Shown here one piece after another: positions 1-64,000 of a DNA stretch of 64,000 nucleotides. The stretch lies in NCBI GenBank assembly GCA_048941015.1, contig JBHLNZ010000005.1, forward strand, positions 1 through 64,000, written 5' to 3'. This DNA comes from Promethearchaeota archaeon. Lineage in GTDB: Archaea > Asgardarchaeota > Lokiarchaeia > Sigyniarchaeales > SOKP01. Both the position numbers and the translations under genes were made by a program. Positions within the stretch are counted from its first letter, which is position 1, and every line of letters begins with the position of its first letter. The notes below the pieces were generated by a model that ran no database searches, had not been told where the DNA came from, and saw only the letters and a list, made by a program, of their open reading frames with translations.

Positions 1-419
1 ATTTTAGCAGCTTGTAAAGAAGTCCTCCATAGATGATTTTTGCTATGGTCTGGAATCTCCAGTTTATCAATATCTTCGTCAGATTTACAAATTTCTCCTT
101 GTTTACACATTAAAGGTTGATAATCAAACCATTTAATTGCATCTAATTTGTTATTCGCTTCCGCAAATGCTAAACCTTCACTTGGTCCTGCATAAGCACT
201 TGGAACATTTACAGAATCGGTATTTAAAAATTCAAAAGTGTTAATAATAGCATTAGCATAAACTTTTGGGGTTCTATATAATTCTTTTACCGTTTTTCCA
301 GTTACTCGACAAATCATCTGTTCTCCAGCAAATGCAAGGAATGGAACTTTATCAACTCTTTTTGATCCCGAGATCGTCCTAAAAATTCTATTTACAGAAG
401 CAACCCAGTCTTTAACCAA
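1..419 (-). CDS. Uroporphyrinogen-decarboxylase-fold methyltransferase (MtaA/MtbA-like), runs off the window edge
   Basis: Not in ORF track. Manual translation from TTG at 419 gives MVKDWVASVNRIFRTISGSKRVDKVPFLAF...KELYRTPKVYANAI...KSDEDIDKLEIPD, a typical URO-D/MT2 N-terminus. It starts 7 nt downstream of the corrinoid protein gene. Confidence 0.7.
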   Translation of the reverse strand, partial: MVKDWVASVNRIFRTISGSKRVDKVPFLAFAGEQMICRVTGKTVKELYRTPKVYANAIINTFEFLNTDSVNVPSAYAGPSEGLAFAEANNKLDAIKWFDYQPLMCKQGEICKSDEDIDKLEIPDHSKNHLWRTSLQAAK

Positions 420-426
420 TTTTTAC

Positions 427-1077
427 TTACACCTCTTTAATACGAATTAAATTATTTATTTTTTTAACTCCTTCCCAACCGTCTTTGGCAAACTCATCTG
501 CTCCTATCATTTCACACGATTCTTTTGACATTATCCCCCCACCTACGACTATTAGAGCCTTTATATTTTCACTCTTAAGCAAATTAACTGTTTCTACCAT
601 CTTAGAGATACTCATTGTCATTAATCCACTCAATCCTATCAGAATAGGGTTTATCTCTTTCGCTTTTCGAAGAAATTCTTCAGGTGGAACATCTGAGCCT
701 AAATCAACAATATCATAACCTTGTCCTTGCAGTAATGAGACAACCAAACTCTTGCCTATATCATGGATATCACCTTCAACCGTGCCAATTAAAATAGTAC
801 CTTTAGATTCTATTACAGATTTTTCATTTAACGATTTTTTTAATGCTTGAGTAGCAGCATTGATGGCATCACCAGTCATTAGTAAATCAGGAAGAAAATA
901 TTCATCCTTTTCATATAAATTTCCAGCCTCTTCAGCGCCGTTAAGAATTGCTCTATTCAAAATCTCTTTAGCGGATATTCCCATTTTAATAGAATTATTA
1001 ACCAAATCAATTGCTTTTTTTGGATTCCCTTCTAAAATTGCGCTCTTTAATTTTTCTAACGATTCTTCTTCTTTCAT
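427..1077 (-). CDS. Corrinoid (B12-binding) methyl-carrier protein, MtaC/MttC family
   Basis: Cap domain (YFLPDLL), GTVEGDIHDIGK (DxHxxG), SGLMT and VGGG motifs. Confidence 0.92.
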   Translation of the reverse strand: MKEEESLEKLKSAILEGNPKKAIDLVNNSIKMGISAKEILNRAILNGAEEAGNLYEKDEYFLPDLLMTGDAINAATQALKKSLNEKSVIESKGTILIGTVEGDIHDIGKSLVVSLLQGQGYDIVDLGSDVPPEEFLRKAKEINPILIGLSGLMTMSISKMVETVNLLKSENIKALIVVGGGIMSKESCEMIGADEFAKDGWEGVKKINNLIRIKEV

Positions 1078-1239
1078 AATTAATATAATATTATTTCAAT
1101 CCATTAATTTAAAAAGATTATCTAAGCCCAGATTTTTAAAAAATTCTAACAAAGATTTTTACCAATAAAAATATAAATCCCCTATTGAGGTTGAATTGTA
1201 GACCCCAATCTAAAATTTAGAAATTAGTAAAAAAATCTA

Positions 1240-2481
1240 TTATGTCTTTTCTTCTATAATTTCTGCTTTTTTATCTTTTCGATATTTGAGAATATATTCG
1301 TATAACTCTGCTAAGAACTTTTCAAATTCCATTGGATTATAGGTTAAACCAAATTCTCTATGGAGATCTAATTTTTCTAAATCTTCCCACCGTAATCCAA
1401 CACCTAAAATTGGTATAAGATGTAATTCATTTTCACGTCCGATGTTTAATTCAAAAATGCTATCCTTTGAGCTTAAAGAATTTTGAGTTGAGATAAAGAC
1501 TAAGACTTGAGATTTTTGAATTGTTTTTTTCATCCATTTATCAATGTTACCTGTAAGGTCCGCTTCACAAAAATAAACATGTCCAATTTTTTTTTGCGTC
1601 CTAAGGAAATTTGCAATATCTTCAATACGATAACGATTAAAATCTTCAACCGAATGGCTAATAAACACACGCATCCCTTTTTTAAGCCTTTTTCCTAATT
1701 CAAAATACCGGATTGAAATCAATATGCCTAAAAGACAAATGATTATAATCATGAGCATGTAAAGAAACTCATCTGTGTAATCCGTAATTAAGCTGGATAA
1801 CTGATGGTAAATATTATAATAAAGCCAAAATAAGCTTAATAAAATAAAATGTGGCAATTTAATTCTAATACCAAAGAAGAAAAGGTATCCTGCTGCTAAA
1901 TACACGAGTAATATTTGGAGTGTCGTTAATGTTGTTCCAATAATTAGTGCTGAAGATTCTGAGGTCAGTTCCGGAGCAATTAAAAAATGATACAGTAATG
2001 TTATAATGAAATAAATAAGGTAAAGAATTGCAAATGAAGTGATATAATTTCCATAGTTTTTTTCGTTTTTAACCCCAAAATTAAAAAAGATAATGAAAAT
2101 CGCAGGCATAATAGCATAAGAGGAATACAAAGCAATTATATCAAATAAGCCAGATAAAGCAGGGTTCAATAATCGAATCAGCATTAAAAATAAGAAAAAA
2201 AATACAATATATATTAAAAGGAGAACATATCCCAATACCTTCAATGACTTAGTTTTTTCAAATTTTCTTTTATCTTTATCTAACTCATAGCCAGCGAAAA
2301 TCAATAGGGAGACATAAAAATACCCTGAAAATAGGAATAAAAATGGATAAAAAAAATAACCTAGACTTATTTCAAAATACCCATAAAAAAGTACTCTCTC
2401 TAAAACAATCTCAATTAATGTAATAAAAAGACTTAAAACTAGAGCTATTAAAATCTGGGAAATACTTCGAATGGAGATCAC
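1240..2481 (-). CDS. Polytopic membrane protein (~8 TM) with C-terminal TIR domain
   Basis: About 8 hydrophobic segments in aa 1-260, then RVFISHS...SQVLVFISTQNSLSSKDSIFEL...LIPI (TIR pattern with catalytic-position Glu). GTG start. Confidence 0.8.
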   Translation of the reverse strand: MISIRSISQILIALVLSLFITLIEIVLERVLFYGYFEISLGYFFYPFLFLFSGYFYVSLLIFAGYELDKDKRKFEKTKSLKVLGYVLLLIYIVFFFLFLMLIRLLNPALSGLFDIIALYSSYAIMPAIFIIFFNFGVKNEKNYGNYITSFAILYLIYFIITLLYHFLIAPELTSESSALIIGTTLTTLQILLVYLAAGYLFFFGIRIKLPHFILLSLFWLYYNIYHQLSSLITDYTDEFLYMLMIIIICLLGILISIRYFELGKRLKKGMRVFISHSVEDFNRYRIEDIANFLRTQKKIGHVYFCEADLTGNIDKWMKKTIQKSQVLVFISTQNSLSSKDSIFELNIGRENELHLIPILGVGLRWEDLEKLDLHREFGLTYNPMEFEKFLAELYEYILKYRKDKKAEIIEEKT

Positions 2482-2648
2482 TCTAAAAATTTAAATTAAT
2501 TTCCAATATTGGTCTTTATTCATATCTTTAATAAATAATTTTCTTTTTTTAGAGAATATAAGGAAATTAAGTCTTAAAAAGTTGGAAAAAATATGTAAAA
2601 TGTATGTGCTAAAAAGAAAAGTAATTAATAAAATAAATTAAAAAAAAA

Positions 2649-4631
2649 TTATGCAATTTCAATATCCATTTTTTTACGCTCTTCAAGTAAGGTATCCACA
2701 ACAGATGGATCTGCTAAGGTTGTAACATTACCAACATCTGACATTGCCGCGATAGCTTTTAGGATTCGACGCATGATTTTACCACTCCTCGTTTTTGGTA
2801 AATCATCTGCGAATTGAACCACATCTGGCTGAAAAACAGGACCAATTTCTTTTCTTACATGCATTTGTATATCTTTCTTAAGCTCTTTAGTCTTTTCAGC
2901 GCCTTGTATCAGTGTTACAAAAGCCCAGATAGCTTGTCCCTTGATTTTATGAGGAAATGGCGCTACTGCTGCTTCTGCTACTTTTGGATGAGATACAATC
3001 GCACTCTCGACTTCCATTGTACCAATACGATGACCAGATACTTTAATAACATCATCTAATCTTCCCAATATCCAGTAATAGCCATCTTCATCTCGTCGTG
3101 CGCCATCTCCAGTATAATAGTATCCAGGATATCTTTCAAGATAAGTTGATTTAAATCGTTCAGTATCTCCCCATACATCACGTAACATACCCGGCCAGGG
3201 TTGAGCCATTGCAAAATATCCTCCTTCATCCGGTTCAGTGACTTCATCACCTTCCAAATCAAATATCACCGGTTTAATACCTAGAAATGGCATACAACAT
3301 GAACCAGGTTTTGTAGGAGTCGCTGTAGCAATTGGAGTCATAATAAAACCGCCTGTTTCTGTTTGCCAGTAAGTGTCTACTATTGGACAACGCTCTTTAC
3401 CCACTACTCTATGATACCAAGTCCATGCTTCAGGATTAATTGGTTCTCCTACAGTTCCAAGAACTTTTAGTGAACTAAGATCGTGTTTTTTAACAGGATC
3501 ATCTCCATATCTCATAAGAGCACGGATAGCGGTAGGAGCAGTGTAAAAATGAGTTACTTTATGGCGTTCCACAATATCCCAAAATCGATCTACATCAGGA
3601 TATGTTGGAACCCCTTCGAACATCAATGTAGTAGCACCATTTGCCAGTGGACCATAAGTAATATAGGAATGTCCCGTAATCCAACCTATATCCGCAGTAC
3701 AATACCATATATCTCCTTCATGATAATTAAACACGATCCTATGCGTATAAGAAGTGTAAAGAAGATATCCTGCAGTAGTGTGTTTTACTCCTTTTGGTTT
3801 TCCAGTAGTTCCACTAGTATAGAGTATAAAGAGAGTATCTTCTGAATCCATTTGTTCAGGTTCACATTGTTCGCTCATTCCATCAATAAAGTCGTCATAC
3901 CAAATATCTTTATTAGTATGAGGAATTTCTCTACCTGATCGCTTTACAACAATGACATGCTCAATAGTAGGGACATTATCGATAATCTCGATAACATCGG
4001 CCATTTTTGGATAAAATTTTCCTGCTCTTACCGTTTCATCACTAGTAAATAGAAGTCTTGAGTCAGAGTCTTCAATTCTATCTTTAACAGCTTCTTTAGA
4101 GAATCCGCCGAATACAATAGAATGAATTACTCCGATTCTGACACATGCAAGCATAATAATTGCCAATTCTGGAACCATAGGAAGCCAGATTGTTACTCTA
4201 TCACCTTTCTTTAGCCCTAATTTTTTCATACCATTCGCAACTTTACTTACTTCTTTTAATAATTCACTGTAAGTATATGTTTTTACTTGACCTGGAGCAT
4301 CAGCTTCCCAGATTAATGCAATGTTGTTTCCTTTTCCATTCTTTACATGTCTATCGAGACAGTTATATGCAACATTAAGCTTGCCTCCTACAAACCATTT
4401 TCCAGGAAACAAGTCGGTCTTTTCCCATACTTTATCATATTGTTTGAACCAATCGAGTGATTTAGCTTGTTCACCCCAGAATCCTTCCATGTCTTCAATT
4501 GATTTCTTGTAAAGTTTTTGATATTCTTTAAATGACATCCCAGTTTTAGCGAATTTAGAATTAAGTTTGACAGGATCGAACTTACGAGTTTCAGTAAGAA
4601 TACTTTCCATCTTTTTATCTTCTTCTGACAT
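2649..4631 (-). CDS. acs: AMP-forming acetyl-CoA synthetase
   Basis: YTSGTTGKPKG, ADIGWITGHSY, DTYWQTETGG and LPKTRSGKIMRR motifs. Confidence 0.97.
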   Translation of the reverse strand: MSEEDKKMESILTETRKFDPVKLNSKFAKTGMSFKEYQKLYKKSIEDMEGFWGEQAKSLDWFKQYDKVWEKTDLFPGKWFVGGKLNVAYNCLDRHVKNGKGNNIALIWEADAPGQVKTYTYSELLKEVSKVANGMKKLGLKKGDRVTIWLPMVPELAIIMLACVRIGVIHSIVFGGFSKEAVKDRIEDSDSRLLFTSDETVRAGKFYPKMADVIEIIDNVPTIEHVIVVKRSGREIPHTNKDIWYDDFIDGMSEQCEPEQMDSEDTLFILYTSGTTGKPKGVKHTTAGYLLYTSYTHRIVFNYHEGDIWYCTADIGWITGHSYITYGPLANGATTLMFEGVPTYPDVDRFWDIVERHKVTHFYTAPTAIRALMRYGDDPVKKHDLSSLKVLGTVGEPINPEAWTWYHRVVGKERCPIVDTYWQTETGGFIMTPIATATPTKPGSCCMPFLGIKPVIFDLEGDEVTEPDEGGYFAMAQPWPGMLRDVWGDTERFKSTYLERYPGYYYTGDGARRDEDGYYWILGRLDDVIKVSGHRIGTMEVESAIVSHPKVAEAAVAPFPHKIKGQAIWAFVTLIQGAEKTKELKKDIQMHVRKEIGPVFQPDVVQFADDLPKTRSGKIMRRILKAIAAMSDVGNVTTLADPSVVDTLLEERKKMDIEIA

Positions 4632-5009
4632 AATATTTCACATTTTTGAATTTCGAATTTTTGCGATTTACATAAATTTATTTATTAAATAAGTTTTGTT
4701 AATTTTTTAGAGATTTTTATCCAATCCCATTATTTTCAAAGATTTTACTTTCATAAGGACGAATAACTCGTTAAAAAGAAATATCTTGAATTTAATTTAA
4801 ACATTTTATTTATAAATAATATAATATTTCGAGTTATCAACCTTGGATTAATAAATTCAGGTATAAGTGAATTTTTAGATTATAATCGAAATTATTCATA
4901 ATTTCGATAAAAATATTTTTAATTAGTTATTTGGAATTTCAAAAAAAATATATTCTTTAAGATATAAATAATTACAATAAGAACCATGGATCAAGATAGA
5001 TATTAAAAA

Positions 5010-6920
5010 ATGGAAAAAATTAACATAACTGATAAGGATTGGCGTGAAAAATGGAAAGAGAAAGAAATTTCTGTTCAAGAAGCAATAAAAAAAATTATTC
5101 CTGGAAATAGAGTATTTATCGATACGGCATGTTCTGAGCCACAAGCATTAACAGCAGAGTTAATTAAGTCCTCAGAACGCCTTATTGATACAGAATTAAT
5201 CCATTTTTTAACCATCTTCCCTGAAAAGTATTTTAAAGATAAAGCGGAAGATTTATTTAGACATAACGCATTTTTTATTGGAAAAACATTGCGAGAAGAA
5301 ATTAATAAAGGGCAATCTGACTATACTCCTATTTTTGCTAGTGAAATTCCTTCGCTGTTTCTCACTGGAAGAAAAAATTGTGATGTCGCACTTATACAAA
5401 TAACTCCGCCTGATCGTTATGGTTTTTGTTCTTTTGGGATTAATGTTGATGTAGCCAAACCAATTGCTCAATCGACTTTTTTAACTATTGCGGAAATTAA
5501 CCCTCAAATGCCACGGACTTTAGGAAATAGCTTTATACATATGAAAGAAATTGATTATTTTGTTTTTAATGATGTCCCATTATTAGAATTTAATTTTAAA
5601 GAGGGAGATCCTATTATTACTGAAAAAATAGGAAAAAATGTGGCAAATCTTATTGAAAATAAGTCTACAATTCATATTGGTAATGGATATTTACCAAATG
5701 CATGCCTAAAATATTTAATGGATAAAAAGGATCTTGGTATGCATAGCCACTATATTACGGATAATATAATCCCATTAATAGAAAATACAGTTTTAACTTG
5801 TAGAAAAAAAAATTTCCATCCAGAAAAAATCATTACAAGTTTTGCATTAGGCACGAAAAAATTATATGATTTTGTCAATAACAATCCTTACATTGAATTT
5901 TTTCCTTCTGATTATGTATGTAATCCTCGATATATTAGTATGAATAAAAAGATGGTTTCTATAAACCAAGCTTTACAAATAGATTTAACAGGACAAGTAA
6001 ATGCCTCTACAAAAGGTTATAATTTTTATTCAGGAATTGGGGATACTGTAGATTTTATGCGAGGTTCCGCATTTTCAAAAGGAGGGAAACCAATTATAGT
6101 TTTACAATCAACAAAGAAAAATGGAAGTGAATCTACAATTGTGCCTCATTTAGATGAGGGTGCAGGTGTAATATTGTCTCGAGCTGATGTTCATTACGTC
6201 GTTACTGAATGGGGAGTTGCCTATTTGCATGGAAAAACAATAAGAGAACGTGTTATAGAGCTCATTTGTATTGCTCATCCTGATTTTCGAGAAGAATTAT
6301 TAGAACATGCTAAAAGTTTAAATTATATCTATTCAGATCAAAAACTTCCTTGTGATGCTGATGGAAATATATGTATTTATCCAAGCCAGTATGAAACGAT
6401 ATATACAATTCATAACAATGAAAAAATTAGAATTCGTCCTGTAAAGACTACAGATGAACCTTTACTAAAAGAATTATATTATTCTTTAAATGAAAGGGAC
6501 AGATATCTTCGATTTTTTGAGTTGAGAAAAGAATTTACCCATTCAAAAACTCAAAATGAAGTAAATATTGATTATACTAATATCTTTTCAATTGGAGCTT
6601 TTAGAGGAGAAATTGGAAAAGAAGAAATGGTTGGAAATGCTACATATCATTTAAATCCGAAAAATAATATGGCAGAATATAGCTTCCTTGTTAAAGAGGC
6701 TTATAGAGGGAAAGGGATTGGTTCATTTTTATATCACCATCTTATTGTTATTGCTAAGGAAAAAGGAATAAAAGGATTTTATGGTAATATACATATTCAA
6801 AATAAAAGCACTGTCCAAATTATTCGAAAAGGAGGTTTTACAAAAATAACTCCTCCAGAAGCAGGAGAAAAAGAATTATTTTATGAGGTTTTTTTTCATA
6901 AGGAAAACTCAATTGATTAA
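5010..6920 (+). CDS. Acetyl-CoA hydrolase/CoA-transferase-like domain fused to C-terminal Pat-type GNAT acetyltransferase
   Basis: DVALIQITPPD, EINPQMPRT, DLTGQV and VVTEWGVAYLHGK; C-terminal IRPVKTTDE...YLRFF...IDY...AEYSFLV...RGKGIG. Confidence 0.88.
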   Translation: MEKINITDKDWREKWKEKEISVQEAIKKIIPGNRVFIDTACSEPQALTAELIKSSERLIDTELIHFLTIFPEKYFKDKAEDLFRHNAFFIGKTLREEINKGQSDYTPIFASEIPSLFLTGRKNCDVALIQITPPDRYGFCSFGINVDVAKPIAQSTFLTIAEINPQMPRTLGNSFIHMKEIDYFVFNDVPLLEFNFKEGDPIITEKIGKNVANLIENKSTIHIGNGYLPNACLKYLMDKKDLGMHSHYITDNIIPLIENTVLTCRKKNFHPEKIITSFALGTKKLYDFVNNNPYIEFFPSDYVCNPRYISMNKKMVSINQALQIDLTGQVNASTKGYNFYSGIGDTVDFMRGSAFSKGGKPIIVLQSTKKNGSESTIVPHLDEGAGVILSRADVHYVVTEWGVAYLHGKTIRERVIELICIAHPDFREELLEHAKSLNYIYSDQKLPCDADGNICIYPSQYETIYTIHNNEKIRIRPVKTTDEPLLKELYYSLNERDRYLRFFELRKEFTHSKTQNEVNIDYTNIFSIGAFRGEIGKEEMVGNATYHLNPKNNMAEYSFLVKEAYRGKGIGSFLYHHLIVIAKEKGIKGFYGNIHIQNKSTVQIIRKGGFTKITPPEAGEKELFYEVFFHKENSID

Positions 6921-6969
6921 ATAATAATTAGCTTTAACTTTCTTTCTTAATTAATAATATTGTTTTCCT

Positions 6970-7761
6970 ATGAAGTTTAAATACACTGATTATCATATTC
7001 ATACTAAGTGGAGTATAGATATAGCCGATAATGGCCCGGTTTTTGAAGATTATATTAAAAAAGCGGAGGAGTATCGGATAAATATATGCTTTCTTGAGCA
7101 TTATGAGTTGTATTTAATAGAGAGAGATAAATTAAATCCATTTTATAATAATAATATTGATAACTATCTTGAGGAGTTAGATACTTTAAAAGAAAGCTAC
7201 GATTTCATTTATACTGGTTTAGAAGTTGATTATTATAGGGATAGAGAAACTAAATTGTTGGAATTTATGGATGATTATGAAAAAGAATTAGATTTTATTG
7301 CCGGTACAATTCATGAGTGGATACCAGGATATCCTATAACTACCAGAGACAGTTTAATCTTATTTTTAGAAAAGAAACCGATGAAAGATGTTATTGATGA
7401 ATATTTTAAAATTAGTAAAGAAATGATTGAATCAAAAATTTTTAAAAATGTTTGTCATATTGATACTATTTATCGTTATATTAATGAGAATGATATTATA
7501 CCAGAAGAAAATTGTGATATATCCGAAGAAAGGGTGTTGGAATTAGGACGTTTGTGTATAAAGAATAATATAAAAATAGAATATAATTTATCTGGATTAA
7601 AATTTCCAATAAAACGCCCATTTCCTTCAAGGAAAATAACTTTAGAATTAATAAAGGAAGGAGCAAGGTTTTTTGTGGGTTCAGATTCTCATTCGATTGA
7701 ATATTTCGAAAGAATTATTCCTGAAATAAAGAAATCTTATGAATATTTAAATTTAATATAA
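6970..7761 (+). CDS. PHP-family phosphoesterase (histidinol-phosphatase HisK-like)
   Basis: DYHIHT, LEH, GLEVD, CHID and GSDSH metal-binding motifs. Confidence 0.85.
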   Translation: MKFKYTDYHIHTKWSIDIADNGPVFEDYIKKAEEYRINICFLEHYELYLIERDKLNPFYNNNIDNYLEELDTLKESYDFIYTGLEVDYYRDRETKLLEFMDDYEKELDFIAGTIHEWIPGYPITTRDSLILFLEKKPMKDVIDEYFKISKEMIESKIFKNVCHIDTIYRYINENDIIPEENCDISEERVLELGRLCIKNNIKIEYNLSGLKFPIKRPFPSRKITLELIKEGARFFVGSDSHSIEYFERIIPEIKKSYEYLNLI

Positions 7762-7784
7762 GTAAAAATCAATTGAATTAAATA

Positions 7785-8495
7785 ATGGATTCAAAGGAGA
7801 TACTTAATAAAATATCTGAATGGGATAAAAGGATAATTTTAAAGTATAATGGATTTGGTGGACCTAAGTTCACATTATTACTTAAAAGTCTTTCATTTTT
7901 TGGAAGAGAAACAGTTTGGTTACTTTTAATATGGTATTTTTTTTTCATTTGGTATGATCCTATTATCTTTTCTTATCTAACTACAACCTTTTTGGTGGGA
8001 TTGTTAATTATTGCTCCAGTAAAAAAAATTTTTGAAAGACCACGCCCTTTTGAAACATTGAAAGTAATTAAAGTTCTTGAACCTGAACCAACTTCAAGAA
8101 GTTTTCCATCTTGGCATGCTTATAATTTCGTATCTCAAGGTTTTTTAATTATATATCTCCTTAATTCTTTACCTATAACAATAATAATAATTGTTCTTAG
8201 TCTTTTAATTGCTTTTTCTCGTATTCAATTAGGGGTGCATTATCCTAGTGATGTCATCATTGGTTATTTTATTGGTATTATAGGGTTTCTTTTATCGATA
8301 GGAATACTTTCAAATCTATTTTTAAGAGTAGTAAAATCTATAGAAATGCTAATTGGAATTGAAATGTATTATCGAACATTAAATATTTATTTATTTGAAA
8401 ACATAGGGTATTTAATTCTAAGTATAAGCATATTTATTTTAATAATTTTAATTGCTTCTTATAAGAGAATTAAAGAAAGAGTTAATAAATTATAA
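7785..8495 (+). CDS. PAP2-family membrane phosphatase
   Basis: KxxxxRPRP, SFPSWH and SRIQLGVHYPSDV motifs. Confidence 0.92.
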   Translation: MDSKEILNKISEWDKRIILKYNGFGGPKFTLLLKSLSFFGRETVWLLLIWYFFFIWYDPIIFSYLTTTFLVGLLIIAPVKKIFERPRPFETLKVIKVLEPEPTSRSFPSWHAYNFVSQGFLIIYLLNSLPITIIIIVLSLLIAFSRIQLGVHYPSDVIIGYFIGIIGFLLSIGILSNLFLRVVKSIEMLIGIEMYYRTLNIYLFENIGYLILSISIFILIILIASYKRIKERVNKL

Positions 8496-8508
8496 TGCTA
8501 TCTTGTTT

Positions 8509-9759
8509 TTAGAGATTTAACTTTTTTTTTTTATCAAATAATCGCTTTAACTCATCTAAAACCTGCATTCGAGAATCGCCACTACGAGATCCTAACCTTT
8601 GTTGGTTAGGATTTTGAATTTCAATAGGAATTCCACTTTGGGCTACTTGAAATGCTCCACTTTCAATTGCTCTTAATCTTGTGTCTATATCATTAAGTTG
8701 TTTAGATATACTTTCAGAGAGGCGTATAACAGCATTCATAGTTTCTTCTAAGGTTTTGCCCAATCCCTCAACTTTTCGAAGGGTTGGATTTGTTAGAGAA
8801 TCTATTGATTTCATTGCTTCCTTAATATACTTTGAAAATTGAGGTTCATTCGAAATTAATGAATAAATTGAAGTAAGATATGCTTCATAATCAAAACCAT
8901 ATTGAGTCAGTAGCGTATTTAAATTTTCTTTTAAGAGTTCAATATTAAGGAGTATTTCAGGATCTGCTTTCAGATCTGGATCATATTTGTGAATATAAAT
9001 TAGAATAAACGGATTTTCTTCTAAAATTTTTAATATCTCTAAGATTTCTTCAAAATATTCAAAAGATTCTGCATATCTTTCCGAATCTTGAACATCAATA
9101 ACATAAATCAATAAATCTAACTGTAAGAAAAACTTTTCTGGATTTTCAATATATTGATTCCGATATTTTAATTGTCCTCCCATATCCCAAATAAATAGAT
9201 CTAACTCTGAATCTTCCGTTTTGATGTAATGTCGCTCTACACCCTTGGTCGGTTTTAGTGTTGCTAAGTCTGCTATTCCTAACTTTCCTCCGAATTTTGT
9301 TAAGATAGCTGTTTTTCCTGCGTTATCTAATCCAACTACTACAACTTTTTGTGCTGTTTTTTCAAATCCAGTTTGATCTTCTTTTATAGTAGCTATAATT
9401 GAACTGATAGTAATTGCTTTTTTTAAATTTCTTTCTAAATCAGGATTTTGTTTTACTAAAGTTTCTAATTTCTCATATAATTTCTCTTGTACTTCTGCTG
9501 CTTTTATTGGATCTTTAGTAGATTCAATGTTCTCTAATCTTTCAAAAGGACTTTCTTTATCTAATTTAGACGCTTCTTCTATATTAGAAACATCTAATAA
9601 TTCTTTTAATATTTTTGCTTCACTTTTTTCTAAAAATTTGTATGAGTATATTGGAAGTTTTAACACATCTTCTATTTGCTTCAAGTTTTTAACTTTGACT
9701 ACGTTTGAGTCTAAAAATTTAGAAATAATATTGATAATGTTAGTTATATTCGTTGACAT
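8509..9759 (-). CDS. Rag/Arf-like small GTPase with ~135-aa N-terminal domain and C-terminal coiled coil
   Basis: G1 GLDNAGKT, G2 PTKG, G3 WDMGGQ, G4 HKYD, G5 TSIY. Confidence 0.88.
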   Translation of the reverse strand: MSTNITNIINIISKFLDSNVVKVKNLKQIEDVLKLPIYSYKFLEKSEAKILKELLDVSNIEEASKLDKESPFERLENIESTKDPIKAAEVQEKLYEKLETLVKQNPDLERNLKKAITISSIIATIKEDQTGFEKTAQKVVVVGLDNAGKTAILTKFGGKLGIADLATLKPTKGVERHYIKTEDSELDLFIWDMGGQLKYRNQYIENPEKFFLQLDLLIYVIDVQDSERYAESFEYFEEILEILKILEENPFILIYIHKYDPDLKADPEILLNIELLKENLNTLLTQYGFDYEAYLTSIYSLISNEPQFSKYIKEAMKSIDSLTNPTLRKVEGLGKTLEETMNAVIRLSESISKQLNDIDTRLRAIESGAFQVAQSGIPIEIQNPNQQRLGSRSGDSRMQVLDELKRLFDKKKKLNL

Positions 9760-9843
9760 TTTAATATTTAATTTAATTTTTTATTATAGTAATAAAATGA
9801 ATTTTATATTATTATTTGTTAATCTTTTAAGATAATAGTTAAA

Positions 9844-9897
9844 TAGATCAAGATTTAAATCTTCACTACTAACATTTAATTAGATCAAAATTTAAAT
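9844..9897. promoter_or_regulatory. 17-bp direct repeat with overlapping 14-bp palindrome in the divergent GTPase/tfb intergenic region
   Basis: TAGATCAAGATTTAAAT (9844-9860) and TAGATCAAAATTTAAAT (9881-9897); AAGATTTAAATCTT palindrome at 9850-9863. Confidence 0.45.
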
Positions 9898-9980
9898 ATA
9901 TAAGTTATTTTAAATAGTATACGAAGAGAAAATAATTCCAATTAGAATCATTAATTTATAATTTAGTTTAAATAGTTTTA

Positions 9981-10901
9981 ATGCCACCAAAATTTGAGGA
10001 AAATGGATTTTTTGACGAGAAGGAGCAAGAATCATGTTGTGATTCACCTAAAATTTCAGAAGAAGACGGCTATTATGTTTGTTTAAATTGTGGTTCAGTT
10101 TATAGCCGAATACTTGATGATTCACCACGTAGGGCTTTCACTCAAGAAGAAATCCAAAAGAGGAAAAGTAATGAACGGGTTTATAGCCCAATCGGACCAC
10201 GAACAATCATTAGAGGGAGTCGTGATGCTCGCGGAACACTTCTAAGTCCAAAGTATAAATCAAAATTTAATAGATTAGCTAAAATTCATAGATCTCTTAC
10301 TACTAGTTATGAAAGAAATTTATGGATAGCTTTACCAAATTTACAGAGACTACAGAAAAGATTGGGCATCCCTGATACAGTAGCAGAAGATGCTCTTAGA
10401 ATTTATACGCAAACAGTCAAGAAAAAATTAACTATGGGAAGAAGTATTGATACTTTACTGTCTGCATCGATATTTTGTGCTCTCAGAGTGCATGGAATAC
10501 CTCGTACTGTAGAGGAGATAACTAAAGTTGCGCAAATTCCAAAAAAGAAAGTTATAAAAAGTTATCGCCTTATTCTAATGGAAGTTTTACCTAATTTAAA
10601 TCTGAAAGTAAAACATTTCAGTCCAGATCGTTACGTTGATAAATTTAATGATGAATTAAGGCTTTCAATGCAGTGCAGAAATATTGCAGTTAAATTGATT
10701 GAGACTGCGAAAGAAAATGGATTTAATTCCGCTGGAAAGGATCCAAAAGGGATTGCTGCTGCTGCTATTTATATTGGTTCAAAAATTTGTAATGAAAACC
10801 GCACTCAAAAAGAAATAAGTAAATTAGCAAGAGTAACAGAAGTTACTTTGAGAATGAGAGTAAAAGATTTACAAAAGTTTGCTAATATGGTAAAACTCTA
10901 A
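9981..10901 (+). CDS. tfb: Transcription initiation factor IIB
   Basis: Zn ribbon (CC...CLNCG) and two cyclin repeats (GRSIDT, GKDPKGIAAAAIY, VTEVTLR). Confidence 0.95.
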   Translation: MPPKFEENGFFDEKEQESCCDSPKISEEDGYYVCLNCGSVYSRILDDSPRRAFTQEEIQKRKSNERVYSPIGPRTIIRGSRDARGTLLSPKYKSKFNRLAKIHRSLTTSYERNLWIALPNLQRLQKRLGIPDTVAEDALRIYTQTVKKKLTMGRSIDTLLSASIFCALRVHGIPRTVEEITKVAQIPKKKVIKSYRLILMEVLPNLNLKVKHFSPDRYVDKFNDELRLSMQCRNIAVKLIETAKENGFNSAGKDPKGIAAAAIYIGSKICNENRTQKEISKLARVTEVTLRMRVKDLQKFANMVKL

Positions 10902-10917
10902 AGAAATTAAAAATTTT

Positions 10918-13900
10918 TTAAAATATATTAAGTAATTCTTTCTCTTGATTAAATAAAGGTAAAATTTCTAGTAAAGATCTTATTTTAGATAAATAAATTT
11001 CGTTTTTATGTAATTTTATATCAATAATGAAATTGATACACCTAATATAATAGGTATCTTCAACCAATCTTTTATTTAATCCTAAAGAATTTAAGACTTG
11101 ATTTATATTTGCATTTATTTTTTCAATAGAGACTCCTGCATTCAAAAGAGCTAATCCATGGAGTAAAAGCATAAGAGGACTCATTTGAAAATCTTTTCTT
11201 CGGGACATGGATTCAGCTAATTCAAAGTATTTTTGTCCTGCTTCGCTAAATCTTTGATTTTCAAGTAGATCTAAGACATCTCTATACAAAATTCTCTTCA
11301 ATCGGTTGCGTTTATCAAAAAGATCGTCTTTTTCTCTTCTCACATCTACCATCTGGTTCTGTAAATAAGCATATACTTGTTCCATTTGAATCGAACGGAT
11401 GTTTTCTTCTCCTTTTTCTTTTCTTGATTTTATATCTTTTATATCTAATTCTCCCTTTTCTTCACCAAGAAAAGATTTTAATAAGTCTATCTCTGGATCT
11501 TCTAGAGGTAGTTTTTCAATAAGACTTTTTATTGCAAATTCAATCAAATTATTCATATTGTTTTCCAAGAAAAAGAAAAATTCTTTCATTATTTGAATTT
11601 CTGGTAAATCTTCGAAATCCTTTTTATATTTTTCAAACTTACTTAACTTATCATAGAAAACTGATTTTGCAATTGAAATATCTTCCAATTTTATTTTGAT
11701 TAAACTAGCTATAATTAGACTTATCGCTGCTTGCTTGAAAAATCTTTTATCTAGGAGAGGATTAATCGTATCTAAATAATCAGTTGCAGCAATTAATAAT
11801 TTTTTATTTGATAAATCTTCTAATGCTAATCGCCAATATTGATTTCTCATTAATTTTCTCTTAGCGATATCTTGCTTCTCTTTCCGAATCTGTGCTGTTA
11901 GTTCTTTGAGTCGTTCTTTGATTTTTTCAACGTCGATAAGATCTTGTTGTTTAGTTTTATCTTTATAAACTTTACCGATAAAATCATATAAAATTTTAAC
12001 TTCTTCTTCAAAAAGTGGTAAATTCTCATAAAATAATAGAGATTCTTTAAATTTAATATCATCTTGAAATTCTTTTACATCAAGAATATATTCTATTAAA
12101 GTAACTGGAAATGTTTCTGAAAAAGATTGACCTAAACCAGATAACTCATTTTTTAATCTATTCAATAAATTGTTTACTTCATCAATTTTATTTTGAGTAA
12201 ATAAAATCAATGATATAATAGCTAATGATACTCCAGCTAAATTGTAATTTTGAATTTTAATTAGGCGATCAATAGTCTCTCGATATTTTATTAAAGCCTG
12301 CTCAAATTCATTTTTTGATAACAAATCTAATGGTACTGCAAAATAAGCCCTCTTTAAAGCTTTTCTTTGCCTCATCTCATTTTCCTTGTCATGAAGAGCA
12401 TCTCTAGCTCTTTTTTGAATAATTGAAAGTTTTTCTTTAAGTATTTCACTTTTATAAGACTCTTTCACTTTTTTTGTTTCAGCTTCCATCTTAGTTGCTT
12501 CTGTTTTAGTAATAATTTTATGTAATTCTGTTTGGATCCATTTATCCTCTATTTTATCATTGATTGAGTGAGCAGCAGATAAATCATTTAAGGAAACATA
12601 TATTTCTGTTATTTTTTTATAAATTTTATCTACGTTTAGTTTTTCTTTTTCAAGATAAGCTGATGAGATATCAATTGCTTTTTTAATAAGATTCATTGCC
12701 TTTTCTATTCCTTGCTCATCTTCTCTGAAATTGACTACTCTAAGAGCTTCTTCTTTTATCACTTCTATGTAAAGTTCACTAAGCTCCTTAGATTGTTCAT
12801 ATAACATTTGATCTCTATAAATTCTAGTTGCATTAGCAAAGGATTTTTGATTTTTATTAAAATTTTCTTCTTCTCTTAAACTCTTTAGCATTCTAATAAA
12901 AATAGGGAATTTTTTTTCCAGATAGATTTTTTTAGTTCCTTCCGTTAGATCAAAATAAAGTGAGAAAAAATCATCAAATTTTTTACCAACCAATAAAATA
13001 TCAAGAGCTTTTGTAAGTAGTTGGTTTTGATCTTCATATTTTCCGATGTTTTTTAAGAAATCGGCTTGGATTTTTATCCTATCTGCTGCTTTCAAATAAT
13101 CTTTATTTTCAATTAATATATTTGCCTCATTAATTATCTTAGTATTGATTTCAGTAATAATGGTTTGCTCTTTCTCCATAAAATCGTGTATTATACTAAC
13201 ACCTTTCTCGATATTTTCAGAGATTTCTTTCTTTCTTAATTCTTTACCTTTTTCTTCTGTAATTAGGCTTTCTTTCGTTAGTTTCTTTTTCAGAGATAAT
13301 GAGTTTAATTTATTAATTAAATTGGAAGCCATTCCAAAATTGTAAATCTCCAAAAAGAGTTTAATCAATTTTGAGAGCAATTTATCTAAATCTCTTTTTT
13401 TAACTCCGTAGGATTCCCAGAGATTTTCAATCTCATCATAAGTTTGTCTAGCAGCATACTTTTCTCCCTCATTAATCTGAATTTCTAATATTTTTATTAA
13501 AACATCAACTAGTTTAGGTGTAAATTTATCGATAATTTCAAATAATCCTTCCTTTTGATAAACTGCTATCGATTGATATAACTGATCTTTAGCACTATTA
13601 TAGTTTTCTATATTGATAAGATAGTCTATAGCGGCTAAAATTTTATCGGAAATTTCTTGTAAAATTATAAGAACTGCTTCGTGAGGTAAGCTATATACAA
13701 CTTGAAATGCTTTTTGAATATTGCAAGCAGATACCCAAGCATTAATTGAATTCCTAAATGCTTGATTTCTTATATTATGATCTCTTAATTCTATTGCTGC
13801 AAATTGAGCAGCAGCTAAATATTGCTCAGCTGCTTGATCATATAATTTTTTATTAAATAAGCGATTTCCTTCAGAAATCATATGCGCTACATGTAACTTT

Positions 13901-14637
13901 TTAAAGTTTTCAGATTTATTTTTATCAATATTTTCTAAAATTTTAGATGCTTCTAGATATAAATTTACTTTAGAAAAAAGAATAGCAGATTGTTCACTAA
14001 TAATATAATATTCTTGTTTATTGAAAATGTCAGCAATTAGAGCAGCTTTTTTTATCGCTTGTGCTGCAAAATGATATTGTTTTTGTTTATAGTAGAGATT
14101 TGCTAATTGAATAAAAATTGGAAATCTCATCCAAGCATTTTCAATATTTAACGGTGTGTCTCCCGTAATCATTGCCATGCATAGGCATTCAATAGCTTGG
14201 TGGAAATCTCTTGGATGGAGATTTACAAAAGCTTCTAAATGAGGATATTTTATCCACAGACTTTCTAGCAGTTCATTATTAGATAAAGGCAATATTCCAT
14301 CTTGATTGTAATACATAATAACAGTAGGGATATTCCTTTTAACAGAATCAATGATCGGTAGTAGTATTTCAAAAAATTCAGTTTCCTCTTGTTTCAATGG
14401 GTTCAAAAAATAAATAATCCCATCTACAATGGGTATTATTTCATCAAATTCAGCTTTGATAACATCTGTTATGCAATCAATTTCTAAATCACAAACATCT
14501 TCAAAAACATTGAATTCTTTATACCATTCAAGATAATTCTTTTTAGATTCGCCGCCATCTTGAAAGGATACTATACAGTACCTTGAAATTGCTTCAACAT
14601 CCAACCCTAATACTAAGACTTTAAAAATATAGCGCAT
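10918..14637 (-). CDS. Large alpha-solenoid protein with N-terminal degenerate Rab-like GTPase fold and three C-terminal repeats
   Basis: YIFKVLVLG...DGIIYFLN...IPTVIM start; TPR/SNAP-like helices; three repeats each ending LPL(F/E)xxE. Confidence 0.65.
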   Translation of the reverse strand: MRYIFKVLVLGLDVEAISRYCIVSFQDGGESKKNYLEWYKEFNVFEDVCDLEIDCITDVIKAEFDEIIPIVDGIIYFLNPLKQEETEFFEILLPIIDSVKRNIPTVIMYYNQDGILPLSNNELLESLWIKYPHLEAFVNLHPRDFHQAIECLCMAMITGDTPLNIENAWMRFPIFIQLANLYYKQKQYHFAAQAIKKAALIADIFNKQEYYIISEQSAILFSKVNLYLEASKILENIDKNKSENFKKLHVAHMISEGNRLFNKKLYDQAAEQYLAAAQFAAIELRDHNIRNQAFRNSINAWVSACNIQKAFQVVYSLPHEAVLIILQEISDKILAAIDYLINIENYNSAKDQLYQSIAVYQKEGLFEIIDKFTPKLVDVLIKILEIQINEGEKYAARQTYDEIENLWESYGVKKRDLDKLLSKLIKLFLEIYNFGMASNLINKLNSLSLKKKLTKESLITEEKGKELRKKEISENIEKGVSIIHDFMEKEQTIITEINTKIINEANILIENKDYLKAADRIKIQADFLKNIGKYEDQNQLLTKALDILLVGKKFDDFFSLYFDLTEGTKKIYLEKKFPIFIRMLKSLREEENFNKNQKSFANATRIYRDQMLYEQSKELSELYIEVIKEEALRVVNFREDEQGIEKAMNLIKKAIDISSAYLEKEKLNVDKIYKKITEIYVSLNDLSAAHSINDKIEDKWIQTELHKIITKTEATKMEAETKKVKESYKSEILKEKLSIIQKRARDALHDKENEMRQRKALKRAYFAVPLDLLSKNEFEQALIKYRETIDRLIKIQNYNLAGVSLAIISLILFTQNKIDEVNNLLNRLKNELSGLGQSFSETFPVTLIEYILDVKEFQDDIKFKESLLFYENLPLFEEEVKILYDFIGKVYKDKTKQQDLIDVEKIKERLKELTAQIRKEKQDIAKRKLMRNQYWRLALEDLSNKKLLIAATDYLDTINPLLDKRFFKQAAISLIIASLIKIKLEDISIAKSVFYDKLSKFEKYKKDFEDLPEIQIMKEFFFFLENNMNNLIEFAIKSLIEKLPLEDPEIDLLKSFLGEEKGELDIKDIKSRKEKGEENIRSIQMEQVYAYLQNQMVDVRREKDDLFDKRNRLKRILYRDVLDLLENQRFSEAGQKYFELAESMSRRKDFQMSPLMLLLHGLALLNAGVSIEKINANINQVLNSLGLNKRLVEDTYYIRCINFIIDIKLHKNEIYLSKIRSLLEILPLFNQEKELLNIF

Positions 14638-14827
14638 AAAACAAACTTCCGTTGTTTGGTTACTTTTTCATGAAGAAATCATTTAAATTCGATTTATTGG
14701 TTTAAAATCATCAAATCTTTAAAAATATCAATATTATTAAAAGCTTTAAAAATTTTTTAGCTTTATTTAAATAAATTATTTAATAATTAATAGAACTTTT
14801 CAATAATAATTACTAATAAAGTGAGAT

Positions 14828-15496
14828 TTGGTTTTGGATTTTTTGGAAAGAAACTATAAGATAATTCAGGAAAGAATGATACAGCAAATGGAAAACTCTC
14901 TCAAATTAGGAAAAGAATTAATTGACACTGAATTAGATATGGGAATTTTAAATTTTTTTATTCGACCAATAGTTAAGACATTTTATGATTATTGGGCTCA
15001 AAATGATGCGAGGAGTGGTACATTAAAACAAATTAAAATAACATTAGATTCTGGAAAAGAATTGATACTTAAAGGAAATTCAGATGAAAATTTTAATAAA
15101 ATTGTTGAGCAAAACTTTCCCAAATATTTCAAAGCAGATCAAACTTCACTTCAATGTAATAAAAAACATGAGAATTATGATAGATTAAAACAAGTCACGA
15201 AACAAACTTTTATCAATTACCTTAAGGAACTTAGAGTACTTCTAAATATAAAGGAAGAAGTAAATGATTACGGTGATTTATGTAGAGTGGCATTTAAAAC
15301 GAAAGAAATAGCGAAAGAAAATTTAAGCAAGCAAATCGAATATACAGGTAAAGCAATTAGAATTATTGAAGAAGATCCGTCAATACTTAATATAGCAGTA
15401 GGAAAAAACCTTATTATAAAAGCACTAAGAAAAGGTTTTGAGCAAACCAAGAAAGATTTTGAAAAAGCTATTGAAGATACTTATGATCATAAATAA
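14828..15496 (+). CDS. Hypothetical helical protein, paralog 1 of a tandem pair
   Basis: 222-aa ORF (TTG start), alignable over its full length with 15560..16219. Confidence 0.8.
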   Translation: MVLDFLERNYKIIQERMIQQMENSLKLGKELIDTELDMGILNFFIRPIVKTFYDYWAQNDARSGTLKQIKITLDSGKELILKGNSDENFNKIVEQNFPKYFKADQTSLQCNKKHENYDRLKQVTKQTFINYLKELRVLLNIKEEVNDYGDLCRVAFKTKEIAKENLSKQIEYTGKAIRIIEEDPSILNIAVGKNLIIKALRKGFEQTKKDFEKAIEDTYDHK

Positions 15497-15559
15497 TCAA
15501 CCTATTAATTTATAAAATATTCTATTATATAGCTTATAAAAATTATCGGGGAATATAGA

Positions 15560-16219
15560 TTGGATTACTTAGAAAGAAATTACAAAATTCTAGAAGAAAA
15601 AATGATTGATCAGATGAAAATTTCACTAGGTTTCGGGAAATCTTTAATTGATTCAGAGTTAGATGCTGGAGTATTAAATTTTATTGTTAAACCAGTTGTT
15701 AAATCTTTCTATAAATATTGGTCAGATAAAGATGCTACTATAGGAACTCTCGAACAAATTAGAGTTACATTAGATTCAGCTAAAGAATTTTTATTAAATG
15801 GAGATGATTCAAAAGAACAATTAGATAAAATTATTAATAGAAACTTCCCGATTTATTTAGAGAATGATCAAACAGACCGGCAATGTAAAAAAGATCATAA
15901 AAATTATCCTGAATTAAAAAAAATTACTAAAAATTGCTTTATCACCCAAGTTGATGAAAGCATTTTATTTTTAAAAGTCAAAGAAGATGTTCATGACTAT
16001 AGCGAATTATCGAGAGCTACATTTCATACTAAAGAGAAAGCATATGATGCTTTAAAACGTCAATTAGATTATAACGAAGCAGGGATAGCTATAGTAGAGA
16101 AAGATGATTCAATTTTAAAAGTACCTACTGGTAAAAACATAATTTTAACGGTATTAAGAAAAGGATTTGAACTTACCAAAAAAAAATTAATTGAAGAATT
16201 GGATATAATATTTTGCTAA
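15560..16219 (+). CDS. Hypothetical helical protein, paralog 2 of a tandem pair
   Basis: Shares LERNYKI, LNF.vkP.VK.FY.YW, DQT..QC.K.H.NY and LRKGFE.TKK with the upstream ORF. Confidence 0.8.
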   Translation: MDYLERNYKILEEKMIDQMKISLGFGKSLIDSELDAGVLNFIVKPVVKSFYKYWSDKDATIGTLEQIRVTLDSAKEFLLNGDDSKEQLDKIINRNFPIYLENDQTDRQCKKDHKNYPELKKITKNCFITQVDESILFLKVKEDVHDYSELSRATFHTKEKAYDALKRQLDYNEAGIAIVEKDDSILKVPTGKNIILTVLRKGFELTKKKLIEELDIIFC

Positions 16220-16228
16220 AAGCCTCGA

Positions 16229-17296
16229 ATGATGTCAGCATCGAATGATAAAATAACTAAAAATGCTGTTCTAAGAACTATTTTCATAAACATTTTGGTA
16301 GTTATTTTCATCATTATGTGCTATTTCTACCTTTCAGAGGCAATTGGGTCTATTTCTTATAATTATATAATGCAATCTGATTTTTCAATAATCTTTGGTG
16401 GAACTTTATTTATGTTTACTTTGTTTTCTTTTTTAGCAGGTCCGATTCAATCTTTTTTAGCTGGTTTTATGGGGGAATTATTATATCAAATTGTATTTTA
16501 TAGAGTATTTTATTTGGAATGGTGTATACTAGTTGCCTTATATGGTTTAATTTGTGGAATTTATAAGTACAAACCATTAAAGTATTATGATGGAAAAAAA
16601 GTCTACTATACTTTCTTAATTTTAGTTATTACATCTTTTATCATGATGTTTTTGATTATTATTATCCATAATACTATTTTGAGCACAGGTTTGAATTTCG
16701 AAGACGTTTTTATAAATTTTGGTTTTAAATTCTTGGTACAGGCATTAATTTCAACTATATTTTTAGTACCATTATGCTTAATATTATATGATAAGTTATT
16801 AGCATCTGAAGAACGTCATTTATATTACTTATTACTTACACATCATCCTATTTCTGCAAGTGATCATACTTTTTATTTTCAATTTGGGAGAACCAAGGTA
16901 TATCTATGTTCTAGATGCTCAGGAGTTATAATTGGTGGAGTTCTTGCTATGTTTTTTACACACTTCTTTGAATTATTATATGGAACTATGATCAATGCTG
17001 AAATAGCTTTACTCGTGATAATATTTTTCCCAATTCCCGGATTAATAGACTGGGGGACTCAAAGATTATTACTTAGAAAAAGTACTACTGAATCTCGCTT
17101 ATTTACAGGATTTATCATAGGGGTTGCGCTTCATTTTCTTACGTTTACTTATAAATATTATTTTATAACAATTATTTTAATATCTTTATATTTCGGAATT
17201 CTTTTTCTGCTGATGTATTTAGGGCATAAAAAAGAAATGAAGCAATTGAATAAAAAAATGGATCAGTTATCATCTGAAGAACTAAATAAAATTTAA
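16229..17296 (+). CDS. Membrane protein: ECF S-component-like N-half fused to DUF2085-like domain
   Basis: GPIQSFLAGFMGELL (ECF-S-like); HH...H...LCSRCSG, DWGTQ and RLFTG (DUF2085-like). Confidence 0.6.
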   Translation: MMSASNDKITKNAVLRTIFINILVVIFIIMCYFYLSEAIGSISYNYIMQSDFSIIFGGTLFMFTLFSFLAGPIQSFLAGFMGELLYQIVFYRVFYLEWCILVALYGLICGIYKYKPLKYYDGKKVYYTFLILVITSFIMMFLIIIIHNTILSTGLNFEDVFINFGFKFLVQALISTIFLVPLCLILYDKLLASEERHLYYLLLTHHPISASDHTFYFQFGRTKVYLCSRCSGVIIGGVLAMFFTHFFELLYGTMINAEIALLVIIFFPIPGLIDWGTQRLLLRKSTTESRLFTGFIIGVALHFLTFTYKYYFITIILISLYFGILFLLMYLGHKKEMKQLNKKMDQLSSEELNKI

Positions 17297-17318
17297 TACA
17301 TCTTAAAAATCTTTTAAA

Positions 17319-17822
17319 ATGGCGAGTATAATATTTATTCATGGACTTGAGAGCTCGGGGGAAGGTTTTAAGAGCAGATTATTTCAAAAAAAGATTCCAG
17401 GCATACTGACACCAACCTTTTATGAATTTAATAAGGATGTCAACATTCAGACTATACTTACACATAGAATGGAACAATTAAAATCGATTTTAAAGAAGAA
17501 AAGAAAATGGATAATTATTGGATCTAGTTTTGGTGGTTTAATGGGAGCTCTATATGCATTGAACCACCCTGATAAAATGATAAAACTAATTTTATTAGCT
17601 CCATTCTTAAGCAACAAATTTCTCGACCCTAATAGTTTTAAACCAATCAATACTCCTGTTATTGCATATCATGGAAAAAATGATCAAATAATTAATTTTA
17701 AACATTCATATAACCGAGCAAAGAAATTATTCACTAATTTAAAATATAATTTAGTTGACGATGATCATTTACTTCACCATACAGTCCAATCTATAGATTG
17801 GAAAAAATTATTAGGTTTCTAA
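17319..17822 (+). CDS. Small alpha/beta hydrolase (YqiA/YcfP-like esterase)
   Basis: FIHGLES, GSSFGG nucleophile elbow, HGKND and DDH catalytic residues. Confidence 0.88.
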   Translation: MASIIFIHGLESSGEGFKSRLFQKKIPGILTPTFYEFNKDVNIQTILTHRMEQLKSILKKKRKWIIIGSSFGGLMGALYALNHPDKMIKLILLAPFLSNKFLDPNSFKPINTPVIAYHGKNDQIINFKHSYNRAKKLFTNLKYNLVDDDHLLHHTVQSIDWKKLLGF

Positions 17823-17970
17823 TTTTAAAAATTGGACTACGAATTTTTTATAATTCTTTGAAATCAATTTTTTATTAAATGAAATAAGAATTAATTTTGC
17901 ATTTGCAATAAATATGTAACTTCTTATTATGAAAATTAAAAAGAATAAATAGAATCTTTAATATATAAAA

Positions 17971-19638
17971 GTGAGATATATGGTTAACAAAACACCTAAA
18001 AGACCATTATATGTATGTCGCGAATGTTCATACGTTTTCCCAGAAGAGCTAGCTGACCTTATTGAGAATAAGGTTCAGGTATTTTGTGAGATGTGTGGGA
18101 CTCCTTTTACATTAGCAGGAGTAGAATTTAAAAGAACTTCAGAAAGGTTTCAAGGGAAACCAATCACTCCTTATAATAAATATGGATTATCTAAGAAAAA
18201 AAAATCGAGCTTAAGTGAAGCTATAAAAACATTAAATAAATTATCAGCAATTCCATTAGTAATCTTTTCGGGAATAGTTTTAGGTTTGAGTTTCACTGCA
18301 TATTTTACTAATTCTCTAGGTAGGAATGGGATTTTCAATATTCTTATACATATAGTTATTGGCTTCGCTGGCATATTAATAGTGATTTATGATCTAAATC
18401 ATATATCACCAAAAATCAAAGAAGAAAAATATAATGAGATTGCTCTTGATTCATTTTGTTATGGAATTATGGGGTGTGTAATATTTGGGACAGGAGTAAT
18501 TCTCTTAATTAAAGGAATTTTAATTCTAATTTATGTTGCATCTTATTCTGAAAGAGCTGAGCATAAAATATATGATTTTGGAATCAAATTAAAAAATTCA
18601 ATTAATTATTTCTCAGCAAAGGCAGGATTTGTTATAATTTTTTTAATTATTTGGAGTATTTTAATTGGAACATTGGATATTAGTTCTTTAGTGGATGGTA
18701 TTTACTTTATTCAAGGGTATCTAATATCATTAGAAGATTGGTTACAGTTAGTCATTATTATAGCAATTTTAGTTCTATTTTGCTTATTTCCAATTATTTT
18801 GTTATTAATCGACTTTAAATGGAAAAAAAAGATTCATAATAAACAAGTATTTACATTTGGTGACGCTTTACGCGTCTTTATTGTTGGAGTTATTTGTTCC
18901 TCGTTTTTTGGAATAGGTGTATTTATCCTCCTCAAAGGAATTTTAATTTTCTTCCTTTTTATTGGTAAACCAATAGATACTACTAAGGTAGTAACAATTG
19001 GAAAAGAGAAAGAAGAAGAGAAAAAAACGGAAACTCAACCTTATTATCAATTACCAGAGAGCCCTCCTGATGTAGAATCTAAGGAAGAAGAAATAGAGAT
19101 TAAAGAAAAAGAAGTAGAAATCTTACAAGTAGAAACAAAAATACAACAAGTTGAGGAAAAGAAAGAAAAAGAAGAATCTGTATTACCTGAAAAGATAGAA
19201 GAAGAATTAGTTAAAATTCCTCCAAAAGAAGATTCTATTGAAAAACGAAAAGAAGAGATAGAGAAAGAATTAAGGTTACACGAATCTTTATTACCCGTAA
19301 AAGATGAAAAAGATAAAAAATTAGTTAAAGAATATTTTTCAAAAATTTTTAATGTGCTTTCCAAAAATATTAGAGAACAGATTTTAGCACTTGATATTCC
19401 TAAAAAAGATAAGAATGAATTATTGAAAGAATTAGCATTTCTAACAGAACAAGAACAGGCAAAATATATAGAAGCTATTGGAATTATGTATAGGGAAATT
19501 CCTAAAAAATTAATTCAACGAATAAAAAAGCTACCAAACGTAAAGCCGCAATATTATGAAAAAATTGTAGAACAATTAAAGTTTATGGATATAGATGAGC
19601 AGTTAGAATTTGTTCAATTTTTAGAAGATAATGCCTAA
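17971..19638 (+). CDS. Zn-ribbon + duplicated membrane module + acidic linker + helical C-terminal domain
   Basis: CREC...CEMC, hydrophobic core aa ~90-335, E/K-rich linker. Confidence 0.7.
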   Translation: MRYMVNKTPKRPLYVCRECSYVFPEELADLIENKVQVFCEMCGTPFTLAGVEFKRTSERFQGKPITPYNKYGLSKKKKSSLSEAIKTLNKLSAIPLVIFSGIVLGLSFTAYFTNSLGRNGIFNILIHIVIGFAGILIVIYDLNHISPKIKEEKYNEIALDSFCYGIMGCVIFGTGVILLIKGILILIYVASYSERAEHKIYDFGIKLKNSINYFSAKAGFVIIFLIIWSILIGTLDISSLVDGIYFIQGYLISLEDWLQLVIIIAILVLFCLFPIILLLIDFKWKKKIHNKQVFTFGDALRVFIVGVICSSFFGIGVFILLKGILIFFLFIGKPIDTTKVVTIGKEKEEEKKTETQPYYQLPESPPDVESKEEEIEIKEKEVEILQVETKIQQVEEKKEKEESVLPEKIEEELVKIPPKEDSIEKRKEEIEKELRLHESLLPVKDEKDKKLVKEYFSKIFNVLSKNIREQILALDIPKKDKNELLKELAFLTEQEQAKYIEAIGIMYREIPKKLIQRIKKLPNVKPQYYEKIVEQLKFMDIDEQLEFVQFLEDNA

Positions 19639-19663
19639 ATAAATTTGACTTTCGAATTAGAAG

Positions 19664-20563
19664 ATGTCACTTGAAAAAAGAAGGGAAACCAAAGGAAAAA
19701 AAGAGGAAGTAGAATTAGAGGAAAGTTCATTTAGGCGTGTTGATTTTACTCCTTTAGGAGAATTAGAGGAAGGGAAAAAAAAGAAGATTGATATTACTCC
19801 TCTTGTAGAAGAACTAACAGAAATAGAAAAAGATGTATTAGAAATTGCTAATGAAATCCTTAAACTAAAACGTTATGATGCAGAATTCGATATGGATGTA
19901 GAATCAGAAGCAGAATTACAAAAGTTTCCTATAATTGAAAAGTTATACGCTAAGAGTATAGCAAAGCTGGCTTATAAAAAAGGTTATAGTAAAGAAGAGA
20001 TATTTCTCGGAATTAGAAGTTTAGAAGAAAAAAATTGGATTGTAACTAGTGAACGAAGAACTAAATTAGAAATTCTAAAAAATAAGAAATTAATGAAAAT
20101 CCTTAAATTTATAGAAGAAAATCCAGGGATACATGCAAGAGATGAAAGAATAGAAGAAAGTCTAAACATTACTCGAACTCCTTTTTTAAAGCATATCATG
20201 ACTTTAGAAAGATTTGATCTAATTAGGTCAAAAAAAGTTGGAAAATCATTACATTATTTCTTAGCTGATGTTCCCGAAGATTTTGATAAATATCGTGTAA
20301 TTTTTTCTAATCCTCTAATCCCTAAAATAATTGAAGAGGTTTTTAAAGATGAAGAAGTTTCTATCTCCAAAATTGGAGAATTTCTCGATGTTTATTCAGG
20401 AACAATTCAATATCATTTAAAGAAATTAAAAAATTTGAATTTATTAAAAAGTATAAAGAACAAAAATAATCAAAAAATTCATTTAGTCAATATTGAGTTG
20501 TTAAAGAAATACAATAAGTTTTTTGATGAACCTGATTTTAGTATCTTATTAAAGGGACTTTAA
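19664..20563 (+). CDS. Winged-helix (ArsR-like tandem HTH) transcriptional regulator
   Basis: ILKFIEENPGIH...HIMTLERFDLI and SISKIGEFLDVYSGTIQYHLKKL. Confidence 0.8.
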   Translation: MSLEKRRETKGKKEEVELEESSFRRVDFTPLGELEEGKKKKIDITPLVEELTEIEKDVLEIANEILKLKRYDAEFDMDVESEAELQKFPIIEKLYAKSIAKLAYKKGYSKEEIFLGIRSLEEKNWIVTSERRTKLEILKNKKLMKILKFIEENPGIHARDERIEESLNITRTPFLKHIMTLERFDLIRSKKVGKSLHYFLADVPEDFDKYRVIFSNPLIPKIIEEVFKDEEVSISKIGEFLDVYSGTIQYHLKKLKNLNLLKSIKNKNNQKIHLVNIELLKKYNKFFDEPDFSILLKGL

Positions 20564-20565
20564 TC

Positions 20566-21435
20566 TTAAATATATTGCTGAATTTTTGGTAAAGAATTAA
20601 TTACTATTTTGATAGTATTTTCAATCCCCTTTTCCATATTTGGATGGATTTCATTTGAATTAAGCAAATCATATTTTGGGTCTCCAGGTAAATCTGATAT
20701 AGAAAGGATTGAAACTGTTTTGAGATTATATAATATACCAAGTAAAAATAAAATTGATGATTCCATATCAATCGCCTCGACGTTAATAGACTTTAAAACC
20801 TTAATAAATTCGAAATTCTCGCAAAATAGGGCATCAGTTGTCCATAGATTTACTTCTCTTGCTTTAGTCAGGTTATTAGCTTCTTTTATTAGTATTTCTT
20901 TAAGTACTTCATGGGGTTTAGTGATAAAAATCGTATGATTCCCTGCTATGATATTTTGAATTGTAGATAATGGATTATTGATTGATTCTAGTTGGTTTAA
21001 TAAACTTGGATACGTTCGAATATATTGAGGACTTGTCCCATCATCACAATAAGCTACCTTTGGGACAACAACATTACCTATTTCTAGATGGTTAGTTTCA
21101 TTCGAAATTCCTCCGCATAAATCTATTCGAATTATTACTTTTGCTTTAGTCCTTTTTAAAGATTCGATTATTAAGGCAAGGTTTGGACATCCAATTTGCG
21201 AAAGTATTAAACTCACTCTAATTCCATTTAAAATGCCATTATATACTCTCCCATGAACAAACTTATTTTGAAGTTTTTGGACTAATTTTTTCATTACCAT
21301 TTTTGTAGCAGGTAAAATTACAATTTCATTAATGTTAGAAGAAGCAGTTTCTAAGATCATCCTTACAATTTTTTCATCCACACTAATAAACTTTAATCCA
21401 AAATTTAGCAATTCACTTTTTAATTTATTTAACAT
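20566..21435 (-). CDS. Purine/uridine nucleoside phosphorylase family protein
   Basis: IGCPN, IIRIDLCGG, WTTDALF, AIDMES and ISD motifs. Confidence 0.8.
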   Translation of the reverse strand: MLNKLKSELLNFGLKFISVDEKIVRMILETASSNINEIVILPATKMVMKKLVQKLQNKFVHGRVYNGILNGIRVSLILSQIGCPNLALIIESLKRTKAKVIIRIDLCGGISNETNHLEIGNVVVPKVAYCDDGTSPQYIRTYPSLLNQLESINNPLSTIQNIIAGNHTIFITKPHEVLKEILIKEANNLTKAREVNLWTTDALFCENFEFIKVLKSINVEAIDMESSILFLLGILYNLKTVSILSISDLPGDPKYDLLNSNEIHPNMEKGIENTIKIVINSLPKIQQYI

Positions 21436-21604
21436 TCTTTATCAGCTTTAATTTTTTATAAGGGTCTAGTTATATTTTATAAGTTGCTGCCTAATTAGAT
21501 TAGTACTTATATTTCTTAATAATAATTTTTAATATCTTAATAAAATACATTAATCTATAGTTATAAATTAGTAGGATACTCAGATTATTAGTTGGTTCAT
21601 TGAA

Positions 21605-22894
21605 ATGAAAAAAGAGTTTATCATTGATAATAAAATCACAAATGATTTTGTTGAATCATATACTAAAACAACATATCGAATCGTAGGAAATAATAAGCAT
21701 ACTGCTATTAAACCTTGTCATTGGCTCGAACAAAAGTTGATGACCGGTAGAAATAACCGAAATTGTTATAAAGGTGTTTTTGGAGTTGAAAGCCATCGTT
21801 GCTTACAAAATACACCATCATTACCTTTTTGCAATCATCAATGCGTATTTTGTTGGAGAGATATTGAATTAGGATCAGTTGGTGGTGATTTTGTTGTCGA
21901 ACCGGATGAACCAAAGGATTTAATCGATGAAATGATTCGGCATCAACAAGATATCATAAAAAATCATCTACCACTTAGAAGATATTTAGATAATTATGAA
22001 ATTATGATTGATATCCTTTATTTCATGCTTCTTCAAAATAAACCTCAAAATATTAGTTCCCTTTCTGATAATTTACATATTAGTAGAAATAAAGTTGAAA
22101 GAGCAATAAATCTCCTGAAGAATCAAGAATTTATAAGACCTATAGAGACATCAATAAATAGTTTCAAGCTTGATACAGAGATCTCATGTTGTATCGATTC
22201 AAGGGATGAAATTGAGAGGCTAATAGGATTAGAATTAACAAATCCTGATGATATTATGAATGCTCATGCGGAAGCAATGAATCCAAATCATGCAGCAATA
22301 TCATTAGATGGAGAGCCATTATTATATCCAAAAATGAATCATTATATTGAGGAATTTCGAAACCGAGATATGACTACTTTTATTGTAACTAATGGTACAC
22401 TACCAAAGAGAATTGAAGCTTTAGAACATTTACCGTCTCAGTTATATATAACTCTTGCTGCCCCCAATGAAAAAATATATAAAAAAGTTTGCCGTCCAAT
22501 GATTAAAAATGGATGGAATGAAATAATGAAAAGTCTAGATTTAGTTCAATCACTTTCCTGTCGAACTCTTATAAGAATGACTGCTGTGAAGAATTTGAAT
22601 CTTAATGATGATTTAATCAAGGATTATATAAATATTATTGAGAAGTCAAACCCTGATTTCTTTGAAATAAAAGGTTTCACTTTACAAGCAAAAGCATTAC
22701 TTGTCAAGGAACGCTTACATAGTAACAAGACACTTCAACACTTTTTTCCGGATTATGAATATTTAGAAAAAATCGCTTTGAAGTTTGAAAAAGAGGGAAA
22801 TTTTCCTCTAATTTACAAAAATAAGGCAAGTAGAGATTTTTTGTTTGCTGTCAATTGGGATAAAAGTAGAGATCCTAAGATTGAAATCCCTTAA
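21605..22894 (+). CDS. taw1: 4-demethylwyosine synthase Taw1/TYW1 (radical SAM) with internal insertion
   Basis: HTAIKPCHW, CYK..FGVESHRC, CNHQCVFCWR, AISLDGEP and VTNGT. Confidence 0.93.
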   Translation: MKKEFIIDNKITNDFVESYTKTTYRIVGNNKHTAIKPCHWLEQKLMTGRNNRNCYKGVFGVESHRCLQNTPSLPFCNHQCVFCWRDIELGSVGGDFVVEPDEPKDLIDEMIRHQQDIIKNHLPLRRYLDNYEIMIDILYFMLLQNKPQNISSLSDNLHISRNKVERAINLLKNQEFIRPIETSINSFKLDTEISCCIDSRDEIERLIGLELTNPDDIMNAHAEAMNPNHAAISLDGEPLLYPKMNHYIEEFRNRDMTTFIVTNGTLPKRIEALEHLPSQLYITLAAPNEKIYKKVCRPMIKNGWNEIMKSLDLVQSLSCRTLIRMTAVKNLNLNDDLIKDYINIIEKSNPDFFEIKGFTLQAKALLVKERLHSNKTLQHFFPDYEYLEKIALKFEKEGNFPLIYKNKASRDFLFAVNWDKSRDPKIEIP

Positions 22895-22983
22895 GTCTTT
22901 AATTTTCTAATTAGAAAAAATTAATCACTTTAACTCGTTTATTTAGATAAAATTCATAAAGTTAATGGCATTTTTTTATAACT

Positions 22984-23592
22984 ATGTATATTGCGTGCTT
23001 AGATTTAGAAGGGGTATTTACACCGGAAATATGGATTGCAGTAGCAGAAGCCAAAGGCATCGAAGAACTTAAACTCACTACTAGAGATGAACCGGATTAT
23101 GATAAATTAATGAAAAGAAGATTGACTATTTTAAAAAATCATCGAATTTCTCTAATGGAAATCCAAAATGTAATTTCAGAGATGAATCTTTTACCTGGCG
23201 CAAAAAATTTTATGGAATGGCTACACTCCATAATCGAAGTGATTATAGTAAGCGGAACTTACATCGAATTTGCTAAGCCTTTAATGAATAAATTAGGTTA
23301 TGCTACGCTTTTGTGTAATAGCTTAAAAATTAGTGAAAACGGTATGATTGATGATTATAGCTTAAGAATAAAAGATATGAAGAAAATAACAGTAGAAAAA
23401 CTTAAAGATATGAATTATAAGGTCATCTCGATTGGTGATTCTTATAATGACATAGCTATGTTGATGGAAGCAGATTTTGGAATTTTATTTCGGCCTCCTA
23501 TTAATATAACAGAAGAATACCCTAGATTTCCAATAGCATATGATTACTCTGAGTTAAAGAGAATCATTTCGGATTATTTAGGTATAGCTTAA
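22984..23592 (+). CDS. thrH: Phosphoserine phosphatase/homoserine phosphotransferase (HAD)
   Basis: CLDLEGVFTPEIW, TTRDEPDYDKLM and GDSYND. Confidence 0.92.
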   Translation: MYIACLDLEGVFTPEIWIAVAEAKGIEELKLTTRDEPDYDKLMKRRLTILKNHRISLMEIQNVISEMNLLPGAKNFMEWLHSIIEVIIVSGTYIEFAKPLMNKLGYATLLCNSLKISENGMIDDYSLRIKDMKKITVEKLKDMNYKVISIGDSYNDIAMLMEADFGILFRPPINITEEYPRFPIAYDYSELKRIISDYLGIA

Positions 23593-23784
23593 TCTTGCTC
23601 TATTAATTGATTCGCATTATAAAGAAAATGTTAATTATAGCAATTATATAAAAGTTCTTAGGGTTGTATTATTGACTACATCAGCCTTTTTGATTGTGAT
23701 TTTTCCTATTGGCACATTCTTTAGTCTAATTCTAATTCAAGAATTTTACCCATTAAAGGTAAAAGAAGTTTAACTATAGTTTTA

Positions 23785-24411
23785 TCAAGAATTATAGCTC
23801 TTTATTATCCTTTTTAATTTATCAACATTAATTTTCTTTAAAGCTGAAAATTCCAAATATGGAATTTGAGTCTCAATTTGAGGTATATAATCATTTAACT
23901 GAATTATATCTAGTCCGAACTCTTTAGAAGTTTTTAAAAAAAGTGAAATGGTTCTCCTTTTATCCAAATTAGATAATTTATCCACTTTATTAATCACAAT
24001 TAAAATAGGTATTTCAAGCTCTTTAAGAAAAGTTATTAATTCAAAAGTTAAAGGGATAGTATCTTTTTTCTCTTGAAAATATTTCAAAATCTCATCCTCA
24101 ATTCTAAGAATATTAATTATGATCAAAGCTAAGAAGTAATTTTGATAATTTCTTTCTAAATGTAATACTATTTGTTTTTTTATGTGGTTTTCTCTTCGTT
24201 TACTACTCTTTTTCATATAACCAAAACCAGGTAAATCAACAATTTGATAGTCCATAGATGTTTGATAAACATTTTTAACCAGTAAGGTACTTCCAGGAGT
24301 TTTACCGATTTTTCCTTTGAATTTTTTAGGATTGGGGAGTAATAACCTTGTTATTGAACTTTTTCCGACATTTGAATTCCCTATAAGTAATAAAGACGGT
24401 TTATCTTTCAT
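23785..24411 (-). CDS. engB: EngB/YihA-family GTPase
   Basis: GNSNVGKSS, PGST, DLPGFG, NKVD and SAL. Confidence 0.88.
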   Translation of the reverse strand: MKDKPSLLLIGNSNVGKSSITRLLLPNPKKFKGKIGKTPGSTLLVKNVYQTSMDYQIVDLPGFGYMKKSSKRRENHIKKQIVLHLERNYQNYFLALIIINILRIEDEILKYFQEKKDTIPLTFELITFLKELEIPILIVINKVDKLSNLDKRRTISLFLKTSKEFGLDIIQLNDYIPQIETQIPYLEFSALKKINVDKLKRIIKSYNS

Positions 24412-24441
24412 ATTGTCAAAATTTTCAGAATTATAGTTAAA

Positions 24442-25353
24442 TTATATATCCGAAAAATCATCTTCAAGAAAATCCTTAAACATTTTCTGTTTTTCTTCTT
24501 CTTTAATAATAGGTCTTGTACTTATCGGCTCTCCAATTTGTTCTAAAATTTCAGTCAATCCTTTTATTCCCACATTAATTTTAAATTTACTTCCACTTAG
24601 AAAACGGACAATTTGCTTCTCATTCAAAGTTAATCGAAGAATATAACCCAAACCAAAATAAAACTGATGTTCTGGAATAGGATCAATAGGACTTTTGCTT
24701 GTAACTTCTTTTAGCATTTCATATAGTAATTCCTTACTAGCAACATAATCTTCTGTCTGAAAGACAATATAATAAAGAGCATGATACCAAATTTTGTCTC
24801 TCTTATTTTTAGCATATTCTATAAACTTTTCAGGAGTAATTATTTCTACTTCTTTTTCTTCCTTTCTTTCAAGAAGTTCTTGTTTAATACGTTCTTCTAA
24901 TTCAGATGAAATGGATGAAGCTTGTCGGTTATCAGATAATTGTTCGGAATCAAGCTGTAATTCTTCTTGCTTGACAGTTTCAATTGCTTCTTGTATTTCT
25001 TTTAATTCTTCAAACTCAAATTCGTCGAGATCTGAAAAATCTGAAATTAAAGCTTCTTTTTGTGCTAAATAATCATCCATTTTGGCTTTTTCGGTTACGA
25101 TTGACGAACCGTTACTCAAAGATGTATCTTTAATAGTTTTTTCAACTTCTAAGTTTTCCATTTCTCTAACTTTGATAATCGCATCTTGCATTTCTTTTAG
25201 TTCTTCAAAATCTAGATCGTCTAGATCTGAAAAATCACTTTTAAGATCCTTTATTTCTGTTAAATAGTCTTTCAAATCATCTTGATCTTTAGAATCGTTT
25301 TCAAATTTTTTAGTTTCTTCTTGATCAAGATGGTTATTTTGTTTTTCATTCAT
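24442..25353 (-). CDS. Acidic hypothetical protein with duplicated 21-aa motif
   Basis: SDFSDLDDLDFEELKEMQDAI / SDFSDLDEFEFEELKEIQEAI; globular-looking C-terminal domain. Confidence 0.75.
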   Translation of the reverse strand: MNEKQNNHLDQEETKKFENDSKDQDDLKDYLTEIKDLKSDFSDLDDLDFEELKEMQDAIIKVREMENLEVEKTIKDTSLSNGSSIVTEKAKMDDYLAQKEALISDFSDLDEFEFEELKEIQEAIETVKQEELQLDSEQLSDNRQASSISSELEERIKQELLERKEEKEVEIITPEKFIEYAKNKRDKIWYHALYYIVFQTEDYVASKELLYEMLKEVTSKSPIDPIPEHQFYFGLGYILRLTLNEKQIVRFLSGSKFKINVGIKGLTEILEQIGEPISTRPIIKEEEKQKMFKDFLEDDFSDI

Positions 25354-25536
25354 TATTAAATTTATTAAGATTTAATTAAACAATATCTTATTTTTCTCTA
25401 ATAAAATAAATAATTCTTCTTTTCTTTAAATCTTAAGATTAGTTTAGAAATATTAAAGTATTAAATAAGTTAACTTTATCCTAAATTTAAAAGAATATTT
25501 GAAAAATAAATTAGTCAGAAATAGGAAGTACAATTC

Positions 25537-27789
25537 CTATGTCTTTTTATAAATAAATCTTTCCCAACTCTTGGTAGATGGCATCTCTACTGGCATGTTT
25601 TTGCGCTTACGGATTTCAAGGATAAGATCTTCTTCTAGCGAAGGAGGGACCTTTTCAAAACCCGAAAATTCATAACCAAAAAATGCACGTCCTTGAGTTG
25701 CTCCTCGTATATCATCTGCAAGACCAATAGTTTCTGCTGCTGGAATACTTCCTTGGACTCTTACATACTCACCTTCGGGGATTACATTAGTTATTCTTCC
25801 TCTTCTTTTTGTAATGATTGTACTTATATTACCTTCAGTTCCAGTAGGTGATTTGACATCAATTTTTTGGATAGGTTCATATAGATGTGGAGCTGCATCT
25901 AACATTGCTAATGACATAGCTGAAAATGCCATACCAGCAATTTGTCCATATTGAGTATGTCTTGGATCTTCATGTATTACCATATCTGTAAAAACTACTT
26001 TGAATCCAGCTGCAGGCTCTTTTGCTAATATACACTCACCTAACCAATCTCTAAAAGCAGCTGTTAGGTAAGATTTAACTCTATCAAACCTCTGCAGACC
26101 TGAAGTCCCATTTACAAGTAAACTTCCATGATATACATCTACAATACGTCTTGCTTCTTTTGCATCCCATCCAGCTTCTTCCCTTAAAATTTGCGCACGA
26201 TCCTTTTCATTTTGTAAATCAGTGACCTTACCACTTTCAATTAATTTTTCAGTTTTCTCATCAAGTGGTTCTATATAAAGTAGGATACGATTATGAGTAT
26301 TTGCGGATTTTGTATAAAAATCTCTGCTCTTCTTCGATATTTTCTCTCGATAAACAATAATAGGTTCGCCAATAATAATTTCAACTTGATTATTGATCCG
26401 TTTTGTCAAGATCTCAATTTGTAGAGGATCTATTCCACTTAATATAAATTCTCCTGACTCTTTATCCATTCTATATTCTGCGGTAGGATCTGCTTGAAGC
26501 CATTTGCCCACAATTTCATCTAATTTATCAATTTCATGTGGATCACGCGCTTTAATGCTTCTTGAGACAACAGGTTCACAAGCGTAACTTATTCGTTCAA
26601 AAGCGGGTAACCTTGCTTGCTCTTCTTTATCTTTAGGAACATCATCAGCAGCCATAAATGTTTCTCCAGAAGGACAAATAAATCCAAATAAAGCGAATAA
26701 ATTACCAGCAGGGACTTTATCCATATCTAAAATATCAGTTATTTCCATAACACCCAATCTTTTCAATCTCTGTTTACTTTTGTTGTTTACGAGAAAAATT
26801 ATATCGGACTGATTAAATGTACCTGAAAAGACTCTGCCAATTAACGTAGCTTGATAATTTCTCTTTGGATCTAAGAAAATCTTCGTAATCATACCATATA
26901 AGGGTCCATTAGGGTCACTTTTTACCAACGATTTCCCCAATTCAGAATTTAAATCAGCCCCCCATATATGAGGAATTCTATATTTTGATGCACTAACAGG
27001 ATCTGGTAAGTGATCAACAACCATGCGAAGTAAAGGCTCATCCAAGGGCAAGTTATCTCTTAACCATTGTATATCCCCTTCATTGTATTTTTGGAATACA
27101 GTTATAGGAGTATATCCTTTTTCCTTCAGAATCTCATATGTGAAGCCCCATCCATGCTTCGCAGAGCCTACAGCAACGCTATTTTTTCCGAAATCTATTC
27201 CCCAGTCAAATCCTTCTGGTCTTACCTTTCTAATGAGTTCATTCACTTGTTTTGTAATATCATCAATTTTTGCATAAGTATCTTCTGGGCTAAGTTTTAA
27301 CTCACTTATCAATCTATCAACTTTATTAATAAATAGAACTGGTTTACATAGCTCTTCTCCAACTGCTAGTCGTATATTAGTTTCAGTTTGTGTCATAACT
27401 CCTTCTAATGCATCAACAAGAATAATTGCACCATCAGATCCTCTTAAGGCTCTTGATACTTCCCCTGTGAAGGAAATATGGCCAGGAGTATCGTTAATCT
27501 GGAAAATATATGGCTCTCGATCATCTTTTTTTCTAGGATCAGTAAAAGCAAGCAATACTACAGATGTAAAAATAGTAATACCTCTTTCTTGTTCTTCATC
27601 ATCAGAATCTGTCATTTGAAGCTGTCCTGCATCTTCTGGACGCATAAGACCAGCTCTCCTCAGTAGATAATCCGTTGCTGTTGTTTTACCGTGATCTATA
27701 TGAGCTGTTATCGAAAAGATTCTTTTTTTAGAATAATTTGTACTAGAAACCATCGACTGAATTTCTTCGGGGTTCTTTACTTTAACCAT
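25537..27789 (-). CDS. fusA: Elongation factor 2 family GTPase (archaeal EF-2 or its paralog)
   Basis: AHIDHGKT, ERGITI, DTPGH, NKVD and IRGATQGRA; diphthamide loop reads HEDPRHTQ. Confidence 0.9.
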   Translation of the reverse strand: MVKVKNPEEIQSMVSSTNYSKKRIFSITAHIDHGKTTATDYLLRRAGLMRPEDAGQLQMTDSDDEEQERGITIFTSVVLLAFTDPRKKDDREPYIFQINDTPGHISFTGEVSRALRGSDGAIILVDALEGVMTQTETNIRLAVGEELCKPVLFINKVDRLISELKLSPEDTYAKIDDITKQVNELIRKVRPEGFDWGIDFGKNSVAVGSAKHGWGFTYEILKEKGYTPITVFQKYNEGDIQWLRDNLPLDEPLLRMVVDHLPDPVSASKYRIPHIWGADLNSELGKSLVKSDPNGPLYGMITKIFLDPKRNYQATLIGRVFSGTFNQSDIIFLVNNKSKQRLKRLGVMEITDILDMDKVPAGNLFALFGFICPSGETFMAADDVPKDKEEQARLPAFERISYACEPVVSRSIKARDPHEIDKLDEIVGKWLQADPTAEYRMDKESGEFILSGIDPLQIEILTKRINNQVEIIIGEPIIVYREKISKKSRDFYTKSANTHNRILLYIEPLDEKTEKLIESGKVTDLQNEKDRAQILREEAGWDAKEARRIVDVYHGSLLVNGTSGLQRFDRVKSYLTAAFRDWLGECILAKEPAAGFKVVFTDMVIHEDPRHTQYGQIAGMAFSAMSLAMLDAAPHLYEPIQKIDVKSPTGTEGNISTIITKRRGRITNVIPEGEYVRVQGSIPAAETIGLADDIRGATQGRAFFGYEFSGFEKVPPSLEEDLILEIRKRKNMPVEMPSTKSWERFIYKKT

Positions 27790-28079
27790 TTTAAATTCAC
27801 TTTAATCTTGTTATAATTGAATAGAGTGTAATAATTAAAAAAAAAAATATGAGAAATGATAAAAATTTTATGTTTTAAATGTATAAATTGCTATTTATTA
27901 TAATTTTTCTTTAATATATGCTAAATAGTTAAGTTTTTTTAAGGATTGAGAAATTAGTGTACTTTATTCAACAAATTCATATCCTGGTTTTTCTAGAATT
28001 TCAATTTCTTTTTTCTTATGTAACTCAGCATTTCTTTCTTTGGTATTATTCATTCAGGACTTTAAAGATTATTCTTAAC

Positions 28080-29534
28080 TTAAATAAATGGTAAGATAAG
28101 GTTTATTAAAATAAATAATGTTCTTTTTGCAGATTTAGTTTTAGCATTAACTGCTTGAGAAATATTAGTTACTTCAAAATTTTCTGGTAAATTATTTTTA
28201 ATATTATCAGTTAGAAAATCTAAAAATGAATGATAATCTCTTTTTGTTTCTACCCAAAGATAATTATCTTTTTCAAGAAAATTAGGATTTTTAAGTTTAA
28301 ATTTTTCTGAATGGCTTTTTTCTGAAATTGGAGGACCTCTACGTATATAAGTATTTGAAATCTCTGGGGTTTCACAATAAAAAGCAATGTTGTATTCACC
28401 ACTGTTTTCTTCAAAATATATCTCATATTCAATACTCTTAAACCTGTCGTGATGTGAATATTCTTTTTCTCCATTTGCTTTTATACCTTCAGCTAAAGAA
28501 TATAATTTATCCCTATTTATTGTATAATGAATGCTGGGTTCTAAATTCTTCAACTCAATTATAAAGATTTTAAATAGGAGATTATTATTAATGTCCTTTA
28601 AATTTATTAAAGGAATCTCTTTAATTTCAAAAAAATCTTCTCTAGGATCATTCAAAAATTCCTTAATTTTAAAATTAATATATTTATATGCTTTTTTCGA
28701 AATCGCGGATGCCACGTTTCTATTTTTGTCAATAGGATCTACTATTATGAGATAATCTTGTTGAAAATGAACAAGCTTTTCTAGATCTTTTGGGTCCCTT
28801 TCATAATAATCCAATGGGTTATCTTTTAATTCATTAAAATGTATCAAAAGATTTTTTAAGTTTTTAAAATAATATATTAACAACTCTGCACTATAACCAA
28901 TGAATCCCACTCTTCCTATTGCACTTTTATCACCGTAAGAGTGTGATGCTTTGAAGAACTGTTTTAATAATCTTACATCATCTTTTTGTGCAGGAGTCAA
29001 ATTATCTCTAATAAAGCGCCCATGCCAAGGGGATCTATCAACTGCGGTAATAGGTCCAAATTTTTTAATATAATCTAAATCTAAATCAAAATATAGGACA
29101 ATATCTACTTTTATTTTTAGTTTATCAACTATATAATCTACAGTAACATATGGATGTTCAGCGAACAAAAGCCTTGGATTATGAAATTCTTTTGGTGATA
29201 ATGATTTTATAATCCAATTATTACAGAGTTTTAAAAAATCTTTCTTAGATTCCTTTTTTAACCTACTTTTACTCAGTCCTTTATATTTATGCTTATATAA
29301 TTCATAATCTAGCCCTATAAACAAATCAATATCAAAATTATTTTGTAATTGAGTTTGTTTTATACCTGTAGATCCCTGTGGTTCGATTTTCGTGTATTTG
29401 ATATTTAATTTTTGAGCAGTTTTACTGAGAGTATTAATTAACTTCTGATTAATATCATCTATTAAACTCAATTCCTGAGTTGTAGGTATAATACTATTCA
29501 AAACATTAGAAAGAACTTTATTTAAATCTGTCAT
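28080..29534 (-). CDS. cca: Class I CCA-adding enzyme
   Basis: GS...T.L...DIDLF, AEHPY, AVDRSPWH, GYSAELL and DPIDKNRNVA. Confidence 0.93.
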   Translation of the reverse strand: MTDLNKVLSNVLNSIIPTTQELSLIDDINQKLINTLSKTAQKLNIKYTKIEPQGSTGIKQTQLQNNFDIDLFIGLDYELYKHKYKGLSKSRLKKESKKDFLKLCNNWIIKSLSPKEFHNPRLLFAEHPYVTVDYIVDKLKIKVDIVLYFDLDLDYIKKFGPITAVDRSPWHGRFIRDNLTPAQKDDVRLLKQFFKASHSYGDKSAIGRVGFIGYSAELLIYYFKNLKNLLIHFNELKDNPLDYYERDPKDLEKLVHFQQDYLIIVDPIDKNRNVASAISKKAYKYINFKIKEFLNDPREDFFEIKEIPLINLKDINNNLLFKIFIIELKNLEPSIHYTINRDKLYSLAEGIKANGEKEYSHHDRFKSIEYEIYFEENSGEYNIAFYCETPEISNTYIRRGPPISEKSHSEKFKLKNPNFLEKDNYLWVETKRDYHSFLDFLTDNIKNNLPENFEVTNISQAVNAKTKSAKRTLFILINLILPFI

Positions 29535-29644
29535 GAATCTGAAATCAGTATAAAGAGATTAGTTTTAATCATTCTTATAATTATTAATTACTTTAATATT
29601 TAAAAAATTCTTTAAATAGTTGCAGAAAGAAAAGGATTCAATAA

Positions 29645-31453
29645 TCACATGCCCCACCACGGGTGTGTTGACTTTCTCATTAATATTATATAGTCCTTTA
29701 AAGCCTCTTTTTGATCAACTGTTAATTCGTTTACAAATTTGCCCATTAATTGTCTCACATGAGATTCTGGAACACGCACGAATAATATTTCATCTTTTGC
29801 TAAATCTTTACCAATTTCTATTCCTCTTATGGATACTGCAACTTCTGAATCTTTATTTGCCTTTTCTAAAGTTTTTCCTTTATCTTGAATTTGATGAATT
29901 CTTCTTATTTTTTTACCTTGGTCAGTTATTAACGGAACTTTTGGAAATAAGGTTCCCGCTTCGACATGAACTCCGAAAACAGCAGGATTCGAATTTCTAA
30001 AAATAAAATCTGGAAGCATTTTAAGTTTTGCGGGCAATATTAACTCACTTAAACCTTTAGCTGTATCTTCTGCTTTCCGAGTTTCGGAATATTCGATATA
30101 ATCTTCCAATAATCGATAAATTACATCATTCGTAAAAATTCTGATGTTATCGATGGTCGCTTGTTCTCGAGCTTCAGGTAAGATTGCAACATTGAAGCCT
30201 AGAACAACAGCAGAATAAGGATCTAGATTTTTAACTATATTAGCATTAATAACATCCTCCTTTTTTATGGGACCTACATCAGCAATACTTATCTTGACTC
30301 CATTTTTTGTAAAGTGATTTTCCAAAGCTTCAAGAGAACCTAATGTGTCTGCTTTTAACACAACTCCCGCTTTATCTGTTTTTATTCTAATACTTTGAAC
30401 CTCTTCTTCAATTTGCTTATATACGGTATCCTCGTTTGATGGATCTGATATAGTTCTAAATGGTGATCCCGCAACAACATCATCAATATTTGGTGCAAGA
30501 ATTTTAATACCAGAAGCTGCACTTACTAGATTTTCAGAATCAAATTTCTGACGTGGATCTCGAATCTCATCAAGTGGTTTCGGTCTTAAAAGAGCTCTTA
30601 CTTTAGATTTTATAGGTTTTTCAAGTCCACCTACGATAAAATCATCTCCTTTTTTAATAATGCCATCGTAGATTAATACATCCATAGTTATTCCTTGTCC
30701 TTTTTCCTTTTTTACTTCTAAAACAACTCCTTTAGCTGGCCCTTCTGAAAATTGCAAATTTTCTGTTAAATATTGCTGTACTAAACCCATTAATATTAAA
30801 AGTAAGGTTGATATGCCTTCACCTGTTTTTGCACTAGTTGGAACAATAGCTACTTTCTTGGTAAAATCAGAAATTTTATCATACCTATCAATACCTTTAA
30901 ATCCTTCTTCCAAAAAGTTACCAACAATTTCTAATAATTTTTCATCTAAAAAATCTCTTACATGGGGTTTTTGAGAGTTATATGAATCTAAAAAGTCTGC
31001 ATCCTTTTTTGATTTCCAACCAGAAATACGATCTATTTTATTAGCAGCTATAACAAAAGGTGTTTTTCGCTCTCTTAATATCCTTACTGACTCCCATGTA
31101 ATTGGCATTGTTCCTGCAGTGACATCAATTACTAAAATAGCAATATCAGCTACTGCACCACCTCTACGTCTTAAATTCATAAATGCAGCATGTCCGGGTG
31201 TATCTACTACTAAGATTCCTGGAAGTTTGATATCTTTTTCAGCAAATTCTTGCTTGGATTTACTTAAAAATATTTTAATATCCTCGGTTGGAAAATAAGA
31301 AGCGCCTATGTGTTGAGTAATACCTGCAGCTTCTCTTTGTTGAACCACAGTTCCTCTAATATAATCTAAGATACTAGTTTTTCCGTGATCAATATGCCCT
31401 AAAATACAAACTATTGGAGCTCTGATAACTTTGCTGCTGCTTTCTGCTGTCAT
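29645..31453 (-). CDS. infB: Translation initiation factor aIF5B/IF2
   Basis: GHIDHGKT, GITQHIGA, DTPGH and KADTLGSLEAL. Confidence 0.97.
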   Translation of the reverse strand: MTAESSSKVIRAPIVCILGHIDHGKTSILDYIRGTVVQQREAAGITQHIGASYFPTEDIKIFLSKSKQEFAEKDIKLPGILVVDTPGHAAFMNLRRRGGAVADIAILVIDVTAGTMPITWESVRILRERKTPFVIAANKIDRISGWKSKKDADFLDSYNSQKPHVRDFLDEKLLEIVGNFLEEGFKGIDRYDKISDFTKKVAIVPTSAKTGEGISTLLLILMGLVQQYLTENLQFSEGPAKGVVLEVKKEKGQGITMDVLIYDGIIKKGDDFIVGGLEKPIKSKVRALLRPKPLDEIRDPRQKFDSENLVSAASGIKILAPNIDDVVAGSPFRTISDPSNEDTVYKQIEEEVQSIRIKTDKAGVVLKADTLGSLEALENHFTKNGVKISIADVGPIKKEDVINANIVKNLDPYSAVVLGFNVAILPEAREQATIDNIRIFTNDVIYRLLEDYIEYSETRKAEDTAKGLSELILPAKLKMLPDFIFRNSNPAVFGVHVEAGTLFPKVPLITDQGKKIRRIHQIQDKGKTLEKANKDSEVAVSIRGIEIGKDLAKDEILFVRVPESHVRQLMGKFVNELTVDQKEALKDYIILMRKSTHPWWGM

Positions 31454-31547
31454 AGCAAACCATCGTCAAAATATAATTTAATAATTATTATTATTTTATT
31501 ATTTCTAATTTAAAAAAAGTAATTGAAAGTTTAGAAAGATTTCTATA

Positions 31548-34421
31548 TCAGTTATGATTTAGATACTTTTTTAGATATTTTCCGGTATACGATTTTTTGT
31601 TTTGAACAATTTCTTCTGGTATCCCTTCTGCAACTATTTCTCCCCCTTTTTCGCCACCTTCAGGCCCAAGATCTATTATATAATCTACAGACTTTACAAT
31701 TTCCATATTATGTTCTATAATGATGACAGTATTTCCTTTATCCACAAGCTTTTGAAGTACTTTCAATAAAAACTGAATATCATACATATGTAAGCCTGTT
31801 GTTGGTTCATCTAAAATGTAAAGGGTGTTTCCGGTACTAGTTTTTCTTAATTCTCTTGCTATTTTAATTCTCTGTGATTCTCCACCACTTAAAGTAGTAG
31901 ATGATTGTCCTAGCTCTAAATATCCTAACCCCACATCAACAACAGTTTTTAATGTACTTTTTAACTTAGGAAAGCTATCAAAAAATTCTAAAGCTTGATG
32001 AAATGTCATTTTTAATATATCTGATATTGATTTTCCACGATATTTGATGTCGAGCGTTTCAGCATTATAACGTTTTCCTTTACATAGATCACATTTAATG
32101 TAAACATCTGGCAAAAAATACATCTCTTTTAAAATATATCCTGTTCCTTTACATTTTTTACAATGTCCTGCTTTAGTATTAAAACTAAATCTTCCTTTTT
32201 TATAGCCTCTTACTCTAGACTCAGGTAAGCCAGCAAATATTTCTCTGATATAATCCAAAGCTTTAGTATAGGTAGAGGGAACAGATCTTGGAGTTCTACC
32301 AATAGGAGATTGATCAATATTTATGATTTTATCTACTTTTTCAAAACCTATTATCTCATCAAAATCTCCCGTGGTTAATCGTGAACTACGAGTATTTATA
32401 ATGTTATGTAATCCTTTATATAAACAGTCAATTATTAAACTAGTTTTTCCAGCACCAGAAACTCCCGTTATACAAGTAAATATTCCTAGAGGGATTTTAA
32501 CATTTAAGTTTTTTAAATTATTTTCTCTAGCTCCTTTTATTTCAATTAAATTATCACTTATTTTTCTTCTAATCTTGGGAAGTTCAATTTTTTTTTTACC
32601 AGATAAAAATTTACCAGTTAAAGTTTTTGATTCTAGAATAACCTCAAGTGGACCCTGAGCGACTATTTTTCCTCCATTTTCTCCCGCTAATGGTCCTAAA
32701 TCGATAATATGATCAGCATTTCTCATAATTTCATCATCATGTTCTACAACGATTACAGTATTACCTAAATCTCTAAGTTTTTTTAACATATCAATAAGTC
32801 GATTTATATCTCTCTGATGTAAACCTACACTAGGTTCATCTAATACATATAAAACACCTACCAAACTCGATCCTAATTGAGTTGCTAATCTTATCCTCTC
32901 AGCTTCTCCCACCGATAAAGTGTGAGATCGACGACTCAGAGTTATATAATCTAAACCAACATTATCCAAAAATGATAATCTAGCGAGAATCTCTTTTAAA
33001 ACATCCTTGACAATAGCTTTTTGAGTATCATTTAAAACTAAATCATTAAAAAATTTTAACGAATCTTTAACAGAGAGATTAGATAAATCCGCAATATTTA
33101 ATCCATTAATTGTTACCGCTAAACTCTCTGGTTTTAATCTTTTGCCTTTACATTGAGGACAATCTATCTGATTCATAAAGCTTTCATATATTTCTCTTGC
33201 CCATTCAGAGCGAGTTTCCATATATCTCCTATGCAACCAAGGGATTATCCCTTCAAATGGTCTTACGACATGCCATGAAGATTTTACTTCACTTTTGGAG
33301 TGATTAAATTCATTATTTTCGCTTTTAAAATGAAATTCAATCGACTCATCCTCAGTCCCGAACAATATTTTATGAAGTTTCTCAGGATCAATGTCCTTTA
33401 ATGAAGTCTTATTCACATTAAATCCGTAATGTTTTGCAACTTGTTCTATAGATTGCCAAGAATACCCATTAGAAGAGCCAAATCCAGGAATATCTCTTAT
33501 AGGCGTATCTTGCAGAGGTATATCTAAATCCTCCCCTAAAATAAGACCATAATCAAATTCCATGACTGTTCCCAAACCACTACAATATTTACAACTTCCA
33601 TGAGGAATATTGAATGAAAACATTTTGTGATCTAAAGCAGGAAAAGATATTCCACAATCGACGCAAGCAAGATGTTCTGAATATATCTGTTCTTCTTTTC
33701 CAACGACTTCGATAATTACAATACCATCTGTTAAATTCAAAGCAGTTTCAATAGAATCTGCCAATCTAGATTTTATTCCATCTTTCATCACTAACCTATC
33801 GACAATTACATTGATGGTATGTTTAACATTTTTTTCCATTGAAATTTCTTCATCAAGAGTGTATTGAATTCCATCAATTTCTACCCTAATATATCCTTGC
33901 TTTTTAAGATCTTGGAGTAGTTCTTTGTATTCTCCTTTTCTATCTCTGATTATAGGTGCTTTAATGATAAATTTTTCAGAATCTCTAATAGATACTAATA
34001 CTTGCTCAATGATTTGTTGAGGAGTTTGAGGTTTAATTTCTTTCCCACAATTGGGACAGTGAGGAATACCAATATTGGCAAATAATAGCCTATAATAATC
34101 ATAAATTTCAGTTACGGTCCCAACGGTACTTCTAGGATTTTTAGATAATGGTTTTTGTTCTATTGCTATAGCAGGTGACAATCCTTCTATAGAGTCTACA
34201 TCTGGTTTATCCATCTCACCAAGAAATTGCCTAGCATAACTCGATAAGGACTCTAAAAATCTTCTTTGGCCTTCGGCATATAAAGTATCCATTGCTAAAC
34301 TTGATTTTCCACTTCCACTTATACCTGTAATTATCACTAATTTATTCCTTGGAATAATAACATCTATGTTTTTTAAATTGTTCTGTCTGGCTCCTTTAAT
34401 AATAATGGAAGTATCGCTCAT
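31548..34421 (-). CDS. uvrA: Excinuclease ABC subunit A
   Basis: GARQNNLK, GISGSGKSS, Zn fingers, second NBD GVSGAGKT / LSGGESQR / LDEPTTGLH. Confidence 0.97.
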   Translation of the reverse strand: MSDTSIIIKGARQNNLKNIDVIIPRNKLVIITGISGSGKSSLAMDTLYAEGQRRFLESLSSYARQFLGEMDKPDVDSIEGLSPAIAIEQKPLSKNPRSTVGTVTEIYDYYRLLFANIGIPHCPNCGKEIKPQTPQQIIEQVLVSIRDSEKFIIKAPIIRDRKGEYKELLQDLKKQGYIRVEIDGIQYTLDEEISMEKNVKHTINVIVDRLVMKDGIKSRLADSIETALNLTDGIVIIEVVGKEEQIYSEHLACVDCGISFPALDHKMFSFNIPHGSCKYCSGLGTVMEFDYGLILGEDLDIPLQDTPIRDIPGFGSSNGYSWQSIEQVAKHYGFNVNKTSLKDIDPEKLHKILFGTEDESIEFHFKSENNEFNHSKSEVKSSWHVVRPFEGIIPWLHRRYMETRSEWAREIYESFMNQIDCPQCKGKRLKPESLAVTINGLNIADLSNLSVKDSLKFFNDLVLNDTQKAIVKDVLKEILARLSFLDNVGLDYITLSRRSHTLSVGEAERIRLATQLGSSLVGVLYVLDEPSVGLHQRDINRLIDMLKKLRDLGNTVIVVEHDDEIMRNADHIIDLGPLAGENGGKIVAQGPLEVILESKTLTGKFLSGKKKIELPKIRRKISDNLIEIKGARENNLKNLNVKIPLGIFTCITGVSGAGKTSLIIDCLYKGLHNIINTRSSRLTTGDFDEIIGFEKVDKIINIDQSPIGRTPRSVPSTYTKALDYIREIFAGLPESRVRGYKKGRFSFNTKAGHCKKCKGTGYILKEMYFLPDVYIKCDLCKGKRYNAETLDIKYRGKSISDILKMTFHQALEFFDSFPKLKSTLKTVVDVGLGYLELGQSSTTLSGGESQRIKIARELRKTSTGNTLYILDEPTTGLHMYDIQFLLKVLQKLVDKGNTVIIIEHNMEIVKSVDYIIDLGPEGGEKGGEIVAEGIPEEIVQNKKSYTGKYLKKYLNHN

Positions 34422-34462
34422 TATGTCCTCATAAATTTTTAATTAATAGTCAAACAAAAAAT

Positions 34463-36469
34463 TCATGCTTTTATTTTATAATCTTCATTGATTTCTTTTA
34501 TTTTGTCCCTTAAATAGGCAGCATCTTCAAATCTTAGTTCTTTTGCTGCTAAGAACATTTTATTTTCAAGATACCCAATAACCACATCTAAATCTCCTTC
34601 TTCCTCTAACTGTTTTATCTTTTCTTTTATTGATTGCTTTAAACGCTTTGCTTCCTTTTCCTTTAGCTCTTTCTCTTCAGAAAGAGATTCTAATATATTC
34701 TTTTTTATAGTTTGCGGTGTTATATTATGTTGCTTGTTATACTCACTCTGCTTTTTCCTTCTTCTATTGGTTTCATCAATTGCTGCTTTCATCGCTGGAG
34801 ATAGTTTTTCAGCATATAATATAGCCCTTCCCTCAACGTTTCTCGAAGCTCTTCCTATTGTTTGAATTAATGATCTGGTGTCTCTTAAGAAGCCGAGCTT
34901 ATCAGCGTCTAAAATCGCTACTAATTTTACTTCTGGTAAATCTAACCCTTCCCTTAATAGATTTATTCCAACAACTGCATCAAACGTACCATCTCTAAGT
35001 TGTCTTAAGATATCAAACCGTTCAACGGTATCTACTTCTGAATGTAGGTAAGCAATTTTTATTCCTAACTCTGAATAATATTCAGCGATATCTTCGGACA
35101 TTCGCTTAGTTAAAGTTGTTATCAGAGCTCTTCCTTTATTCTTAATAACATTTCGAAGTTCATTTAATAAATCATCAATTTGATTTTTAGCAGATCTGAC
35201 CTCAACTTGAGGATCCACTAAGCCTGTAGGCCGTATAATCTGTTCTGCTGAAATACCTCTACTTTTTTTAAGCTCATAATCTCCAGGTGTAGCACTCATG
35301 AAGATAATATACTTTATTTTGCTTTCCCATTCTTCAAATGTAAGAGGTCGATTATCAAAAGCACTGGGTAATCGCCAACCATATTCAACAAGATTTTGTT
35401 TTCGCGAGCGATCACCACCAATCATTCCATGAATTTGAGGGATTGTAATGTGAGATTCATCCACAACGACTAAAAAATCATCTGGAAAATAATCAATTAG
35501 ACACATAGGGGGGGTTCCAGGAAGGCGACCATCTAAATGCCTTGAATAATTTTCAATTCCTTTGCACCATCCCATCTCCCTCATCATTTCTAAATCAAAT
35601 TTAACTCTTTTTTCTATCCATTCAGCTTCAGGATATCGCTTTTTATCCAAAAAATATTTGATTCGCTCTTCCAATTCAAGTTCAATCGATTCTAATGCTT
35701 TTATTTTATTTTCTTCAGGAATAATAAAATGTGTTGCGGGAAAAATTCTACAATTTGTTAAATCTTTTATTACTTCATGAGATATAGGATGGATTTCTTG
35801 AATGGTCTCAATTTCATCTCCAAAAAGTGATACACGAATTGCTGTGTCGAGATATGCTGGAAATATATCAATAAGATCACCCCGAACTCTTAAGACTCCC
35901 GGTTTAAATTCAATGTCTTTTCGTTCATAATTCATCCTTATCAAACCTTTAATAATATCAGAACGTTTTATAGATTGTCCGATCTCGAGGTTAACTGAAA
36001 CTGCGGTCCAAACCTCAGGATCTCCTATTCCATATATGCATGAAACCGTAGCAACGATTATTACATCCTTTCGAGTTCTAATTGCATGAGTTGCTGCTAA
36101 TCGTAACCTTTCGATTTCTTCATTAACACTAAAATCTTTCTCTATATACATACCAGTAACAGGCATAAATGCTTCAGGTTGGTAATAATCATAATAACTA
36201 ACGAAATAATGAACTGCATTCTCAGGAAATAATTCTTTAAGTTCATTATATAATTGAGCCGCTAGTGTTTTATTAGGAGCCATAATAAGAGTGGGTTTTT
36301 GTATCTCTTCAATAATGTTAGCAATAGTAAAGGTTTTACCTGTTCCAGTAGCCCCTAATAATGTTTGAAATTTCTTTCCATTCTCAATTCCATCTTTAAG
36401 GGCTGAAATCGCAATTGGCTGGTCTCCCGCAGGGGAAAATTCTGTTTTAATTTTGAAATTTGAACTCAT
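34463..36469 (-). CDS. uvrB: Excinuclease ABC subunit B
   Basis: GATGTGKT, YYDYYQPEA, DESH, INLLREGLD and C-terminal UVR motif. Confidence 0.98.
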   Translation of the reverse strand: MSSNFKIKTEFSPAGDQPIAISALKDGIENGKKFQTLLGATGTGKTFTIANIIEEIQKPTLIMAPNKTLAAQLYNELKELFPENAVHYFVSYYDYYQPEAFMPVTGMYIEKDFSVNEEIERLRLAATHAIRTRKDVIIVATVSCIYGIGDPEVWTAVSVNLEIGQSIKRSDIIKGLIRMNYERKDIEFKPGVLRVRGDLIDIFPAYLDTAIRVSLFGDEIETIQEIHPISHEVIKDLTNCRIFPATHFIIPEENKIKALESIELELEERIKYFLDKKRYPEAEWIEKRVKFDLEMMREMGWCKGIENYSRHLDGRLPGTPPMCLIDYFPDDFLVVVDESHITIPQIHGMIGGDRSRKQNLVEYGWRLPSAFDNRPLTFEEWESKIKYIIFMSATPGDYELKKSRGISAEQIIRPTGLVDPQVEVRSAKNQIDDLLNELRNVIKNKGRALITTLTKRMSEDIAEYYSELGIKIAYLHSEVDTVERFDILRQLRDGTFDAVVGINLLREGLDLPEVKLVAILDADKLGFLRDTRSLIQTIGRASRNVEGRAILYAEKLSPAMKAAIDETNRRRKKQSEYNKQHNITPQTIKKNILESLSEEKELKEKEAKRLKQSIKEKIKQLEEEGDLDVVIGYLENKMFLAAKELRFEDAAYLRDKIKEINEDYKIKA

Positions 36470-36522
36470 AAGGATTGATCTTTAACTAATTAAAGCTATT
36501 AATATTTAAATAAAATACAATA

Positions 36523-36541
36523 TATAGACCGTAAGTCTATA
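36523..36541. promoter_or_regulatory. Inverted repeat TATAGAC-N5-GTCTATA upstream of uvrBA
   Basis: Perfect 7-bp arms, 54-72 nt upstream of the uvrB start, in the aglB-uvrB gap. Confidence 0.4.
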
Positions 36542-36604
36542 GATATTCTAATAAACCATAATTTATGATTTTAATGGTTTTTAAATAAAAATAAATTTAT
36601 TTTT

Positions 36605-39600
36605 TTATACAACAGTTTCTTGATGTATATCTTCGGCTCCTTCTTCAGTTCGAACCAAAATTTCTAGTTTATTTTCAGCAACTATACTTAAACCAAGGAA
36701 TACTTCAAGATCTGTAAGAGAAATCGAAATTGTAATATATCCAATAGAATTCTGAAGTTCATATAAATTTCCAGTTATTATTGAGTAATTTGCTCCATCT
36801 TCAAAGGTAAAATTCGCTAAAGGAATATATGTATCATTGATATAGACTGAATTTACAGTTAAATTTAGTAACCCATTATTAGTCATATTAACCTCGAATT
36901 TATCCAGAAAAATATCTGCATAGGTTGCTGAATCATCAATATTAATATTATAATATGTCGTATCAACAGTAGCAGTAAGATTTGCTGTGGCTTGTGCTGA
37001 TGAATTTGTAGTTACTCGAATATCTACTTGATCAGAGACATTTATTGGGAAGCTTGTAATATTAAATGAGATGAGTGCGGATTCTTGAACTGCTAATGAA
37101 AGATCTCCATATAAAAATTCGGTTTCAGTATCAATAGGAATCGTAATGGTCTCATTTATTATAATTTCATCTAATTCAATTGTCTGATCTCCAGTATTTT
37201 TTATTAATAATGTACCAGTCTCATTTGCTCTTATCATTGAAACTGTAGATCCTTCTATATCTTCAATTATTTGAATATCTGATTGATCACGTATGGTATG
37301 AACATATCCTACATCCGCTGTTTTAGTAGGGCCATCAAATGAAGCAGATACAATTACTCCAATTTCATCATTCACATCAAATTCAAAATAATCCGAAGCT
37401 ACAACCGTAATATTCAATTCTTCCTCAGTATCAATATAAGGTTGATCATATTCAAAACTTACAGAAGTCCAATTTGAACTAGCTTGTTTTAAATATACGG
37501 AATCCATACCAAGGAGAATAGTTCCAGTATTTTTAACTCTTATGTTAAGAATCGTAGTTCCATTATCGTATGTATATGCATATGTCTCATTTAAGTAAAT
37601 TGGGATATGCTTTCTAAAATAACCTGTGCCTGAAGCAAAAGCCTCTGGAGAAAGGATCCGTCTTTCATTTAAAATTGTCAATTCAAAATTCTCATAACTT
37701 GAACAAAGTAGAATTTCATCTTTTATACCATTTGGAGTTATTACCCCTATTTTATGACTTGGCACAGGAGAATTTGCAGGATTAAAATCTACTATTGAAT
37801 TGGGTAAGTGAACCAATGCTTTCTCTCCCGGTTGCAATATTGAAGAACCACTTAAATATTCTTCAGTTGGAAATACATTATCTTCTGTATTAGCATAAAA
37901 ATCATCTAATATAGCAACGTTTTCTCCGACATTTTCGACCTCAAGGTACACATCTGCGGTTGTAGAATTAATTTGTTCTACCCAGCTATTCTCTTTATTT
38001 ATTTGAATTTTACTAAGAGAGCCTTCTTTTACGAAGAAATTGCTTGTCTGATTTGTAAAAGAATAAACCGAATCCGCTAATCCTTCTGCTGCAGCTTCAA
38101 CAGTGATTTGCGCAATATCATTCTTATTAAAAGTACTACCCTCTGTATCTACCCATACTAAATCTTCTTCACTTGCATTTAAAATATTAGTACCGATACC
38201 TTTTCCTAAGGAAAAATCAAAACTTTGACCATTAATTTGAACATCTGTTATAACTAAAGTTTTTGTCCCTGTATTTCTTAACTTAAAAGTTGCATATCCG
38301 TTATCGAAAACTTCTGGTTCGAGAATGCTAAAGCTCGATTCTAATACTGTATAATCTACTTTATAAAGTTTAACCATACCTAAATTAGAGAAGTAAGCTT
38401 TTTGAAATACATTAAAATCATATTCTCCATTGGGGGCTATTGAAGTTGACCAGAGATTTCCATCAGCATCTGTTCTAGTATTAATCTGCTGTTGGTAATA
38501 TTGTCCAAAAGTTTGAGCATTCCCCTCAAATGGCGCCGTAGGCAATTCATAGAACATTAACTTTACTAATTGACTATCAAACCATTTCTTTTCTGGAGCT
38601 TGTACTTCAGGATTATCATTATAGTATTCACTCTCATCAAAAACGGAATTGTCTGCCCAATTATCTTCTTCAAGTCCCAATGATTTGTAAAATTGATAAT
38701 TATCATTACAAATTCTAATCATCCACGGCCATTTTCCCTCATCACCACCTAATCCATTAATTAAATACCCGAAAAACACTAACACATAATCAGCTCCTAA
38801 ATGCCGTAATATTTTTGCGCTATAAATCTCATTAGTTTGCATAAGTGCCATACCAGTTAAACCAATCCTTGTTTGATTTACCGTTGCATTATCATTTACA
38901 GTTGTCATATTTCCTATTGGAGTAATCCAGTATCCATAATCCCACCAGCTCACAACAACGGTATCTCCAGGTAGATTTGTTTTCATCCATGTTAAGGTTT
39001 CTTCCCAGTCATGGTAAACTCCTCCAGGAGCAATTTGGCTTGCAGATAATTGCGTGATTGATACGTTAGTTGAATACATAACCTGCGCCATGCACATAAT
39101 TCCTACAATAACATAAACTGCGGCTATCTCCGATTTTCCAACCATTCTCTTTAATTGTCGCTTTCTTTTCCTACTCATACTAGTTCTTTTCTCTCCGTAG
39201 AAGCTTCCAAATATCTTTAAAACATTTACAAGGCCATATGCTCCTATTAATGATGCTGCTGGAGCAAATAATAGAATAATACGAATCATACTACTTGTAA
39301 AATAAAAGATTAGTAGGATGAACACGATTAGAAATATGTCAGCGATATCTGATCTTTTAAAAGCGAAAAAAATTCCAAGTGGTAGAAGCATTAAGGGAAT
39401 TAAAGTATTATAGTAAAATACACTCCAAGGACTAGGCATATGTTCAGCGACAGAAGCAACTAAATGCATTTGGTCACGAAGCAATGGGCTAAGAATACTT
39501 TGTATACGAGTGCCAAAACCAAAGGGAATAATGTTTGGAGCCACCCAGATAATAATAGCACCAACGATAATTACTGGAATTAAGCCCCATTTTAGAAGAT

Positions 39601-40522
39601 TAATGATGGTATTATATAATTTAGGATAATTTGTTTTGTTAGTATAAATTAAATGAAAAATTATAAGTAGTATCATAAAAATAAAGATCCCACCAACATC
39701 TAAACTTCTAAATAAATGACCATAATCAAAAGTAGAATAGACCGAAAAGATTAACAATCCAACGCCAGTGACGCCAGAATAAGCGATCAAAACGTTAGTT
39801 TCGTATTTATTAGCAAGAATTAAAATTCCAACAATTAAAGGTAAAATTAGAAATACAAAATCATACCCCCCCCAACTTAGTGCCAAATATCCGAGGAATA
39901 AACCTCCTAGGAGAGAATGAACAATTCTACCCGACTTTATCGTCTTTATAAAAAAATAGAAAGTCATAAGTGTGGCAAATACTCCTATTGTTTCATTATC
40001 AAAAAATCCAGCCGTAGTACGCTGCATAAATCCAACATTAAAAGCCATAAAAAATGCTGCAAATAGTCCGCATTTTCGATCTAGAACCTCCTTACCGAGT
40101 AGATATGCTGCAAATACGGTTAGTCCTCCCATAAATGCAGGAAAATAGAAACACACGTCATATAATGAAACGTTAATACCAAGAAAATTAAATGCTTGGA
40201 ATATAAATACTACAGTAAATGTAAGGCCGGGACGTAAACTTGATCTATCGAATCCTTCTGGAAACCAGCTTTTAAAGTCATGCCAATTAAAATATTCAAA
40301 TAATGAATGTTCCGAGAGATAATTTGCATTATAATATTGAATCCAGGGATCAAATGCTTTAATTAAATAATTTCCATCTACGACAGGCGAAAGTCGAATC
40401 ATAATAGCTACAATTATAACTATAGCTAACGCTAGAAACAGTAAAATATTACTTTTTTTTACGGTTAAACTTGCTTGAGTTCTATCACGGAAATTTCTAA
40501 GAGAACGAATAATTTTTGACAT
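36605..40522 (-). CDS. aglB: Oligosaccharyltransferase AglB/STT3 with long C-terminal Ig-like repeat extension
   Basis: FDPW, GFFDNE, SVAEH, SWWDYG, DNAT and DEGKWPWMIRI. Confidence 0.93.
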   Translation of the reverse strand: MSKIIRSLRNFRDRTQASLTVKKSNILLFLALAIVIIVAIMIRLSPVVDGNYLIKAFDPWIQYYNANYLSEHSLFEYFNWHDFKSWFPEGFDRSSLRPGLTFTVVFIFQAFNFLGINVSLYDVCFYFPAFMGGLTVFAAYLLGKEVLDRKCGLFAAFFMAFNVGFMQRTTAGFFDNETIGVFATLMTFYFFIKTIKSGRIVHSLLGGLFLGYLALSWGGYDFVFLILPLIVGILILANKYETNVLIAYSGVTGVGLLIFSVYSTFDYGHLFRSLDVGGIFIFMILLIIFHLIYTNKTNYPKLYNTIINLLKWGLIPVIIVGAIIIWVAPNIIPFGFGTRIQSILSPLLRDQMHLVASVAEHMPSPWSVFYYNTLIPLMLLPLGIFFAFKRSDIADIFLIVFILLIFYFTSSMIRIILLFAPAASLIGAYGLVNVLKIFGSFYGEKRTSMSRKRKRQLKRMVGKSEIAAVYVIVGIMCMAQVMYSTNVSITQLSASQIAPGGVYHDWEETLTWMKTNLPGDTVVVSWWDYGYWITPIGNMTTVNDNATVNQTRIGLTGMALMQTNEIYSAKILRHLGADYVLVFFGYLINGLGGDEGKWPWMIRICNDNYQFYKSLGLEEDNWADNSVFDESEYYNDNPEVQAPEKKWFDSQLVKLMFYELPTAPFEGNAQTFGQYYQQQINTRTDADGNLWSTSIAPNGEYDFNVFQKAYFSNLGMVKLYKVDYTVLESSFSILEPEVFDNGYATFKLRNTGTKTLVITDVQINGQSFDFSLGKGIGTNILNASEEDLVWVDTEGSTFNKNDIAQITVEAAAEGLADSVYSFTNQTSNFFVKEGSLSKIQINKENSWVEQINSTTADVYLEVENVGENVAILDDFYANTEDNVFPTEEYLSGSSILQPGEKALVHLPNSIVDFNPANSPVPSHKIGVITPNGIKDEILLCSSYENFELTILNERRILSPEAFASGTGYFRKHIPIYLNETYAYTYDNGTTILNIRVKNTGTILLGMDSVYLKQASSNWTSVSFEYDQPYIDTEEELNITVVASDYFEFDVNDEIGVIVSASFDGPTKTADVGYVHTIRDQSDIQIIEDIEGSTVSMIRANETGTLLIKNTGDQTIELDEIIINETITIPIDTETEFLYGDLSLAVQESALISFNITSFPINVSDQVDIRVTTNSSAQATANLTATVDTTYYNINIDDSATYADIFLDKFEVNMTNNGLLNLTVNSVYINDTYIPLANFTFEDGANYSIITGNLYELQNSIGYITISISLTDLEVFLGLSIVAENKLEILVRTEEGAEDIHQETVV

Positions 40523-40713
40523 TATTTTTTTTTATTTAGATTTTTTAAATTTAAAATAATCACTAAAATTTAGATTATAAAAAAATTCCTTTTCATTAAA
40601 AGATTATTTTTTAATATACTAAATGGTCTTGATATTATAACAAAAGAATATTTTGTAATTCTATTATAGAATTTTAAAGCGAGAATGGATTTTTTTTTTG
40701 GTGAAAAATTTGG

Positions 40714-41541
40714 ATGGAAATTGCTAGATATTTATTTAAATTTTATTATATTGGTACAAAGAAGTTTTATGGTTCACAAAGACAACCTAATAAGCTTACA
40801 ATTGAAGATTGTTTAATAGAAACACTCTTAAAAGGAAAATATGTTAAAAAATTGGAAGATTCAGGGTTTGAAGTGGCGAGTAGAACTGATAGATTTGTAT
40901 CCGCTCGAGGTGCTACTTTTTCGGTAAAAATTAATAAGAAACCGATTCTTATGGAGTTAAATTCGTTTTTACCTAAAGAAATTGGATTATGGGCATACAC
41001 TAAAGTCCCCTTAAATTTTTTATCAAGATTTAATGCTGAATATCGTCACTATAAGTACTTTATGCCTATTGACAAAAATTTGAATTTAAAACTCATCAAA
41101 AAAGCTTGTAAAGAATTGGAGGGGCGACATGATTTCAAAAATTTTTCCAAACGTGAGAATGAAGTAATAAACACAATTAGGGATATGATCTCAGTAGATC
41201 TTGAGATCAGAAATGATCATATTATTTTTGATTTTAAAAGTAAAGCATTCTTAAGGCAACAAATTAGACGTATAGTAGCGAAATTAATCGAATTAGGAAA
41301 GAGAAAAATTACTTATGCTGAATTTAGAAATTTATTTGATACCAATGATTATAATTCTTATCAACCGGCTGATCCAATTGGATTAATTCTATGGGACATT
41401 GTTTATAGAAAAGATATTGAATTTGTATATGATACTAAATCTTTAGAAAGAATGAAAAATGTATTTATTAAATTAGAACAAGATTCAAATCAAAAACGTT
41501 TATTATTTAAGATCTTGCAGCGCAACAATGTTAGCTATTAA
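40714..41541 (+). CDS. truA: tRNA pseudouridine(38-40) synthase
   Basis: FYGSQRQP, ASRTDRFVSA, GRHDFKNF and AFLRQQIRRIV. Confidence 0.92.
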   Translation: MEIARYLFKFYYIGTKKFYGSQRQPNKLTIEDCLIETLLKGKYVKKLEDSGFEVASRTDRFVSARGATFSVKINKKPILMELNSFLPKEIGLWAYTKVPLNFLSRFNAEYRHYKYFMPIDKNLNLKLIKKACKELEGRHDFKNFSKRENEVINTIRDMISVDLEIRNDHIIFDFKSKAFLRQQIRRIVAKLIELGKRKITYAEFRNLFDTNDYNSYQPADPIGLILWDIVYRKDIEFVYDTKSLERMKNVFIKLEQDSNQKRLLFKILQRNNVSY

Positions 41542-42480
41542 TGCCTGTAATTGAATTTCTTCTGTACCTCCTTGACTTAGACGATATTCAAATTCTGCTA
41601 GTAGCTTTGAAAGATCAATTTTTAAATCTTCTGAAATATTAAGGCTATAAATCTCTCTATGCAGATTTTTTATGATATTAATCCCAGAAAGTCCATATTC
41701 GTTATTAACATCATTTAGAAGTTTTATTGAGAATTTTAATTTTCCTTCTAATGCAGTCTGTAGTATTTCTTTAATTTTTTCGGAAGGTACCTCACCTGCA
41801 ACCCGAAATACAAGATCTTGGTCAATATTTGAAGAGATAGTACCACAAGATTGTAAATAGTTTATAGCCCTTCTGCAATCTCCCCTTGAAACATTAACAA
41901 GTCCATTTAAACCATCTGGTTTAATAGAGATATTTTCTTCTTTAGCTACGTATTTTATTCTTTGTTTAATATCATCATTACTCAAAGGTGAGAATCTAAA
42001 AACGACACATCTTGATTGAATTGGTGGAATAATTTTATTAGAATAATTGCATATTAAAATCATTCGACAATTTTTTGTATACTTTTCCATAGTTCTTCTT
42101 AGAGCCTGTTGAGCTGGTGCTGTCATATTATCTGCTTCATCCAAAATTAAGATTTTAAAAGGAATATCGGTTGGAGGTTTAGCTTTAGCAAAATCTTTTA
42201 TAAATGTTCTTATAACATCTATTCCTCTCGCGTCACTTGCATTCAATTCCAAATATGTAGAATTTGGGGCCATTTTTTTTCCATATAATTCTCTTACCAT
42301 TGCTAAAGCAGAAGTAGTTTTCCCTGTACCTGCAGGACCAGCGAAAATAAGATGTGGCATAGATTTATCCTTAATGAATTGCTTTAAACGTTGAATAATT
42401 GCTTTTTGGTTAACTATATCATCTAATATTCTGGGACGATATTTTTCTACCCACGGTCTATTATCTAAAGACATATCCAA
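41503..42480 (-). CDS. rfcS: Replication factor C small subunit
   Basis: WVEKYRP, GPAGTGKT, LNASDARG, DEAD and SRC; 3' end overlaps truA by 39 nt. Confidence 0.97.
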   Translation of the reverse strand: MDMSLDNRPWVEKYRPRILDDIVNQKAIIQRLKQFIKDKSMPHLIFAGPAGTGKTTSALAMVRELYGKKMAPNSTYLELNASDARGIDVIRTFIKDFAKAKPPTDIPFKILILDEADNMTAPAQQALRRTMEKYTKNCRMILICNYSNKIIPPIQSRCVVFRFSPLSNDDIKQRIKYVAKEENISIKPDGLNGLVNVSRGDCRRAINYLQSCGTISSNIDQDLVFRVAGEVPSEKIKEILQTALEGKLKFSIKLLNDVNNEYGLSGINIIKNLHREIYSLNISEDLKIDLSKLLAEFEYRLSQGGTEEIQLQALIANIVALQDLK

Positions 42481-42604
42481 CTTAAAATTTTCAGATTATA
42501 TAATAATATATAAGAAGTACTATTAAGAATTAAAATTTCATTTTTCTTTATTAATAAATAATTGTTAGTAAACAATTATATAAAAAGAAACAGATTAGAA
42601 AATT

Positions 42605-43912
42605 ATGACTGATTTCAAAATTACTAAAATTAAATCTCGGTGGATATTAGATTCTAGAGGTAATCCTACAGTAGAAACAGATGTTTTTTCCAATAATAAT
42701 TATGCTAGAGCTGCTGTTCCTTCAGGCGCTTCAACTGGTGTTTTAGAAGCTTTGGAACTGAGAGACGGGGGAAAGGCATTTCTAGGAAAACATGTGAAAA
42801 AAGCAGTATCTAATGTTAATGAAATTTTAAGTAAAAAGTTAATTGGTTTGGATGTAAGAGAGCAAAGTCAAATAGATAGAGTAATGATTGAGTTAGATGG
42901 TACTGAAAATAAAAAAAATTTAGGCGCAAATGCTATTTTATCAATATCTTTGGCAACAGTAAAATTAGCAGCAAAATTACTTGATAAACCATTATTTTCT
43001 CATTTATATGAATTAAGTTTTGGTCAACCACGGGAGACTTATTTATTACCAATTCCTTTTTGTAATATTTTAAATGGAGGAGAACATGCAGGGAATAATC
43101 TAGCGGTTCAAGAATTTATGATAGTACCTATTGGATCAGATTCTTTTGCTAGTGCTATTCAAAATGTAGCAGAGGTATATCAAATCCTTAAGGGGATTTT
43201 AATTAAAAAATACGGTAAGTCTTCCATAAATGTTGGAGATGAAGGGGGTTTTGCTCCAAATCTTTCAGATACACATGAAGCGGTTAATGTTATTGTCGAA
43301 GCAATTGAAGAAGCAGGATTTATAATGGGTACTGATTTTTATTTAGCTATGGACGCAGCTGCTAGTGAATTTTATGATGATGGATTGTATAATATTGATG
43401 GGAGAAAATTAAATGAAAATGAGTTTTTGCAATATTATTTGGATCTGATTGAAGAGTATCCTTATATAAAATCTATTGAAGACCCATTTGATGAAACCTC
43501 CTTTAATGGTTTTGCTAAACTAACAGCGAAGATAGATAAATCTATTCAAATAGTGGATGATGATCTTACAGTAACTAATATTAAAATCTTAGAAAAAGCT
43601 ATTAATGAAAAAGCAGGTAGCGCTTTGCTTTTAAAAGTAAATCAAATTGGAAGTCTGTCAGAAGCAATTAACGCAAGCAAAATGGCATTTAAAAACGGTT
43701 TTAATGTCATGGTTTCGCATCGTTCTGGTGAGACTGAAGATCCTTTTATTGCAGATTTAGCTGTAGGATTATGTACTGGACAGATTAAAAGTGGAGCACC
43801 TTGTAGGAGCGATAGAAATGCCAAATATAATCAACTACTTAGAATAGAAGAACTATTAGGAGAAAAAGCAACTTATCCCAATAATTTTGATGTTTGGAAA
43901 AAATTTCATTAA
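42605..43912 (+). CDS. eno: Enolase
   Basis: DSRGNPTVE, VPSGASTG, GDEGGFAP and SHRSGETED. Confidence 0.98.
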   Translation: MTDFKITKIKSRWILDSRGNPTVETDVFSNNNYARAAVPSGASTGVLEALELRDGGKAFLGKHVKKAVSNVNEILSKKLIGLDVREQSQIDRVMIELDGTENKKNLGANAILSISLATVKLAAKLLDKPLFSHLYELSFGQPRETYLLPIPFCNILNGGEHAGNNLAVQEFMIVPIGSDSFASAIQNVAEVYQILKGILIKKYGKSSINVGDEGGFAPNLSDTHEAVNVIVEAIEEAGFIMGTDFYLAMDAAASEFYDDGLYNIDGRKLNENEFLQYYLDLIEEYPYIKSIEDPFDETSFNGFAKLTAKIDKSIQIVDDDLTVTNIKILEKAINEKAGSALLLKVNQIGSLSEAINASKMAFKNGFNVMVSHRSGETEDPFIADLAVGLCTGQIKSGAPCRSDRNAKYNQLLRIEELLGEKATYPNNFDVWKKFH

Positions 43913-43925
43913 GTTGATTTCTCTA

Positions 43926-44570
43926 TTATAAATTATTTTTTTTAAATCTGTAAATATTTACATCAATCATTTTCGCTTTCATCTTATGAAAATAAAAGGT
44001 TTTTTCAAGTCTTAATTTATAAGGAAATACATAGTCTATATGCCAATTATATTTCTTAATATAATTTTGAAGGAAATTATTTACTTTTTCATTAGATAAA
44101 TGGATCGAATATATTATTGATGAAAAAGAGAGTGCTTTTTCTAAAAAGATTCTATCCGCTTTTTTCTTTTGTACCCCAAATGGTGGATTCATAATGGTTG
44201 TAATTTTTCTTTCTTTAGGTAAAAATAACTTATTAAGTTCAAAATGTCCGATCTCAGCACAAATTGGAAATATAACATTATTCAGTTTAAGATTATCAAT
44301 ATTATATTTTAGTATTTTTAAAGCACTAAAATCAATATCGATACTTAAAACATATATTGCTTTGAAAAAAGCACTAGCAATAGATAATCTTCCCGTACCG
44401 GCACCTAAATCAACAATTATTTGATTTTGGATATCATTAAATTCAAATCCAGCAAAATAAATAATATCAACTGCACTCACAGCATCAATGCAATACTGCT
44501 CAAGATTTACTTTAGGGTCTGAGAATGCTTGAGTGTTTTGAATTATAGAAATTAAATCTTTTTTTTTTAT
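43926..44570 (-). CDS. METTL5-like N6-adenine RNA methyltransferase; true start probably ATA at 44570 (track calls 44480)
   Basis: DLGAGTG and NPPFG motifs. The family N-terminus KKKDL...F.DPKVNLEQY is in frame upstream of the track's GTG. Confidence 0.85.
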   Translation of the reverse strand: MKKKDLISIIQNTQAFSDPKVNLEQYCIDAVSAVDIIYFAGFEFNDIQNQIIVDLGAGTGRLSIASAFFKAIYVLSIDIDFSALKILKYNIDNLKLNNVIFPICAEIGHFELNKLFLPKERKITTIMNPPFGVQKKKADRIFLEKALSFSSIIYSIHLSNEKVNNFLQNYIKKYNWHIDYVFPYKLRLEKTFYFHKMKAKMIDVNIYRFKKNNL

Positions 44571-44673
44571 GTTTATCGCCTAAAAAGTCTGCTTATTTAA
44601 ATTTTTATTTTGTATTATGATTAAATTTATTTAATTTATTTAATAATAATTAAGTAAGGAAATTAAAAGATTT

Positions 44674-45282
44674 TTGTGGAATTCTATGAAACAATTGAGA
44701 AAAAATGATGATATTGTATTCACAGGTGAGTATTTAGGAGTTGTAGAAGAGTTTCTCCCAGATAAACAATCAACATATGTAAAAGATGGTGAGATTTATG
44801 CAACTAAAACAGGAATACTTCATATTGATAAAAATAAAAGAGAGATTAAGATTAAAAGCCATCAAGAAAAAGATAGAAAAACCGTTAAAGTGGGGGATAT
44901 AGTTATTGGTACAGTTATTTTTCTTAGACAATACTCGATTGGGTTAATCTTTCATACGATTAATAATAAAATTCATTTTAACAGTTCTTATTTAGGAAAT
45001 ATACATGTATCTCAAATTTCCCATAAATTTGTAGAAAAAATTTCAGATGCTTTTCAATTAACAGATATTATTCGAGCAAAAGTTATCGATCAGAATCAGA
45101 ATGAATATGTTTTAAGTAGTGTAGGGAAGAATTTAGGGGTTATCCATGCTGATTGTGTCATATGTGGAACTGAGCTTGAAAAGATAGGACCTAACAAATT
45201 AAGATGTTCTAGGTGTGGAAATCTTGAAACTCGAAAATTTGCTGATGATTATGGAAATGTATCAGAACATTTAAGATATTAA
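44674..45282 (+). CDS. csl4: Exosome subunit Csl4 (start may be ATG at 44686)
   Basis: S1 domain (IHVSQIS, DIIRAKV), LGVIHADCVICG...CSRCG..ETRK Zn ribbon. Confidence 0.92.
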   Translation: MWNSMKQLRKNDDIVFTGEYLGVVEEFLPDKQSTYVKDGEIYATKTGILHIDKNKREIKIKSHQEKDRKTVKVGDIVIGTVIFLRQYSIGLIFHTINNKIHFNSSYLGNIHVSQISHKFVEKISDAFQLTDIIRAKVIDQNQNEYVLSSVGKNLGVIHADCVICGTELEKIGPNKLRCSRCGNLETRKFADDYGNVSEHLRY

Positions 45283-45329
45283 AGTTCATAACAAATTAGA
45301 TTTGTACTAACATATAAGGGTTCATAATC

Positions 45330-45551
45330 TTGACTAGAAAGGGCGGAAGGAAAGTAATTCATTTTTATAATTCTTCAGGAAATATTGAAAACCTTATAAA
45401 TTTTTTAGAAAAAGTTCAAGCAAAAATTAATTATCTCAATCTTAATTGTACAGTAGAAGGAAAAAGTATTAAAATCACTTTATTCGGGCCAAGAGATCTT
45501 CAATATTTAGCTCAAGAGAGATTAAGAGAATTAGCAGATAGATATTTATGA
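45330..45551 (+). CDS. Small hypothetical protein between csl4 and rpoL
   Basis: 73-aa ORF co-oriented within the cluster, with alpha/beta pattern. Confidence 0.6.
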   Translation: MTRKGGRKVIHFYNSSGNIENLINFLEKVQAKINYLNLNCTVEGKSIKITLFGPRDLQYLAQERLRELADRYL

Positions 45552-45631
45552 AGTATTATTGTTAGAAACAAAAAAAATTTATTTTATCCTATATTAGATT
45601 TATTTAATTCGAAGATTATGGTGTCAATTTA

Positions 45632-46126
45632 GTGGCAAAAAAAAAAGGTAAAACTAAAAAAGAAGAAGAGGATTTTGACGATTTTGAAGATGATTCATTT
45701 GGAGATGAGAAAATCGAGACTCATTATCCTAAACTTGAAGGAAAGGAAGTCAAGGAAAGCAAAACGAAAGACGATTTAGAGGAAGAAATAGAAGCTGAAG
45801 AGGAAGAGGAATTCGAATTAGAACCCGAAATCGAAGTACCAGAATATAAACACATTGGTTTAGATATTAAATATGGCCTTAATGAAAATGATTATAAAAT
45901 AATTATTAAGGGACAATCCCATGGATTTTGTAATATCTTTGTTAAACATCTATTAAATATAGAAGGAGTTAACATTGCTTCTTATAAAATAACTAAACTT
46001 GAACATCCAGAAATATTTGTTCGAATTGAAAACGGATATAAAATTAAAGATGTGTTATTTAAAGGAATAGAAGCTCTTAAAAAAGAAGTATCCGAAGTTC
46101 AATCGGTATTCAAAAAACTAATGTAA
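45632..46126 (+). CDS. rpoL: RNA polymerase subunit L (Rpo11) with long acidic N-terminal extension
   Basis: IIIKGQSHGFCN...GVNIASYKI...HPEIFVRI matches the RpoL pattern; conserved position downstream of csl4. Confidence 0.8.
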   Translation: MAKKKGKTKKEEEDFDDFEDDSFGDEKIETHYPKLEGKEVKESKTKDDLEEEIEAEEEEEFELEPEIEVPEYKHIGLDIKYGLNENDYKIIIKGQSHGFCNIFVKHLLNIEGVNIASYKITKLEHPEIFVRIENGYKIKDVLFKGIEALKKEVSEVQSVFKKLM

Positions 46127-46180
46127 TTCTAATTTTACACACTTATTATGATAAGTTTATAAGAAGTATTTATTCAACTA

Positions 46181-46639
46181 GTGTTAATGCCTTATGAGTT
46201 TTTATTAAGAGATATAAATAAAAATCTTACAGAGAAAGCAATAGGAACCGATAAAGGTTTAGCTAAAATTGGTGATGGAATCGTAAATTTGGCATATTCA
46301 GTTGCTAAATCTACTTATTTGACAAGAAATAATGTAAATAATAGAACGATCAGAACAGGGATGAAAGTTGGGAAAAATGTTTTAGCGCAAGCTTTAAAGG
46401 AGGCTAATATGAAAAGTTTTGCAAAAAATAGAGCAGATTCTCACGACTTAGCTGATACAGTTGAATCTCTAATAGCATATGTTTGGTTGTCGGGAAAAAT
46501 GTCGATAAAGGAGATCATAGATTTTCTAGCAAATAATTTCTCAGGTGACCTCAATAACAGAGTTCAAGAAATTAATTCTGCTCGACAAGCATTTACTAAA
46601 CTTTTGAATTTGATAAAAAAATTTATACCAGTTTTTTAA
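46181..46639 (+). CDS. Stand-alone RNase III-domain protein
   Basis: LAKIGDGIVN and ADTVESLIAY RNase III-like motifs. Confidence 0.8.
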   Translation: MLMPYEFLLRDINKNLTEKAIGTDKGLAKIGDGIVNLAYSVAKSTYLTRNNVNNRTIRTGMKVGKNVLAQALKEANMKSFAKNRADSHDLADTVESLIAYVWLSGKMSIKEIIDFLANNFSGDLNNRVQEINSARQAFTKLLNLIKKFIPVF

Positions 46640-46641
46640 TT

Positions 46642-47202
46642 ATGAAAAAGTTTCCAATAAATATCGGATTTGATGATTCAAAATTTGAATTTAAATCTTC
46701 TCATAAAAATACTAGTTTAATCGGTGTTGTATGTCAAGGAAATAGAATGGTAGATGTTATAAAGAAAGAAATAACTATTGACGGCGATGATGCCACCACA
46801 ATATTAATATCTATTGTAAAACAAAAAGAAAAGCATATACAATATATCTTCACTGACTCTATCACATTTGCTGGTTTTAATATAATTAATTTAGAACAAA
46901 TTTTCAAGCATACAGGTAAACCAATCATCGCAATTACAGAAAAACTTGTTGACCTTGATTCTGTTAAAACCGCTTTAATTAAAAATTTTCCAAATGATTA
47001 CAAAATTAAGTTTAAACACATTATAAAAGCAGGCAATTTATACGAAACTGAACTTGAAACTGCCGGTGGTTCATCGAAAATATTTTTTCATTGCAAAGGA
47101 ATAGATTCTGATAAAGTTAAATCTTTATTAAGAAAAGTATGTATAGATTCTAAAGTTCCAGAATCCGTTAGACTCGCTCATCTAATAGGCAAAGCTTTTT
47201 AG
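46642..47202 (+). CDS. DUF99 / endonuclease V-like protein
   Basis: IGFDDS, DGDDAT, ITFAGFNII and VPESVRLAHLI. Confidence 0.88.
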   Translation: MKKFPINIGFDDSKFEFKSSHKNTSLIGVVCQGNRMVDVIKKEITIDGDDATTILISIVKQKEKHIQYIFTDSITFAGFNIINLEQIFKHTGKPIIAITEKLVDLDSVKTALIKNFPNDYKIKFKHIIKAGNLYETELETAGGSSKIFFHCKGIDSDKVKSLLRKVCIDSKVPESVRLAHLIGKAF

Positions 47203-47209
47203 AGTAATT

Positions 47210-47686
47210 TTAAAATGTGGCAATCTCGTACTCTAAAATCTCTTTCATTCTTTCACGCAATTCAGTCCTAATTGCAGACATTCCATAAGTTTTCAAGCCA
47301 CCAAGTCTTTTTTGTATCTCTTTAGCACTTAAAGCTCCAGGTAAGTCTTGTTTATTAGCAATAGCAATTATTTTAGTTCCTAAACTACGTTCAAATCTAT
47401 CGTAAATTTGCTTTGTCTTTTTTATATTTTCTTCTGTTGAATCACAAACTAAAACAGCTAAACCGGCACCTCTCAAGAAATCTTTCCACATGAACTTAAA
47501 CCTTTTCTGACCTCCGAAATCCCATATTGAACATTTCTTCCCATTTAATATTGAATCTTCTACCTCTAAACCAACAGTCGGAATCCGCTCTTTTCTAACT
47601 TCTCTTCCTTGTAATAAAGTCAATAATGATGATTTTCCTACCCCTGTATCTCCTACAAGACAAATTTTTTGTTTTGTTGTATAAAC
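47210..47686 (-). CDS. Arf-like small GTPase; P-loop lies upstream of the track start, initiation codon unclear
   Basis: In-frame KICLVGDTGVGKSS upstream of 47623; PTVG, WDFGGQ, ANKQDLPGAL and SA. Confidence 0.8.
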   Translation of the reverse strand, partial: VYTTKQKICLVGDTGVGKSSLLTLLQGREVRKERIPTVGLEVEDSILNGKKCSIWDFGGQKRFKFMWKDFLRGAGLAVLVCDSTEENIKKTKQIYDRFERSLGTKIIAIANKQDLPGALSAKEIQKRLGGLKTYGMSAIRTELRERMKEILEYEIATF

Positions 47687-47946
47687 TTTATATCAACCCT
47701 TTCTAATACTAAATCACGTTAATTAGAAAAGGCAAGATATTGTTCAAAAATTAAAATAATATTGACATATCATGCGAATTTTATCATATAAAGTCTATTT
47801 ATCAATTCTGCCATTACTATCATAAAAAGAGCCTTTTAACTTTAGAAATATCCTCCTATTTATCTATTTTATATACGCATATTATGAGAATTTAAATAAA
47901 AAAGAGTTTAAGATAAGATTGAAAATAATAGTTATTTGTGAATTAA

Positions 47947-48351
47947 ATGAATTTTTTACTTGATTTTATAGTTTCTAAAGAAGGTGGCAAGGTGATTTAT
48001 AGTACTGATTCTAAATTGGATATTGTGAAAGATGTGCTCCTTTTTGGAGGCTTTTTAGAGGCTATAAATAATTGCTACAATCATGCTCTTATAGATAATT
48101 TAAAAAAGATTGAAGGATGTCATTATAGAATTTCATTTATGGTAAAAAAAGATTTTCAATTTATCGGTTTATCTTCTATAGAAACAGACCCCATATTTGT
48201 AAAAATGGAATTTGAATATTACGCTTATAAGTTCACGAAACTTTTTCAAAATAAACTTTCAAATATTTCTGAGAATGATGTTCGTGTCTTTAAAAAATTT
48301 AATAACGAGATTCTTAAAAGTGAGTCTGTAGAGCAATATGCAACTAGTTAA
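47947..48351 (+). CDS. Longin-like domain protein
   Basis: hhh..GG.VIY...D..LFGGFLEAI...L..I...I.F...F pattern; 134 aa; divergent from the small GTPase. Confidence 0.65.
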   Translation: MNFLLDFIVSKEGGKVIYSTDSKLDIVKDVLLFGGFLEAINNCYNHALIDNLKKIEGCHYRISFMVKKDFQFIGLSSIETDPIFVKMEFEYYAYKFTKLFQNKLSNISENDVRVFKKFNNEILKSESVEQYATS

Positions 48352-48399
48352 TATAAAAAATATTTATTATTAAAAAAATCAAAAAAAAGAATTGTATTT

Positions 48400-49698
48400 T
48401 TACCCTGTTACGAGATCTTTGACAATACCTACAGCAACGGTTCTGCCCATATCCCTAACTGCGAACCGGCCCATTTCTGGGATGTCTTCATACTTCTCGA
48501 TACAGATCTTCTTGATAGGTTGTAATTTAATAATCGCTGATTCATTTCTCTTGATAAATTTAGGTGAATCTTCGATAACAGCGCCAGTTTTTTGGTCTAA
48601 TTTCTTGTTTAGTTCAACAAATTTAGCCGCAATTTGTGCTGTGTGAGCATGTACAACAGGAGTATATCCTTGAGCAATAGCAGTAGGATGCCAAATGACA
48701 ATAATCTGACCAGTCCAATTACCGCTTGGGTTAACTACAGTTGGTATGCTACTTGGATGCCCTAGGCAATCTCCACGACCGACATCCTTCATTTCAAGAC
48801 CTCTTATACTAAATCCAACGTTATCTCCAGGTTCTGCTTGAGGAATTTCTTCATGGTGCATTTCGATACTACGTATTTCACCTTGGAATCCAGTAGGCAT
48901 AATTACAATTTTATCTCCTTTTTTAAGAATGCCTGTTTCAACCCTACCAACTGGAACAACACCAGTACCTTTAATTCTGTAAGCATCTTGAATTGGTAAA
49001 CGTAAAGGCTTGTCAACTGGTTTTGGAGGAATTTCGAATTTATCTATAGCATCGATTAGAGTTGGTCCCTTATACCATGGCATTTTATCACTAGCTTCAG
49101 TTAAATTATCTCCTGTCATACCACTTGTAGGAACAAAATCAACATTCTTGACATTGTAACCTATTTGCTTAAGAAGATTCGATACAGATTCTTTACATTC
49201 ATTAAATCTATCTTCACTATAATCATAATTATCTGCTTTATTTATAGCGACACATAATTGTTTTACACCTAGAGTTTGTGCTAAATATGCGTGTTCTCGG
49301 GTTTGTCCATTTGCTGCCACTCCAACTTCCATTTCTCCTTTTTTACCGGATACGACTAGTATTGCAGCATCTGCTTGTGAAGCACCTGTAATCATATTCT
49401 TTACGAAGTCAGCATGACCAGGAGCATCAATTATCGTGAAATATTTTGATTTAGTCTCAAATTTTCTGAAAGCAAGATCAATGGTAATTCCACGCTGTCG
49501 TTCCTCCTTTAGTCGGTCAAAAACATAAGCATAAGACCAGGAAGGACGATCATATTCTTTAGCAATTTTTTCTAGCTCTCTTGCTTCTCTATCCGAAATA
49601 GCACCAGTTTTGATGAGTAAGGCACCCATCATAGTAGATTTTCCATGATCTATGTGCCCGATTATTACTAAATTCAAATGAGGTTTATCTGTTGGCAT
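48400..49698 (-). CDS. tuf: Elongation factor 1-alpha
   Basis: GHIDHGKST, RGITID, DAPGH, NMITGASQAD and GRFAVRDMG. Confidence 0.98.
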   Translation of the reverse strand: MPTDKPHLNLVIIGHIDHGKSTMMGALLIKTGAISDREARELEKIAKEYDRPSWSYAYVFDRLKEERQRGITIDLAFRKFETKSKYFTIIDAPGHADFVKNMITGASQADAAILVVSGKKGEMEVGVAANGQTREHAYLAQTLGVKQLCVAINKADNYDYSEDRFNECKESVSNLLKQIGYNVKNVDFVPTSGMTGDNLTEASDKMPWYKGPTLIDAIDKFEIPPKPVDKPLRLPIQDAYRIKGTGVVPVGRVETGILKKGDKIVIMPTGFQGEIRSIEMHHEEIPQAEPGDNVGFSIRGLEMKDVGRGDCLGHPSSIPTVVNPSGNWTGQIIVIWHPTAIAQGYTPVVHAHTAQIAAKFVELNKKLDQKTGAVIEDSPKFIKRNESAIIKLQPIKKICIEKYEDIPEMGRFAVRDMGRTVAVGIVKDLVTG

Positions 49699-49864
49699 AA
49701 TTCATCAATTTCCTCTATATTTTATTTAATTAATTAATTTTGAATACTTTAACTATTTAGATTAAATGATAACTACTTTAATGATATCCAATATATATTT
49801 TTTACTATAATTTTTTGGTATGTTTCTAGGGAAGTGATTTGGAGTTAGATTTTTTATAGGGTTT

Positions 49865-50347
49865 TCATGGATACTTTTTTCTCTTAGAATTCAATAAATA
49901 TTCACCTTGAAGATCATTATAAAGTTCTTCCCTATTTTCCTTTAACAAAAGAAATATCTCATTTAGTTCATTTTGAAAATTGATTCTTTTGCCAAAGTCA
50001 TCTACAAATTCTTTAACAACTTTTTCTTCTAAGAATTTTTTAAAAATGAGATCAATGTCAGAAATGTCAAATCTTGTTTCTTTAAAGTAATCTAGTAAAT
50101 GATGTAAGTAATAAGCTTTAATATAAAGAAATTTATTACTATATTTCTTTTCTAAATCTTTCTGATAAAAGAATTTTAATTGTCGTAGTATTATAGTATC
50201 GTCTTCATTATATAGATATTTTTCATCTTCAGTATTATTAAAAGCCCATTCTGTTCCAAAATCGATATTTCTATCTACATAATTCGCGATTAATCGATCA
50301 ATGCCAACTTTGTCAGACCATTTATTATGAATATCCCAATTTGGTAT
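49865..50347 (-). CDS. Unannotated 160-aa protein (putative His/Asp metal-binding, Zn-hydrolase-like), probable ATA start
   Basis: Stop-free 161-codon frame missed by the track: (M)PNWDIHNKWSDKVGIDRLIANYVDRNID...YYLHHLLDYF...; contains no ATG. Confidence 0.75.
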   Translation of the reverse strand: MPNWDIHNKWSDKVGIDRLIANYVDRNIDFGTEWAFNNTEDEKYLYNEDDTIILRQLKFFYQKDLEKKYSNKFLYIKAYYLHHLLDYFKETRFDISDIDLIFKKFLEEKVVKEFVDDFGKRINFQNELNEIFLLLKENREELYNDLQGEYLLNSKRKKYP

Positions 50348-50506
50348 CTTTTGTTCACTTAATGGAATGAATTAATTATATAATTCTTAAAAATGATAAA
50401 TTAAAATAAAGGTTAAGGTAAAAAGATAATAAAAATAAAAAAACATCTAACCTTTAATAATATAAAATATACTTAAAAAAGCAATCAAAATAATAAATTA
50501 AAAATC

Positions 50507-51331
50507 ATGGTAAAAAGTAGAAGTCCCTTTCCAAAAGAAGGAGAATTTATTATTGGTCGGGTTACGGTAGTTCAGCAACAATATGTATATGTAGAGTTAC
50601 TTGATTATAAGGGATTACCTTCAGAGTCTTTTGCAAAAGGAATGATTCATATTAGTGAAATTTCAAGCCGTTGGATAAAAAATATTCGAAATTTTGTAAG
50701 GGTAGGCCAAAGAATTGTCTGTAGAGTGTTAAGAGTTGACCCTGAGAAAGGACATATAGATTTATCTTTAAGGCGAGTCAATTCAGCACAGAAAGAAAAT
50801 AGAATGAAAGAATGGAAATATGCTCAAAAATATGAAAACTTGCTTCAATTTCTTACCGAAATGGATGGTGTAAAGATGAACTTAGATGAAACTTATGAAT
50901 TAATAGGCTGGCCTGTTTTGGATAATTTTGATTCCTATCAAGAAACAATTGAAGCCCTCAAGGAAAATGGAGAAGAACTACTTAATACTCTTGATGGGAT
51001 TTCTGAAGAAACGAAAAAAGCATTTCTAAAAATCGTTGATGAAAATGTAGAAATTTCTACAGTGAATATTATAGGAAAGATTAAATTGATAAATACTGAG
51101 GGAGATGGAATTGATAAGATTAAAGAAACTTTAACTGAGATTATAAACACGATAAAAAAGCCAAAAGCAACTAGAAAATTGAATTTATCTTACCTCGGAG
51201 CTCCTTTTTATAGGTTGGAGATCATTTCTAAAGATTATTTGGATGCAGAAAACATATTATCTGAAGCGATGGAAATATTAGAACAGAAATCTAAACAGTA
51301 TGGTGGTACTTATGAATTTATTAGGGATTAA
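50507..51331 (+). CDS. eif2a: Translation initiation factor 2 alpha subunit
   Basis: S1 domain IHISEIS..WIKNIR, KGHIDLSLRRV and GAPFYR. Confidence 0.96.
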   Translation: MVKSRSPFPKEGEFIIGRVTVVQQQYVYVELLDYKGLPSESFAKGMIHISEISSRWIKNIRNFVRVGQRIVCRVLRVDPEKGHIDLSLRRVNSAQKENRMKEWKYAQKYENLLQFLTEMDGVKMNLDETYELIGWPVLDNFDSYQETIEALKENGEELLNTLDGISEETKKAFLKIVDENVEISTVNIIGKIKLINTEGDGIDKIKETLTEIINTIKKPKATRKLNLSYLGAPFYRLEIISKDYLDAENILSEAMEILEQKSKQYGGTYEFIRD

Positions 51332-51364
51332 TTTTTAATTCAAGTAAAGTAGCTATAACTTACA

Positions 51365-51550
51365 ATGACTAAATATTTACTTAAATGTAAGGATTGTAAA
51401 AGATATGGATTACATAATCCAGAATTAAAATGCAAATATTGCGGTGGACAGTTAATAAACCCACGTCCCCCAAAATTTTCAATGGTAGATAAATTTGCTA
51501 AGTACCGTAAGCAATATTTTAAAGAAGAATTTAAAAAAAGATTTGAATAA
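51365..51550 (+). CDS. nop10: H/ACA RNP protein Nop10
   Basis: CKDC...CKYCGG...PPKFS..DKFAKYR; follows aIF2alpha. Confidence 0.92.
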   Translation: MTKYLLKCKDCKRYGLHNPELKCKYCGGQLINPRPPKFSMVDKFAKYRKQYFKEEFKKRFE

Positions 51551-51552
51551 GT

Positions 51553-52239
51553 TTAAGAAAATTCTATTTTTTCAGCAAATTTTTCATAAATTAATATTTT
51601 AGCATTCTTATATGGTAAATTAACTATATCGTTTTCTTCAAATGGACCATAATTAATTAAGTCTATACCTACTAATGGTGGAGCTTTCTTTATAATTCTA
51701 ATTAAGGTGTAATTGTAATCTGGTTTTTCTTCTTGACCTATATCATTAATAAATGAAGTAGGCGCTTTAATAATCTCTTCTATTTGTTCAATTTTGCTTT
51801 CACTCACATCTACTTTTTGTAATAGATTCTGTTCCTCTCCTTTAACATTACTTTTATGGAGTTCTTCCAAATTTTCATAAAGAGTAAAGGCCTTTAATTT
51901 TTGAAAACCTTTAACCGCACTAACCAAATTCTGATAAAACAACTTTTCTGCTTCAAGTATAATTTCAAGATCGATTTCTTGAAGCGATAAAGCATAATTA
52001 ATCAGTTTTATCTCCCTAATTCTTAGAAAATCCTTAAATAAATAGTTTAAATTTTCTTGATATGAATTTAGCAATTGAGTTTTAATCTCATCTTTCTGGT
52101 CAAAATTATAGTTATTAATTTCTCTAATTAAATTTTTATAATCTTTTAGGAGTTCTTCCGATAAGGAGGTTAATTCCTTGGTATTGAGCTCTCTTTGCCA
52201 ATGATCGTATAATTTACTGTACTGTTTTTCGAAATCCAT
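51553..52239 (-). CDS. GINS complex subunit (Gins51/Gins15 type)
   Basis: Helical A domain (R..K) then C-terminal B domain (VGIDLINYGPFEENDIVNLP..NA..L); downstream of priS. Confidence 0.85.
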   Translation of the reverse strand: MDFEKQYSKLYDHWQRELNTKELTSLSEELLKDYKNLIREINNYNFDQKDEIKTQLLNSYQENLNYLFKDFLRIREIKLINYALSLQEIDLEIILEAEKLFYQNLVSAVKGFQKLKAFTLYENLEELHKSNVKGEEQNLLQKVDVSESKIEQIEEIIKAPTSFINDIGQEEKPDYNYTLIRIIKKAPPLVGIDLINYGPFEENDIVNLPYKNAKILIYEKFAEKIEFS

Positions 52240-52300
52240 ATGAATCGATATTATTGAAAGGATTATATTAATGAAGTATAGTCAAAAATAAAATTTTATC

Positions 52301-53560
52301 TTAAATTAATTTAACAACTTCTTTACATAATAAAAAGACAGCCACATGATGGGGGATATTTATGATCTCATCTTTTTTATATGGACCAAATTTTTCTCCT
52401 TTAATTTTAAGAGCAGGAATTATTTTTTCATTAACTTTATATTTTTTCGAGTTTTGATTTTTGCTAAAGAAAATAATAGGGTCTATCTCTTCATTTTCTT
52501 CATCTAACGGATTAAAATTTTCAAGTTCCTTTAAATCAAGTTGTTGTACTTTGAATCCAGTTTTTCCGTGTAATGAACCAGGGTATCTAATTAGTCTATG
52601 CACATCAATAGAAACTGGTTTATCAATTTCTGCACCAACCTCTTTAATTATCCCTTTTAAGAAAGTATGCCAAGTTTTAGGCCCTAATCCCTTAATATTC
52701 CATAGAGATTTTAAGAAAGATTCTTTATTATTCAAAATATATTCGATAATTTCATTCGTAAGTCCGAATTTAGGTTGCCTTAAAAGTTCAATTAGAACAT
52801 CATTTTGATAATTTTGTAGTATATATTTAATTTTTTTAACTATTTTTTGAGACCAGTCAATATTTTGTTCTAATAAGCCCAAATCGGATTCTAAATCATC
52901 TAAACCTAATAAATCATATGAAATGTTATCACCCGTTAAATAATCAACGATTTCTCTTCTTTGAGAACTTGTTAGAGCTCTTATCGTTTCAGTTTCAATT
53001 TTTAAATGATACCCTCTATGTCCTGAGAAAGTAATATTTAGTTCATTTTCTTGAATCCCAAAATCAGGGATAAGGAAATCATTTACTAATTTGAGGATCT
53101 CGTTCTTTGCAATGTGTAAACAATCTTCACAGATCCAAGAAATACTTTGAAATTTATTGTTTCCACATTTAGGACATTTATTAGGAGGCATCCCACTCCC
53201 ACTTTTATCACAGTCATTACAATACCATAGGTCATGATTCTTTTTACAAGGTGTAAAAAAGTGATCTACGTCAATATCAATTAGAAAATCACATCCTAAA
53301 TACCCCTTTTCCTTCATATTTGGATTAGCTGGGTCATTATATAATGTTCCACTTGAATAAACATGCTTAGGGGGATAATTAATCAAATAATTTTTAAAAT
53401 CATTAGGTTCATTGAAATGTTTATGCCTTATCATCACCATTTTATCCCATGGAATAAATCCGAATTCTCTCTGATTAAATAAATTAACCAGGGGGATTTC
53501 ACTTTTTTTCTCTTTGTAATAAACTTGAAATATTCTTTTTAGATAACTAATTTCCTTCAT
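52301..53560 (-). CDS. priS: DNA primase catalytic subunit
   Basis: REFGF, DIDVD, FSGHRGYH and D..VSIDVHRLIRYPGSLHGKTG. Confidence 0.95.
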   Translation of the reverse strand: MKEISYLKRIFQVYYKEKKSEIPLVNLFNQREFGFIPWDKMVMIRHKHFNEPNDFKNYLINYPPKHVYSSGTLYNDPANPNMKEKGYLGCDFLIDIDVDHFFTPCKKNHDLWYCNDCDKSGSGMPPNKCPKCGNNKFQSISWICEDCLHIAKNEILKLVNDFLIPDFGIQENELNITFSGHRGYHLKIETETIRALTSSQRREIVDYLTGDNISYDLLGLDDLESDLGLLEQNIDWSQKIVKKIKYILQNYQNDVLIELLRQPKFGLTNEIIEYILNNKESFLKSLWNIKGLGPKTWHTFLKGIIKEVGAEIDKPVSIDVHRLIRYPGSLHGKTGFKVQQLDLKELENFNPLDEENEEIDPIIFFSKNQNSKKYKVNEKIIPALKIKGEKFGPYKKDEIINIPHHVAVFLLCKEVVKLI

Positions 53561-54743
53561 CTTTATTTTCTTTATGTTTGTTTTGAAAATCTGCTTTTAC
53601 TTTTTCAATGAATCTTCTTCTTCTAATATAAGATAAAGGGTGATTGATTTTTCTATATTCATCCCTCTTCTTAATATAATACCCTTTAATACAGATCGGA
53701 TCATTATATTTTTCTGCCATGCATAAATCTAATGATTTCAATGTTTCACAAGCATGTGGAACATATTCTTTATTTTTAGCAAAATTAACTTGATAAGTTG
53801 TTTTTTCTTTATCAAAATCAGGAAGATATGAAAAAATTTTAATAATTTCCTCAACAGGGTAATTCAAAGCAAGTAAAAAGAACAGAATTACTAATCTCTC
53901 TATGTGAATCAGATTTTGTCCTTCCTTTGCTTTTAATAAAATCTCCTTCATACAAGGAGGGTATATTATATTGATGTTCTCTGTTTTTATAAAACCTGTA
54001 TCTTCAAAATATTGAATCTCTTCTTTTCTCTCTTTCCAAGAAGACTCAATCTTATCAAATAGTTTTTTGAATTCTTCAATTTTAAATAAAGATTTTTTAA
54101 GGTTTTTAATTGAAGACTTATCTTCATTTTCTATTTCTAGAATCTTATTTCGAACATATTCTTGAATTAAACGCATGAGTCTTCTTTTTTGAATATAAAC
54201 ATAACCCTCCTTTAAAGACATATTTACTAGTTTTCTATAATCGTCCCTAAGATTGTTCTCTAGCTTTAAGTAGTCTAATACTTGGATTCTGAAGTTGGTT
54301 TCAAGCTTTTGAGAATAATTTTTTGTTACTTTTAAACCATATTGAATTTTGTTTTTAGAATATTGGATATCTAATCCTAAATCTTTGCATATTTGATATG
54401 CATTATAATCATTTTCTTCAATTAAATCATGATAATTAATTTTTGAGTAAAGATTAGCAATTCTATTTGTAATATGTTTATTATCCAGAACGTATAATAA
54501 TATTTTCATTAAAATATACAAATATACGTTTGAGTTATCAATTTTGTAGTAATAGAAATTTTCCAAATTATCAAAAGCCGCTTTAAATATTTGATAAATT
54601 CTTTCAAAGATCTCATCTTTAAAGTCTTTTGAAAGAAAATCAGAAATAAACTCGTTTGGAGATTTTTCAGCAAGATTACTATAATAATCCTTTATTAATG
54701 GCAACCAAGGATAATGCATAACAAGATCAAAAGAATCACTCAA
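53547..54743 (-). CDS. priL: DNA primase large subunit
   Basis: YPW, PPCM, L.H.ER, PDFD..KT.YQ and Cys-rich Fe-S region. Confidence 0.92.
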   Translation of the reverse strand: MSDSFDLVMHYPWLPLIKDYYSNLAEKSPNEFISDFLSKDFKDEIFERIYQIFKAAFDNLENFYYYKIDNSNVYLYILMKILLYVLDNKHITNRIANLYSKINYHDLIEENDYNAYQICKDLGLDIQYSKNKIQYGLKVTKNYSQKLETNFRIQVLDYLKLENNLRDDYRKLVNMSLKEGYVYIQKRRLMRLIQEYVRNKILEIENEDKSSIKNLKKSLFKIEEFKKLFDKIESSWKERKEEIQYFEDTGFIKTENINIIYPPCMKEILLKAKEGQNLIHIERLVILFFLLALNYPVEEIIKIFSYLPDFDKEKTTYQVNFAKNKEYVPHACETLKSLDLCMAEKYNDPICIKGYYIKKRDEYRKINHPLSYIRRRRFIEKVKADFQNKHKENKDEGN

Positions 54744-54848
54744 AATTTACTTAATCTCCAATTGAAATTAACTTATATAGAAAATCATAAAAATGTAGTT
54801 ATAAAATAATTTTAGAGTAAATTGATTTTTTAAAGTGTATTAAATCAA

Positions 54849-55655
54849 TTAAAATTCATCCATATCGTCTTCGTCTTCTTCAAATTCCGCTTCCTCTACT
54901 CTTGGAGCTAAAAAGTAACTTAATTCTCCGCCTTCTAAAAGATTAAAAATCATTTTCAGTGGATTATCAGTTTTTAATGAAATTTCTAATTTTTCAGTTA
55001 TGGGAGCAATCTTCAAGATAGCTTTCAAGAAGGTTAAGCTATAGGCTCCAGTAGAGGTCTCAGATAGATTGCTTTCGATTAAATCATCATTAGTCAAATT
55101 ATATTCCATTTCACCTATTTGGCCTGAGGAACTAAAAAGAAGACCCTGCCTTTCAATTGCTTTTATATTCAAAATTTCAGAATAGATTTCAGCATCTTTT
55201 ATCGCTTCGACAAGAAAATCGGCATCAATAACCCACTTAGTCGGATATTCTATTTTTAATAGATTTTCCATTGGAATTTCTTCGGTATCAATATCTAATA
55301 GAGCTAAACTAAAGGTGCGGACTCTACTAGTGCCTTCTCTTTGCATTTTAATCTTAATTTTTTGTTCAGTTTCTTTAAAATCAATTTCTATTGAATCGTT
55401 TACCGCACTTCTTTTCAAAATCTTATCTAAATCATCTAGATTCAACCCAACTTTAGATTCTTTACTACACTGATACTCATCAAAACCATCTTTCCTAATC
55501 GATAATTTTAATAGACAAATTCGACTTGGATCCATTGCTGTGATGGTAAACTCTTTGGGAGTAACTCGGAACTCAGTTTCATCAATAATACTTGATAGAG
55601 TTTCAATGATTCCTTTTAAAATCCGACTATTTTCCAATTTTAACGTAAATGACAT
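54849..55655 (-). CDS. pcn: PCNA sliding clamp
   Basis: AMDPSRI, YSLTFL and YFLAPR with acidic tail. Confidence 0.96.
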   Translation of the reverse strand: MSFTLKLENSRILKGIIETLSSIIDETEFRVTPKEFTITAMDPSRICLLKLSIRKDGFDEYQCSKESKVGLNLDDLDKILKRSAVNDSIEIDFKETEQKIKIKMQREGTSRVRTFSLALLDIDTEEIPMENLLKIEYPTKWVIDADFLVEAIKDAEIYSEILNIKAIERQGLLFSSSGQIGEMEYNLTNDDLIESNLSETSTGAYSLTFLKAILKIAPITEKLEISLKTDNPLKMIFNLLEGGELSYFLAPRVEEAEFEEDEDDMDEF

Positions 55656-55835
55656 AATTTATCCGTACTGTTATTTATTTACTTATTTTGCTTTTATAAT
55701 AATAATGTTTTATTGGCAATATTTATAAAATTCGGTATTAGACGTTTAATAATACCTATTTTTAATTTTTAAATTAATTATTTATAGTTATCTTAAATTT
55801 TTAAAACTATATAATTAAAAAAAAGCGTTTTTAAA

Positions 55836-56153
55836 ATGGAAAATCAATACGCTATCCAAAGGATAATTAAAGATATACAAACTGATGACATCCAAATTCA
55901 GGTTACTGGTTATATTAAGGAGATTAATAAAGATGATTATATTATTCTCGATGATAAATCCGGTATTATAAGAGTAATGATTAAAAATATAGATTTCTCA
56001 TTTAAAGTAAATCAATTAATAAATGTAATTGGGGAAATTCAATTAAATTTAAATGGAGAAAAAGAGATTATCGCTGATATCATCCAAGATATGTCTAATT
56101 TAAATTTTGAATATTATCTTAAATTATATAATCTTAAAAAGAATCTCTTATAG
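55836..56153 (+). CDS. Single OB-fold protein (RPA small-subunit-like)
   Basis: VTGYI...ILDDKSG.I.V...INVIG...I.ADII OB pattern; divergent from PCNA. Confidence 0.7.
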   Translation: MENQYAIQRIIKDIQTDDIQIQVTGYIKEINKDDYIILDDKSGIIRVMIKNIDFSFKVNQLINVIGEIQLNLNGEKEIIADIIQDMSNLNFEYYLKLYNLKKNLL

Positions 56154-56159
56154 GTGTTC

Positions 56160-56519
56160 TCATAGAAATTTTTGAATTTCTATAGTATAACCATTCGGAT
56201 CTTTTAAAAAGAAATGATATATATTGAATCTTTCATTAAATTCAGGAGCTTTTTCGATTTTTACCCCAAATTCTACTAATTTATCATATATTTTATCTAC
56301 ATCATCAATTATTAAAGTAATTATAGGGCTTCCCTCTTTGACATCCACAGCCATATGAGTACAAAAGCCAACTTTACCTTCGCTAGTTACATTAAAAATT
56401 TGACAAATACCTTGATCTTTATATAATTTTAACCCTAAAACATTTTGATAAAATATAGAAGTCTTTTTTAAATCTTTTGTACCTAAGAAGATTATTAATT
56501 CTTTATAAGACATGTACAT
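56160..56519 (-). CDS. VOC/glyoxalase family protein
   Basis: FYQNVLGL and FFLKDPNGYTIEI. Confidence 0.9.
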   Translation of the reverse strand: MYMSYKELIIFLGTKDLKKTSIFYQNVLGLKLYKDQGICQIFNVTSEGKVGFCTHMAVDVKEGSPIITLIIDDVDKIYDKLVEFGVKIEKAPEFNERFNIYHFFLKDPNGYTIEIQKFL

Positions 56520-56673
56520 TCCTTAAACTTATTTTCGAAAATATTAAGTGATAATTTTTGACAAATTAAAGAAAATCGTGATGATATTATTTAATAGTTT
56601 AAAATAGAAAAATTTTTTTAGAGATTATAATTTTCCAAATTTATAAAATTACAAATCGAAGAGTCTCGATGCT

Positions 56674-57012
56674 ATGGTTGAGTTCTGTCCGGAGTGCTCA
56701 AATCTTTTACGGAAAAAAAATATGGATGGTAAGTATTTCTTAGTTTGTCGATGTGGATATCAAAAAGAGATTGAATCAAACAAAACTGAGCTTAAAAAAG
56801 AAGCAGAAAAAAAGAAAAAAGCTTTAGAAAAGAATTTACTGATATTATCTGAAGAAGATAAAATTTCTGTACATATTAAGGTTTTAAAATATTGTCCGAA
56901 GTGTAATAATCGAGAGGCTGAGGCTTGGCAAGAACAAACTAGAGGGGCAGACGAACCGAGTACTACCTTTTTTAGATGTGTTAAATGTAAACATACATGG
57001 CGTGAATATTAA
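56674..57012 (+). CDS. tfs: Transcription factor S (TFS/RpoM)
   Basis: FCPECSNLL; CPKC...QTRGADEPST.FFRCVKC..TWREY. Confidence 0.95.
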   Translation: MVEFCPECSNLLRKKNMDGKYFLVCRCGYQKEIESNKTELKKEAEKKKKALEKNLLILSEEDKISVHIKVLKYCPKCNNREAEAWQEQTRGADEPSTTFFRCVKCKHTWREY

Positions 57013-57069
57013 GTAATTCTTTAGAATCATTAATTTAAGGAAAAGTAATATTGTTATCTATTTAATTCA

Positions 57070-57091
57070 TCGTGAAAGAGGCGTTTCACGA
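57070..57091. terminator. Hairpin between convergent tfs and beta-helix gene
   Basis: TCGTGAAA-GAGGCG-TTTCACGA, 8-bp stem. Confidence 0.4.
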
Positions 57092-57097
57092 ATAAAA

Positions 57098-58957
57098 TTA
57101 AGGTCTTTTTTCTCGAAAGATCCAAGCAAGTAATAATATAATACTAATCGGTATTAAAAAAATTGCTATATTAATTGTTGAAATTCGATTATTTACACAT
57201 AAATTATCTTTATAGAAATTATTTTCGCAACTTTCATCTTGCTGGGAGCATACTTCATTGTTTAACAAGACATTTTGAATAACAGTATTATTATTTGATT
57301 CATAAGTAAGTTGAATTCCATAAAGATTATTATAAAAATAATTATTTTTGATCACAGCATTCTTAGAATATGCTAATTGTAGCCCAAAATAATCATTTTC
57401 TTTCACATTATTAGAATTAATAGAGCTATTTTCAACGTGGTTCAAATATATCCCTCTTATCCTATTTTTAGTAATTGTATTATGTGATATGAATGCTTCT
57501 TCACATCTATCTAAACAAATACCGTCATTATTGTTATTTTTTATATCATTGTTTATTAGAATTACCATTTCTGTTCGATAAACATTGATTCCATCATCGA
57601 AATTATAATTTATTTGATTATTAATAATCATCATATTTGATCCATAACTTATGCTGATTCCATGATGATCGTTTCTAATAAATGTGCATTCTTTCATTTC
57701 CATGTTTTGAGATTCTCTTGAAAATAACCCATATATATTATATGAAGAATCAATATAAGATATTGAATTATTCGAGCAGCTATCTAAATAGATTCCAATT
57801 GATGAATGAGAGACATCAATATTAGAAATAATGGTATTGTTACAATTCATTAAAATTACTTGTCCCGCATTCAAAAAGTTATCTGAATTTAAAGAATTGA
57901 CGTTTTGATAATAATAAATAGGTTTGTTATTAGCTAAATTAGTTTTATCAATATTTTGGACAATTAATGAATAAGGATCTAAATAATTTATAAGAATTCC
58001 ACAATTATACATTTGATTTCCTGAGAGGTTATTTCTATCCCCATTTAAAATAATACCCCATACACAATTATTTATTTTATTATTTATAATAGCATTCGAA
58101 TCAGTATATTCCAAATTAATACCATATTCACTTTTTATAACGGTATTATTAGAAACAGTATTATTAGGTGAAGCAATTAGAATTATACCTTCATGTATTT
58201 CATTAACATTTTCAATTGAATTATTATTAATGAAATTTTGAGTTATAATATATCCATAAATTGCAATATATCTATCAAAACCTTGACTAATAGGAAAAAT
58301 GTCGTTATTTCTAATTATATTATCAGAGACATTAAAAAATGAACTAAGTCTTGAATGGATTCCGAAATAAATACTATCAATGATATCGTTTGACAAAAAG
58401 CTAACAAAATGGGAATCAGTAGAATAAATTCCATAGGCATTTTCATATAGAGAATTTTCTGATACCGTAATATATGAGCAATTGGTTAAATAAATTCCAT
58501 GGTAATTTGAGCTAATTGTATTATTAAGTATTATCCCATTGGATATATTACTTAAAAACATTCCATAGAATAAGTCTCCCATTATATTTGGCAAATAACA
58601 ATTCCTTAATATAAAAAACACCTTAGAATTCTCAATAGTAATAAACGCGTCTTCATACATGATTAGTTCATCATTTATTGTTACATTTTCAATAATAAAC
58701 GGATCATTTAATGTTCCGGAGCCATTACACCAGTCATATGTCGAATTTGTTTCTGTCCAATTATTATTTATGTGAATTTTATGTGATATTATCCAATTAG
58801 TCGAGCTTCTCGGCAGTTCGTCATTCTTTAAATTTTCTAAAAAAATGGTATTTTGGTTTAAATTGGCAGATTTAAATTGATAAAAATACAAAGGAAAAGC
58901 AATAAATAAATTTTGGCTAACAAAAAGGATGATTAATATTTTATTATTTATCTTCAT
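57098..58957 (-). CDS. Membrane-anchored right-handed beta-helix (NosD/pectin-lyase-like) surface protein
   Basis: N-terminal hydrophobic segment, many NN.I..N..GI.L repeats, C-terminal TM helix, many NxS/T sequons. Confidence 0.85.
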   Translation of the reverse strand: MKINNKILIILFVSQNLFIAFPLYFYQFKSANLNQNTIFLENLKNDELPRSSTNWIISHKIHINNNWTETNSTYDWCNGSGTLNDPFIIENVTINDELIMYEDAFITIENSKVFFILRNCYLPNIMGDLFYGMFLSNISNGIILNNTISSNYHGIYLTNCSYITVSENSLYENAYGIYSTDSHFVSFLSNDIIDSIYFGIHSRLSSFFNVSDNIIRNNDIFPISQGFDRYIAIYGYIITQNFINNNSIENVNEIHEGIILIASPNNTVSNNTVIKSEYGINLEYTDSNAIINNKINNCVWGIILNGDRNNLSGNQMYNCGILINYLDPYSLIVQNIDKTNLANNKPIYYYQNVNSLNSDNFLNAGQVILMNCNNTIISNIDVSHSSIGIYLDSCSNNSISYIDSSYNIYGLFSRESQNMEMKECTFIRNDHHGISISYGSNMMIINNQINYNFDDGINVYRTEMVILINNDIKNNNNDGICLDRCEEAFISHNTITKNRIRGIYLNHVENSSINSNNVKENDYFGLQLAYSKNAVIKNNYFYNNLYGIQLTYESNNNTVIQNVLLNNEVCSQQDESCENNFYKDNLCVNNRISTINIAIFLIPISIILLLAWIFREKRP

Positions 58958-59086
58958 TTATAGTATTCATTTAATCTTGATTAAATTAAATTGATTTAAT
59001 TCAAGTTATTTAATTTAATATATATAAAGTAATAAAATTACTAATAAATTGACTTCTTTTGTTAGAATTAAAAAAGTATAGTTCTA

Positions 59087-59293
59087 TTAGGAAAGAACTT
59101 CTAATATTTTAGTTAAAATACGAGCTTTACCGCCAGTTGACTGTAATAATGTTTTTCCACAAACTAAACATTCAACATCGGTTGCAGCGCAGCCAAAAAC
59201 TATCTGTTGATTACCACAATTCAAGCACTTGACTCTTAGAAACCTACTTTTAGGTTGGGGGATTAACTCTTTTAACTTTTTTGTTTTTACCAT
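59087..59293 (-). CDS. rps27e: 30S ribosomal protein S27e (start probably the ATG at 59293)
   Basis: [18 protein letters not shown]...CLVCG..L..STGGKA. Confidence 0.95.
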
Positions 59294-59307
59294 AAATAAT
59301 ATCACTT

Positions 59308-59589
59308 CTAAACTTCTTGTAATTCTAACTTTTTTACTCGATATGACTTAGCATACTGTTTCTTTCCACATTCAGAGCATTCAAGCATAGGAGTCGTCCT
59401 TTTATTTATCTTAGCGTTTTTATGAAAGATTTCTTTCGGAAAGCTCCCATATCCTCTTTTCTTTCTTTCTAATCTCCTACGACCATGGTTTAGCATTCTT
59501 TCTTTGCCCTTCTTATATAGAGCTACAGTATGTTTTGTATGTGATCGGCATGTTGGGCAATATCTATTTATAGTTCTAGGATATTTCAT
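59308..59589 (-). CDS. rpl44e: 50S ribosomal protein L44e
   Basis: YCPTC..HT.H, GYG and CSECGK. Confidence 0.95.
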
Positions 59590-59746
59590 TTTCTCCTTAC
59601 CATGAGTCTATACGTATCTTTATTAATTATTTATAAATTTTAAACTTTATTAGTTCTTTTTAATTTCCCTTAAAGAAAAGTTTCGCTTAATAAAAAAGAT
59701 TTTAAACTTTACTTACATAAATTTAATAAAACTTATAATAAGAATT

Positions 59747-60670
59747 ATGACTTTTAAAGACAAATTTAATGAAGGTATCATAACTGCTAAAGACTTTACA
59801 AGAGAAGATTTAGATTATATTTTGAAGAAAGCAAAAGAAATGATGAAGAATAAAAAAAATTCTGATCTCTTAAAGAATAAAATATTAGCGACTCTCTTTT
59901 TTGAACCTTCCACTAGGACCCGTTTAAGCTTCGAATCAGCAATGTATCGCCTCGGTGGAAATGTTATTGGTTTCCATTCTGGTGATGTTTCTTCAATAAA
60001 GAAAGGGGAAAGTATTGCAGACACGATTAGAACTGTTGAAAATTACAGTGATGGTATAGTAATTAGACATAATTTAGAAGGAGCTGCAACATTAGCAGCC
60101 AAATTTTCTAAGATACCTATTATTAATGCTGGATCTGGAAGTGGTGAACATCCAACTCAAGCTCTTTTAGATTTATTAACCATCACAGAAGAAAGTGGTA
60201 GTATAGATGGTATTAATATTGGAATTATGGGAGATTTAAAATATGGGCGGACAGTTCATTCTCTCGCAATTTTATTATCACATTACGATGTAAATATCTA
60301 TTTTATAAGTCCAAAGGAATTAATGTTAAGAAATAGAGATAAAGAATTCTTAAGACAAAAAAATGCCAAATACAAAGAAATAACTCAGTATAGAAATATA
60401 CTTAATATATTGGATGTACTTTACATGACACGAATTCAAAAAGAAAGATTTGCCGATGTTGAGGAATATGATAGAGTAAAAAGTTTTTATGTTTTTAATA
60501 AAGAAGATTTAAAAGAAACTAAAGATAATTTTAAAATTATGCATCCTCTCCCTAGATTGATAGAAATTTCTCCGGAAATTGATAATTCGCCAAAATCAAT
60601 TTACTTCAAGCAAACTTTTTATGGAATTCCTATGAGAATGGCTATTCTAGGAGAATTGTTAGCGGATTAA
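59747..60670 (+). CDS. pyrB: Aspartate carbamoyltransferase catalytic subunit
   Basis: FFEPSTRTRLSF, HPTQ, GDLKYGRTVHS and MHPLPR. Confidence 0.97.
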   Translation: MTFKDKFNEGIITAKDFTREDLDYILKKAKEMMKNKKNSDLLKNKILATLFFEPSTRTRLSFESAMYRLGGNVIGFHSGDVSSIKKGESIADTIRTVENYSDGIVIRHNLEGAATLAAKFSKIPIINAGSGSGEHPTQALLDLLTITEESGSIDGINIGIMGDLKYGRTVHSLAILLSHYDVNIYFISPKELMLRNRDKEFLRQKNAKYKEITQYRNILNILDVLYMTRIQKERFADVEEYDRVKSFYVFNKEDLKETKDNFKIMHPLPRLIEISPEIDNSPKSIYFKQTFYGIPMRMAILGELLAD

Positions 60671-60703
60671 ATATCTAAACTTAAAAATATTTACTCTTGC
60701 AAC

Positions 60704-62683
60704 TTATTCTTTAAAGTAAAATGCGCTCAATTCTGAAGTAATTAATCCTTTCAAAATATCTTTTAGTTGTGCTTTATTTGAATTTAAAATACAATTAAAT
60801 ATAATTCCCCCATCAAGAATTTTCTCAAATTTTTTAAATAAGCGAATTTTTTTGTCTATTGAAAGATTTGAAGTATTTCTTACAATTTCAGTGCAATATT
60901 TAATTGAATCACTTTCTAAATCAAAATTATGAAGATTTGATGAATTAAGAAGGTATTTATCGTCATGGGGCTGGCAAAGTAAAAACTTTTCTTGTTCTTT
61001 TTCATTTTTTTCTTTAATTAATTGTTTTAATAGATTTAAAATTTTCAAGGCAAATTTTTCGCTGGATTCTAATCTATCTAGTTCAATACCACAATGAATA
61101 TTAATAGCTCGATTCAAACCAGAAAAGCTTATTGCTTTCAGAGAAGAATCGAGCCAATTGTTATTTGTAATATTAAAAAATTCGTTAATAAGAAAATTCC
61201 AGTCATTCAAAGATTGTAATTTCTTTTGGGTCAGAGATTTTTTAATATCAAAAAGCTTGAATACTGAATTTAATCTTTCAGAAAGAAGATCATTAAAACG
61301 ATTATCATTTTGATTTGATTGGAGAGCGATTGCATGTAAATTAATTAAAATCTTATCTAATATTATTTGGTTTTTGTAAGATTCATTTTTTTTATAAATT
61401 AGAGGGTTTATAATCGTTGAATTTAAGAGAAATGAATTAGTATTCTTGTAAAAAATGATATCATTAAATAACTCAGAATCGGTAAATTGATTTACATAAG
61501 CATCATTTTTCAAAAAAGAATAGTCAAATAGTATTGTAGGTTTATTCAGAATTTTATATCTTTTATTATAAGATTGTATAAAATCTAAAAACTTCAGACT
61601 TTTTTCATTTTTAGAGGATTCAGGATTGCATTTTTCCCTATACGAAAATTCTAAAGATAGATGAGGCTTATCATCATAATAACGATTATTAAATTTAATT
61701 ATCTCTGATAGTAAAATCCTATTAATTGAAGAATTATTATCAGAAATTGGAAAATGAGAAAGAAAATCTCTGTTAAAATTTCCTAATAAGATATCTTCGG
61801 AAAAGTATGCATTAAATCTTGTTAAAGTTTCAAAAAACTTAAGAATTATATGATTTAAATCGAAAGAATTTGTACTTTTATTTAAAGTATATGAATACTG
61901 CTTAGCAAGAAAATCTAAGATAGAAGAAGAATTGAAATAAAAACCTAAGGATCTTAAACTCCAGTAATTTAAATTGAGTAAAGTTATTTCTCCAGATAAA
62001 TATAAATCAGCTAAATCTTTAGGTAATAAGTTTAATAATAAAAATTGTTCTGATGCATCAGATCCAAGCTTATTTAAAAAAGCTTCTGGATTAATTATTT
62101 GATTTTCAAAATAGCTGAATGCTTCACTTGGTGGAGTCCCTAAACGAGTCAGTTTATGTCTTATCTCTTCTAATCCGTTTTCCAGTAAAATTCCATTAAT
62201 ATATTCTCTCATTAAAGGAGCTGTAAGGTATTCAATATTAGCTTTCGAAAGTCTTTCTTCTACTTCATTAGCTATTTGTTTTGCAAGAAATCTCTCCAGT
62301 TCACCTTCATTTATTAGATATTCTTCTATTTTTTTTACATTAAAAGGTTCTTTTGAGTATTTTGACGTTCTGATCATTATTGTTTTGTTCTGATCGTTAA
62401 TAACTTTTTCAATTGATAGTATATTCTTTAAAATTTGTTTTCCGAGAGAATTCAGATAATATCCATCATCGGATAAATCGATATAATTCCCATTTTTTAA
62501 AGCTTTTAGATGAAAAGAAAAGTTAATTGAACCAGGATTATTACCTAATACCTCTTTTTGTAAATTAGAAAAAGAGAGAGGTCTTTGAATAGTGTTTAAT
62601 TTCTTTAAAATATCTATCCTAACTTTCTGACCCAATATTTTAAGGTGCTTTTCTATATTATCTGTGTTTTTGTCGGAATCCAA
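60704..62683 (-). CDS. wHTH + ATP-cone + degenerate class III ribonucleotide reductase (NrdD-like) fusion
   Basis: ArsR-like wHTH aa 10-90; ATP cone IRTSK...LTAPLMRE...TRLG; NrdD-like remnants without catalytic motifs. Confidence 0.75.
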   Translation of the reverse strand: MDSDKNTDNIEKHLKILGQKVRIDILKKLNTIQRPLSFSNLQKEVLGNNPGSINFSFHLKALKNGNYIDLSDDGYYLNSLGKQILKNILSIEKVINDQNKTIMIRTSKYSKEPFNVKKIEEYLINEGELERFLAKQIANEVEERLSKANIEYLTAPLMREYINGILLENGLEEIRHKLTRLGTPPSEAFSYFENQIINPEAFLNKLGSDASEQFLLLNLLPKDLADLYLSGEITLLNLNYWSLRSLGFYFNSSSILDFLAKQYSYTLNKSTNSFDLNHIILKFFETLTRFNAYFSEDILLGNFNRDFLSHFPISDNNSSINRILLSEIIKFNNRYYDDKPHLSLEFSYREKCNPESSKNEKSLKFLDFIQSYNKRYKILNKPTILFDYSFLKNDAYVNQFTDSELFNDIIFYKNTNSFLLNSTIINPLIYKKNESYKNQIILDKILINLHAIALQSNQNDNRFNDLLSERLNSVFKLFDIKKSLTQKKLQSLNDWNFLINEFFNITNNNWLDSSLKAISFSGLNRAINIHCGIELDRLESSEKFALKILNLLKQLIKEKNEKEQEKFLLCQPHDDKYLLNSSNLHNFDLESDSIKYCTEIVRNTSNLSIDKKIRLFKKFEKILDGGIIFNCILNSNKAQLKDILKGLITSELSAFYFKE

Positions 62684-62823
62684 TTTAGTTTCAGAATTTG
62701 TCTTGTTGTTAAAAATTGCTTAACTAAATTATAATTTTATCGGTATATAAAAATTTAGGAATTCTGCTTACTATATATCGAACCTGATAATATCCGGGTG
62801 ATATTTTTCAATAAGTTCAGAAA

Positions 62824-62844
62824 AAATCTCAATATATGAGATTT
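62824..62844. promoter_or_regulatory. Inverted repeat between rps7 and the HTH/ATP-cone gene
   Basis: AAATCTCA-ATATA-TGAGATTT. Confidence 0.35.
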
Positions 62845-62906
62845 CAATTATTATAAAATCAAATTTTTATTGAGTTAATAATAATAGAAAATTTAGATCT
62901 CTTATT

Positions 62907-63524
62907 TTATCTCGCTGAAACTGCAATTCTCTCAATTTCATCTTTTCTTTTAACTGCCCTTGATTCTTGACTATTACTTGCAGCTAAAATTAATTCTTGT
63001 GCAATATTAGCCTCAAAAATCCTTTCACTAGAATGAGATCTACCACCAATTGCTTGAACTAAATACTTGATTGCTAAGTCTACGCGGCGCTGTGGTGCGA
63101 TATCTACTGCTGACGCATATGAAATCCCCCCCATGGCAATCTTAGTGGTTTCTTCTCTCGGAGCAGTATTACAAATCGCATCTACCAGAACTTGTATTGG
63201 ATTATTGCCAGTATTTAACTCAATTATTTTAAAAGCTGCCTTTAGACTTTTAATTAATTTATTTTTTTTACCTGAACTATAGGAACTTTTATGACCTTTA
63301 ATTTTTGAACTGATAAATCCAGGAGCTAGTAGTCTATTAGCAAATCTCTCAATTATAGATACACGTGAAGTTTTCCAAAATCTTCTATGCTCATGTCTCC
63401 CTGCTGAGTGAGGAACAATTATAGGCCTTAAATTTATATACTTTTCTAAGGTCCAATCACTGACTTCAATACCATCAAAAGACCATTCATTGAAGAGTTT
63501 AATATCTTTTTTACTTTTACTCAT
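62907..63524 (-). CDS. rps7: 30S ribosomal protein S7
   Basis: PHSAGRH, NPIQVLVDAI.N.APREE and VDIAPQRR. Confidence 0.97.
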   Translation of the reverse strand: MSKSKKDIKLFNEWSFDGIEVSDWTLEKYINLRPIIVPHSAGRHEHRRFWKTSRVSIIERFANRLLAPGFISSKIKGHKSSYSSGKKNKLIKSLKAAFKIIELNTGNNPIQVLVDAICNTAPREETTKIAMGGISYASAVDIAPQRRVDLAIKYLVQAIGGRSHSSERIFEANIAQELILAASNSQESRAVKRKDEIERIAVSAR

Positions 63525-63529
63525 AGAGT

Positions 63530-63964
63530 TTACCTCATTGGCTTCTCTTTAATACCTTTTATTAATGCGTCTAAGCTAACTCCATTTACCTTAATAACTT
63601 TCCATCTTACTCCAGGAAGATCGCCGATACTTCTACCTTTCGCGCCTCCGATACCTTCAAGAAGAACTCTATCATGTTCTTCTATAAAATTAAGTGCTCC
63701 ATCTCCAGGGAGGAAGGCAGTTACACCTTTTCCATTTTTTTTAAGTTGAACTCGAACACATTTTCTGATTGCTGAATTAGGTTGCTTACTCTCCCTTCCT
63801 ACTTTCTGTAAGACAATTCCGAGAGCCTGTGGAGCACCCTCAAAAGGATCCACTTTCTGTTTTAATTTAAGCTTTTTTCTTTTATACTTTGTTTTACTCC
63901 ATCGGAAGCGTCGACGGTTTTTCCTTAATTGACGAGCCGCATAGAGTCCTTTTGGTTTACCCAT
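63530..63964 (-). CDS. rps12: 30S ribosomal protein S12
   Basis: [22 protein letters not shown] and GDLPGVR. Confidence 0.98.
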
Positions 63965-64000
63965 AATGATACTCTTAAGTTGAACTAATTATGATAAATT

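Follow-up and report, generated by a model that had tools for sequence, protein, structure and literature searches.

At positions 1240 to 2481 of the DNA analysed here (the "window": 64,000 nucleotides from a Promethearchaeota archaeon, GCA_048941015.1 JBHLNZ010000005.1:1-64000) lies an intact frame of 413 amino acids. It is read on the minus strand, from 2481 to 1240, between a GTG start and a TAA stop (list of open frames and translation); the same GTG start is seen in L013 and L025, which are among its closest orthologs. The product is predicted to consist of an eight-helix membrane domain joined by a short linker to a C-terminal TIR domain (Table 1). Upstream is acs, the gene for acetyl-CoA synthetase; downstream are genes for a B12-binding corrinoid protein and then for a URO-D-type methyltransferase. 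The gene is probably transcribed alone, since A/T-rich spacers flank it on both sides and runs of T follow both stop codons. A side observation concerns acs: the gene that faces it head to head encodes a CoA-transferase-like domain with a GNAT acetyltransferase fused to it (window 2649-6920).

Table 1. Coordinates in the window of the eight-helix TIR gene, its parts and its flanking regions
Feature	Position	Strand	Basis
Whole gene: 413 codons and stop; eight-helix membrane domain, linker, TIR	1240..2481	-	Open frame, orthologs, dN/dS
Membrane domain, residues 1-258: eight predicted helices, both termini inside	1708..2481	-	Hydropathy, AlphaFold2, loop charges
Inner-face motif, loop between helices 2 and 3, L67...F74: L-x-K-D-K/E-R-x-F	2260..2283	-	L67 invariant, F74 nearly so
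Inner-face turn, helices 4-5: F135-G-x-x-N139-x-x-x-Y143-G144-N145-Y146	2044..2079	-	G136, N139, G144 and N145 invariant in 23 family members
Inner-face motif after helix 6: F202-F-G-I-R206-I-K	1858..1878	-	F202 invariant; F203, G204 and R206 nearly so
Juxtamembrane linker, residues 259-270: basic; conserved E261, G263, G269	1672..1707	-	Model pLDDT, alignment
TIR domain, residues 271-405	1267..1671	-	Pfam TIR_2, VIA-align, Foldseek, dN/dS
Glu344 codon: residue that corresponds in position to the TIR catalytic glutamate, at the beginning of the helix that follows the third strand	1450..1452	-	Invariance
Upstream intergenic region, 167 bases: A/T-rich, T run after the acs stop; probable own promoter	2482..2648	-	Reading of the sequence
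Downstream intergenic region, 162 bases: T run directly after the stop; probable terminator	1078..1239	-	Reading of the sequence

The gene is under purifying selection, and the TIR domain is its most constrained part: measured against two orthologs, dN/dS is 0.17-0.26 for the whole gene, 0.08-0.15 for the TIR part (residues 267-413) and 0.23-0.35 for the membrane part. Conservation, homologs and fold are far beyond chance. No defence gene is found among the immediate neighbours, the gene lies outside any defence island, and an adjacent effector of the Thoeris type (SIR2-SLOG, Macro-TM or others) is present neither in the window nor in the syntenic locus L025. PADLOC returned weak matches to ThsB profiles only (E 8e-5), and a search of NCBIfam with the protein returned no match.

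A preliminary description had read the locus as about eight transmembrane helices followed by a TIR domain (at about 1260-1677, with FISHS and the Glu of SIFEL as its marks), an archaeal transmembrane-TIR architecture with no obvious defence neighbours. It had pointed to a profile search, the fold of the C-terminus, the topology, the structure of the helix bundle and the spread of the architecture across Asgard genomes as the matters to look into. The hydropathy scan and an AlphaFold2 model both give eight helices; the TIR domain delimited here agrees with the range given; FISHS is located at residues 273-277 and the glutamate at residue 344. The Asgard origin holds, all of the named homologs being Asgard, and the neighbours are those listed above.

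The TIR domain and its glutamate

The C-terminal domain scores above the curated cut-off (28 bits) of the Pfam family TIR_2 (PF13676): the whole protein reaches 30.9 bits and the isolated domain 34.0 bits, so that the profile search bears out the first reading of the sequence. So does the fold: in the AlphaFold2 model of the whole protein (mean pLDDT 81) the C-terminus has the flavodoxin-like TIR fold (VIA-align Z 15.2-13.5 over 120-137 residues), and Foldseek assigns it a probability of 1.0 of relationship to the TIR domains of SPARTA, MyD88 and SARM1. The best VIA-align match is C. elegans TIR-1 (Z 15.2, rmsd 2.8, 130 residues aligned), followed by RPS4 (Z 14.7), the SARM1 TIR (Z 14.6), Hydra TRR-2 (Z 14.0) and ThsB (6lhy, Z 13.9), all five over 120-133 residues at rmsd 2.7-3.1; these five scores span only about one Z unit and accordingly do not tell which class of TIR is closest. 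The TIRs of IL-1RAcPb, IL-18Rbeta and MyD88 follow (Z 13-13.7).

Identity to SARM1 and TIR-1 in these structural alignments is only 12-22%, and no solved TIR was matched by sequence with the family profile, with the single TIR domain or with a TIR-only profile. Because the solved TIRs are too divergent in sequence, it is from motif and secondary-structure position that E344 is taken to be equivalent to the catalytic glutamate of TIR enzymes: in the AlphaFold2 model it starts the helix after the third strand, within the motif S-x-x-S-x-D-x-x-x-E-L. Its conservation is complete wherever it was followed: in 23 of 23 members of the eight-helix family, in 30 of 30 further TIR modules of the subfamily (from 29 other genomes), and, as a glutamate at the corresponding position, in all 12 aligned TIR domains of the organism's own genome. 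The same motif, and F-I-S-H in strand A, align with the other TIR_2 domains of that genome. Equally invariant (30 of 30 modules) is a stretch following strand B, C-E-x-x-L-x-G-N-I-D-x-W-M, which by its position would be the BB-loop region.

What does an invariant glutamate promise? A survey of TIR domains concluded that this residue is required for NADase activity where such activity exists and that its presence is no reliable predictor of activity (PMC7075850). By analogy with the enzymes, we infer that the TIR domain of the eight-helix protein may cleave NAD+.

The membrane domain and its free-standing relatives

Kyte-Doolittle hydropathy and AlphaFold2 agree on eight helices, at residues 4-32, 40-68, 77-105, 107-138, 144-168, 175-207, 210-234 and 239-267. 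Modelled alone, the membrane domain attains a pLDDT of 86.8 and a pTM of 0.84; the linker that follows it is the lowest-confidence segment of the whole-protein model (pLDDT below 50 at residues 260-268). The helix bundle which the preliminary description had singled out for structural prediction thus has an eight-helix model, and a convincing match among solved folds did not accompany it: the best VIA-align scores (Z 9.3 at rmsd 6.9) are to generic helix bundles and the best Foldseek match has an E value of 0.8. No Pfam family matched the domain, and its features in the ESM Atlas (best scores 0.76-0.79) are uninformative. The absence of a recognisable fold relative means that there is no direct support for calling the domain a "sensor" rather than an "anchor" or a "pore."

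The orientation of the domain is indicated by its charges. Averaged over 23 family members, lysines and arginines number 13.3 in the predicted inside segments (the N-terminus, loops 2-3, 4-5 and 6-7, and the stretch after helix 8) and 0.7 in the four outside loops, a bias by which both the N-terminus and the TIR domain are predicted to be cytoplasmic, the side on which a TIR domain had been expected. Independent support for an inside N-terminus comes from a relative, L017 (L017:8711-11119, plus strand), a stop-to-stop frame of 802 codons that specifies, in order, a signal-like helix, parallel beta-helix repeats of the NosD type, one helix, the basic stretch RRRSSR, the eight-helix domain and TIR: this order is coherent only if the eight-helix domain starts inside. 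(A technical note: there is no ATG, GTG or TTG in the first 160 codons of this frame, which either uses an unusual start codon or is damaged at its 5' end.)

The outer loops are of at most 10 residues and poorly conserved, so that any ligand would have to act in the membrane interior or at the inner face. The conserved residues of the domain are cytoplasmic (the three inner-face motifs of Table 1) and this, together with the short and variable outer loops, argues against a classical outward-facing ligand site. When the more distant, free-standing homologs described below are added to the alignment, G136 is still invariant and N139 and G144 are nearly so.

A profile of the membrane domain alone retrieves just 27 proteins from 1.84 billion representative proteins, and no fused form of greater length was found in that protein collection. 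The distant matches of the profile are free-standing membrane proteins of about 200 amino acids from the same archaea, which share two of the inner-face motifs (L-x-K-D-E-R-x-F and F-G-x-K-N-x-x-x-Y-G). Of 131 genomes of the family, 48 encode these free-standing homologs, which are multi-copy and often arranged in tandem (loci L074-L085; for example L075:7843-8454, L079:7764-9167 and L080:8126-9429); they are found amid housekeeping genes, with a TIR gene nearby in one of 12 loci. A two-gene, Thoeris-like pairing of free-standing homologs with TIR genes was considered and rejected on this count, TIR genes being near in only that one locus of the 12 and the conserved neighbours being housekeeping genes. 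In five genomes, as a separate observation, the free-standing homolog is part of a conserved block that adjoins the gene for phosphoglycerate kinase and is near a gene for a Ras-family GTPase. A relationship to Bax inhibitors was also entertained: a Bax1-I match in one free-standing homolog is sub-threshold (E 3e-5) and the Foldseek match to YetJ has an E value of 3.6, and the proposal is unsupported. To judge by its sequence, then, the membrane domain represents an uncharacterised, Asgard-restricted family of putative membrane proteins, and a new one.

A repertoire of TIR proteins

In the genome from which the window comes (3.59 Mb in 144 contigs), 13 open frames encode a TIR domain. Five of its proteins share one TIR subfamily (scores of 165-265 bits with the family profile, 44-68% identity), which is attached to quite different partners. 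The paralogs are: 1) a second eight-helix TIR protein, of 411 amino acids (contig C134); 2) a protein of 547 amino acids in which a signal-like helix precedes a WD40-like beta-propeller with many N-x-S/T sequons, a single helix, the basic sequence RRKKLKAR, and TIR; 3) a protein of 1067 amino acids in which a signal-like helix is followed by LVIVD repeats, TSP3 repeats, a single helix and TIR; and 4) a soluble LRR-TIR protein of 683 amino acids (contig C54:1682-3733, L029). Both single-pass paralogs have a basic stop-transfer stretch between helix and TIR. A further four TIR proteins of this genome, more distantly related, are likewise multi-pass membrane proteins. Contigs C87 (29577-30878) and C58 (125270-126535) encode multi-pass proteins of 433 and 421 amino acids, with about seven helices and a more canonical TIR_2 end; against the profile of the eight-helix family, their membrane parts gave no match.

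Some of these genes are neighbours. On contig C114 (L028:3100-16417) four TIR genes lie within 13 kb: one for a multi-pass TIR, one for a single-pass TIR with a beta-propeller, one for a single-pass TIR with LVIVD/TSP3 repeats and one for a multi-WD40 TIR. These four enclose a gene, on the opposite strand, for a protein of 576 amino acids with a C-terminal NUDIX domain. Co-occurrence of this Nudix gene with the eight-helix TIR gene was considered as a link and set aside as uninformative, the Nudix gene being present in essentially every genome of the genus.

Genes for surface proteins of the NosD, or right-handed beta-helix, kind are found 0.2-3.5 kb from eight-helix TIR genes at three loci (L014:4097-6505, L015:1-776 and L024:6217-8649) that represent two paralog groups, with the fused form in a fourth locus, the L017 relative already described. 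Given about ten copies of such genes per genome, this proximity is more than chance would lead one to expect; two of the loci are orthologous. In the LRR-TIR proteins (L029 and loci L040-L058) the LRR/TIR junction is very conserved (…KVPDLIR-Y-LRKKATI-VF). All told, the eight-helix TIR gene is, as far as can be read from these domain orders, a member of a lineage-specific repertoire of putatively membrane-tethered TIR proteins and no isolated oddity.

How far does this repertoire extend? The whole protein has about 40 homologs, the named ones all from Asgard metagenome bins, with orthologs 80-97% identical over their full length. The survey of Asgard genomes foreseen in the preliminary description places the TIR subfamily (E <= 1e-25) in 36 genomes, in a sample comprising the organism's own and 300 others of the phylum; all 36 belong to its own family (32 of 68) or to a sister family (three of seven), and none of the other 225 sampled genomes has it. 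Among the genomes sampled, the subfamily is thus confined to two related families. Its commonest architecture is a soluble LRR-TIR of about 530-565 amino acids (LRR-TIR proteins as a class range over about 530-680), and it is mainly in the window's genus that the membrane forms occur; there, about seven of 37 genomes have the full-length eight-helix form, with up to three paralogs per genome falling into groups of roughly 85%, 64% and 40% identity.

The order acs, eight-helix TIR gene, B12-binding protein, URO-D methyltransferase is common to the window and its closest ortholog (L025) only: in 13 genomes that share the B12/URO-D pair, the TIR gene stands upstream of it in two. No neighbour is conserved across the paralog groups, and no relatives were found on viral contigs. 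With presence in about seven of 37 genomes and at two of 13 loci, up to three paralogs and varying sites, the eight-helix TIR gene has the pattern of an accessory gene, mobile within its lineage, and not of a core gene. The housekeeping signalling that had been suggested as a possible role fits this pattern poorly.

Input, output and the alternatives

TIR domains serve immune signalling in animals, plants and bacteria alike, and in every characterised enzymatic TIR activation is achieved by bringing TIR domains together. In the genomes examined here the same TIR output follows many different modules: a propeller or LVIVD/TSP3 repeats and one helix, a beta-helix and the eight-helix domain, or soluble LRRs. 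The simplest reading of this combinatorial arrangement is one of N-terminal input, then TIR output. For the eight-helix protein it would take the following form: by way of a short and flexible linker, the membrane domain would keep a catalytic-type TIR at the membrane's inner face; it would serve as the input, sensing a cue within the membrane or at its surface, or at a minimum localising the protein; a stimulus would bring TIR domains together, by analogy with the characterised enzymes; and the assembled TIRs would cleave NAD+, generating an ADP-ribose-derived signal or depleting NAD+. That the protein is a membrane-embedded sensor or anchor which drives a catalytic TIR output is a proposition on which we are evenly poised between acceptance and doubt; a receptor role is what we infer for it. 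The varied input modules and the patchy, multi-copy distribution point to a part in conflict, defence or the sensing of the environment rather than in core physiology.

Several features do not sit comfortably with this account: 1) conserved motifs at the cytoplasmic face and short, variable outer loops do not look like an outward ligand site; 2) for a defence gene, the orthologs are strongly conserved in sequence; 3) the gene is outside any defence island, has nothing beyond the weak ThsB hits in PADLOC, and had no homolog in the search of viral contigs.

If the conserved face of the membrane domain is the inner one, might not the domain be the effector rather than the input? One can think of a pore or channel that is opened by oligomerisation of the TIR domains, or by a TIR-made nucleotide bound at the basic inner face, and of the whole as a Thoeris-like suicide or dormancy device compressed into one protein. 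The domain's most conserved motifs are indeed cytoplasmic and include basic residues, and the existence of its core as free-standing proteins of about 200 amino acids implies a function of its own. There is precedent as well: several Thoeris types have membrane-spanning effectors with positively charged nucleotide pockets (bioRxiv 10.64898/2025.12.03.692087). Against the proposal, these free-standing homologs keep company with housekeeping genes (phosphoglycerate kinase, a Ras-like GTPase) and, with the one exception in 12, not with TIR genes; the same TIR module is elsewhere attached to sensor-like outer domains through a single helix, which could form no pore alone; and a channel fold was not detected by VIA-align or Foldseek. 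On this showing an effector pore is unlikely.

A second alternative leaves the membrane domain its place and takes the chemistry away: TIR would be a non-enzymatic assembly domain, as it is in animal TLRs and MyD88, recruiting other TIRs of its subfamily, for example the soluble LRR-TIR. Five proteins of one genome carry near-identical TIR modules; the putative BB-loop region, a part of the domain that is used in TIR-TIR contacts, is invariant in the 30 modules compared; and the glutamate, as already noted, predicts activity poorly (PMC7075850). The difficulty lies with that same glutamate, whose invariance in every copy examined is hard to explain without catalysis. Nor are the two functions opposed in known TIR enzymes: SARM1, plant TIRs and AbTir show that assembly and catalysis are not exclusive. 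Pure scaffolding is accordingly an improbable account of the conservation. Least probable is a membrane-tethered nucleoside- or nucleotide-processing enzyme of ordinary metabolism, of the 2'-deoxyribosyltransferase, MilB or DNPH1 type: such enzymes are among the fold matches (MilB Z 13.8, 2'-deoxyribosyltransferases Z 11.9-12.4, DNPH1), 1-3 Z units below the TIRs, but it is TIR_2 that scores above its Pfam cut-off and no nucleoside-transferase family is matched, the motifs align with other TIR_2 domains of the genome, and the accessory distribution is unlike that of core metabolism.

Where, then, does a sensor or anchor with a catalytic TIR output stand among known systems? SARM1 and TIR-1 are among the best-scoring fold matches of the eight-helix protein, and with them it shares the glutamate at the position of the catalytic residue and the order in which a regulatory or localising N-terminal region precedes a C-terminal TIR; unlike them it has no ARM or SAM domains, and identity is at the low level given above. 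With Thoeris ThsB it has in common the TIR fold, a TIR_2 score above cut-off, the weak PADLOC match and a glutamate at the catalytic position; it differs in lacking an adjacent effector gene, in the fusion of its TIR to an eight-helix membrane domain and in a sequence too divergent for matching.

The Toll-like and IL-1 receptors and Hydra TRR-2 resemble it in having a C-terminal cytoplasmic TIR after the last helix and a basic juxtamembrane stretch, and Hydra TRR-2, IL-1RAcPb and IL-18Rbeta are found among its fold matches. The receptor layout itself is not that of the eight-helix protein, with its eight helices and no outer domain; it is the single-pass paralogs in the same genome that have the type-I arrangement of outer domain, one helix and TIR, with a propeller or LVIVD repeats in place of LRRs. 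Animal receptor TIRs are generally without a glutamate at the catalytic position, whereas here it is invariant; a death-domain adaptor pathway is not evident in the archaeon, and the comparison furnishes no evidence for common descent of the architecture.

Bacteria have multi-pass sensor modules with cytoplasmic kinase or cyclase outputs (7TMR-DISM, MASE and MHYT), the first of which adds an outer domain. The eight-helix protein follows the same plan of a polytopic membrane module and then a cytoplasmic output, and L017 adds an outer beta-helix just as 7TMR-DISM adds its outer domain; here the output is a TIR, not a kinase or cyclase, and no relationship in sequence or fold to these modules was detected. 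Finally, Rst_2TM_1TM_TIR, listed among Asgard defence systems (PMC11291487), likewise combines membrane helices and TIR in a prokaryotic defence context; it is a multi-gene system with one- and two-helix proteins, unlike the one gene with eight helices of the present case, and the PADLOC models for it did not match the eight-helix protein.

To our knowledge, the TIRs described from prokaryotes act in nearly all cases as sensors or effectors in the cytoplasm. Full-text literature searches found no paper on membrane-tethered TIR proteins in Asgard archaea, and a survey of Asgard defence mentions TIR only within catalogued bacterial-type systems (PMC11291487). What the window presents, then, is a TIR protein whose multi-pass membrane partner is undescribed, within an undescribed Asgard repertoire of membrane TIRs. 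One conserved, enzyme-type TIR tied to varied membrane modules would offer a way of testing whether the membrane, or the cell's exterior, can drive prokaryotic TIR enzymes. Asgard archaea are the closest known prokaryotic relatives of eukaryotes, and their repertoire would show by what routes receptor-like TIR layouts can originate.

A bolder proposal takes the repertoire as a whole: the eight-helix and single-pass TIR proteins would together perform outside-in or membrane-to-cytoplasm signalling, with sensors that cluster a common catalytic TIR and a shared component that reads its NAD+-derived product. If true, prokaryotes would possess a pathway that is laid out as in Toll-like receptors and works by the chemistry of SARM1 and Thoeris; we regard this proposal as rather doubtful. 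The candidate for the downstream reader in such a pathway is the 576-amino acid Nudix protein within the C114 cluster of TIR genes. Comparison of coordinates places the gene for this protein beside single-pass TIR genes in the organism's own genome and in three related ones, all four of the same genus.

Follow-up and report, generated by a model that had tools for sequence, protein, structure and literature searches.

Within the 64,000-nucleotide stretch of Promethearchaeota DNA analysed here (the window), a gene at 5010..6920 on the forward strand encodes a protein of 636 aa, plus stop, that consists of an apparently disabled CoA-transferase-fold domain, a linker and a Pat-type GNAT domain. 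Our preferred interpretation, to which we assign a probability of about 0.6, is that this fusion protein is a Pat-like acetyltransferase regulated through a pseudo-enzyme domain of a new kind, and that it acetylates Lys618 of the acetyl-CoA synthetase (Acs) encoded next to it. The CoA-transferase-fold half probably represents a hitherto undescribed type of regulatory domain through which Acs is shut off by lysine acetylation; reviews of Pat types I to V do not list a CoA-transferase fold among the regulatory domains. We infer that Acs is the GNAT substrate, and likewise the identity of the ligand and the allosteric control.

Domains of the fusion protein

The N-terminal domain (aa 10-440; 5037..6329, forward strand) has the two-lobed alpha/beta fold of the class I CoA-transferases, 4-hydroxybutyrate/butyryl-CoA:acetate subfamily. 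It is matched by the Pfam families AcetylCoA_hydro (PF02550; aa 11-190, E 7e-29) and AcetylCoA_hyd_C (PF13336; aa 281-434, E 2e-62) and by the solved 4-hydroxybutyrate CoA-transferases 9vag, 3eh7 and 2oas with E values of 1e-95 to 1e-112. In an AlphaFold2 model of the fusion protein (mean pLDDT 91.5, pTM 0.89), Foldseek aligned this domain to 3gk7 and 2oas with a TM (target) of 0.92-0.95 and an rmsd of 1.5-2.0 Å. Of the 100 positions with a conservation of at least 75% among intact enzymes, the domain retains 88. With TIGR03948 the fusion protein scores 258.6 bits, below the equivalog cut-off of 674.8 bits.

The C-terminal GNAT domain (aa 471-615; 6420..6854, forward strand; Pfam GNAT match at about aa 473-611) had been likened to Pat enzymes in the sequence-only reading, and phmmer and Foldseek agree with this assignment. 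Its top solved relatives are all Pats and include E. coli PatZ (9it0, phmmer E 6e-17, and 9isq), S. lividans PatA (4nxy, E 2.5e-14, and 4u5y); Sulfolobus Pat (3f8k) and Mycobacterium Pat (4orf) match with E values of 3e-8 and 3e-6, respectively. The closest fold is that of 4u5y_A, the GNAT of S. lividans Pat in complex with the C-terminal domain of Acs (TM (target) 0.91). Glu556 (6675-6677) aligns with the catalytic Glu809 of PatZ/SePat, and the acetyl-CoA loop RGKGIG (aa 566-571; 6705-6722) fits the P-loop consensus R/Q-x-x-G-x-G/A. The GNAT is Pat-type and looks catalytically competent. There are only two Pat-type GNATs in the host genome, both fused to a CoA-transferase fold, and four SIR2 (sirtuin) genes.

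Replacement of the catalytic elements

Three motifs of the transferase family had been described as altered in the window protein, and residue alignment to 9vag, 3eh7 and 2oas confirmed each substitution: QMGIG corresponds to HIGNG (5673-5687), LG(V/I)HTEM of the solved transferases to LGMHSHY (5733-5753), and SG(F/T/V)GGQ to SGIGDT (6030-6047). The positions given earlier were correct overall, except that the end of LGMHSHY had been placed at 5760, which is 7 nt too long. The loss of the catalytic Glu, also claimed from the sequence, was borne out by the alignment to 4-hydroxybutyrate CoA-transferases, and the oxyanion-hole Asn and Gly are gone as well. For the roles of these residues we rely on AarC Glu294, Asn347 and Gly388 (PMC4876117), onto which positions were mapped through E. 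coli ScpC, whose E286/N339/G380 spacing equals that of the three AarC residues.

Alignments and residue spacing place His247 (5748..5750, forward strand) where the catalytic nucleophile (AarC Glu294, RipA Glu249) would be; it is aligned with the Glu of 9vag, 3eh7 and 2oas and with ScpC Glu286. Among 121 close orthologues this residue is His in 115, Tyr in 4, Leu in 1 and Phe in 1, and in none of them is the class I catalytic Glu of the H-S/T-E motif present at 247. The internal oxyanion-hole Asn (AarC Asn347) is replaced by Cys304 (5919..5921, forward strand), according to an hhalign alignment to ScpC Asn339; Asn is found here in 91% of intact enzymes and Cys in all 121 orthologues. Asp345 (6042..6044, forward strand), aligned with ScpC Gly380, replaces the second Gly of GxGG (AarC Gly388), which forms the external oxyanion hole and is strictly conserved across the superfamily (PMC4876117). 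Gly stands at this position in 100% of our intact set, which was selected that way, and the orthologues have Asp (64) or Glu (57). Finally, His222 (5673..5675, forward strand) takes the place of the Gln of QxGIG, which is present in 91% of intact enzymes, and is conserved in 120 of the 121 orthologues; by alignment it lies in a loop near the active site, and the equivalent G-V227-G loop of RipA adjoins the catalytic Glu (PMC3180442). The combination of His222, His245, His247, Cys304 and Asp or Glu at 345 recurs in 114 of the 121 orthologues, so the active-site changes do not reflect chance or sequencing error. With all three catalytic elements (Glu, Asn and Gly) replaced, the N-terminal domain is, judged by its sequence, disabled as a class I CoA-transferase.

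Position 345 is invariably a carboxylate and lies beside the former nucleophile position, which would suit a migrated nucleophile in a domain that still acts as a CoA-transferase or acyl-CoA hydrolase. A Glu taking over the catalytic position had been named in the sequence-only reading as grounds for rejecting its proposal. We regard such a migration as highly improbable. Asp and Glu occur there in a ratio of about 1:1, whereas the nucleophile of class I chemistry is length-sensitive, and Glu-to-Asp mutants of class I transferases lack transferase activity. Moreover, residue 345 replaces the strictly conserved backbone-amide oxyanion hole (PMC4876117), and the Asn of the internal oxyanion hole is missing too.

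The active site looks rebuilt instead of merely dead, because the replacing residues Cys304, Asp/Glu345 and His222 are themselves invariant or, for His222, nearly so. With a side chain in place of the oxyanion-hole Gly, binding of a thioester may be hindered, and the ligand may therefore not be an acyl-CoA. A further-reaching proposal is that the site is also reactive, with Cys304, His247, Asp/Glu345, His222 and His245 forming, where the CoA thiol or thioester would lie, a new centre that serves as an S-acylated acyl sensor or relay to the GNAT, as a redox or CoA-thiol sensor through a mixed disulfide with CoA, or as a metal site. The conservation of Cys304, Asp/Glu345 and His222 favours it, as does their mapping to AarC positions a few angstroms away from the thioester that reacts there; in AarC the CoA sulfur is 2.9 Å from Glu294 (PMC4876117). 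A Cys at position 304 also recurs in 16 other representatives of the family, one Myxococcales relative has an extra 4Fe-4S ferredoxin-type domain, and this suggests that redox signals may act on some family members. The change of His247 to Tyr, Phe or Leu in 6 of the 121 orthologues, however, is hard to square with an essential triad or a metal ligand, Asp and Glu alternate freely at 345, and the sister sequence P0123 has Phe247 and Ser304. A reactive centre appears unlikely.

Selection on the disabled domain

The disabled domain is under purifying selection and is constrained as strongly as the GNAT. Across the 121 orthologues, mean pairwise identity is 80% for both domains, positions at least 99% conserved make up 33% of the transferase domain and 32% of the GNAT, and dN/dS is about 0.05 and 0.06, respectively.

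An alternative is a pure scaffold, a domain that binds no small molecule and serves only to build the oligomer and to supply some of the surface on which Acs docks, as is partly the case in PatZ. 4-Hydroxybutyrate CoA-transferases are obligate oligomers (RipA forms both dimers and tetramers; PMC3180442), the Acs-binding pocket of PatZ owes its shape to the regulatory domain (PMC12184503), and a GNAT-only version survives beside acs in a sister genus (see below). A scaffold fails to explain, however, why the replaced active-site residues are invariant amid variable flanking positions and why the 88 family-conserved positions were retained, and we consider it quite improbable.

Linkage to acs

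On the reverse strand at 2649..4631 lies acs, encoding an AMP-forming acetyl-CoA synthetase of 660 aa that is the presumed substrate of the acetyltransferase. NCBIfam profiles NF001208 (985 bits, cut-off 657) and TIGR02188 (951 bits, cut-off 725) and the Pfam domains ACAS_N, AMP-binding and AMP-binding_C identify it, and it is the sole true Acs of the genome; its nearest paralogue shares 31% identity with it, and there are about 14 further AMP-binding (AMP-forming ligase) paralogues. Its translation contains PKTRSGK at aa 612-618 (2778..2798, reverse strand), with the Lys618 codon at 2778-2780. To our knowledge the Lys of this motif is catalytically essential in all AMP-forming ligases, and its presence in Acs is therefore uninformative on regulation. 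The sequence-only reading was right that a genuine acs carrying the motif is divergent from the fusion gene, but the motif Lys is no sign of regulation. In other organisms this Lys of Acs is the established target of Pat and sirtuin enzymes (PMC8556138, PMC12184503).

The two genes share an AT-rich divergent intergenic region of 378 bp (4632..5009). In related genomes, acs adjoins the fusion gene in 38 of 41 informative orthologous loci, although these are not 38 independent observations because the dead clade is limited to one GTDB family in which the entire acs-fusion-PHP-PAP2-GTPase-tfb neighbourhood is conserved. The 38 loci include four divergent ones that lack the rest of the neighbourhood, two of these four having a different arrangement; where acs is divergent and upstream, the gap is below 500 bp in 22 of 36 loci. 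A conserved neighbour, a PHP/HisJ-family phosphoesterase gene 49 bp past the fusion's stop on the same strand (6970..7761), probably lies outside the system: it is missing beside the most divergent orthologues (L045, L046, L048 and L058), where acs is kept.

Two species of a sister genus have lost the transferase domain by deletion, and a GNAT-only ORF of 175 or 193 aa is still divergent from acs. These ORFs are 95% identical to each other, with a dN/dS of 0.13. Their position facing acs indicates that GNAT and acs are the core pair and that the transferase domain is accessory. The functional link between the fusion and acs is well supported by gene neighbourhood.

Adjacency might nevertheless reflect shared acetyl-CoA metabolism only, the physiological substrate of the GNAT being another protein, such as one of the other AMP-forming ligases or, as for Sulfolobus Pat, chromatin proteins, or else a small molecule. 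Pat enzymes are frequently promiscuous (PMC12184503), the genome offers the AMP-binding paralogues mentioned above, and an intact paralogue of the fusion as well as six other fusions lie away from acs. Against this, three distinct clades of fusions show linkage to acs, which persists after deletion of the N-terminal domain, and the GNAT most similar in fold was crystallised together with the C-terminal domain of Acs. A substrate other than Acs is decidedly unlikely.

The wider fusion family

CoA-transferase-GNAT fusions are widespread, and the catalytic Glu is lost in 30 of 72 cluster representatives. The GG pair is missing in 35 of these 72, compared with 2 of 60 stand-alone representatives. 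Such frequent active-site decay would be expected of a fused domain that chiefly senses or regulates.

By contrast, intact-site fusions, among them the same-genome paralogue G000:C32, the Asgard families f7 and f16 and many bacterial proteins, share the two-domain architecture of the window protein at 41-54% identity but retain the Glu, Asn and GG that it lacks. Some of them are likewise beside acs. Two other Asgard fusion families next to acs keep the intact site, adding to the synteny seen in the orthologues, and in f7 the fusion is divergent from a unit of acetate-channel (PF01184) and acs genes; the link to acs is therefore independent of the domain being dead. G000:C32 lies away from acs, and none of the six other fusions examined adjoins it.

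We found no experimental characterisation of any intact-site fusion in the literature. Such proteins may be genuinely bifunctional, or they may use a covalent enzyme-CoA intermediate for sensing. Extending the latter idea to the whole family, the fusions would be undescribed, widespread metabolite-gated protein acyltransferases in which an intact site reads the acetyl-CoA/acetate ratio through the equilibrium enzyme + acetyl-CoA <-> enzyme-CoA + acetate and so gates Acs acetylation, the sensor of the window clade having been rebuilt around the invariant Cys304 with His and Asp/Glu beside the position of the CoA thiol. This scheme is unlikely as it stands. If true, acetate activation in Asgard archaea would be coupled to redox or CoA status through a thiol-based switch (S-acyl, CoA-disulfide or metal).

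Proposed mechanism and comparison with known systems

In our preferred interpretation, the fusion protein would be a Pat-like N-epsilon-lysine acetyltransferase with the C-terminal GNAT as catalyst and Lys618 of the divergently encoded Acs as its likeliest substrate. Acetylation would inactivate Acs and would be reversed by one of the four sirtuins of the genome. The N-terminal domain, apparently incapable of CoA transfer, is kept by strong selection as an accessory module. Most likely its former active site, now remodelled, would bind a CoA-type metabolite, and/or the domain would form an oligomer and a docking surface for Acs, and in this way it would set GNAT activity.

AbfT (3gk7), 2oas, 9vag and Yersinia RipA (3qli) have the fold of the window N-terminal domain, at 32-40% identity over about 430 aa. 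The 4-hydroxybutyrate/butyryl-CoA:acetate CoA-transferases differ from the window protein in having the nucleophile Glu, an Asn in the internal oxyanion hole and the GxGG glycine, and in carrying no GNAT. In E. coli, the class I CoA-transferase YdiF and the GNAT lysine acyltransferase YiaC cooperate in lysine lactylation (PMC9636275). Unlike the window fusion, these are separate proteins with no link to acs, and the active transferase supplies the acyl-CoA donor; the parallel bears mainly on the intact paralogue G000:C32 rather than on the disabled copy.

Type III Pats (Mycobacterium cAMP-Pat, 4avb/4orf; Micromonospora ACT-Pat; Myxococcus NADP-Pat) likewise combine an N-terminal domain, in their case a ligand sensor, with a Pat GNAT at the C-terminus by which Acs is controlled (PMC8556138). 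Their sensors are cNMP, ACT or Rossmann domains, whereas the putative sensor of the window protein is a pseudo-enzyme of 440 aa; Pfam and NCBIfam profiles detected no cNMP-, ACT- or NADP-binding sensor in it, and the mycobacterial Pat profile NF058543 matches the GNAT portion only, at 46 bits against a cut-off of 460.

The Type I Pats of Salmonella enterica and E. coli (PatZ; 9it0, 9isq) share with the window protein a large, dead N-terminal domain derived from a CoA-thioester enzyme and a C-terminal Pat-type GNAT. The two GNATs are homologous, with aligned catalytic Glu and acetyl-CoA loop, and Acs is the classical substrate of PatZ. The window protein differs in being archaeal and shorter (636 aa, compared with about 886 aa) and in the direct, divergent pairing of its gene with acs; no ACD-type Pfam family matched it, its N-terminal 440 aa having the CoA-transferase fold instead. 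The ACD-like domain of PatZ lacks the catalytic His, binds acetyl-CoA and activates the GNAT (PMC12184503), and it is this role of a catalytically dead domain that the N-terminal domain of the window protein would mirror.

A CoA-transferase-GNAT fusion gene divergent from acs

The window, from an Asgard archaeon of low GC content (approximately 29%), encodes a TFB as well as an Arf/Rag-like GTPase; close homologues are labeled Promethearchaeota or Hodarchaeota. The acs gene (2649-4631, minus strand) encodes a 660-aa AMP-forming acetyl-CoA synthetase (NF001208, 985 bits against a cut-off of 657); of the genome's approximately 15 AMP-binding paralogues, only this one is a true Acs. Another AMP-binding ligase paralogue (G000:C31:29850-31292) contains one in-frame TAG and could be a pseudogene or subject to read-through. 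Across 378 bp of AT-rich DNA from acs, the divergent fusion gene (5010-6920, plus strand) encodes a 636-aa protein, in which Pfam AcetylCoA_hydro and AcetylCoA_hyd_C cover aa 11-434 and a GNAT domain covers aa ~473-611. On its 3' side lie genes for a PHP phosphoesterase, a PAP2 phosphatase and, on the opposite strand, the Arf/Rag-like GTPase, followed by tfb (6970-10901), an order kept in most orthologous loci. The window also encodes a pyl_corrinoid-type corrinoid protein (427-1077, minus strand).

Database names for the fusion are only "GNAT family N-acetyltransferase" or "acyl-CoA hydrolase/GNAT". An AlphaFold2 model of the protein, with 76 fusion sequences as input, reached a pLDDT of 91.5 and a pTM of 0.89. 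In Foldseek searches, the N-terminal 440 aa matched the 4-hydroxybutyrate CoA-transferases 3gk7 and 2oas (TM 0.92-0.95, rmsd 1.5-2.0 Å), and the C-terminal part matched PatZ and the Streptomyces lividans Pat GNAT (4u5y, TM 0.91), which was crystallized with the Acs C-terminal domain.

The transferase-fold domain is altered at its active site and conserved

A sequence-only reading had noted three altered motifs, namely H-T-E to H-S-H (His247), SGxGGQ to SGIGDT (Asp345) and QxGIG to HIGNG (His222), and alignments to solved 4-hydroxybutyrate CoA-transferases bore out each of them. In the class I CoA-transferase AarC, Glu294 is the nucleophile, the amide of Gly388, a residue strictly conserved across class I enzymes, forms the external oxyanion hole, and Asn347 acts as the internal oxyanion hole and buttresses the Glu (PMC4876117). 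A phmmer search with a 55-aa fragment gave no AarC match for direct mapping, and residues were mapped via Escherichia coli ScpC using hhalign and residue spacing. The fusion profile aligned to ScpC with an hhalign probability of 99.6%, and the spacing of ScpC E286/N339/G380 equals that of AarC E294/N347/G388. At the positions of AarC Glu294, Gly388 and Asn347 the window protein has His247, Asp345 and Cys304; all three catalytic elements are therefore lost, beyond the Glu alone. By these alignments, the N-terminal domain lacks three features that define catalysis in class I CoA-transferases.

When 121 close orthologues (73-97% identical) were compared with 85 intact family members, 100 positions were conserved to at least 75% among the intact enzymes, and the orthologues retained 88 of them. 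Besides three N-terminal gap columns, the changed positions are T159, an inserted F196, N217, K218, H222, H247, C304, D/E345 and T346, most of which fall within active-site motifs. Cys304 and an acidic residue at 345 (64 Asp, 57 Glu) are present in all 121 orthologues, His222 in 120 and His247 in 115, the remainder having Tyr (4), Leu (1) or Phe (1). A catalytic Cys-His-Asp triad was considered as the main reading but given less weight because Tyr, Phe or Leu replaces His247 in 6/121 orthologues. It is very unlikely that a migrated carboxylate preserves catalysis in this protein, with an acidic residue invariant at 345 on the one hand and all three catalytic elements replaced on the other.

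Mean pairwise identity is 80% for the transferase-fold domain and the GNAT alike, and the share of positions conserved to at least 99% is 33% in the former vs 32% in the latter. Nei-Gojobori dN/dS is about 0.05 for the transferase-fold domain vs about 0.06 for the GNAT, ratios that are rough because dS is close to saturation (median 1.2-1.4). Conservation equal to that of the GNAT, together with low dN/dS, indicates that the domain has a selected function. The former active site now holds new, fixed residues. A role as a scaffold and nothing more is unlikely.

The GNAT domain resembles Pat-type protein acetyltransferases

The likeness of the C-terminal GNAT to Pat enzymes, proposed from sequence alone, held up: its closest relatives of solved structure are without exception protein acetyltransferases (PatZ, E 6e-17), Glu556 falls on PatZ Glu809 in the alignment, and the acetyl-CoA loop, RGKGIG, is kept. 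The fusion GNAT is thus predicted to be a competent Pat-type domain. The genome encodes only two Pat-type GNATs, each fused to a CoA-transferase fold, and four SIR2-family genes. Elsewhere in the genome (G000:C106:7387-12067), a SIR2-family deacetylase gene (7387-7920, plus strand) adjoins two genes for AMP-binding acyl-CoA ligases (8661-10208 and 10517-12067, each on the minus strand, the second with an in-frame TAA), which may constitute a second acylation-controlled ligase locus.

Fusions across the family differ in their active sites

A search of 1.84 billion cluster representatives yielded 72 full-length fusions among the best 150 matches. The Glu position is occupied by Glu in 42 of these, Asp in 14 and other residues in 16, and GG is retained in 37/72 fusions vs 58/60 stand-alone enzymes. 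Many independent Glu-loss events are needed on the family tree. There, the clade of the window protein groups with a Phe247/Asp345 relative, and intact-site Asgard paralogues form the sister group of both (support 97-99). One such paralogue is encoded in the same genome, a 637-aa fusion that is 51% identical to the window protein (G000:C32:27460-30930, minus strand; L001:910-2823) and reads QMGIG, HSE and SGIGGQ. It lies away from acs, with HhH-GPD, photolyase and unknown genes as neighbors, and by its motifs could be truly bifunctional.

Two further groups of relatives were observed. In a Myxococcales MAG (L073:6001-8883; P0129/P0277), a Glu-less fusion with Gln at that position belongs to relatives of 960-1067 aa with an added N-terminal 4Fe-4S ferredoxin-type domain, which hints at a redox input in some family members. 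In a clade of stand-alone members of about 430 aa (P0222-P0269), Gly replaces the nucleophile Glu and His replaces the internal oxyanion-hole Asn, with GG retained; these proteins are either enzymes whose catalytic residue has moved or a further lineage of non-transferases.

The GNAT and acs form a persistent pair

The proposed synteny with acs was confirmed in related genomes. Public Asgard MAGs supplied 51 orthologous loci, 41 of them with sufficient flank to judge, and acs lies beside the fusion in 38 of these 41, upstream and divergent in 36 (gap below 500 bp in 22) and downstream in 2; it is absent from the other 3. This locus count overstates independence because a single GTDB family, with the whole neighborhood conserved, seems to account for all of the genomes, and more weight is carried by the divergent orthologues, the domain-deleted GNATs and the fusions of other families. 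In the four most divergent orthologues (L045, L046, L048 and L058), the PHP-PAP2-GTPase-tfb genes are lost and acs is kept, in two arrangements. Two species of a sister genus have lost the transferase domain by deletion and keep a 40-aa N-terminal remnant followed by an intact GNAT ORF of 175 or 193 aa (L079:7377-7958, minus strand, from G147:C2; L080:7110-7637, plus strand, from G129:C196) whose start corresponds to the end of the linker in the window protein. These two copies are 95% identical, with a dN/dS of 0.13 and an intact catalytic Glu and P-loop, and are still divergent from acs, at a gap of about 150 bp.

Six non-adjacent contexts had suggested that acs adjacency is specific to the disabled clade, a view overturned by acs-adjacent fusions with intact sites. 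Fusions with intact Glu, Asn and GG adjoin full-length acs in the Asgard families f7 (6/6 loci of one paralogue) and f16 (1 locus), these loci together being L081-L087. Between fusion and acs there is an acetate-channel gene (PF01184, GPR1/FUN34/YaaH, 10426-11007) at the f7 locus L084, and an MFS transporter gene plus an ARPP-1 domain gene at L081. In a maximum-likelihood tree the three acs-linked fusion groups are three separately supported clades. No acs was found in the flanks read for the intact paralogue of the genome and its orthologues, the second f7 paralogue, family f22 or four other metagenomic fusions. As acs occurs beside intact, disabled and domain-deleted versions, the GNAT and acs form the persistent pair. 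The transferase-fold domain is accessory and can be intact, disabled or absent. A GNAT substrate other than Acs, a reading to which the fusions lacking an adjacent acs would be open, is improbable for the protein studied here in view of this pairing.

Discussion

We consider it probable, at roughly 0.6, that the fusion gene encodes a Pat-like acetyltransferase directed at Acs, with a pseudo-transferase domain for its regulation. By analogy, it would most likely work like PatZ. There, an ACD-like domain that has lost catalysis binds acetyl-CoA, and this domain is also responsible for cooperative activation and for the shape of the Acs pocket (PMC12184503). The GNAT would acetylate Lys618 of Acs and switch acetate activation off, a sirtuin would reverse this acetylation, and the N-terminal pseudo-enzyme would set GNAT activity through a metabolite bound in its remodeled pocket, through an oligomer and Acs docking surface, or through both.

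The sequence-only reading proposed that the dead transferase binds acyl-CoA and thereby controls Acs acetylation allosterically, and acyl-CoA is a natural guess for the sensed metabolite. The change of Gly to Asp/Glu345 is located at the oxyanion hole, which is in contact with the thioester, and the invariant Cys304 is approximately at the position of the CoA sulfur, which in AarC is 2.9 Å from Glu294 (PMC4876117). This leaves free CoA, a covalent adduct on the Cys, a redox signal and a metal as serious alternatives. The same Cys, in a pocket of fixed new residues, could belong to a rebuilt reactive or thiol site; with the conserved His247 replaced in a few orthologues, we regard this as possible but rather unlikely.

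Asgard organisms of this kind ferment to acetate or take acetate up. Automatic annotation of the fusion as an acyl-CoA hydrolase/transferase, or just as a GNAT, can mislead pathway reconstructions. For the disabled copy, the genome supplies a natural control in its intact-site paralogue, and the two, with the domain-deleted, GNAT-only copy in the sister genus, provide a natural comparison set.

The reversible acetylation of Acs by Pat serves as the paradigm for lysine acetylation as a means of controlling metabolism. Archaeal Pat homologues are described as mostly single-domain, single-domain GNATs being the common archaeal form according to a 2025 study (PMC12607858). We found no paper in a literature search that describes a CoA-transferase-GNAT fusion, and current Pat classifications comprise five types, in none of which the regulatory domain has a CoA-transferase fold (PMC8556138, PMC12184503). 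Type I and II Pats have an ACD-like domain and type III Pats a cNMP, ACT or NADP sensor, whereas the N-terminal domain of the fusion is none of these. Like PatZ, the fusion carries a dead domain from a CoA-thioester enzyme, an ACD in PatZ, here derived independently from another such enzyme, and it would add a sixth regulatory-domain type to the Pats.

Follow-up and report, generated by a model that had tools for sequence, protein, structure and literature searches.

A hidden gene with a predicted AUA start beside EF-1alpha, and signs of relaxed start-codon choice in a lineage of Asgard archaea

The initiators of NCBI translation table 11 include ATT, ATC, ATA and CTG. In bacteria, infC (which encodes IF3) and Escherichia coli pcnB start at AUU or AUC, the AUU of infC being the target of IF3 autoregulation, and such starts account for 0.004-0.024% of those annotated (PMC5499595). 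The Asgard genome described here resembles infC in that AUH starts stand behind a Shine-Dalgarno (SD) sequence, and in that the gene of a proofreading factor, here aIF1, has a non-canonical start in 28 of 28 genomes of the genus, which suggests, by analogy, the same feedback logic. However, aIF1/eIF1 and IF3 are not homologous, and the bacterial cases are a few regulatory genes, whereas at least 1.8% of the long genes are concerned here, among them housekeeping genes and an RNA polymerase subunit.

Near-cognate initiation in eukaryotes, with a stringency set by the levels of eIF1 and eIF5 (PMC3326321, PMC4705826), offers another parallel, as aIF1 is a homologue of eIF1/SUI1, the usable codons are CUG, AUU, AUA and AUC, and factor expression is tied to stringency. 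By contrast, the Asgard case is proposed to be SD-guided, with neither scanning nor eIF5, and near-cognate codons in eukaryotes mostly open uORFs or N-terminal extensions and are not the sole starts of core genes. Among archaea, aIF1 of Sulfolobus and Pyrococcus was shown to discriminate against non-AUG complexes and to destabilise them (PMC6237735). Within the Asgard group, a single "rare ATT start codon" was assigned to the tubulin AtubA in 2026 (PMC13394414), by the route of inference also followed here, namely a truncated N-terminus and, upstream of it, an ATT with a plausibly spaced ribosome-binding site; that case concerns one gene and was called rare, whereas the starts described below are systematic, genus-wide and include that of aIF1. 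Apart from this single ATT, no literature report of systematic near-cognate starts in Asgard archaea was found. What the present comparison supports as new is a systematic and lineage-wide use of near-cognate initiation which would extend to the gene of a fidelity factor.

A hidden gene between two translation-factor genes

The window, that is the whole stretch of 64,000 nucleotides analysed, belongs to a metagenome-assembled genome (MAG) of 3.59 Mb in 144 contigs (29.4% GC, 95% complete, 5% contamination), and the genomes compared with it were all MAGs. The features of the locus are as follows.

48400-49698, minus strand: EF-1alpha gene with an ATG start, on the same strand as the hidden gene and 164 nt 3' of it
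49865-50347, minus strand: coding sequence of the hidden gene, 160 amino acids and a TGA stop, with ATA as predicted start; homologues open with MPNWxIH there, and dN/dS is 0.10
49946-49948, minus strand: TTG, first canonical codon in the frame (codon 142 of 168)
50345-50347, minus strand: predicted ATA initiation codon; the homologous position holds ATG in 13 related genomes and ATA in 22
50355-50359, minus strand: SD-like AGTGA, ending 7 nt 5' of the ATA; its GTGA pairs with the 16S 3' end ...GGAUCACCUCCU
50372-50374, minus strand: in-frame TAA, 8 codons 5' of the ATA, with no intervening ATG, GTG or TTG
50376-50383, minus strand: TTATATAA, possible TATA box 29-36 nt 5' of the ATA, read from the sequence only
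50507-51331, plus strand: gene of the aIF2 alpha subunit with an ATG start, divergent neighbour of the hidden gene

An initial annotation of this DNA had claimed that the apparent gap 5' of EF-1alpha holds an open frame unlikely to exist by chance, and this claim was borne out. The minus-strand frame 49865-50371 extends over 168 codons from stop to stop and closes with the TGA at 49867-49865. Its translation contains no methionine, neither ATG nor GTG occurs anywhere in the frame, and the first TTG lies near the 3' end, as had been pointed out, which is too far 3' for producing the conserved protein. The described opening (ATA CCA AAT TGG GAT ATT CAT, from 50347), the SD-like GTGA 7 nt before it and the HHLLD motif were all found again. 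A six-frame search recovered the gene in 34 of 36 genomes of the same genus and in three of four genomes of one other family, while its codon-usage score (0.23) equals the mean of the coding sequence of the genome. In view of these results, of 104 homologous proteins and of a dN/dS of about 0.1, the frame is a real gene and not a chance ORF. In the genus it invariably sits between two translation-factor genes, as the order aIF2alpha, hidden gene, EF-1alpha (with the first divergent and the last on the same strand) was seen at every same-genus locus with sufficient flank; it was not seen within the 500-nt flanks of either of the two loci from outside the family.

The 16S 3' end of the source genome, read from the DNA, is ...GGATCACCTCCT, and the 5-mers most enriched 5' of ATG starts are GAGGT, GGAGG, AGTGA, AGGTG and GGTGA, with a 5.6-fold enrichment for AGTGA. 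The AGTGA of the hidden gene provides a 4-nt anti-SD match at an aligned spacing typical for ATG genes. Among relatives, GTGAT(C), GGGAG or GAGGT was found 6-9 nt 5' of the start at ATA and ATG loci alike. If TTATATAA serves as a TATA box, the leader of the transcript would be very short.

At the start position, the codon is ATA in 22 of the 36 related loci, ATG in 13 and GTT in one, the last of which has a TTG two codons upstream. ATT and ATC, both of which would be expected of an ordinary internal isoleucine codon at 29% GC, occur in none of the 36, and such a codon is therefore disfavoured. Between the upstream stop and the ATA, no in-frame ATG, GTG or TTG was found at any of the 22 ATA loci, and in six loci the stop is merely 2-4 codons away. 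Purifying selection on the N-terminal 35 codons is equal in the two groups, at a dN/dS of 0.10 for carriers of ATA and 0.11 for those of ATG, rough values with dS near saturation and dN far below dS. About nine changes of the ATA/ATG label are required on a maximum-likelihood tree, at least four of which are forced by well-supported branches alone, and the sequences from outside the family have ATG at this position. Recurrence, equal selection and repeated switches together indicate that ATA functions as a stable equivalent of ATG which has been gained and lost repeatedly. At the start position of this gene, the two codons are interchangeable.

A small protein family of Asgard archaea

The 168-residue query retrieved 104 homologous proteins (E 8e-63 to 3e-18), all devoid of Pfam domains; the few that are named come from Asgard MAGs whose labels conflict (Heimdall-, Hod-, Prometh-, Hermod- and Thorarchaeota). 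When 1.8 billion representative proteins were searched with a profile, just 45 members were found and no connection to any known family, which indicates that the family is small and lineage-restricted. The hidden gene thus represents a previously unrecognised, Asgard-restricted family of mostly helical proteins.

The alignment of these homologues, called at lengths of 94-199 amino acids, bears directly on the start. Homologues with an MP.W..H start had been called for by the initial annotation and do exist, as full-length members open with MPNWxIHxKW precisely at the ATA of the hidden gene. Many others are called from an internal methionine or valine (MDRNIDFG, MAGID, VDKNLDYG); in a few, a spurious ATG further upstream was taken as the start, with isoleucine at the MPNW position. 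Near-cognate starts indeed cause standard gene finders to miss or truncate such genes, as had been foreseen, and the public calls in this family are either truncated (a 135-residue "MDRNIDFG..." and a 146-residue "MAGID...") or absent.

Residues H82, H83, L85, D86, E90 and T91 are invariant in the 105 sequences and form the motif HHxxD...ET, here HHLLD, while W4 and H7 are conserved among the aligned N-termini. A confident AlphaFold2 model built from the 105-sequence alignment (pLDDT 85, pTM 0.83) contains eight helices and one short hairpin. The kinship with Zn-dependent helical hydrolases that had been suggested found no backing beyond a weak structural similarity. No family was assigned when the protein and 25 family members were scanned against Pfam and NCBIfam, and no HD-family model appeared among the hits even with loose E-value cut-offs; a profile search of the PDB returned noise only (E of 0.12 or more), and a Foldseek search of the model against the PDB returned nothing. 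In a wide structure search with VIA-align, the best scores (Z 4.7-5.0) were to HD-GYP and PgpH HD/phosphodiesterase domains, and values of this size are within noise for helical proteins. The hidden protein shares with HD and HD-GYP phosphohydrolases a mostly helical nature and conserved histidine and aspartate residues (H7, H82, H83, D86), but its HHLLD...ET departs from the canonical H...HD...D. A small metal-binding protein, either an HD-like hydrolase or a translation-linked accessory protein, may be offered as a best guess, and a doubtful one. Another lead, DUF6915 (PF21866), which came from a protein atlas with a score of 0.96, was rejected after hmmscan gave no match to it in 25 family members; a six-frame search for DUF6915 in 41 genomes found none, the control genomes being equally silent.

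Near-cognate starts across the genome

Two other genes of the window, in the minus-strand frames 43926-44579 (METTL5) and 47210-47692 (GTPase), had been grouped with the hidden gene in the initial annotation.

43926-44570, minus strand: METTL5-like methyltransferase, likely start ATA at 44570-44568 (codon 4 after a TAG)
47210-47686, minus strand: small GTPase, probable start GTT at 47686-47684, or else ATT at 47665-47663

Both are indeed without a usable canonical start, but the GTPase does not fit the proposed ATA, its likely start being GTT or ATT. In the METTL5-like gene, the first canonical codon is a GTG at codon 34, and most of the congeners examined have no canonical start nearby either; the candidate that they share, the fourth codon after the stop, is ATT, ATC or ATA in congeners and ATG in one. 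In the GTPase gene, the first canonical codon (TTG, codon 24) is located 3' of the P-loop. At the position where most congeners have their TTG start, the source genome and three others have GTT or GTC, and three have ATT. The start is thus non-canonical, and is probably the GTT, or alternatively the ATT seven codons downstream. As a start codon, GTT has two mismatches to AUG.

Such genes were found throughout the genome. The genome contains 3109 stop-to-stop ORFs that are 120 codons long or longer. A stretch of 30 or more codons precedes the first canonical start in 211 of them; many of the 211 are shadow frames. At least 25 coding-like codons precede any ATG, GTG or TTG in 39 of 2222 long genes (1.8%), versus one of 468 genes in the control (Fisher p = 0.0097), which consisted of 800 kb taken from a complete genome (31% GC) that belongs to the same order but to another family. 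By eye, the 39 include ThiF/MoeB, Rpo7, SucC, HisA, MptA, ADH synthase, a GPN GTPase, small GTPases and acetoacetate-CoA ligase. The 5' ends of such genes typically present a strong SD followed, 4-9 nt on, by ATT, ATA, ATC or CTG, and the upstream stop often falls between the SD and the near-cognate codon; examples are ThiF (aaggaggagtaattaa ATT), SucC (aaggaggagtaa AAG CTG) and HisA (aagtga AAT ACA ATC). ThiF and SucC lie directly behind the stop of the preceding gene, in an operon-like position.

Protein family models anchor several of these starts. In ten of ten genes, which have 32-113 codons without a canonical codon, residue 1 of full-length NCBIfam or Pfam models falls within 0-3 residues of an ATT, ATC, ATA or CTG, and in Rpo7, ThiF, SucC and HisA residue 1-2 of the NCBIfam equivalog model corresponds to residue 1-3 of the ORF. 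At the aligned spacing, nine of these ten genes show an SD match over 4 nt or more. For all anchored near-cognate starts, such a match is present in 11 of 13, versus 44% of high-confidence ATG starts, a comparison that is biased, as the anchors were partly picked by their SD. The METTL5-like gene has no good SD (a run of 3). ATT is the commonest of the anchored starts, followed by ATA, ATC and CTG. The idea of routine AUA initiation consequently has to be amended: start choice is relaxed genome-wide, but this relaxation is not specific to AUA.

Automated SD statistics gave a modest signal in the same direction. Aligned spacing, with its peak 15 nt from SD index 0, replaced loose-window tests, which are confounded by codons between the SD and the canonical start and by codons inside the SD itself (GGT). 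A strict SD precedes 12.8% of first ATG codons, 11.8% of TTG, 8.3% of GTG and 1.54% of other codons. ATT, ATA, ATC and CTG codons have a strict SD in 70 of 2702 cases where about 42 are expected, an excess of about 28; the 70 comprise 35 ATT, 23 ATA, 8 ATC and 4 CTG, and taken alone ATT (p = 0.002) and CTG (p = 0.009) give lower values than ATA (p = 0.056). Extrapolated with the SD rate of ATG genes (12.8%), which is assumed to apply, this excess would correspond to up to about 200 near-cognate-started genes (about 9%). Automated picking of the start with the best SD, too blunt a rule, gave 13.1 ATH or CTG picks versus 5.8 expected, about two-fold. A few percent of the genes in these Asgard genomes would then be mis-called in the same way as the hidden gene, and such mis-calls distort N-termini, structure predictions and the presence/absence calls used in studies of eukaryogenesis.

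Two further frames outside the window were recorded in passing. At C24:8532-9089 (minus strand), a frame of 185 codons without a canonical start encodes a Gly/Ala/Pro-rich low-complexity sequence (…PPPGFTATGAAGDAGDVGPGALGG…), a composition that is odd for 29% GC, although its codon score is high. At C3:37742-38296 (plus strand), a small-GTPase ORF opens inside the P-loop (NVGKTS...) right after a TAA, so that strand beta-1 and the start of GxxxxGK lie 5' of an in-frame stop. The gene could be frameshifted or interrupted, or it could be a pseudogene.

Two single-copy genes show the trait across genomes. In the genus, the start of Rpo7 is ATT in 19 genomes, ATC in three and ATG in six, always 6-7 nt after GGTG, and in other families it is ATG in 12, TTG in six and ATA in one. 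The frame of aIF1 (SUI1), at C101:18498-18839 (minus strand, outside the window), opens directly after a TGA, and its first in-frame canonical codon in the source genome is codon 75, a GTG within the SUI1 domain. No canonical codon precedes the CxxC zinc knuckle in any of 28 congeners, all of which have an invariant ATT behind aaaggttgtga. In other families, aIF1 mostly has ATG, TTG or GTG, and lacks a canonical start in several. Outside the genus, Rpo7 has ATA in genome G046, and aIF1 is without a canonical start in G042, G046, G056, G059 and G060, which indicates that the trait is patchy across the class and not unique to one genus.

The initiator tRNA gene, found by a pattern search, has a canonical anticodon arm (GGGCTCATAACCC) with a CAU anticodon and three G:C pairs. 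Of the two components that the initial annotation had singled out for inspection, aIF1 therefore proved unusual and the initiator tRNA gene ordinary: the oddity of translation is the non-canonical start of aIF1. In this genome, rated 95% complete, aragorn detected only 19 tRNAs, and a search with the Rfam tRNA model only 23; aragorn found neither a Met nor an Ile tRNA, in accordance with the intron-rich nature of the tRNA genes, which explains why they were missed.

Initiation mechanism and rival explanations

Taken together, the comparisons make it very probable that the hidden gene yields a real, expressed protein of about 160 residues, started at AUA, as one case of a lineage-wide relaxation of start stringency. 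From a mechanistic point of view, the 30S subunit would most likely be placed by SD pairing (AGUGA, 7 nt 5' of the AUA), and the ordinary initiator Met-tRNA (CAU) would pair with AUA despite the third-position mismatch, as it may with any AUH or with CUG at the cost of one mismatch. The first residue of the hidden protein would then be methionine; we infer this, as well as SD dependence and aIF1 autoregulation, from the sequence comparisons. Such tolerance may be due to an aIF1 that is less stringent or held at a low level, and at least 1.8% of the long genes, including Rpo7, SucC, HisA, ThiF/MoeB, MptA and aIF1 itself, would start from SD-led AUU, AUA, AUC or CUG. The lack of a canonical start in aIF1 and its invariant AUU point to what is probably an infC-like feedback loop with a permissive steady state. 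The wider proposal, that the start check is constitutively relaxed in this Asgard lineage, with several percent of genes having AUU, AUA, AUC or perhaps GUU as their sole start or CUG in that role, and that the level of relaxation is set by an AUU-initiated aIF1, is put forward tentatively, as plausible but falling somewhat short of probable. Sole near-cognate starts in housekeeping genes, combined with that of aIF1, would mean that initiation fidelity is set in an unusual way in the archaeal lineage closest to eukaryotes. If true, the aIF1 loop would correspond, in archaea, to the stringency feedback exerted by eukaryotic eIF1, and might be its forerunner.

Simpler explanations of the ATA were also considered. 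It could have arisen by a one-off mutation, be an artefact of sequencing or assembly, or belong to a pseudogene in decay, the gene being untranslated here, as ATG becomes ATA by one G-to-A change and the source genome is a MAG with 5% contamination. However, 22 genomes that were assembled independently have this ATA, with the frame intact in all, dN/dS in ATA carriers is 0.10 and matches that in ATG carriers, and the essential single-copy genes Rpo7 and aIF1 share the pattern. As far as orthologues go, the refutation that the initial annotation had envisaged on this ground failed, ATA being found in 22 of 36 loci, and recurrence across genomes combined with purifying selection refutes error or pseudogene in practice; very little credence is left to it. 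A reassignment of AUA to methionine, as in some mitochondrial codes, would account for the alternation of ATA solely with ATG at the start of the hidden gene, but it is contradicted by EF-1alpha, where the columns in which one genome has ATA show ATA, ATT, ATC or GTN in the others (isoleucine 207, valine 22, methionine 6) and ATG columns stay ATG. Internal ATA is isoleucine. Reassignment would moreover leave unexplained the ATT, ATC and CTG starts, which are as common as ATA or commoner, and we regard it as highly improbable. If translation began further upstream in a different frame or exon, and reached this frame by a programmed frameshift, across an intron or as part of a fusion with an upstream ORF, the ATA would be an internal isoleucine codon; Asgard genomes do have unusual features such as intron-rich tRNAs, and the GTPase ORF at C3:37742 opens inside its P-loop. 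Against this, the neighbour aIF2alpha is divergent, ATG-bearing homologues begin precisely at the ATA position, the in-frame stop lies at a variable distance of 2-26 codons with an unconserved upstream peptide, and no ATT or ATC is found among the 22 loci, though these would be expected of internal isoleucine, so that the chance of an upstream start is practically negligible.

A different route to initiation at the same non-canonical codons, through leaderless or short-leader mRNAs or through a modified or extra initiator tRNA reading AUH, is unlikely, yet deserves more attention than the preceding explanations. The TATA-like TTATATAA 29-36 nt 5' of the ATA, with similar AT-rich boxes in relatives, could give a leader so short as to leave out the SD of the hidden gene, and the SD of the METTL5-like gene is poor. 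TATA-like strings are, however, ubiquitous in DNA of 29% GC, whereas GTGAT(C), GGGAG or GAGGT is kept at a fixed spacing at ATA and ATG loci, several of the genes concerned (ThiF, SucC) follow an upstream stop directly, as in operons, and the SD matches of the anchored starts (11 of 13, versus 44% of ATG genes, under the biased selection mentioned above) also argue for SD-led initiation. As regards the tRNA, an extra initiator could have been missed among the 19-23 tRNA genes detected, but the initiator gene that was found has the canonical GGGCTCATAACCC arm, modifications being invisible in DNA. SD-led initiation by the ordinary initiator tRNA is therefore retained as the preferred reading.

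Inserts were seen in two of the tRNA genes concerned, both outside the window. In the initiator tRNA gene on C10 (plus strand, near 11650), an insert follows the 5' half of the T-stem, and a tRNA gene with a CAT anticodon at C35:13352-13484 (plus strand), 133 nt long, has two inserts.

Follow-up and report, generated by a model that had tools for sequence, protein, structure and literature searches.

The gene at 60704-62683 on the reverse strand of the window (the whole stretch of 64,000 nucleotides that was analysed) encodes a 659-residue protein which, judged from its sequence, is a catalytically dead anaerobic ribonucleotide reductase NrdD that has lost both catalytic Cys sites and the substrate Glu. 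It carries a winged helix-turn-helix (wHTH) at its N-terminus and is probably an archaeal regulator, so far undescribed, of the supply of DNA precursors. This role is suggested by the combination of a conserved dead NrdD with a DNA-binding head and a short, rare DNA box that its gene has in common with both working reductase genes of the genome. The explanation that we prefer overall, and to which we give somewhat better than even odds, is that of an Asgard-wide family of wHTH-bearing dead NrdD proteins, derived once from the class III subunit NrdD, whose putative binding to boxes at reductase genes would be modulated by nucleotides. Archaeal control of ribonucleotide reductase (RNR) genes is largely unknown, and a candidate regulator and a candidate DNA site are now defined for it in the lineage closest to eukaryotes. 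If true, an entire enzyme would here have been put to new use as the sensing part of a transcription factor, and the case would be a clear one. The gene and its domains are the following:

60704..62683, reverse strand: whole gene of the 659-aa wHTH / ATP-cone / dead NrdD protein, TTG start, TAA stop
62420..62644, reverse strand: ArsR/SmtB-type winged helix-turn-helix, residues 14-88 (the fold covers 1-100), Pfam DUF7347 at 47 bits
62129..62383, reverse strand: ATP-cone, residues 101-185, fold match to the NrdR cone 7p37
60707..62098, reverse strand: alpha/beta barrel of NrdD type, residues 196-659, lacking the catalytic residues and the glycyl-radical domain

Locus, domains and fold

The gene is a single uninterrupted frame of 659 codons in a region of about 25% G+C, and in the alignment its homologues have a Met at the position matching the TTG start. 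Upstream, on the same strand and 223 bp away, lie rps12-rps7. Downstream, the convergence on pyrB described in the initial annotation was confirmed, with a stop-to-stop gap of 33 bp, and it is kept within the taxonomic family of the window genome: the gene order S12-S7-[gene]> <pyrB, L44e-S27e was present in 29/29 loci, as far as the flanks extend. Homologues with names in public records come from Hodarchaeota, Lokiarchaeota/Promethearchaeota and Odinarchaeota.

The N-terminal wHTH, proposed earlier from the letters alone, was borne out by profile and by fold. Residues 14-88 matched Pfam DUF7347 (PF24038) with 47 bits (cut-off 27.6), and relatives of the protein exceeded the cut-offs of HTH_5 and HTH_20. 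In a separate model of residues 1-195 (pLDDT 85), residues 1-103 superposed on HxlR, YodB, SmtB and NolR-DNA with Z 11-12 and rmsd 2-3 Å over 88-100 residues; some of the structural matches among the ArsR/SmtB, HxlR and YodB repressors are DNA-bound forms. The ArsR recognition-helix signature (S.HLK.L) and an R..IL motif are invariant in the family.

The ATP-cone was matched weakly by Pfam (PF03477, residues 102-173, 18.8-22.5 bits, below the cut-off of 25.8), while relatives from the same protein family reached 28-37 bits. The earlier assignment of an NrdD-type cone holds on the fold, since modelled residues 100-179 superposed on the ATP-loaded NrdR cone 7p37 with Z 12.0 and rmsd 1.6 Å over 79 residues; they also matched the cones of 5olk, 5im3 and 9d3x. 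In the cone and the helices following it, R105, S107, E112, F114, E126, R159, E160, R175, R180 and G182 are invariant or nearly so. The canonical Lys-Arg pair that binds nucleotide phosphates, K50/R51 in NrdR (PMC9110341) and Lys7/Arg8 in P. copri NrdD (PMC11226230), aligns to Thr106-Ser107 within an R-T-S-K sequence, flanked by an invariant Arg105 and a Lys/Arg at position 108 (Lys108 in the 659-aa protein). The active Asgard NrdD carries the same R-T variant at the cone hairpin, which together with the flanking basic residues makes nucleotide binding at this cone plausible.

The remainder of the protein is homologous to the ten-stranded alpha/beta barrel of NrdD. Pfam NRDD (PF13597) covered residues 443-648 with 55 bits (cut-off 26.2), and the NrdD equivalog model of NCBIfam, TIGR02487, gave 30 bits against a cut-off of 326. 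When a profile of 18 family members was aligned by hhalign to the active NrdD of the same genome, the two were collinear from the cone through the barrel end (91-662 against 18-631 of 711, 515 columns, 98% probability), so that the NrdD-collinear remnants and landmarks read off initially were correct. A single-sequence phmmer search of the 659-aa protein against the PDB gave no reductase match and the family profile only a weak NrdD match, and fold comparison was needed. In an AlphaFold model of the whole protein (114 sequences, mean pLDDT 88, pTM 0.77), the top PDB matches were all class III reductases. Foldseek placed it on T. maritima NrdD with E 1e-16; superposition gave Z 29.1 with P. copri NrdD 8p27_A (441 residues aligned, rmsd 3.8 Å), which identifies the C-terminal region as RNR-derived, and Z 26.7 with T. 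maritima NrdD 4coj over residues 101 to 659. Class I and II enzymes ranked below, at Z of about 20. The terminus of the model coincides with the end of the NrdD barrel, ahead of the glycyl-radical domain.

Loss of radical chemistry, selection and family history

The catalytic machinery is missing throughout. The stretch LADLYLSGEITLLNLNYWSLRSLG aligns to AHLYGDIHVHMLRYFDLRPFC of the active enzyme, both His and the Cys being gone, as had been read from the sequence at the outset; the strand motif of the 659-aa protein is LYLSGEITLLNLNYWSLRSLG, where the genome's own active NrdD has AHLYGDIHVHMLRYFDLRPFC. Other landmarks are still in register (NLHAIAL with NLPRYAY, ISFSGLN with IGFTGLN, LDGGII with VEGGVI). 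The CC of the finger loop, located in the SQCCRKF loop of the active NrdD, has no counterpart, and the second active-site Cys, after the RP(F) strand, is a Gly here and a Cys in one of 112 family rows. The early reading that the protein ends without Zn ribbon and glycyl-radical loop proved right: it stops at the barrel end, and both the CxxC..CxxC ribbon and RITGYY are absent. The same losses run through the wHTH-bearing relatives, of which 1/112 has a Cys at the first catalytic column and 107/112 have no Cys at all in the finger-loop columns. CxxC pairs are kept in 45 of the 64 long forms (about 700-780 aa) against 5 of the 48 short ones; the older, longer forms retain the Zn ribbon. An RxxGY-like motif after the Zn ribbon was present in two long forms, both without the catalytic Cys; a third such motif was matched within the barrel of a short form.

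Use of the barrel for some non-radical nucleotide chemistry, which would leave the protein an enzyme, is in our view very improbable. Purifying selection on the barrel and persisting motifs (a GG near the C-terminus, the invariant His573, N448 and G522) would fit it. However, the position of the PAE-motif Glu, which bridges the substrate in P. copri NrdD (PMC11226230), is variable in the family, and conservation peaks in the wHTH and the cone, not in the barrel core.

A 100% identical protein with the same domains is named 'anaerobic ribonucleoside-triphosphate reductase' in the public record, and yet its catalytic parts are missing, as they would be in a decaying pseudogene or in a mis-assembled, truncated nrdD. 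We give this reading practically no credence; it was refuted by conservation and purifying selection. In a survey of 200 genomes of the phylum, 40 of them from the taxonomic family of the window genome, the intact form of about 660 aa was found in 38 of these 40, and longer wHTH forms occurred in six other Asgard families of the sample. Pairwise dN/dS was about 0.2 for the whole gene and, by part, 0.04-0.34 (wHTH), 0.08-0.26 (cone) and 0.14-0.31 (barrel); the cone was one of the two most constrained parts, and the wHTH was among the most constrained in several pairs. For two genomes a single TAA was reported, which precedes the Met start that they use. A frameshifted glycyl-radical tail, which would have meant a pseudogene, was looked for and is absent near the gene, where 33 bp are left before pyrB. 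Genome-wide, the only match to the glycyl-radical loop was nrdD itself; a weak second match on another contig (C122, E 0.002) is confined to the part preceding the loop. The family is systematically misannotated in public records, where these proteins are named active anaerobic reductases; the present assignment corrects this, and the error can mislead metabolic reconstructions of Asgard archaea.

Working reductases are encoded elsewhere in the 3.59 Mb, 95% complete assembly, as the initial annotation had proposed to verify: a 711-aa active NrdD in which all motifs are present, an NrdG2-type activase, and a class II reductase of the RTPR type that carries an ATP-cone. A PF02867 search missed this last enzyme, which was located via its cone and confirmed as RTPR. 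A second dead NrdD paralogue of 601 aa, without wHTH, is encoded on contig C1. A search for NrdR (TIGR00244) gave no match in this 95% complete genome.

Alternatively, the dead protein could be a regulatory partner of the working reductase that does not bind DNA, for instance in a heterodimer with NrdD through the kept dimer interface, the wHTH serving for protein contacts. The helices after the cone (SEQFLLLNLLP..LADLYLSG) are indeed strongly conserved and common to active NrdD, and NrdD paralogues with neither glycyl-radical domain nor wHTH exist (the 601-aa paralogue, P0223 and P0267). Against this stand the invariance of the S.HLK.L signature and the R..IL motif, the fold matches to DNA-bound wHTH repressors and the constraint on the wHTH, and we regard such a partnership as quite unlikely.

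An exhaustive homologue search yielded 619 cluster representatives. Longer wHTH forms come from Jord/Freyarchaeota, Atabeyarchaeum, Baldrarchaeia and Odinarchaeia, besides the six families of the phylum survey. In a quick maximum-likelihood tree, in which active NrdDs are thinly sampled, all wHTH forms fell into one clade with support of 100, the short forms being nested inside it as a clade of their own (support 99). The 601-aa paralogue was sister to active NrdD (support 100), and two-cone forms without a glycyl-radical domain (P0223, P0267) made up a third group. From this topology, with its few active NrdDs, the wHTH fusion looks single and old, and the radical domain appears to have been lost several times.

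Upstream elements and the CCGAYAAAA box

Four elements upstream of the gene or at its 5' end were considered as candidate sites:

62668..62676, reverse strand: box CCGACAAAA in codons 3-6 of the 659-aa gene, conserved at the base level in orthologues
62735..62743, reverse strand: box CCGATAAAA, immediately downstream of the TATA-like TTTTTATATA (62744-62753); of the relatives, only the closest (L005, L008 and L011) share it
62786..62804, reverse strand: direct repeat ATATCACC-N3-ATATTATC, some 121 nt upstream of the start codon, conserved in orthologous loci
62824..62844, reverse strand: 9-bp hairpin followed by a T-run (U-run), after rps7, -8.7 kcal/mol, z -2.6

The last of these, the dyad at 62824-62844, had been named initially as a candidate target. 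It had to be discarded as an operator, as it is not conserved in relatives and has a terminator-like fold; with its U-run after rps7 it is probably the terminator of that gene.

The best-conserved sequence upstream of the 659-aa gene is the direct repeat. It was found in 28/30 orthologous loci at 95-135 nt, mostly 120-123, and relatives at 45-70% protein identity have kept it together with the TATA-like box and a ATAATTTAGTTAAGCA block. It is unique in the genome (28.7 bits, the next best match of 17.4 being at shuffle level) and occurs at the promoter of the 659-aa gene alone, for which reason it was rejected as a regulon-wide operator.

The box CCGAYAAAA, in contrast to the repeat, is common to several promoters. 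In the form CCGAYAAAA(T), it lies in the leader 87 nt before the nrdD start and in the leader 49 nt before the ATG of the class II gene; at the 659-aa gene it occurs twice, right after the TATA box and in codons 3-6. The genome contains 76 copies. Among ORFs of at least about 45 codons, 18 boxes in sense orientation lie at -200 to +40, which is not far above chance, and four of these 18 are the two at the 659-aa gene and those at nrdD and the class II gene. These box statistics are post hoc because the box was noticed after these promoters had been viewed.

Conservation adds to these counts. Orthologues retain the box in 21/22 nrdD leaders and in about 10/30 class II leaders, the closest ones. 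Within the coding region of the 659-aa gene, codon 3 is NCC (TCC, GCC, ACC or CCC, for Ser, Ala, Thr or Pro) in 26/27 orthologues and codon 4 is GAC in 26/27, although in the rest of these genes 11% of NCN codons are NCC and 16% of Asp codons are GAC. In codons 3-6 the amino acid varies and the bases stay constant, which shows that selection acts on the nucleotide sequence. Relatives of the same order carry the box near their wHTH gene in one orientation or the other, as would be expected if it is recognised as DNA. It is absent from 19/20 nrdD 5' regions in a family where our search found no wHTH gene and where G+C is higher, from the regions upstream of nrdG, pyrB and the 601-aa paralogue, and from most long-form wHTH lineages.

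Other searches of these regions were less productive. A blind search for k-mers shared by the three paralogue promoter sets returned only AT-rich and TATA words, and an Rfam scan of the leaders returned nothing. The nrdD leader block AAATATTAACGWTAATAA was dropped as a shared operator, with 189 matches in the genome against 186-237 in shuffled sequence and none in wHTH promoters. So was a GTTAA core at fixed positions in the three promoter sets, as 45% of random 200-nt windows contain GTTAA.

Proposed mode of action and related systems

The occurrence of CCGAYAAAA at the 659-aa gene, nrdD and the class II gene indirectly supports an NrdR-like regulatory role for the protein. An NrdD ancestor would have lost all radical chemistry and kept the ATP-cone and barrel as a scaffold, and the dead NrdD would have gained an ArsR-type winged helix at its N-terminus. 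The resulting protein may dimerise like NrdD. Binding of ATP or dATP would move the cone, as it does in NrdD and NrdR; the wHTH pair attached to it would move too, and this shift would alter binding to the box at nrdD, at the class II gene and at the protein's own gene; the unique upstream repeat ATATCACC-N3-ATATTATC may be an alternative bound site. The working mode would be like that of bacterial NrdR, with a DNA-binding part unrelated to that of NrdR. In its most specific form, the proposal makes the family the missing RNR-specific transcription regulator of Asgard archaea, with a whole RNR as ligand-sensing domain. The cone would sense ATP/dATP and the former specificity site perhaps the balance of dNTPs, and through CCGAYAAAA sites the protein would set the expression of its own gene and of both reductases, class II and class III. 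For this complete version we would put the chances slightly below even.

A different reading of the same box is that another factor or an RNA mechanism recognizes it and that the 659-aa protein is just one of the co-regulated members of a regulon for dNTP supply, acting otherwise on DNA, for example in coupling nucleotide status to replication or repair. An RNA-level role of the box, or its binding by another factor, is possible: in the family of the window genome the box is sense-oriented at all three genes and may be within their transcripts, a single asymmetric site is atypical for ArsR-type or dimeric wHTH proteins, and the unique direct repeat could be the 659-aa gene's own operator. On the other hand, the genome gave no match to NrdR (TIGR00244), in a search limited to NrdR; the inverted box in order-level relatives argues for recognition of DNA; and autoregulation combined with reductase control is the known pattern of NrdR (PMC9110341). 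We consider this alternative unlikely, though the most serious of those weighed here, and retain a nucleotide-modulated regulator as the preferred reading.

In the literature searched, we found no description of a family combining wHTH, ATP-cone and dead NrdD. The closest parallel in design is NrdR, the bacterial repressor of RNR operons with a Zn ribbon and an ATP-cone (TIGR00244; PMC9110341), which was described as rare in archaea (PMC9110341). Both proteins fuse a DNA-binding-type domain to an ATP-cone, the two cones superpose at 1.6 Å, and the candidate targets are likewise reductase genes and the own gene. They differ in the DNA-binding part (a Zn ribbon in NrdR, an ArsR-type wHTH here), in the 460-residue dead reductase barrel present only in the 659-aa protein, in the K-R phosphate pair, which is not conserved here, and in the sites, NrdR boxes being palindromic whereas the candidate CCGAYAAAA is not.

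The closest relative by descent is NrdD itself (PF13597; T. maritima 4COI-4CON, P. copri 8P23-8P39, phage T4 1H79), with a homologous cone and the whole barrel in common (Z 26-29) as well as the archaeal-type N-terminal motifs (RT.. hairpin, L(T/S).P..RE, TR(L/I)G). Unlike NrdD, the 659-aa protein has an extra N-terminal wHTH and lacks the finger-loop Cys, the second Cys, the substrate Glu, the Zn ribbon and the glycyl-radical loop. The NrdD paralogues without glycyl-radical domain and wHTH (the 601-aa protein and the two-cone P0223 and P0267) resemble it as dead or truncated NrdDs with the N-terminal cone kept, but they represent independent losses, have no DNA-binding domain and do not share the box. 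With the ArsR/SmtB and HxlR/YodB repressors, finally, the protein shares the fold (Z 11-12) and, in helix 1 and the recognition helix, the signature motifs; in those repressors the wHTH dimer is itself the effector, whereas here the cone and barrel would take that part.

Sequence elements upstream of the wHTH gene

The elements upstream of the gene for the 659-aa wHTH/ATP-cone/dead NrdD protein (window 60704-62683, minus strand) include:

62786-62804, minus strand: direct repeat ATATCACC-N3-ATATTATC with an 11-bp period
62824-62844, minus strand: 9-bp hairpin followed by a T-run (-8.7 kcal/mol, z -2.6)

The direct repeat occurred only once in the genome and was present at about -121 in 28 of the 30 orthologous loci; it is a candidate autoregulatory site. 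The hairpin, about 65 nt 3' of the rps7 stop, was terminator-like together with its T-run, and its sequence was not conserved among relatives.

In the orthologues of genomes G008 and G171 (loci L012 and L013), a TAA occupied the position of codon 8. These proteins apparently begin at a Met further downstream (MLEKQL..), which would remove the coding-start box in both genomes. Long-form relatives from one other Asgard family (L130, L134 and L135) carried a conserved CCGAT(C/T)GTTAATTAAG block 5' of their wHTH genes, in which a CCGAT core and a GTTAA core were combined.

Promoters of the two reductases

Leader of active nrdD: contig C58, L001:~950-1131
Class II reductase, RTPR-type (TIGR02505, 419 bits): contig C59:5018-7258 (L078:519-2759), plus strand

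Conservation 5' of the nrdD start extended over about 160 nt. This stretch holds a near-palindrome, TATTAACG(T/A)TAATA, as well as a TATA-like box and the CCGACAAAA box; Rfam gave no match in this leader. The class II enzyme, which has an N-terminal ATP-cone, was missed by a PF02867 search of the whole genome. Its start codon is likely the ATG after GGAGG, not the upstream TTG, and its promoter contained a similar block to that of the nrdD leader, AGGTAGGTTAAGGCA.

Dead or truncated NrdD paralogues without wHTH

Second dead NrdD paralogue, 601 aa: contig C1:18207-20012 (L002:1180-2985), plus strand

This protein lacked the wHTH, the finger-loop Cys, the Zn ribbon and the glycyl loop, and was placed in the tree as sister of the active NrdD. 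In several genomes of the same family, reading frames with similar N-termini stay open for about 600-630 aa. P0223 and P0267, NrdD relatives from the representative library with two good ATP-cones each, are a further lineage without the glycyl-radical domain, their NRDD match ending at about 504 of 562.

Other CCGAYAAAA boxes in the genome

C100:1535-1747, minus strand, and C122:77401-77691, plus strand: two small paralogous ribbon-helix-helix-like ORFs (..YPSRSE.IR.A.REFL..)

The rare CCGAYAAAA box common to nrdD, the class II gene and the wHTH gene was also observed 66-90 nt 5' of each of these ORFs and at +12 of an RNase HI-like ORF (C28:7772-8221); these occurrences may be due to chance.
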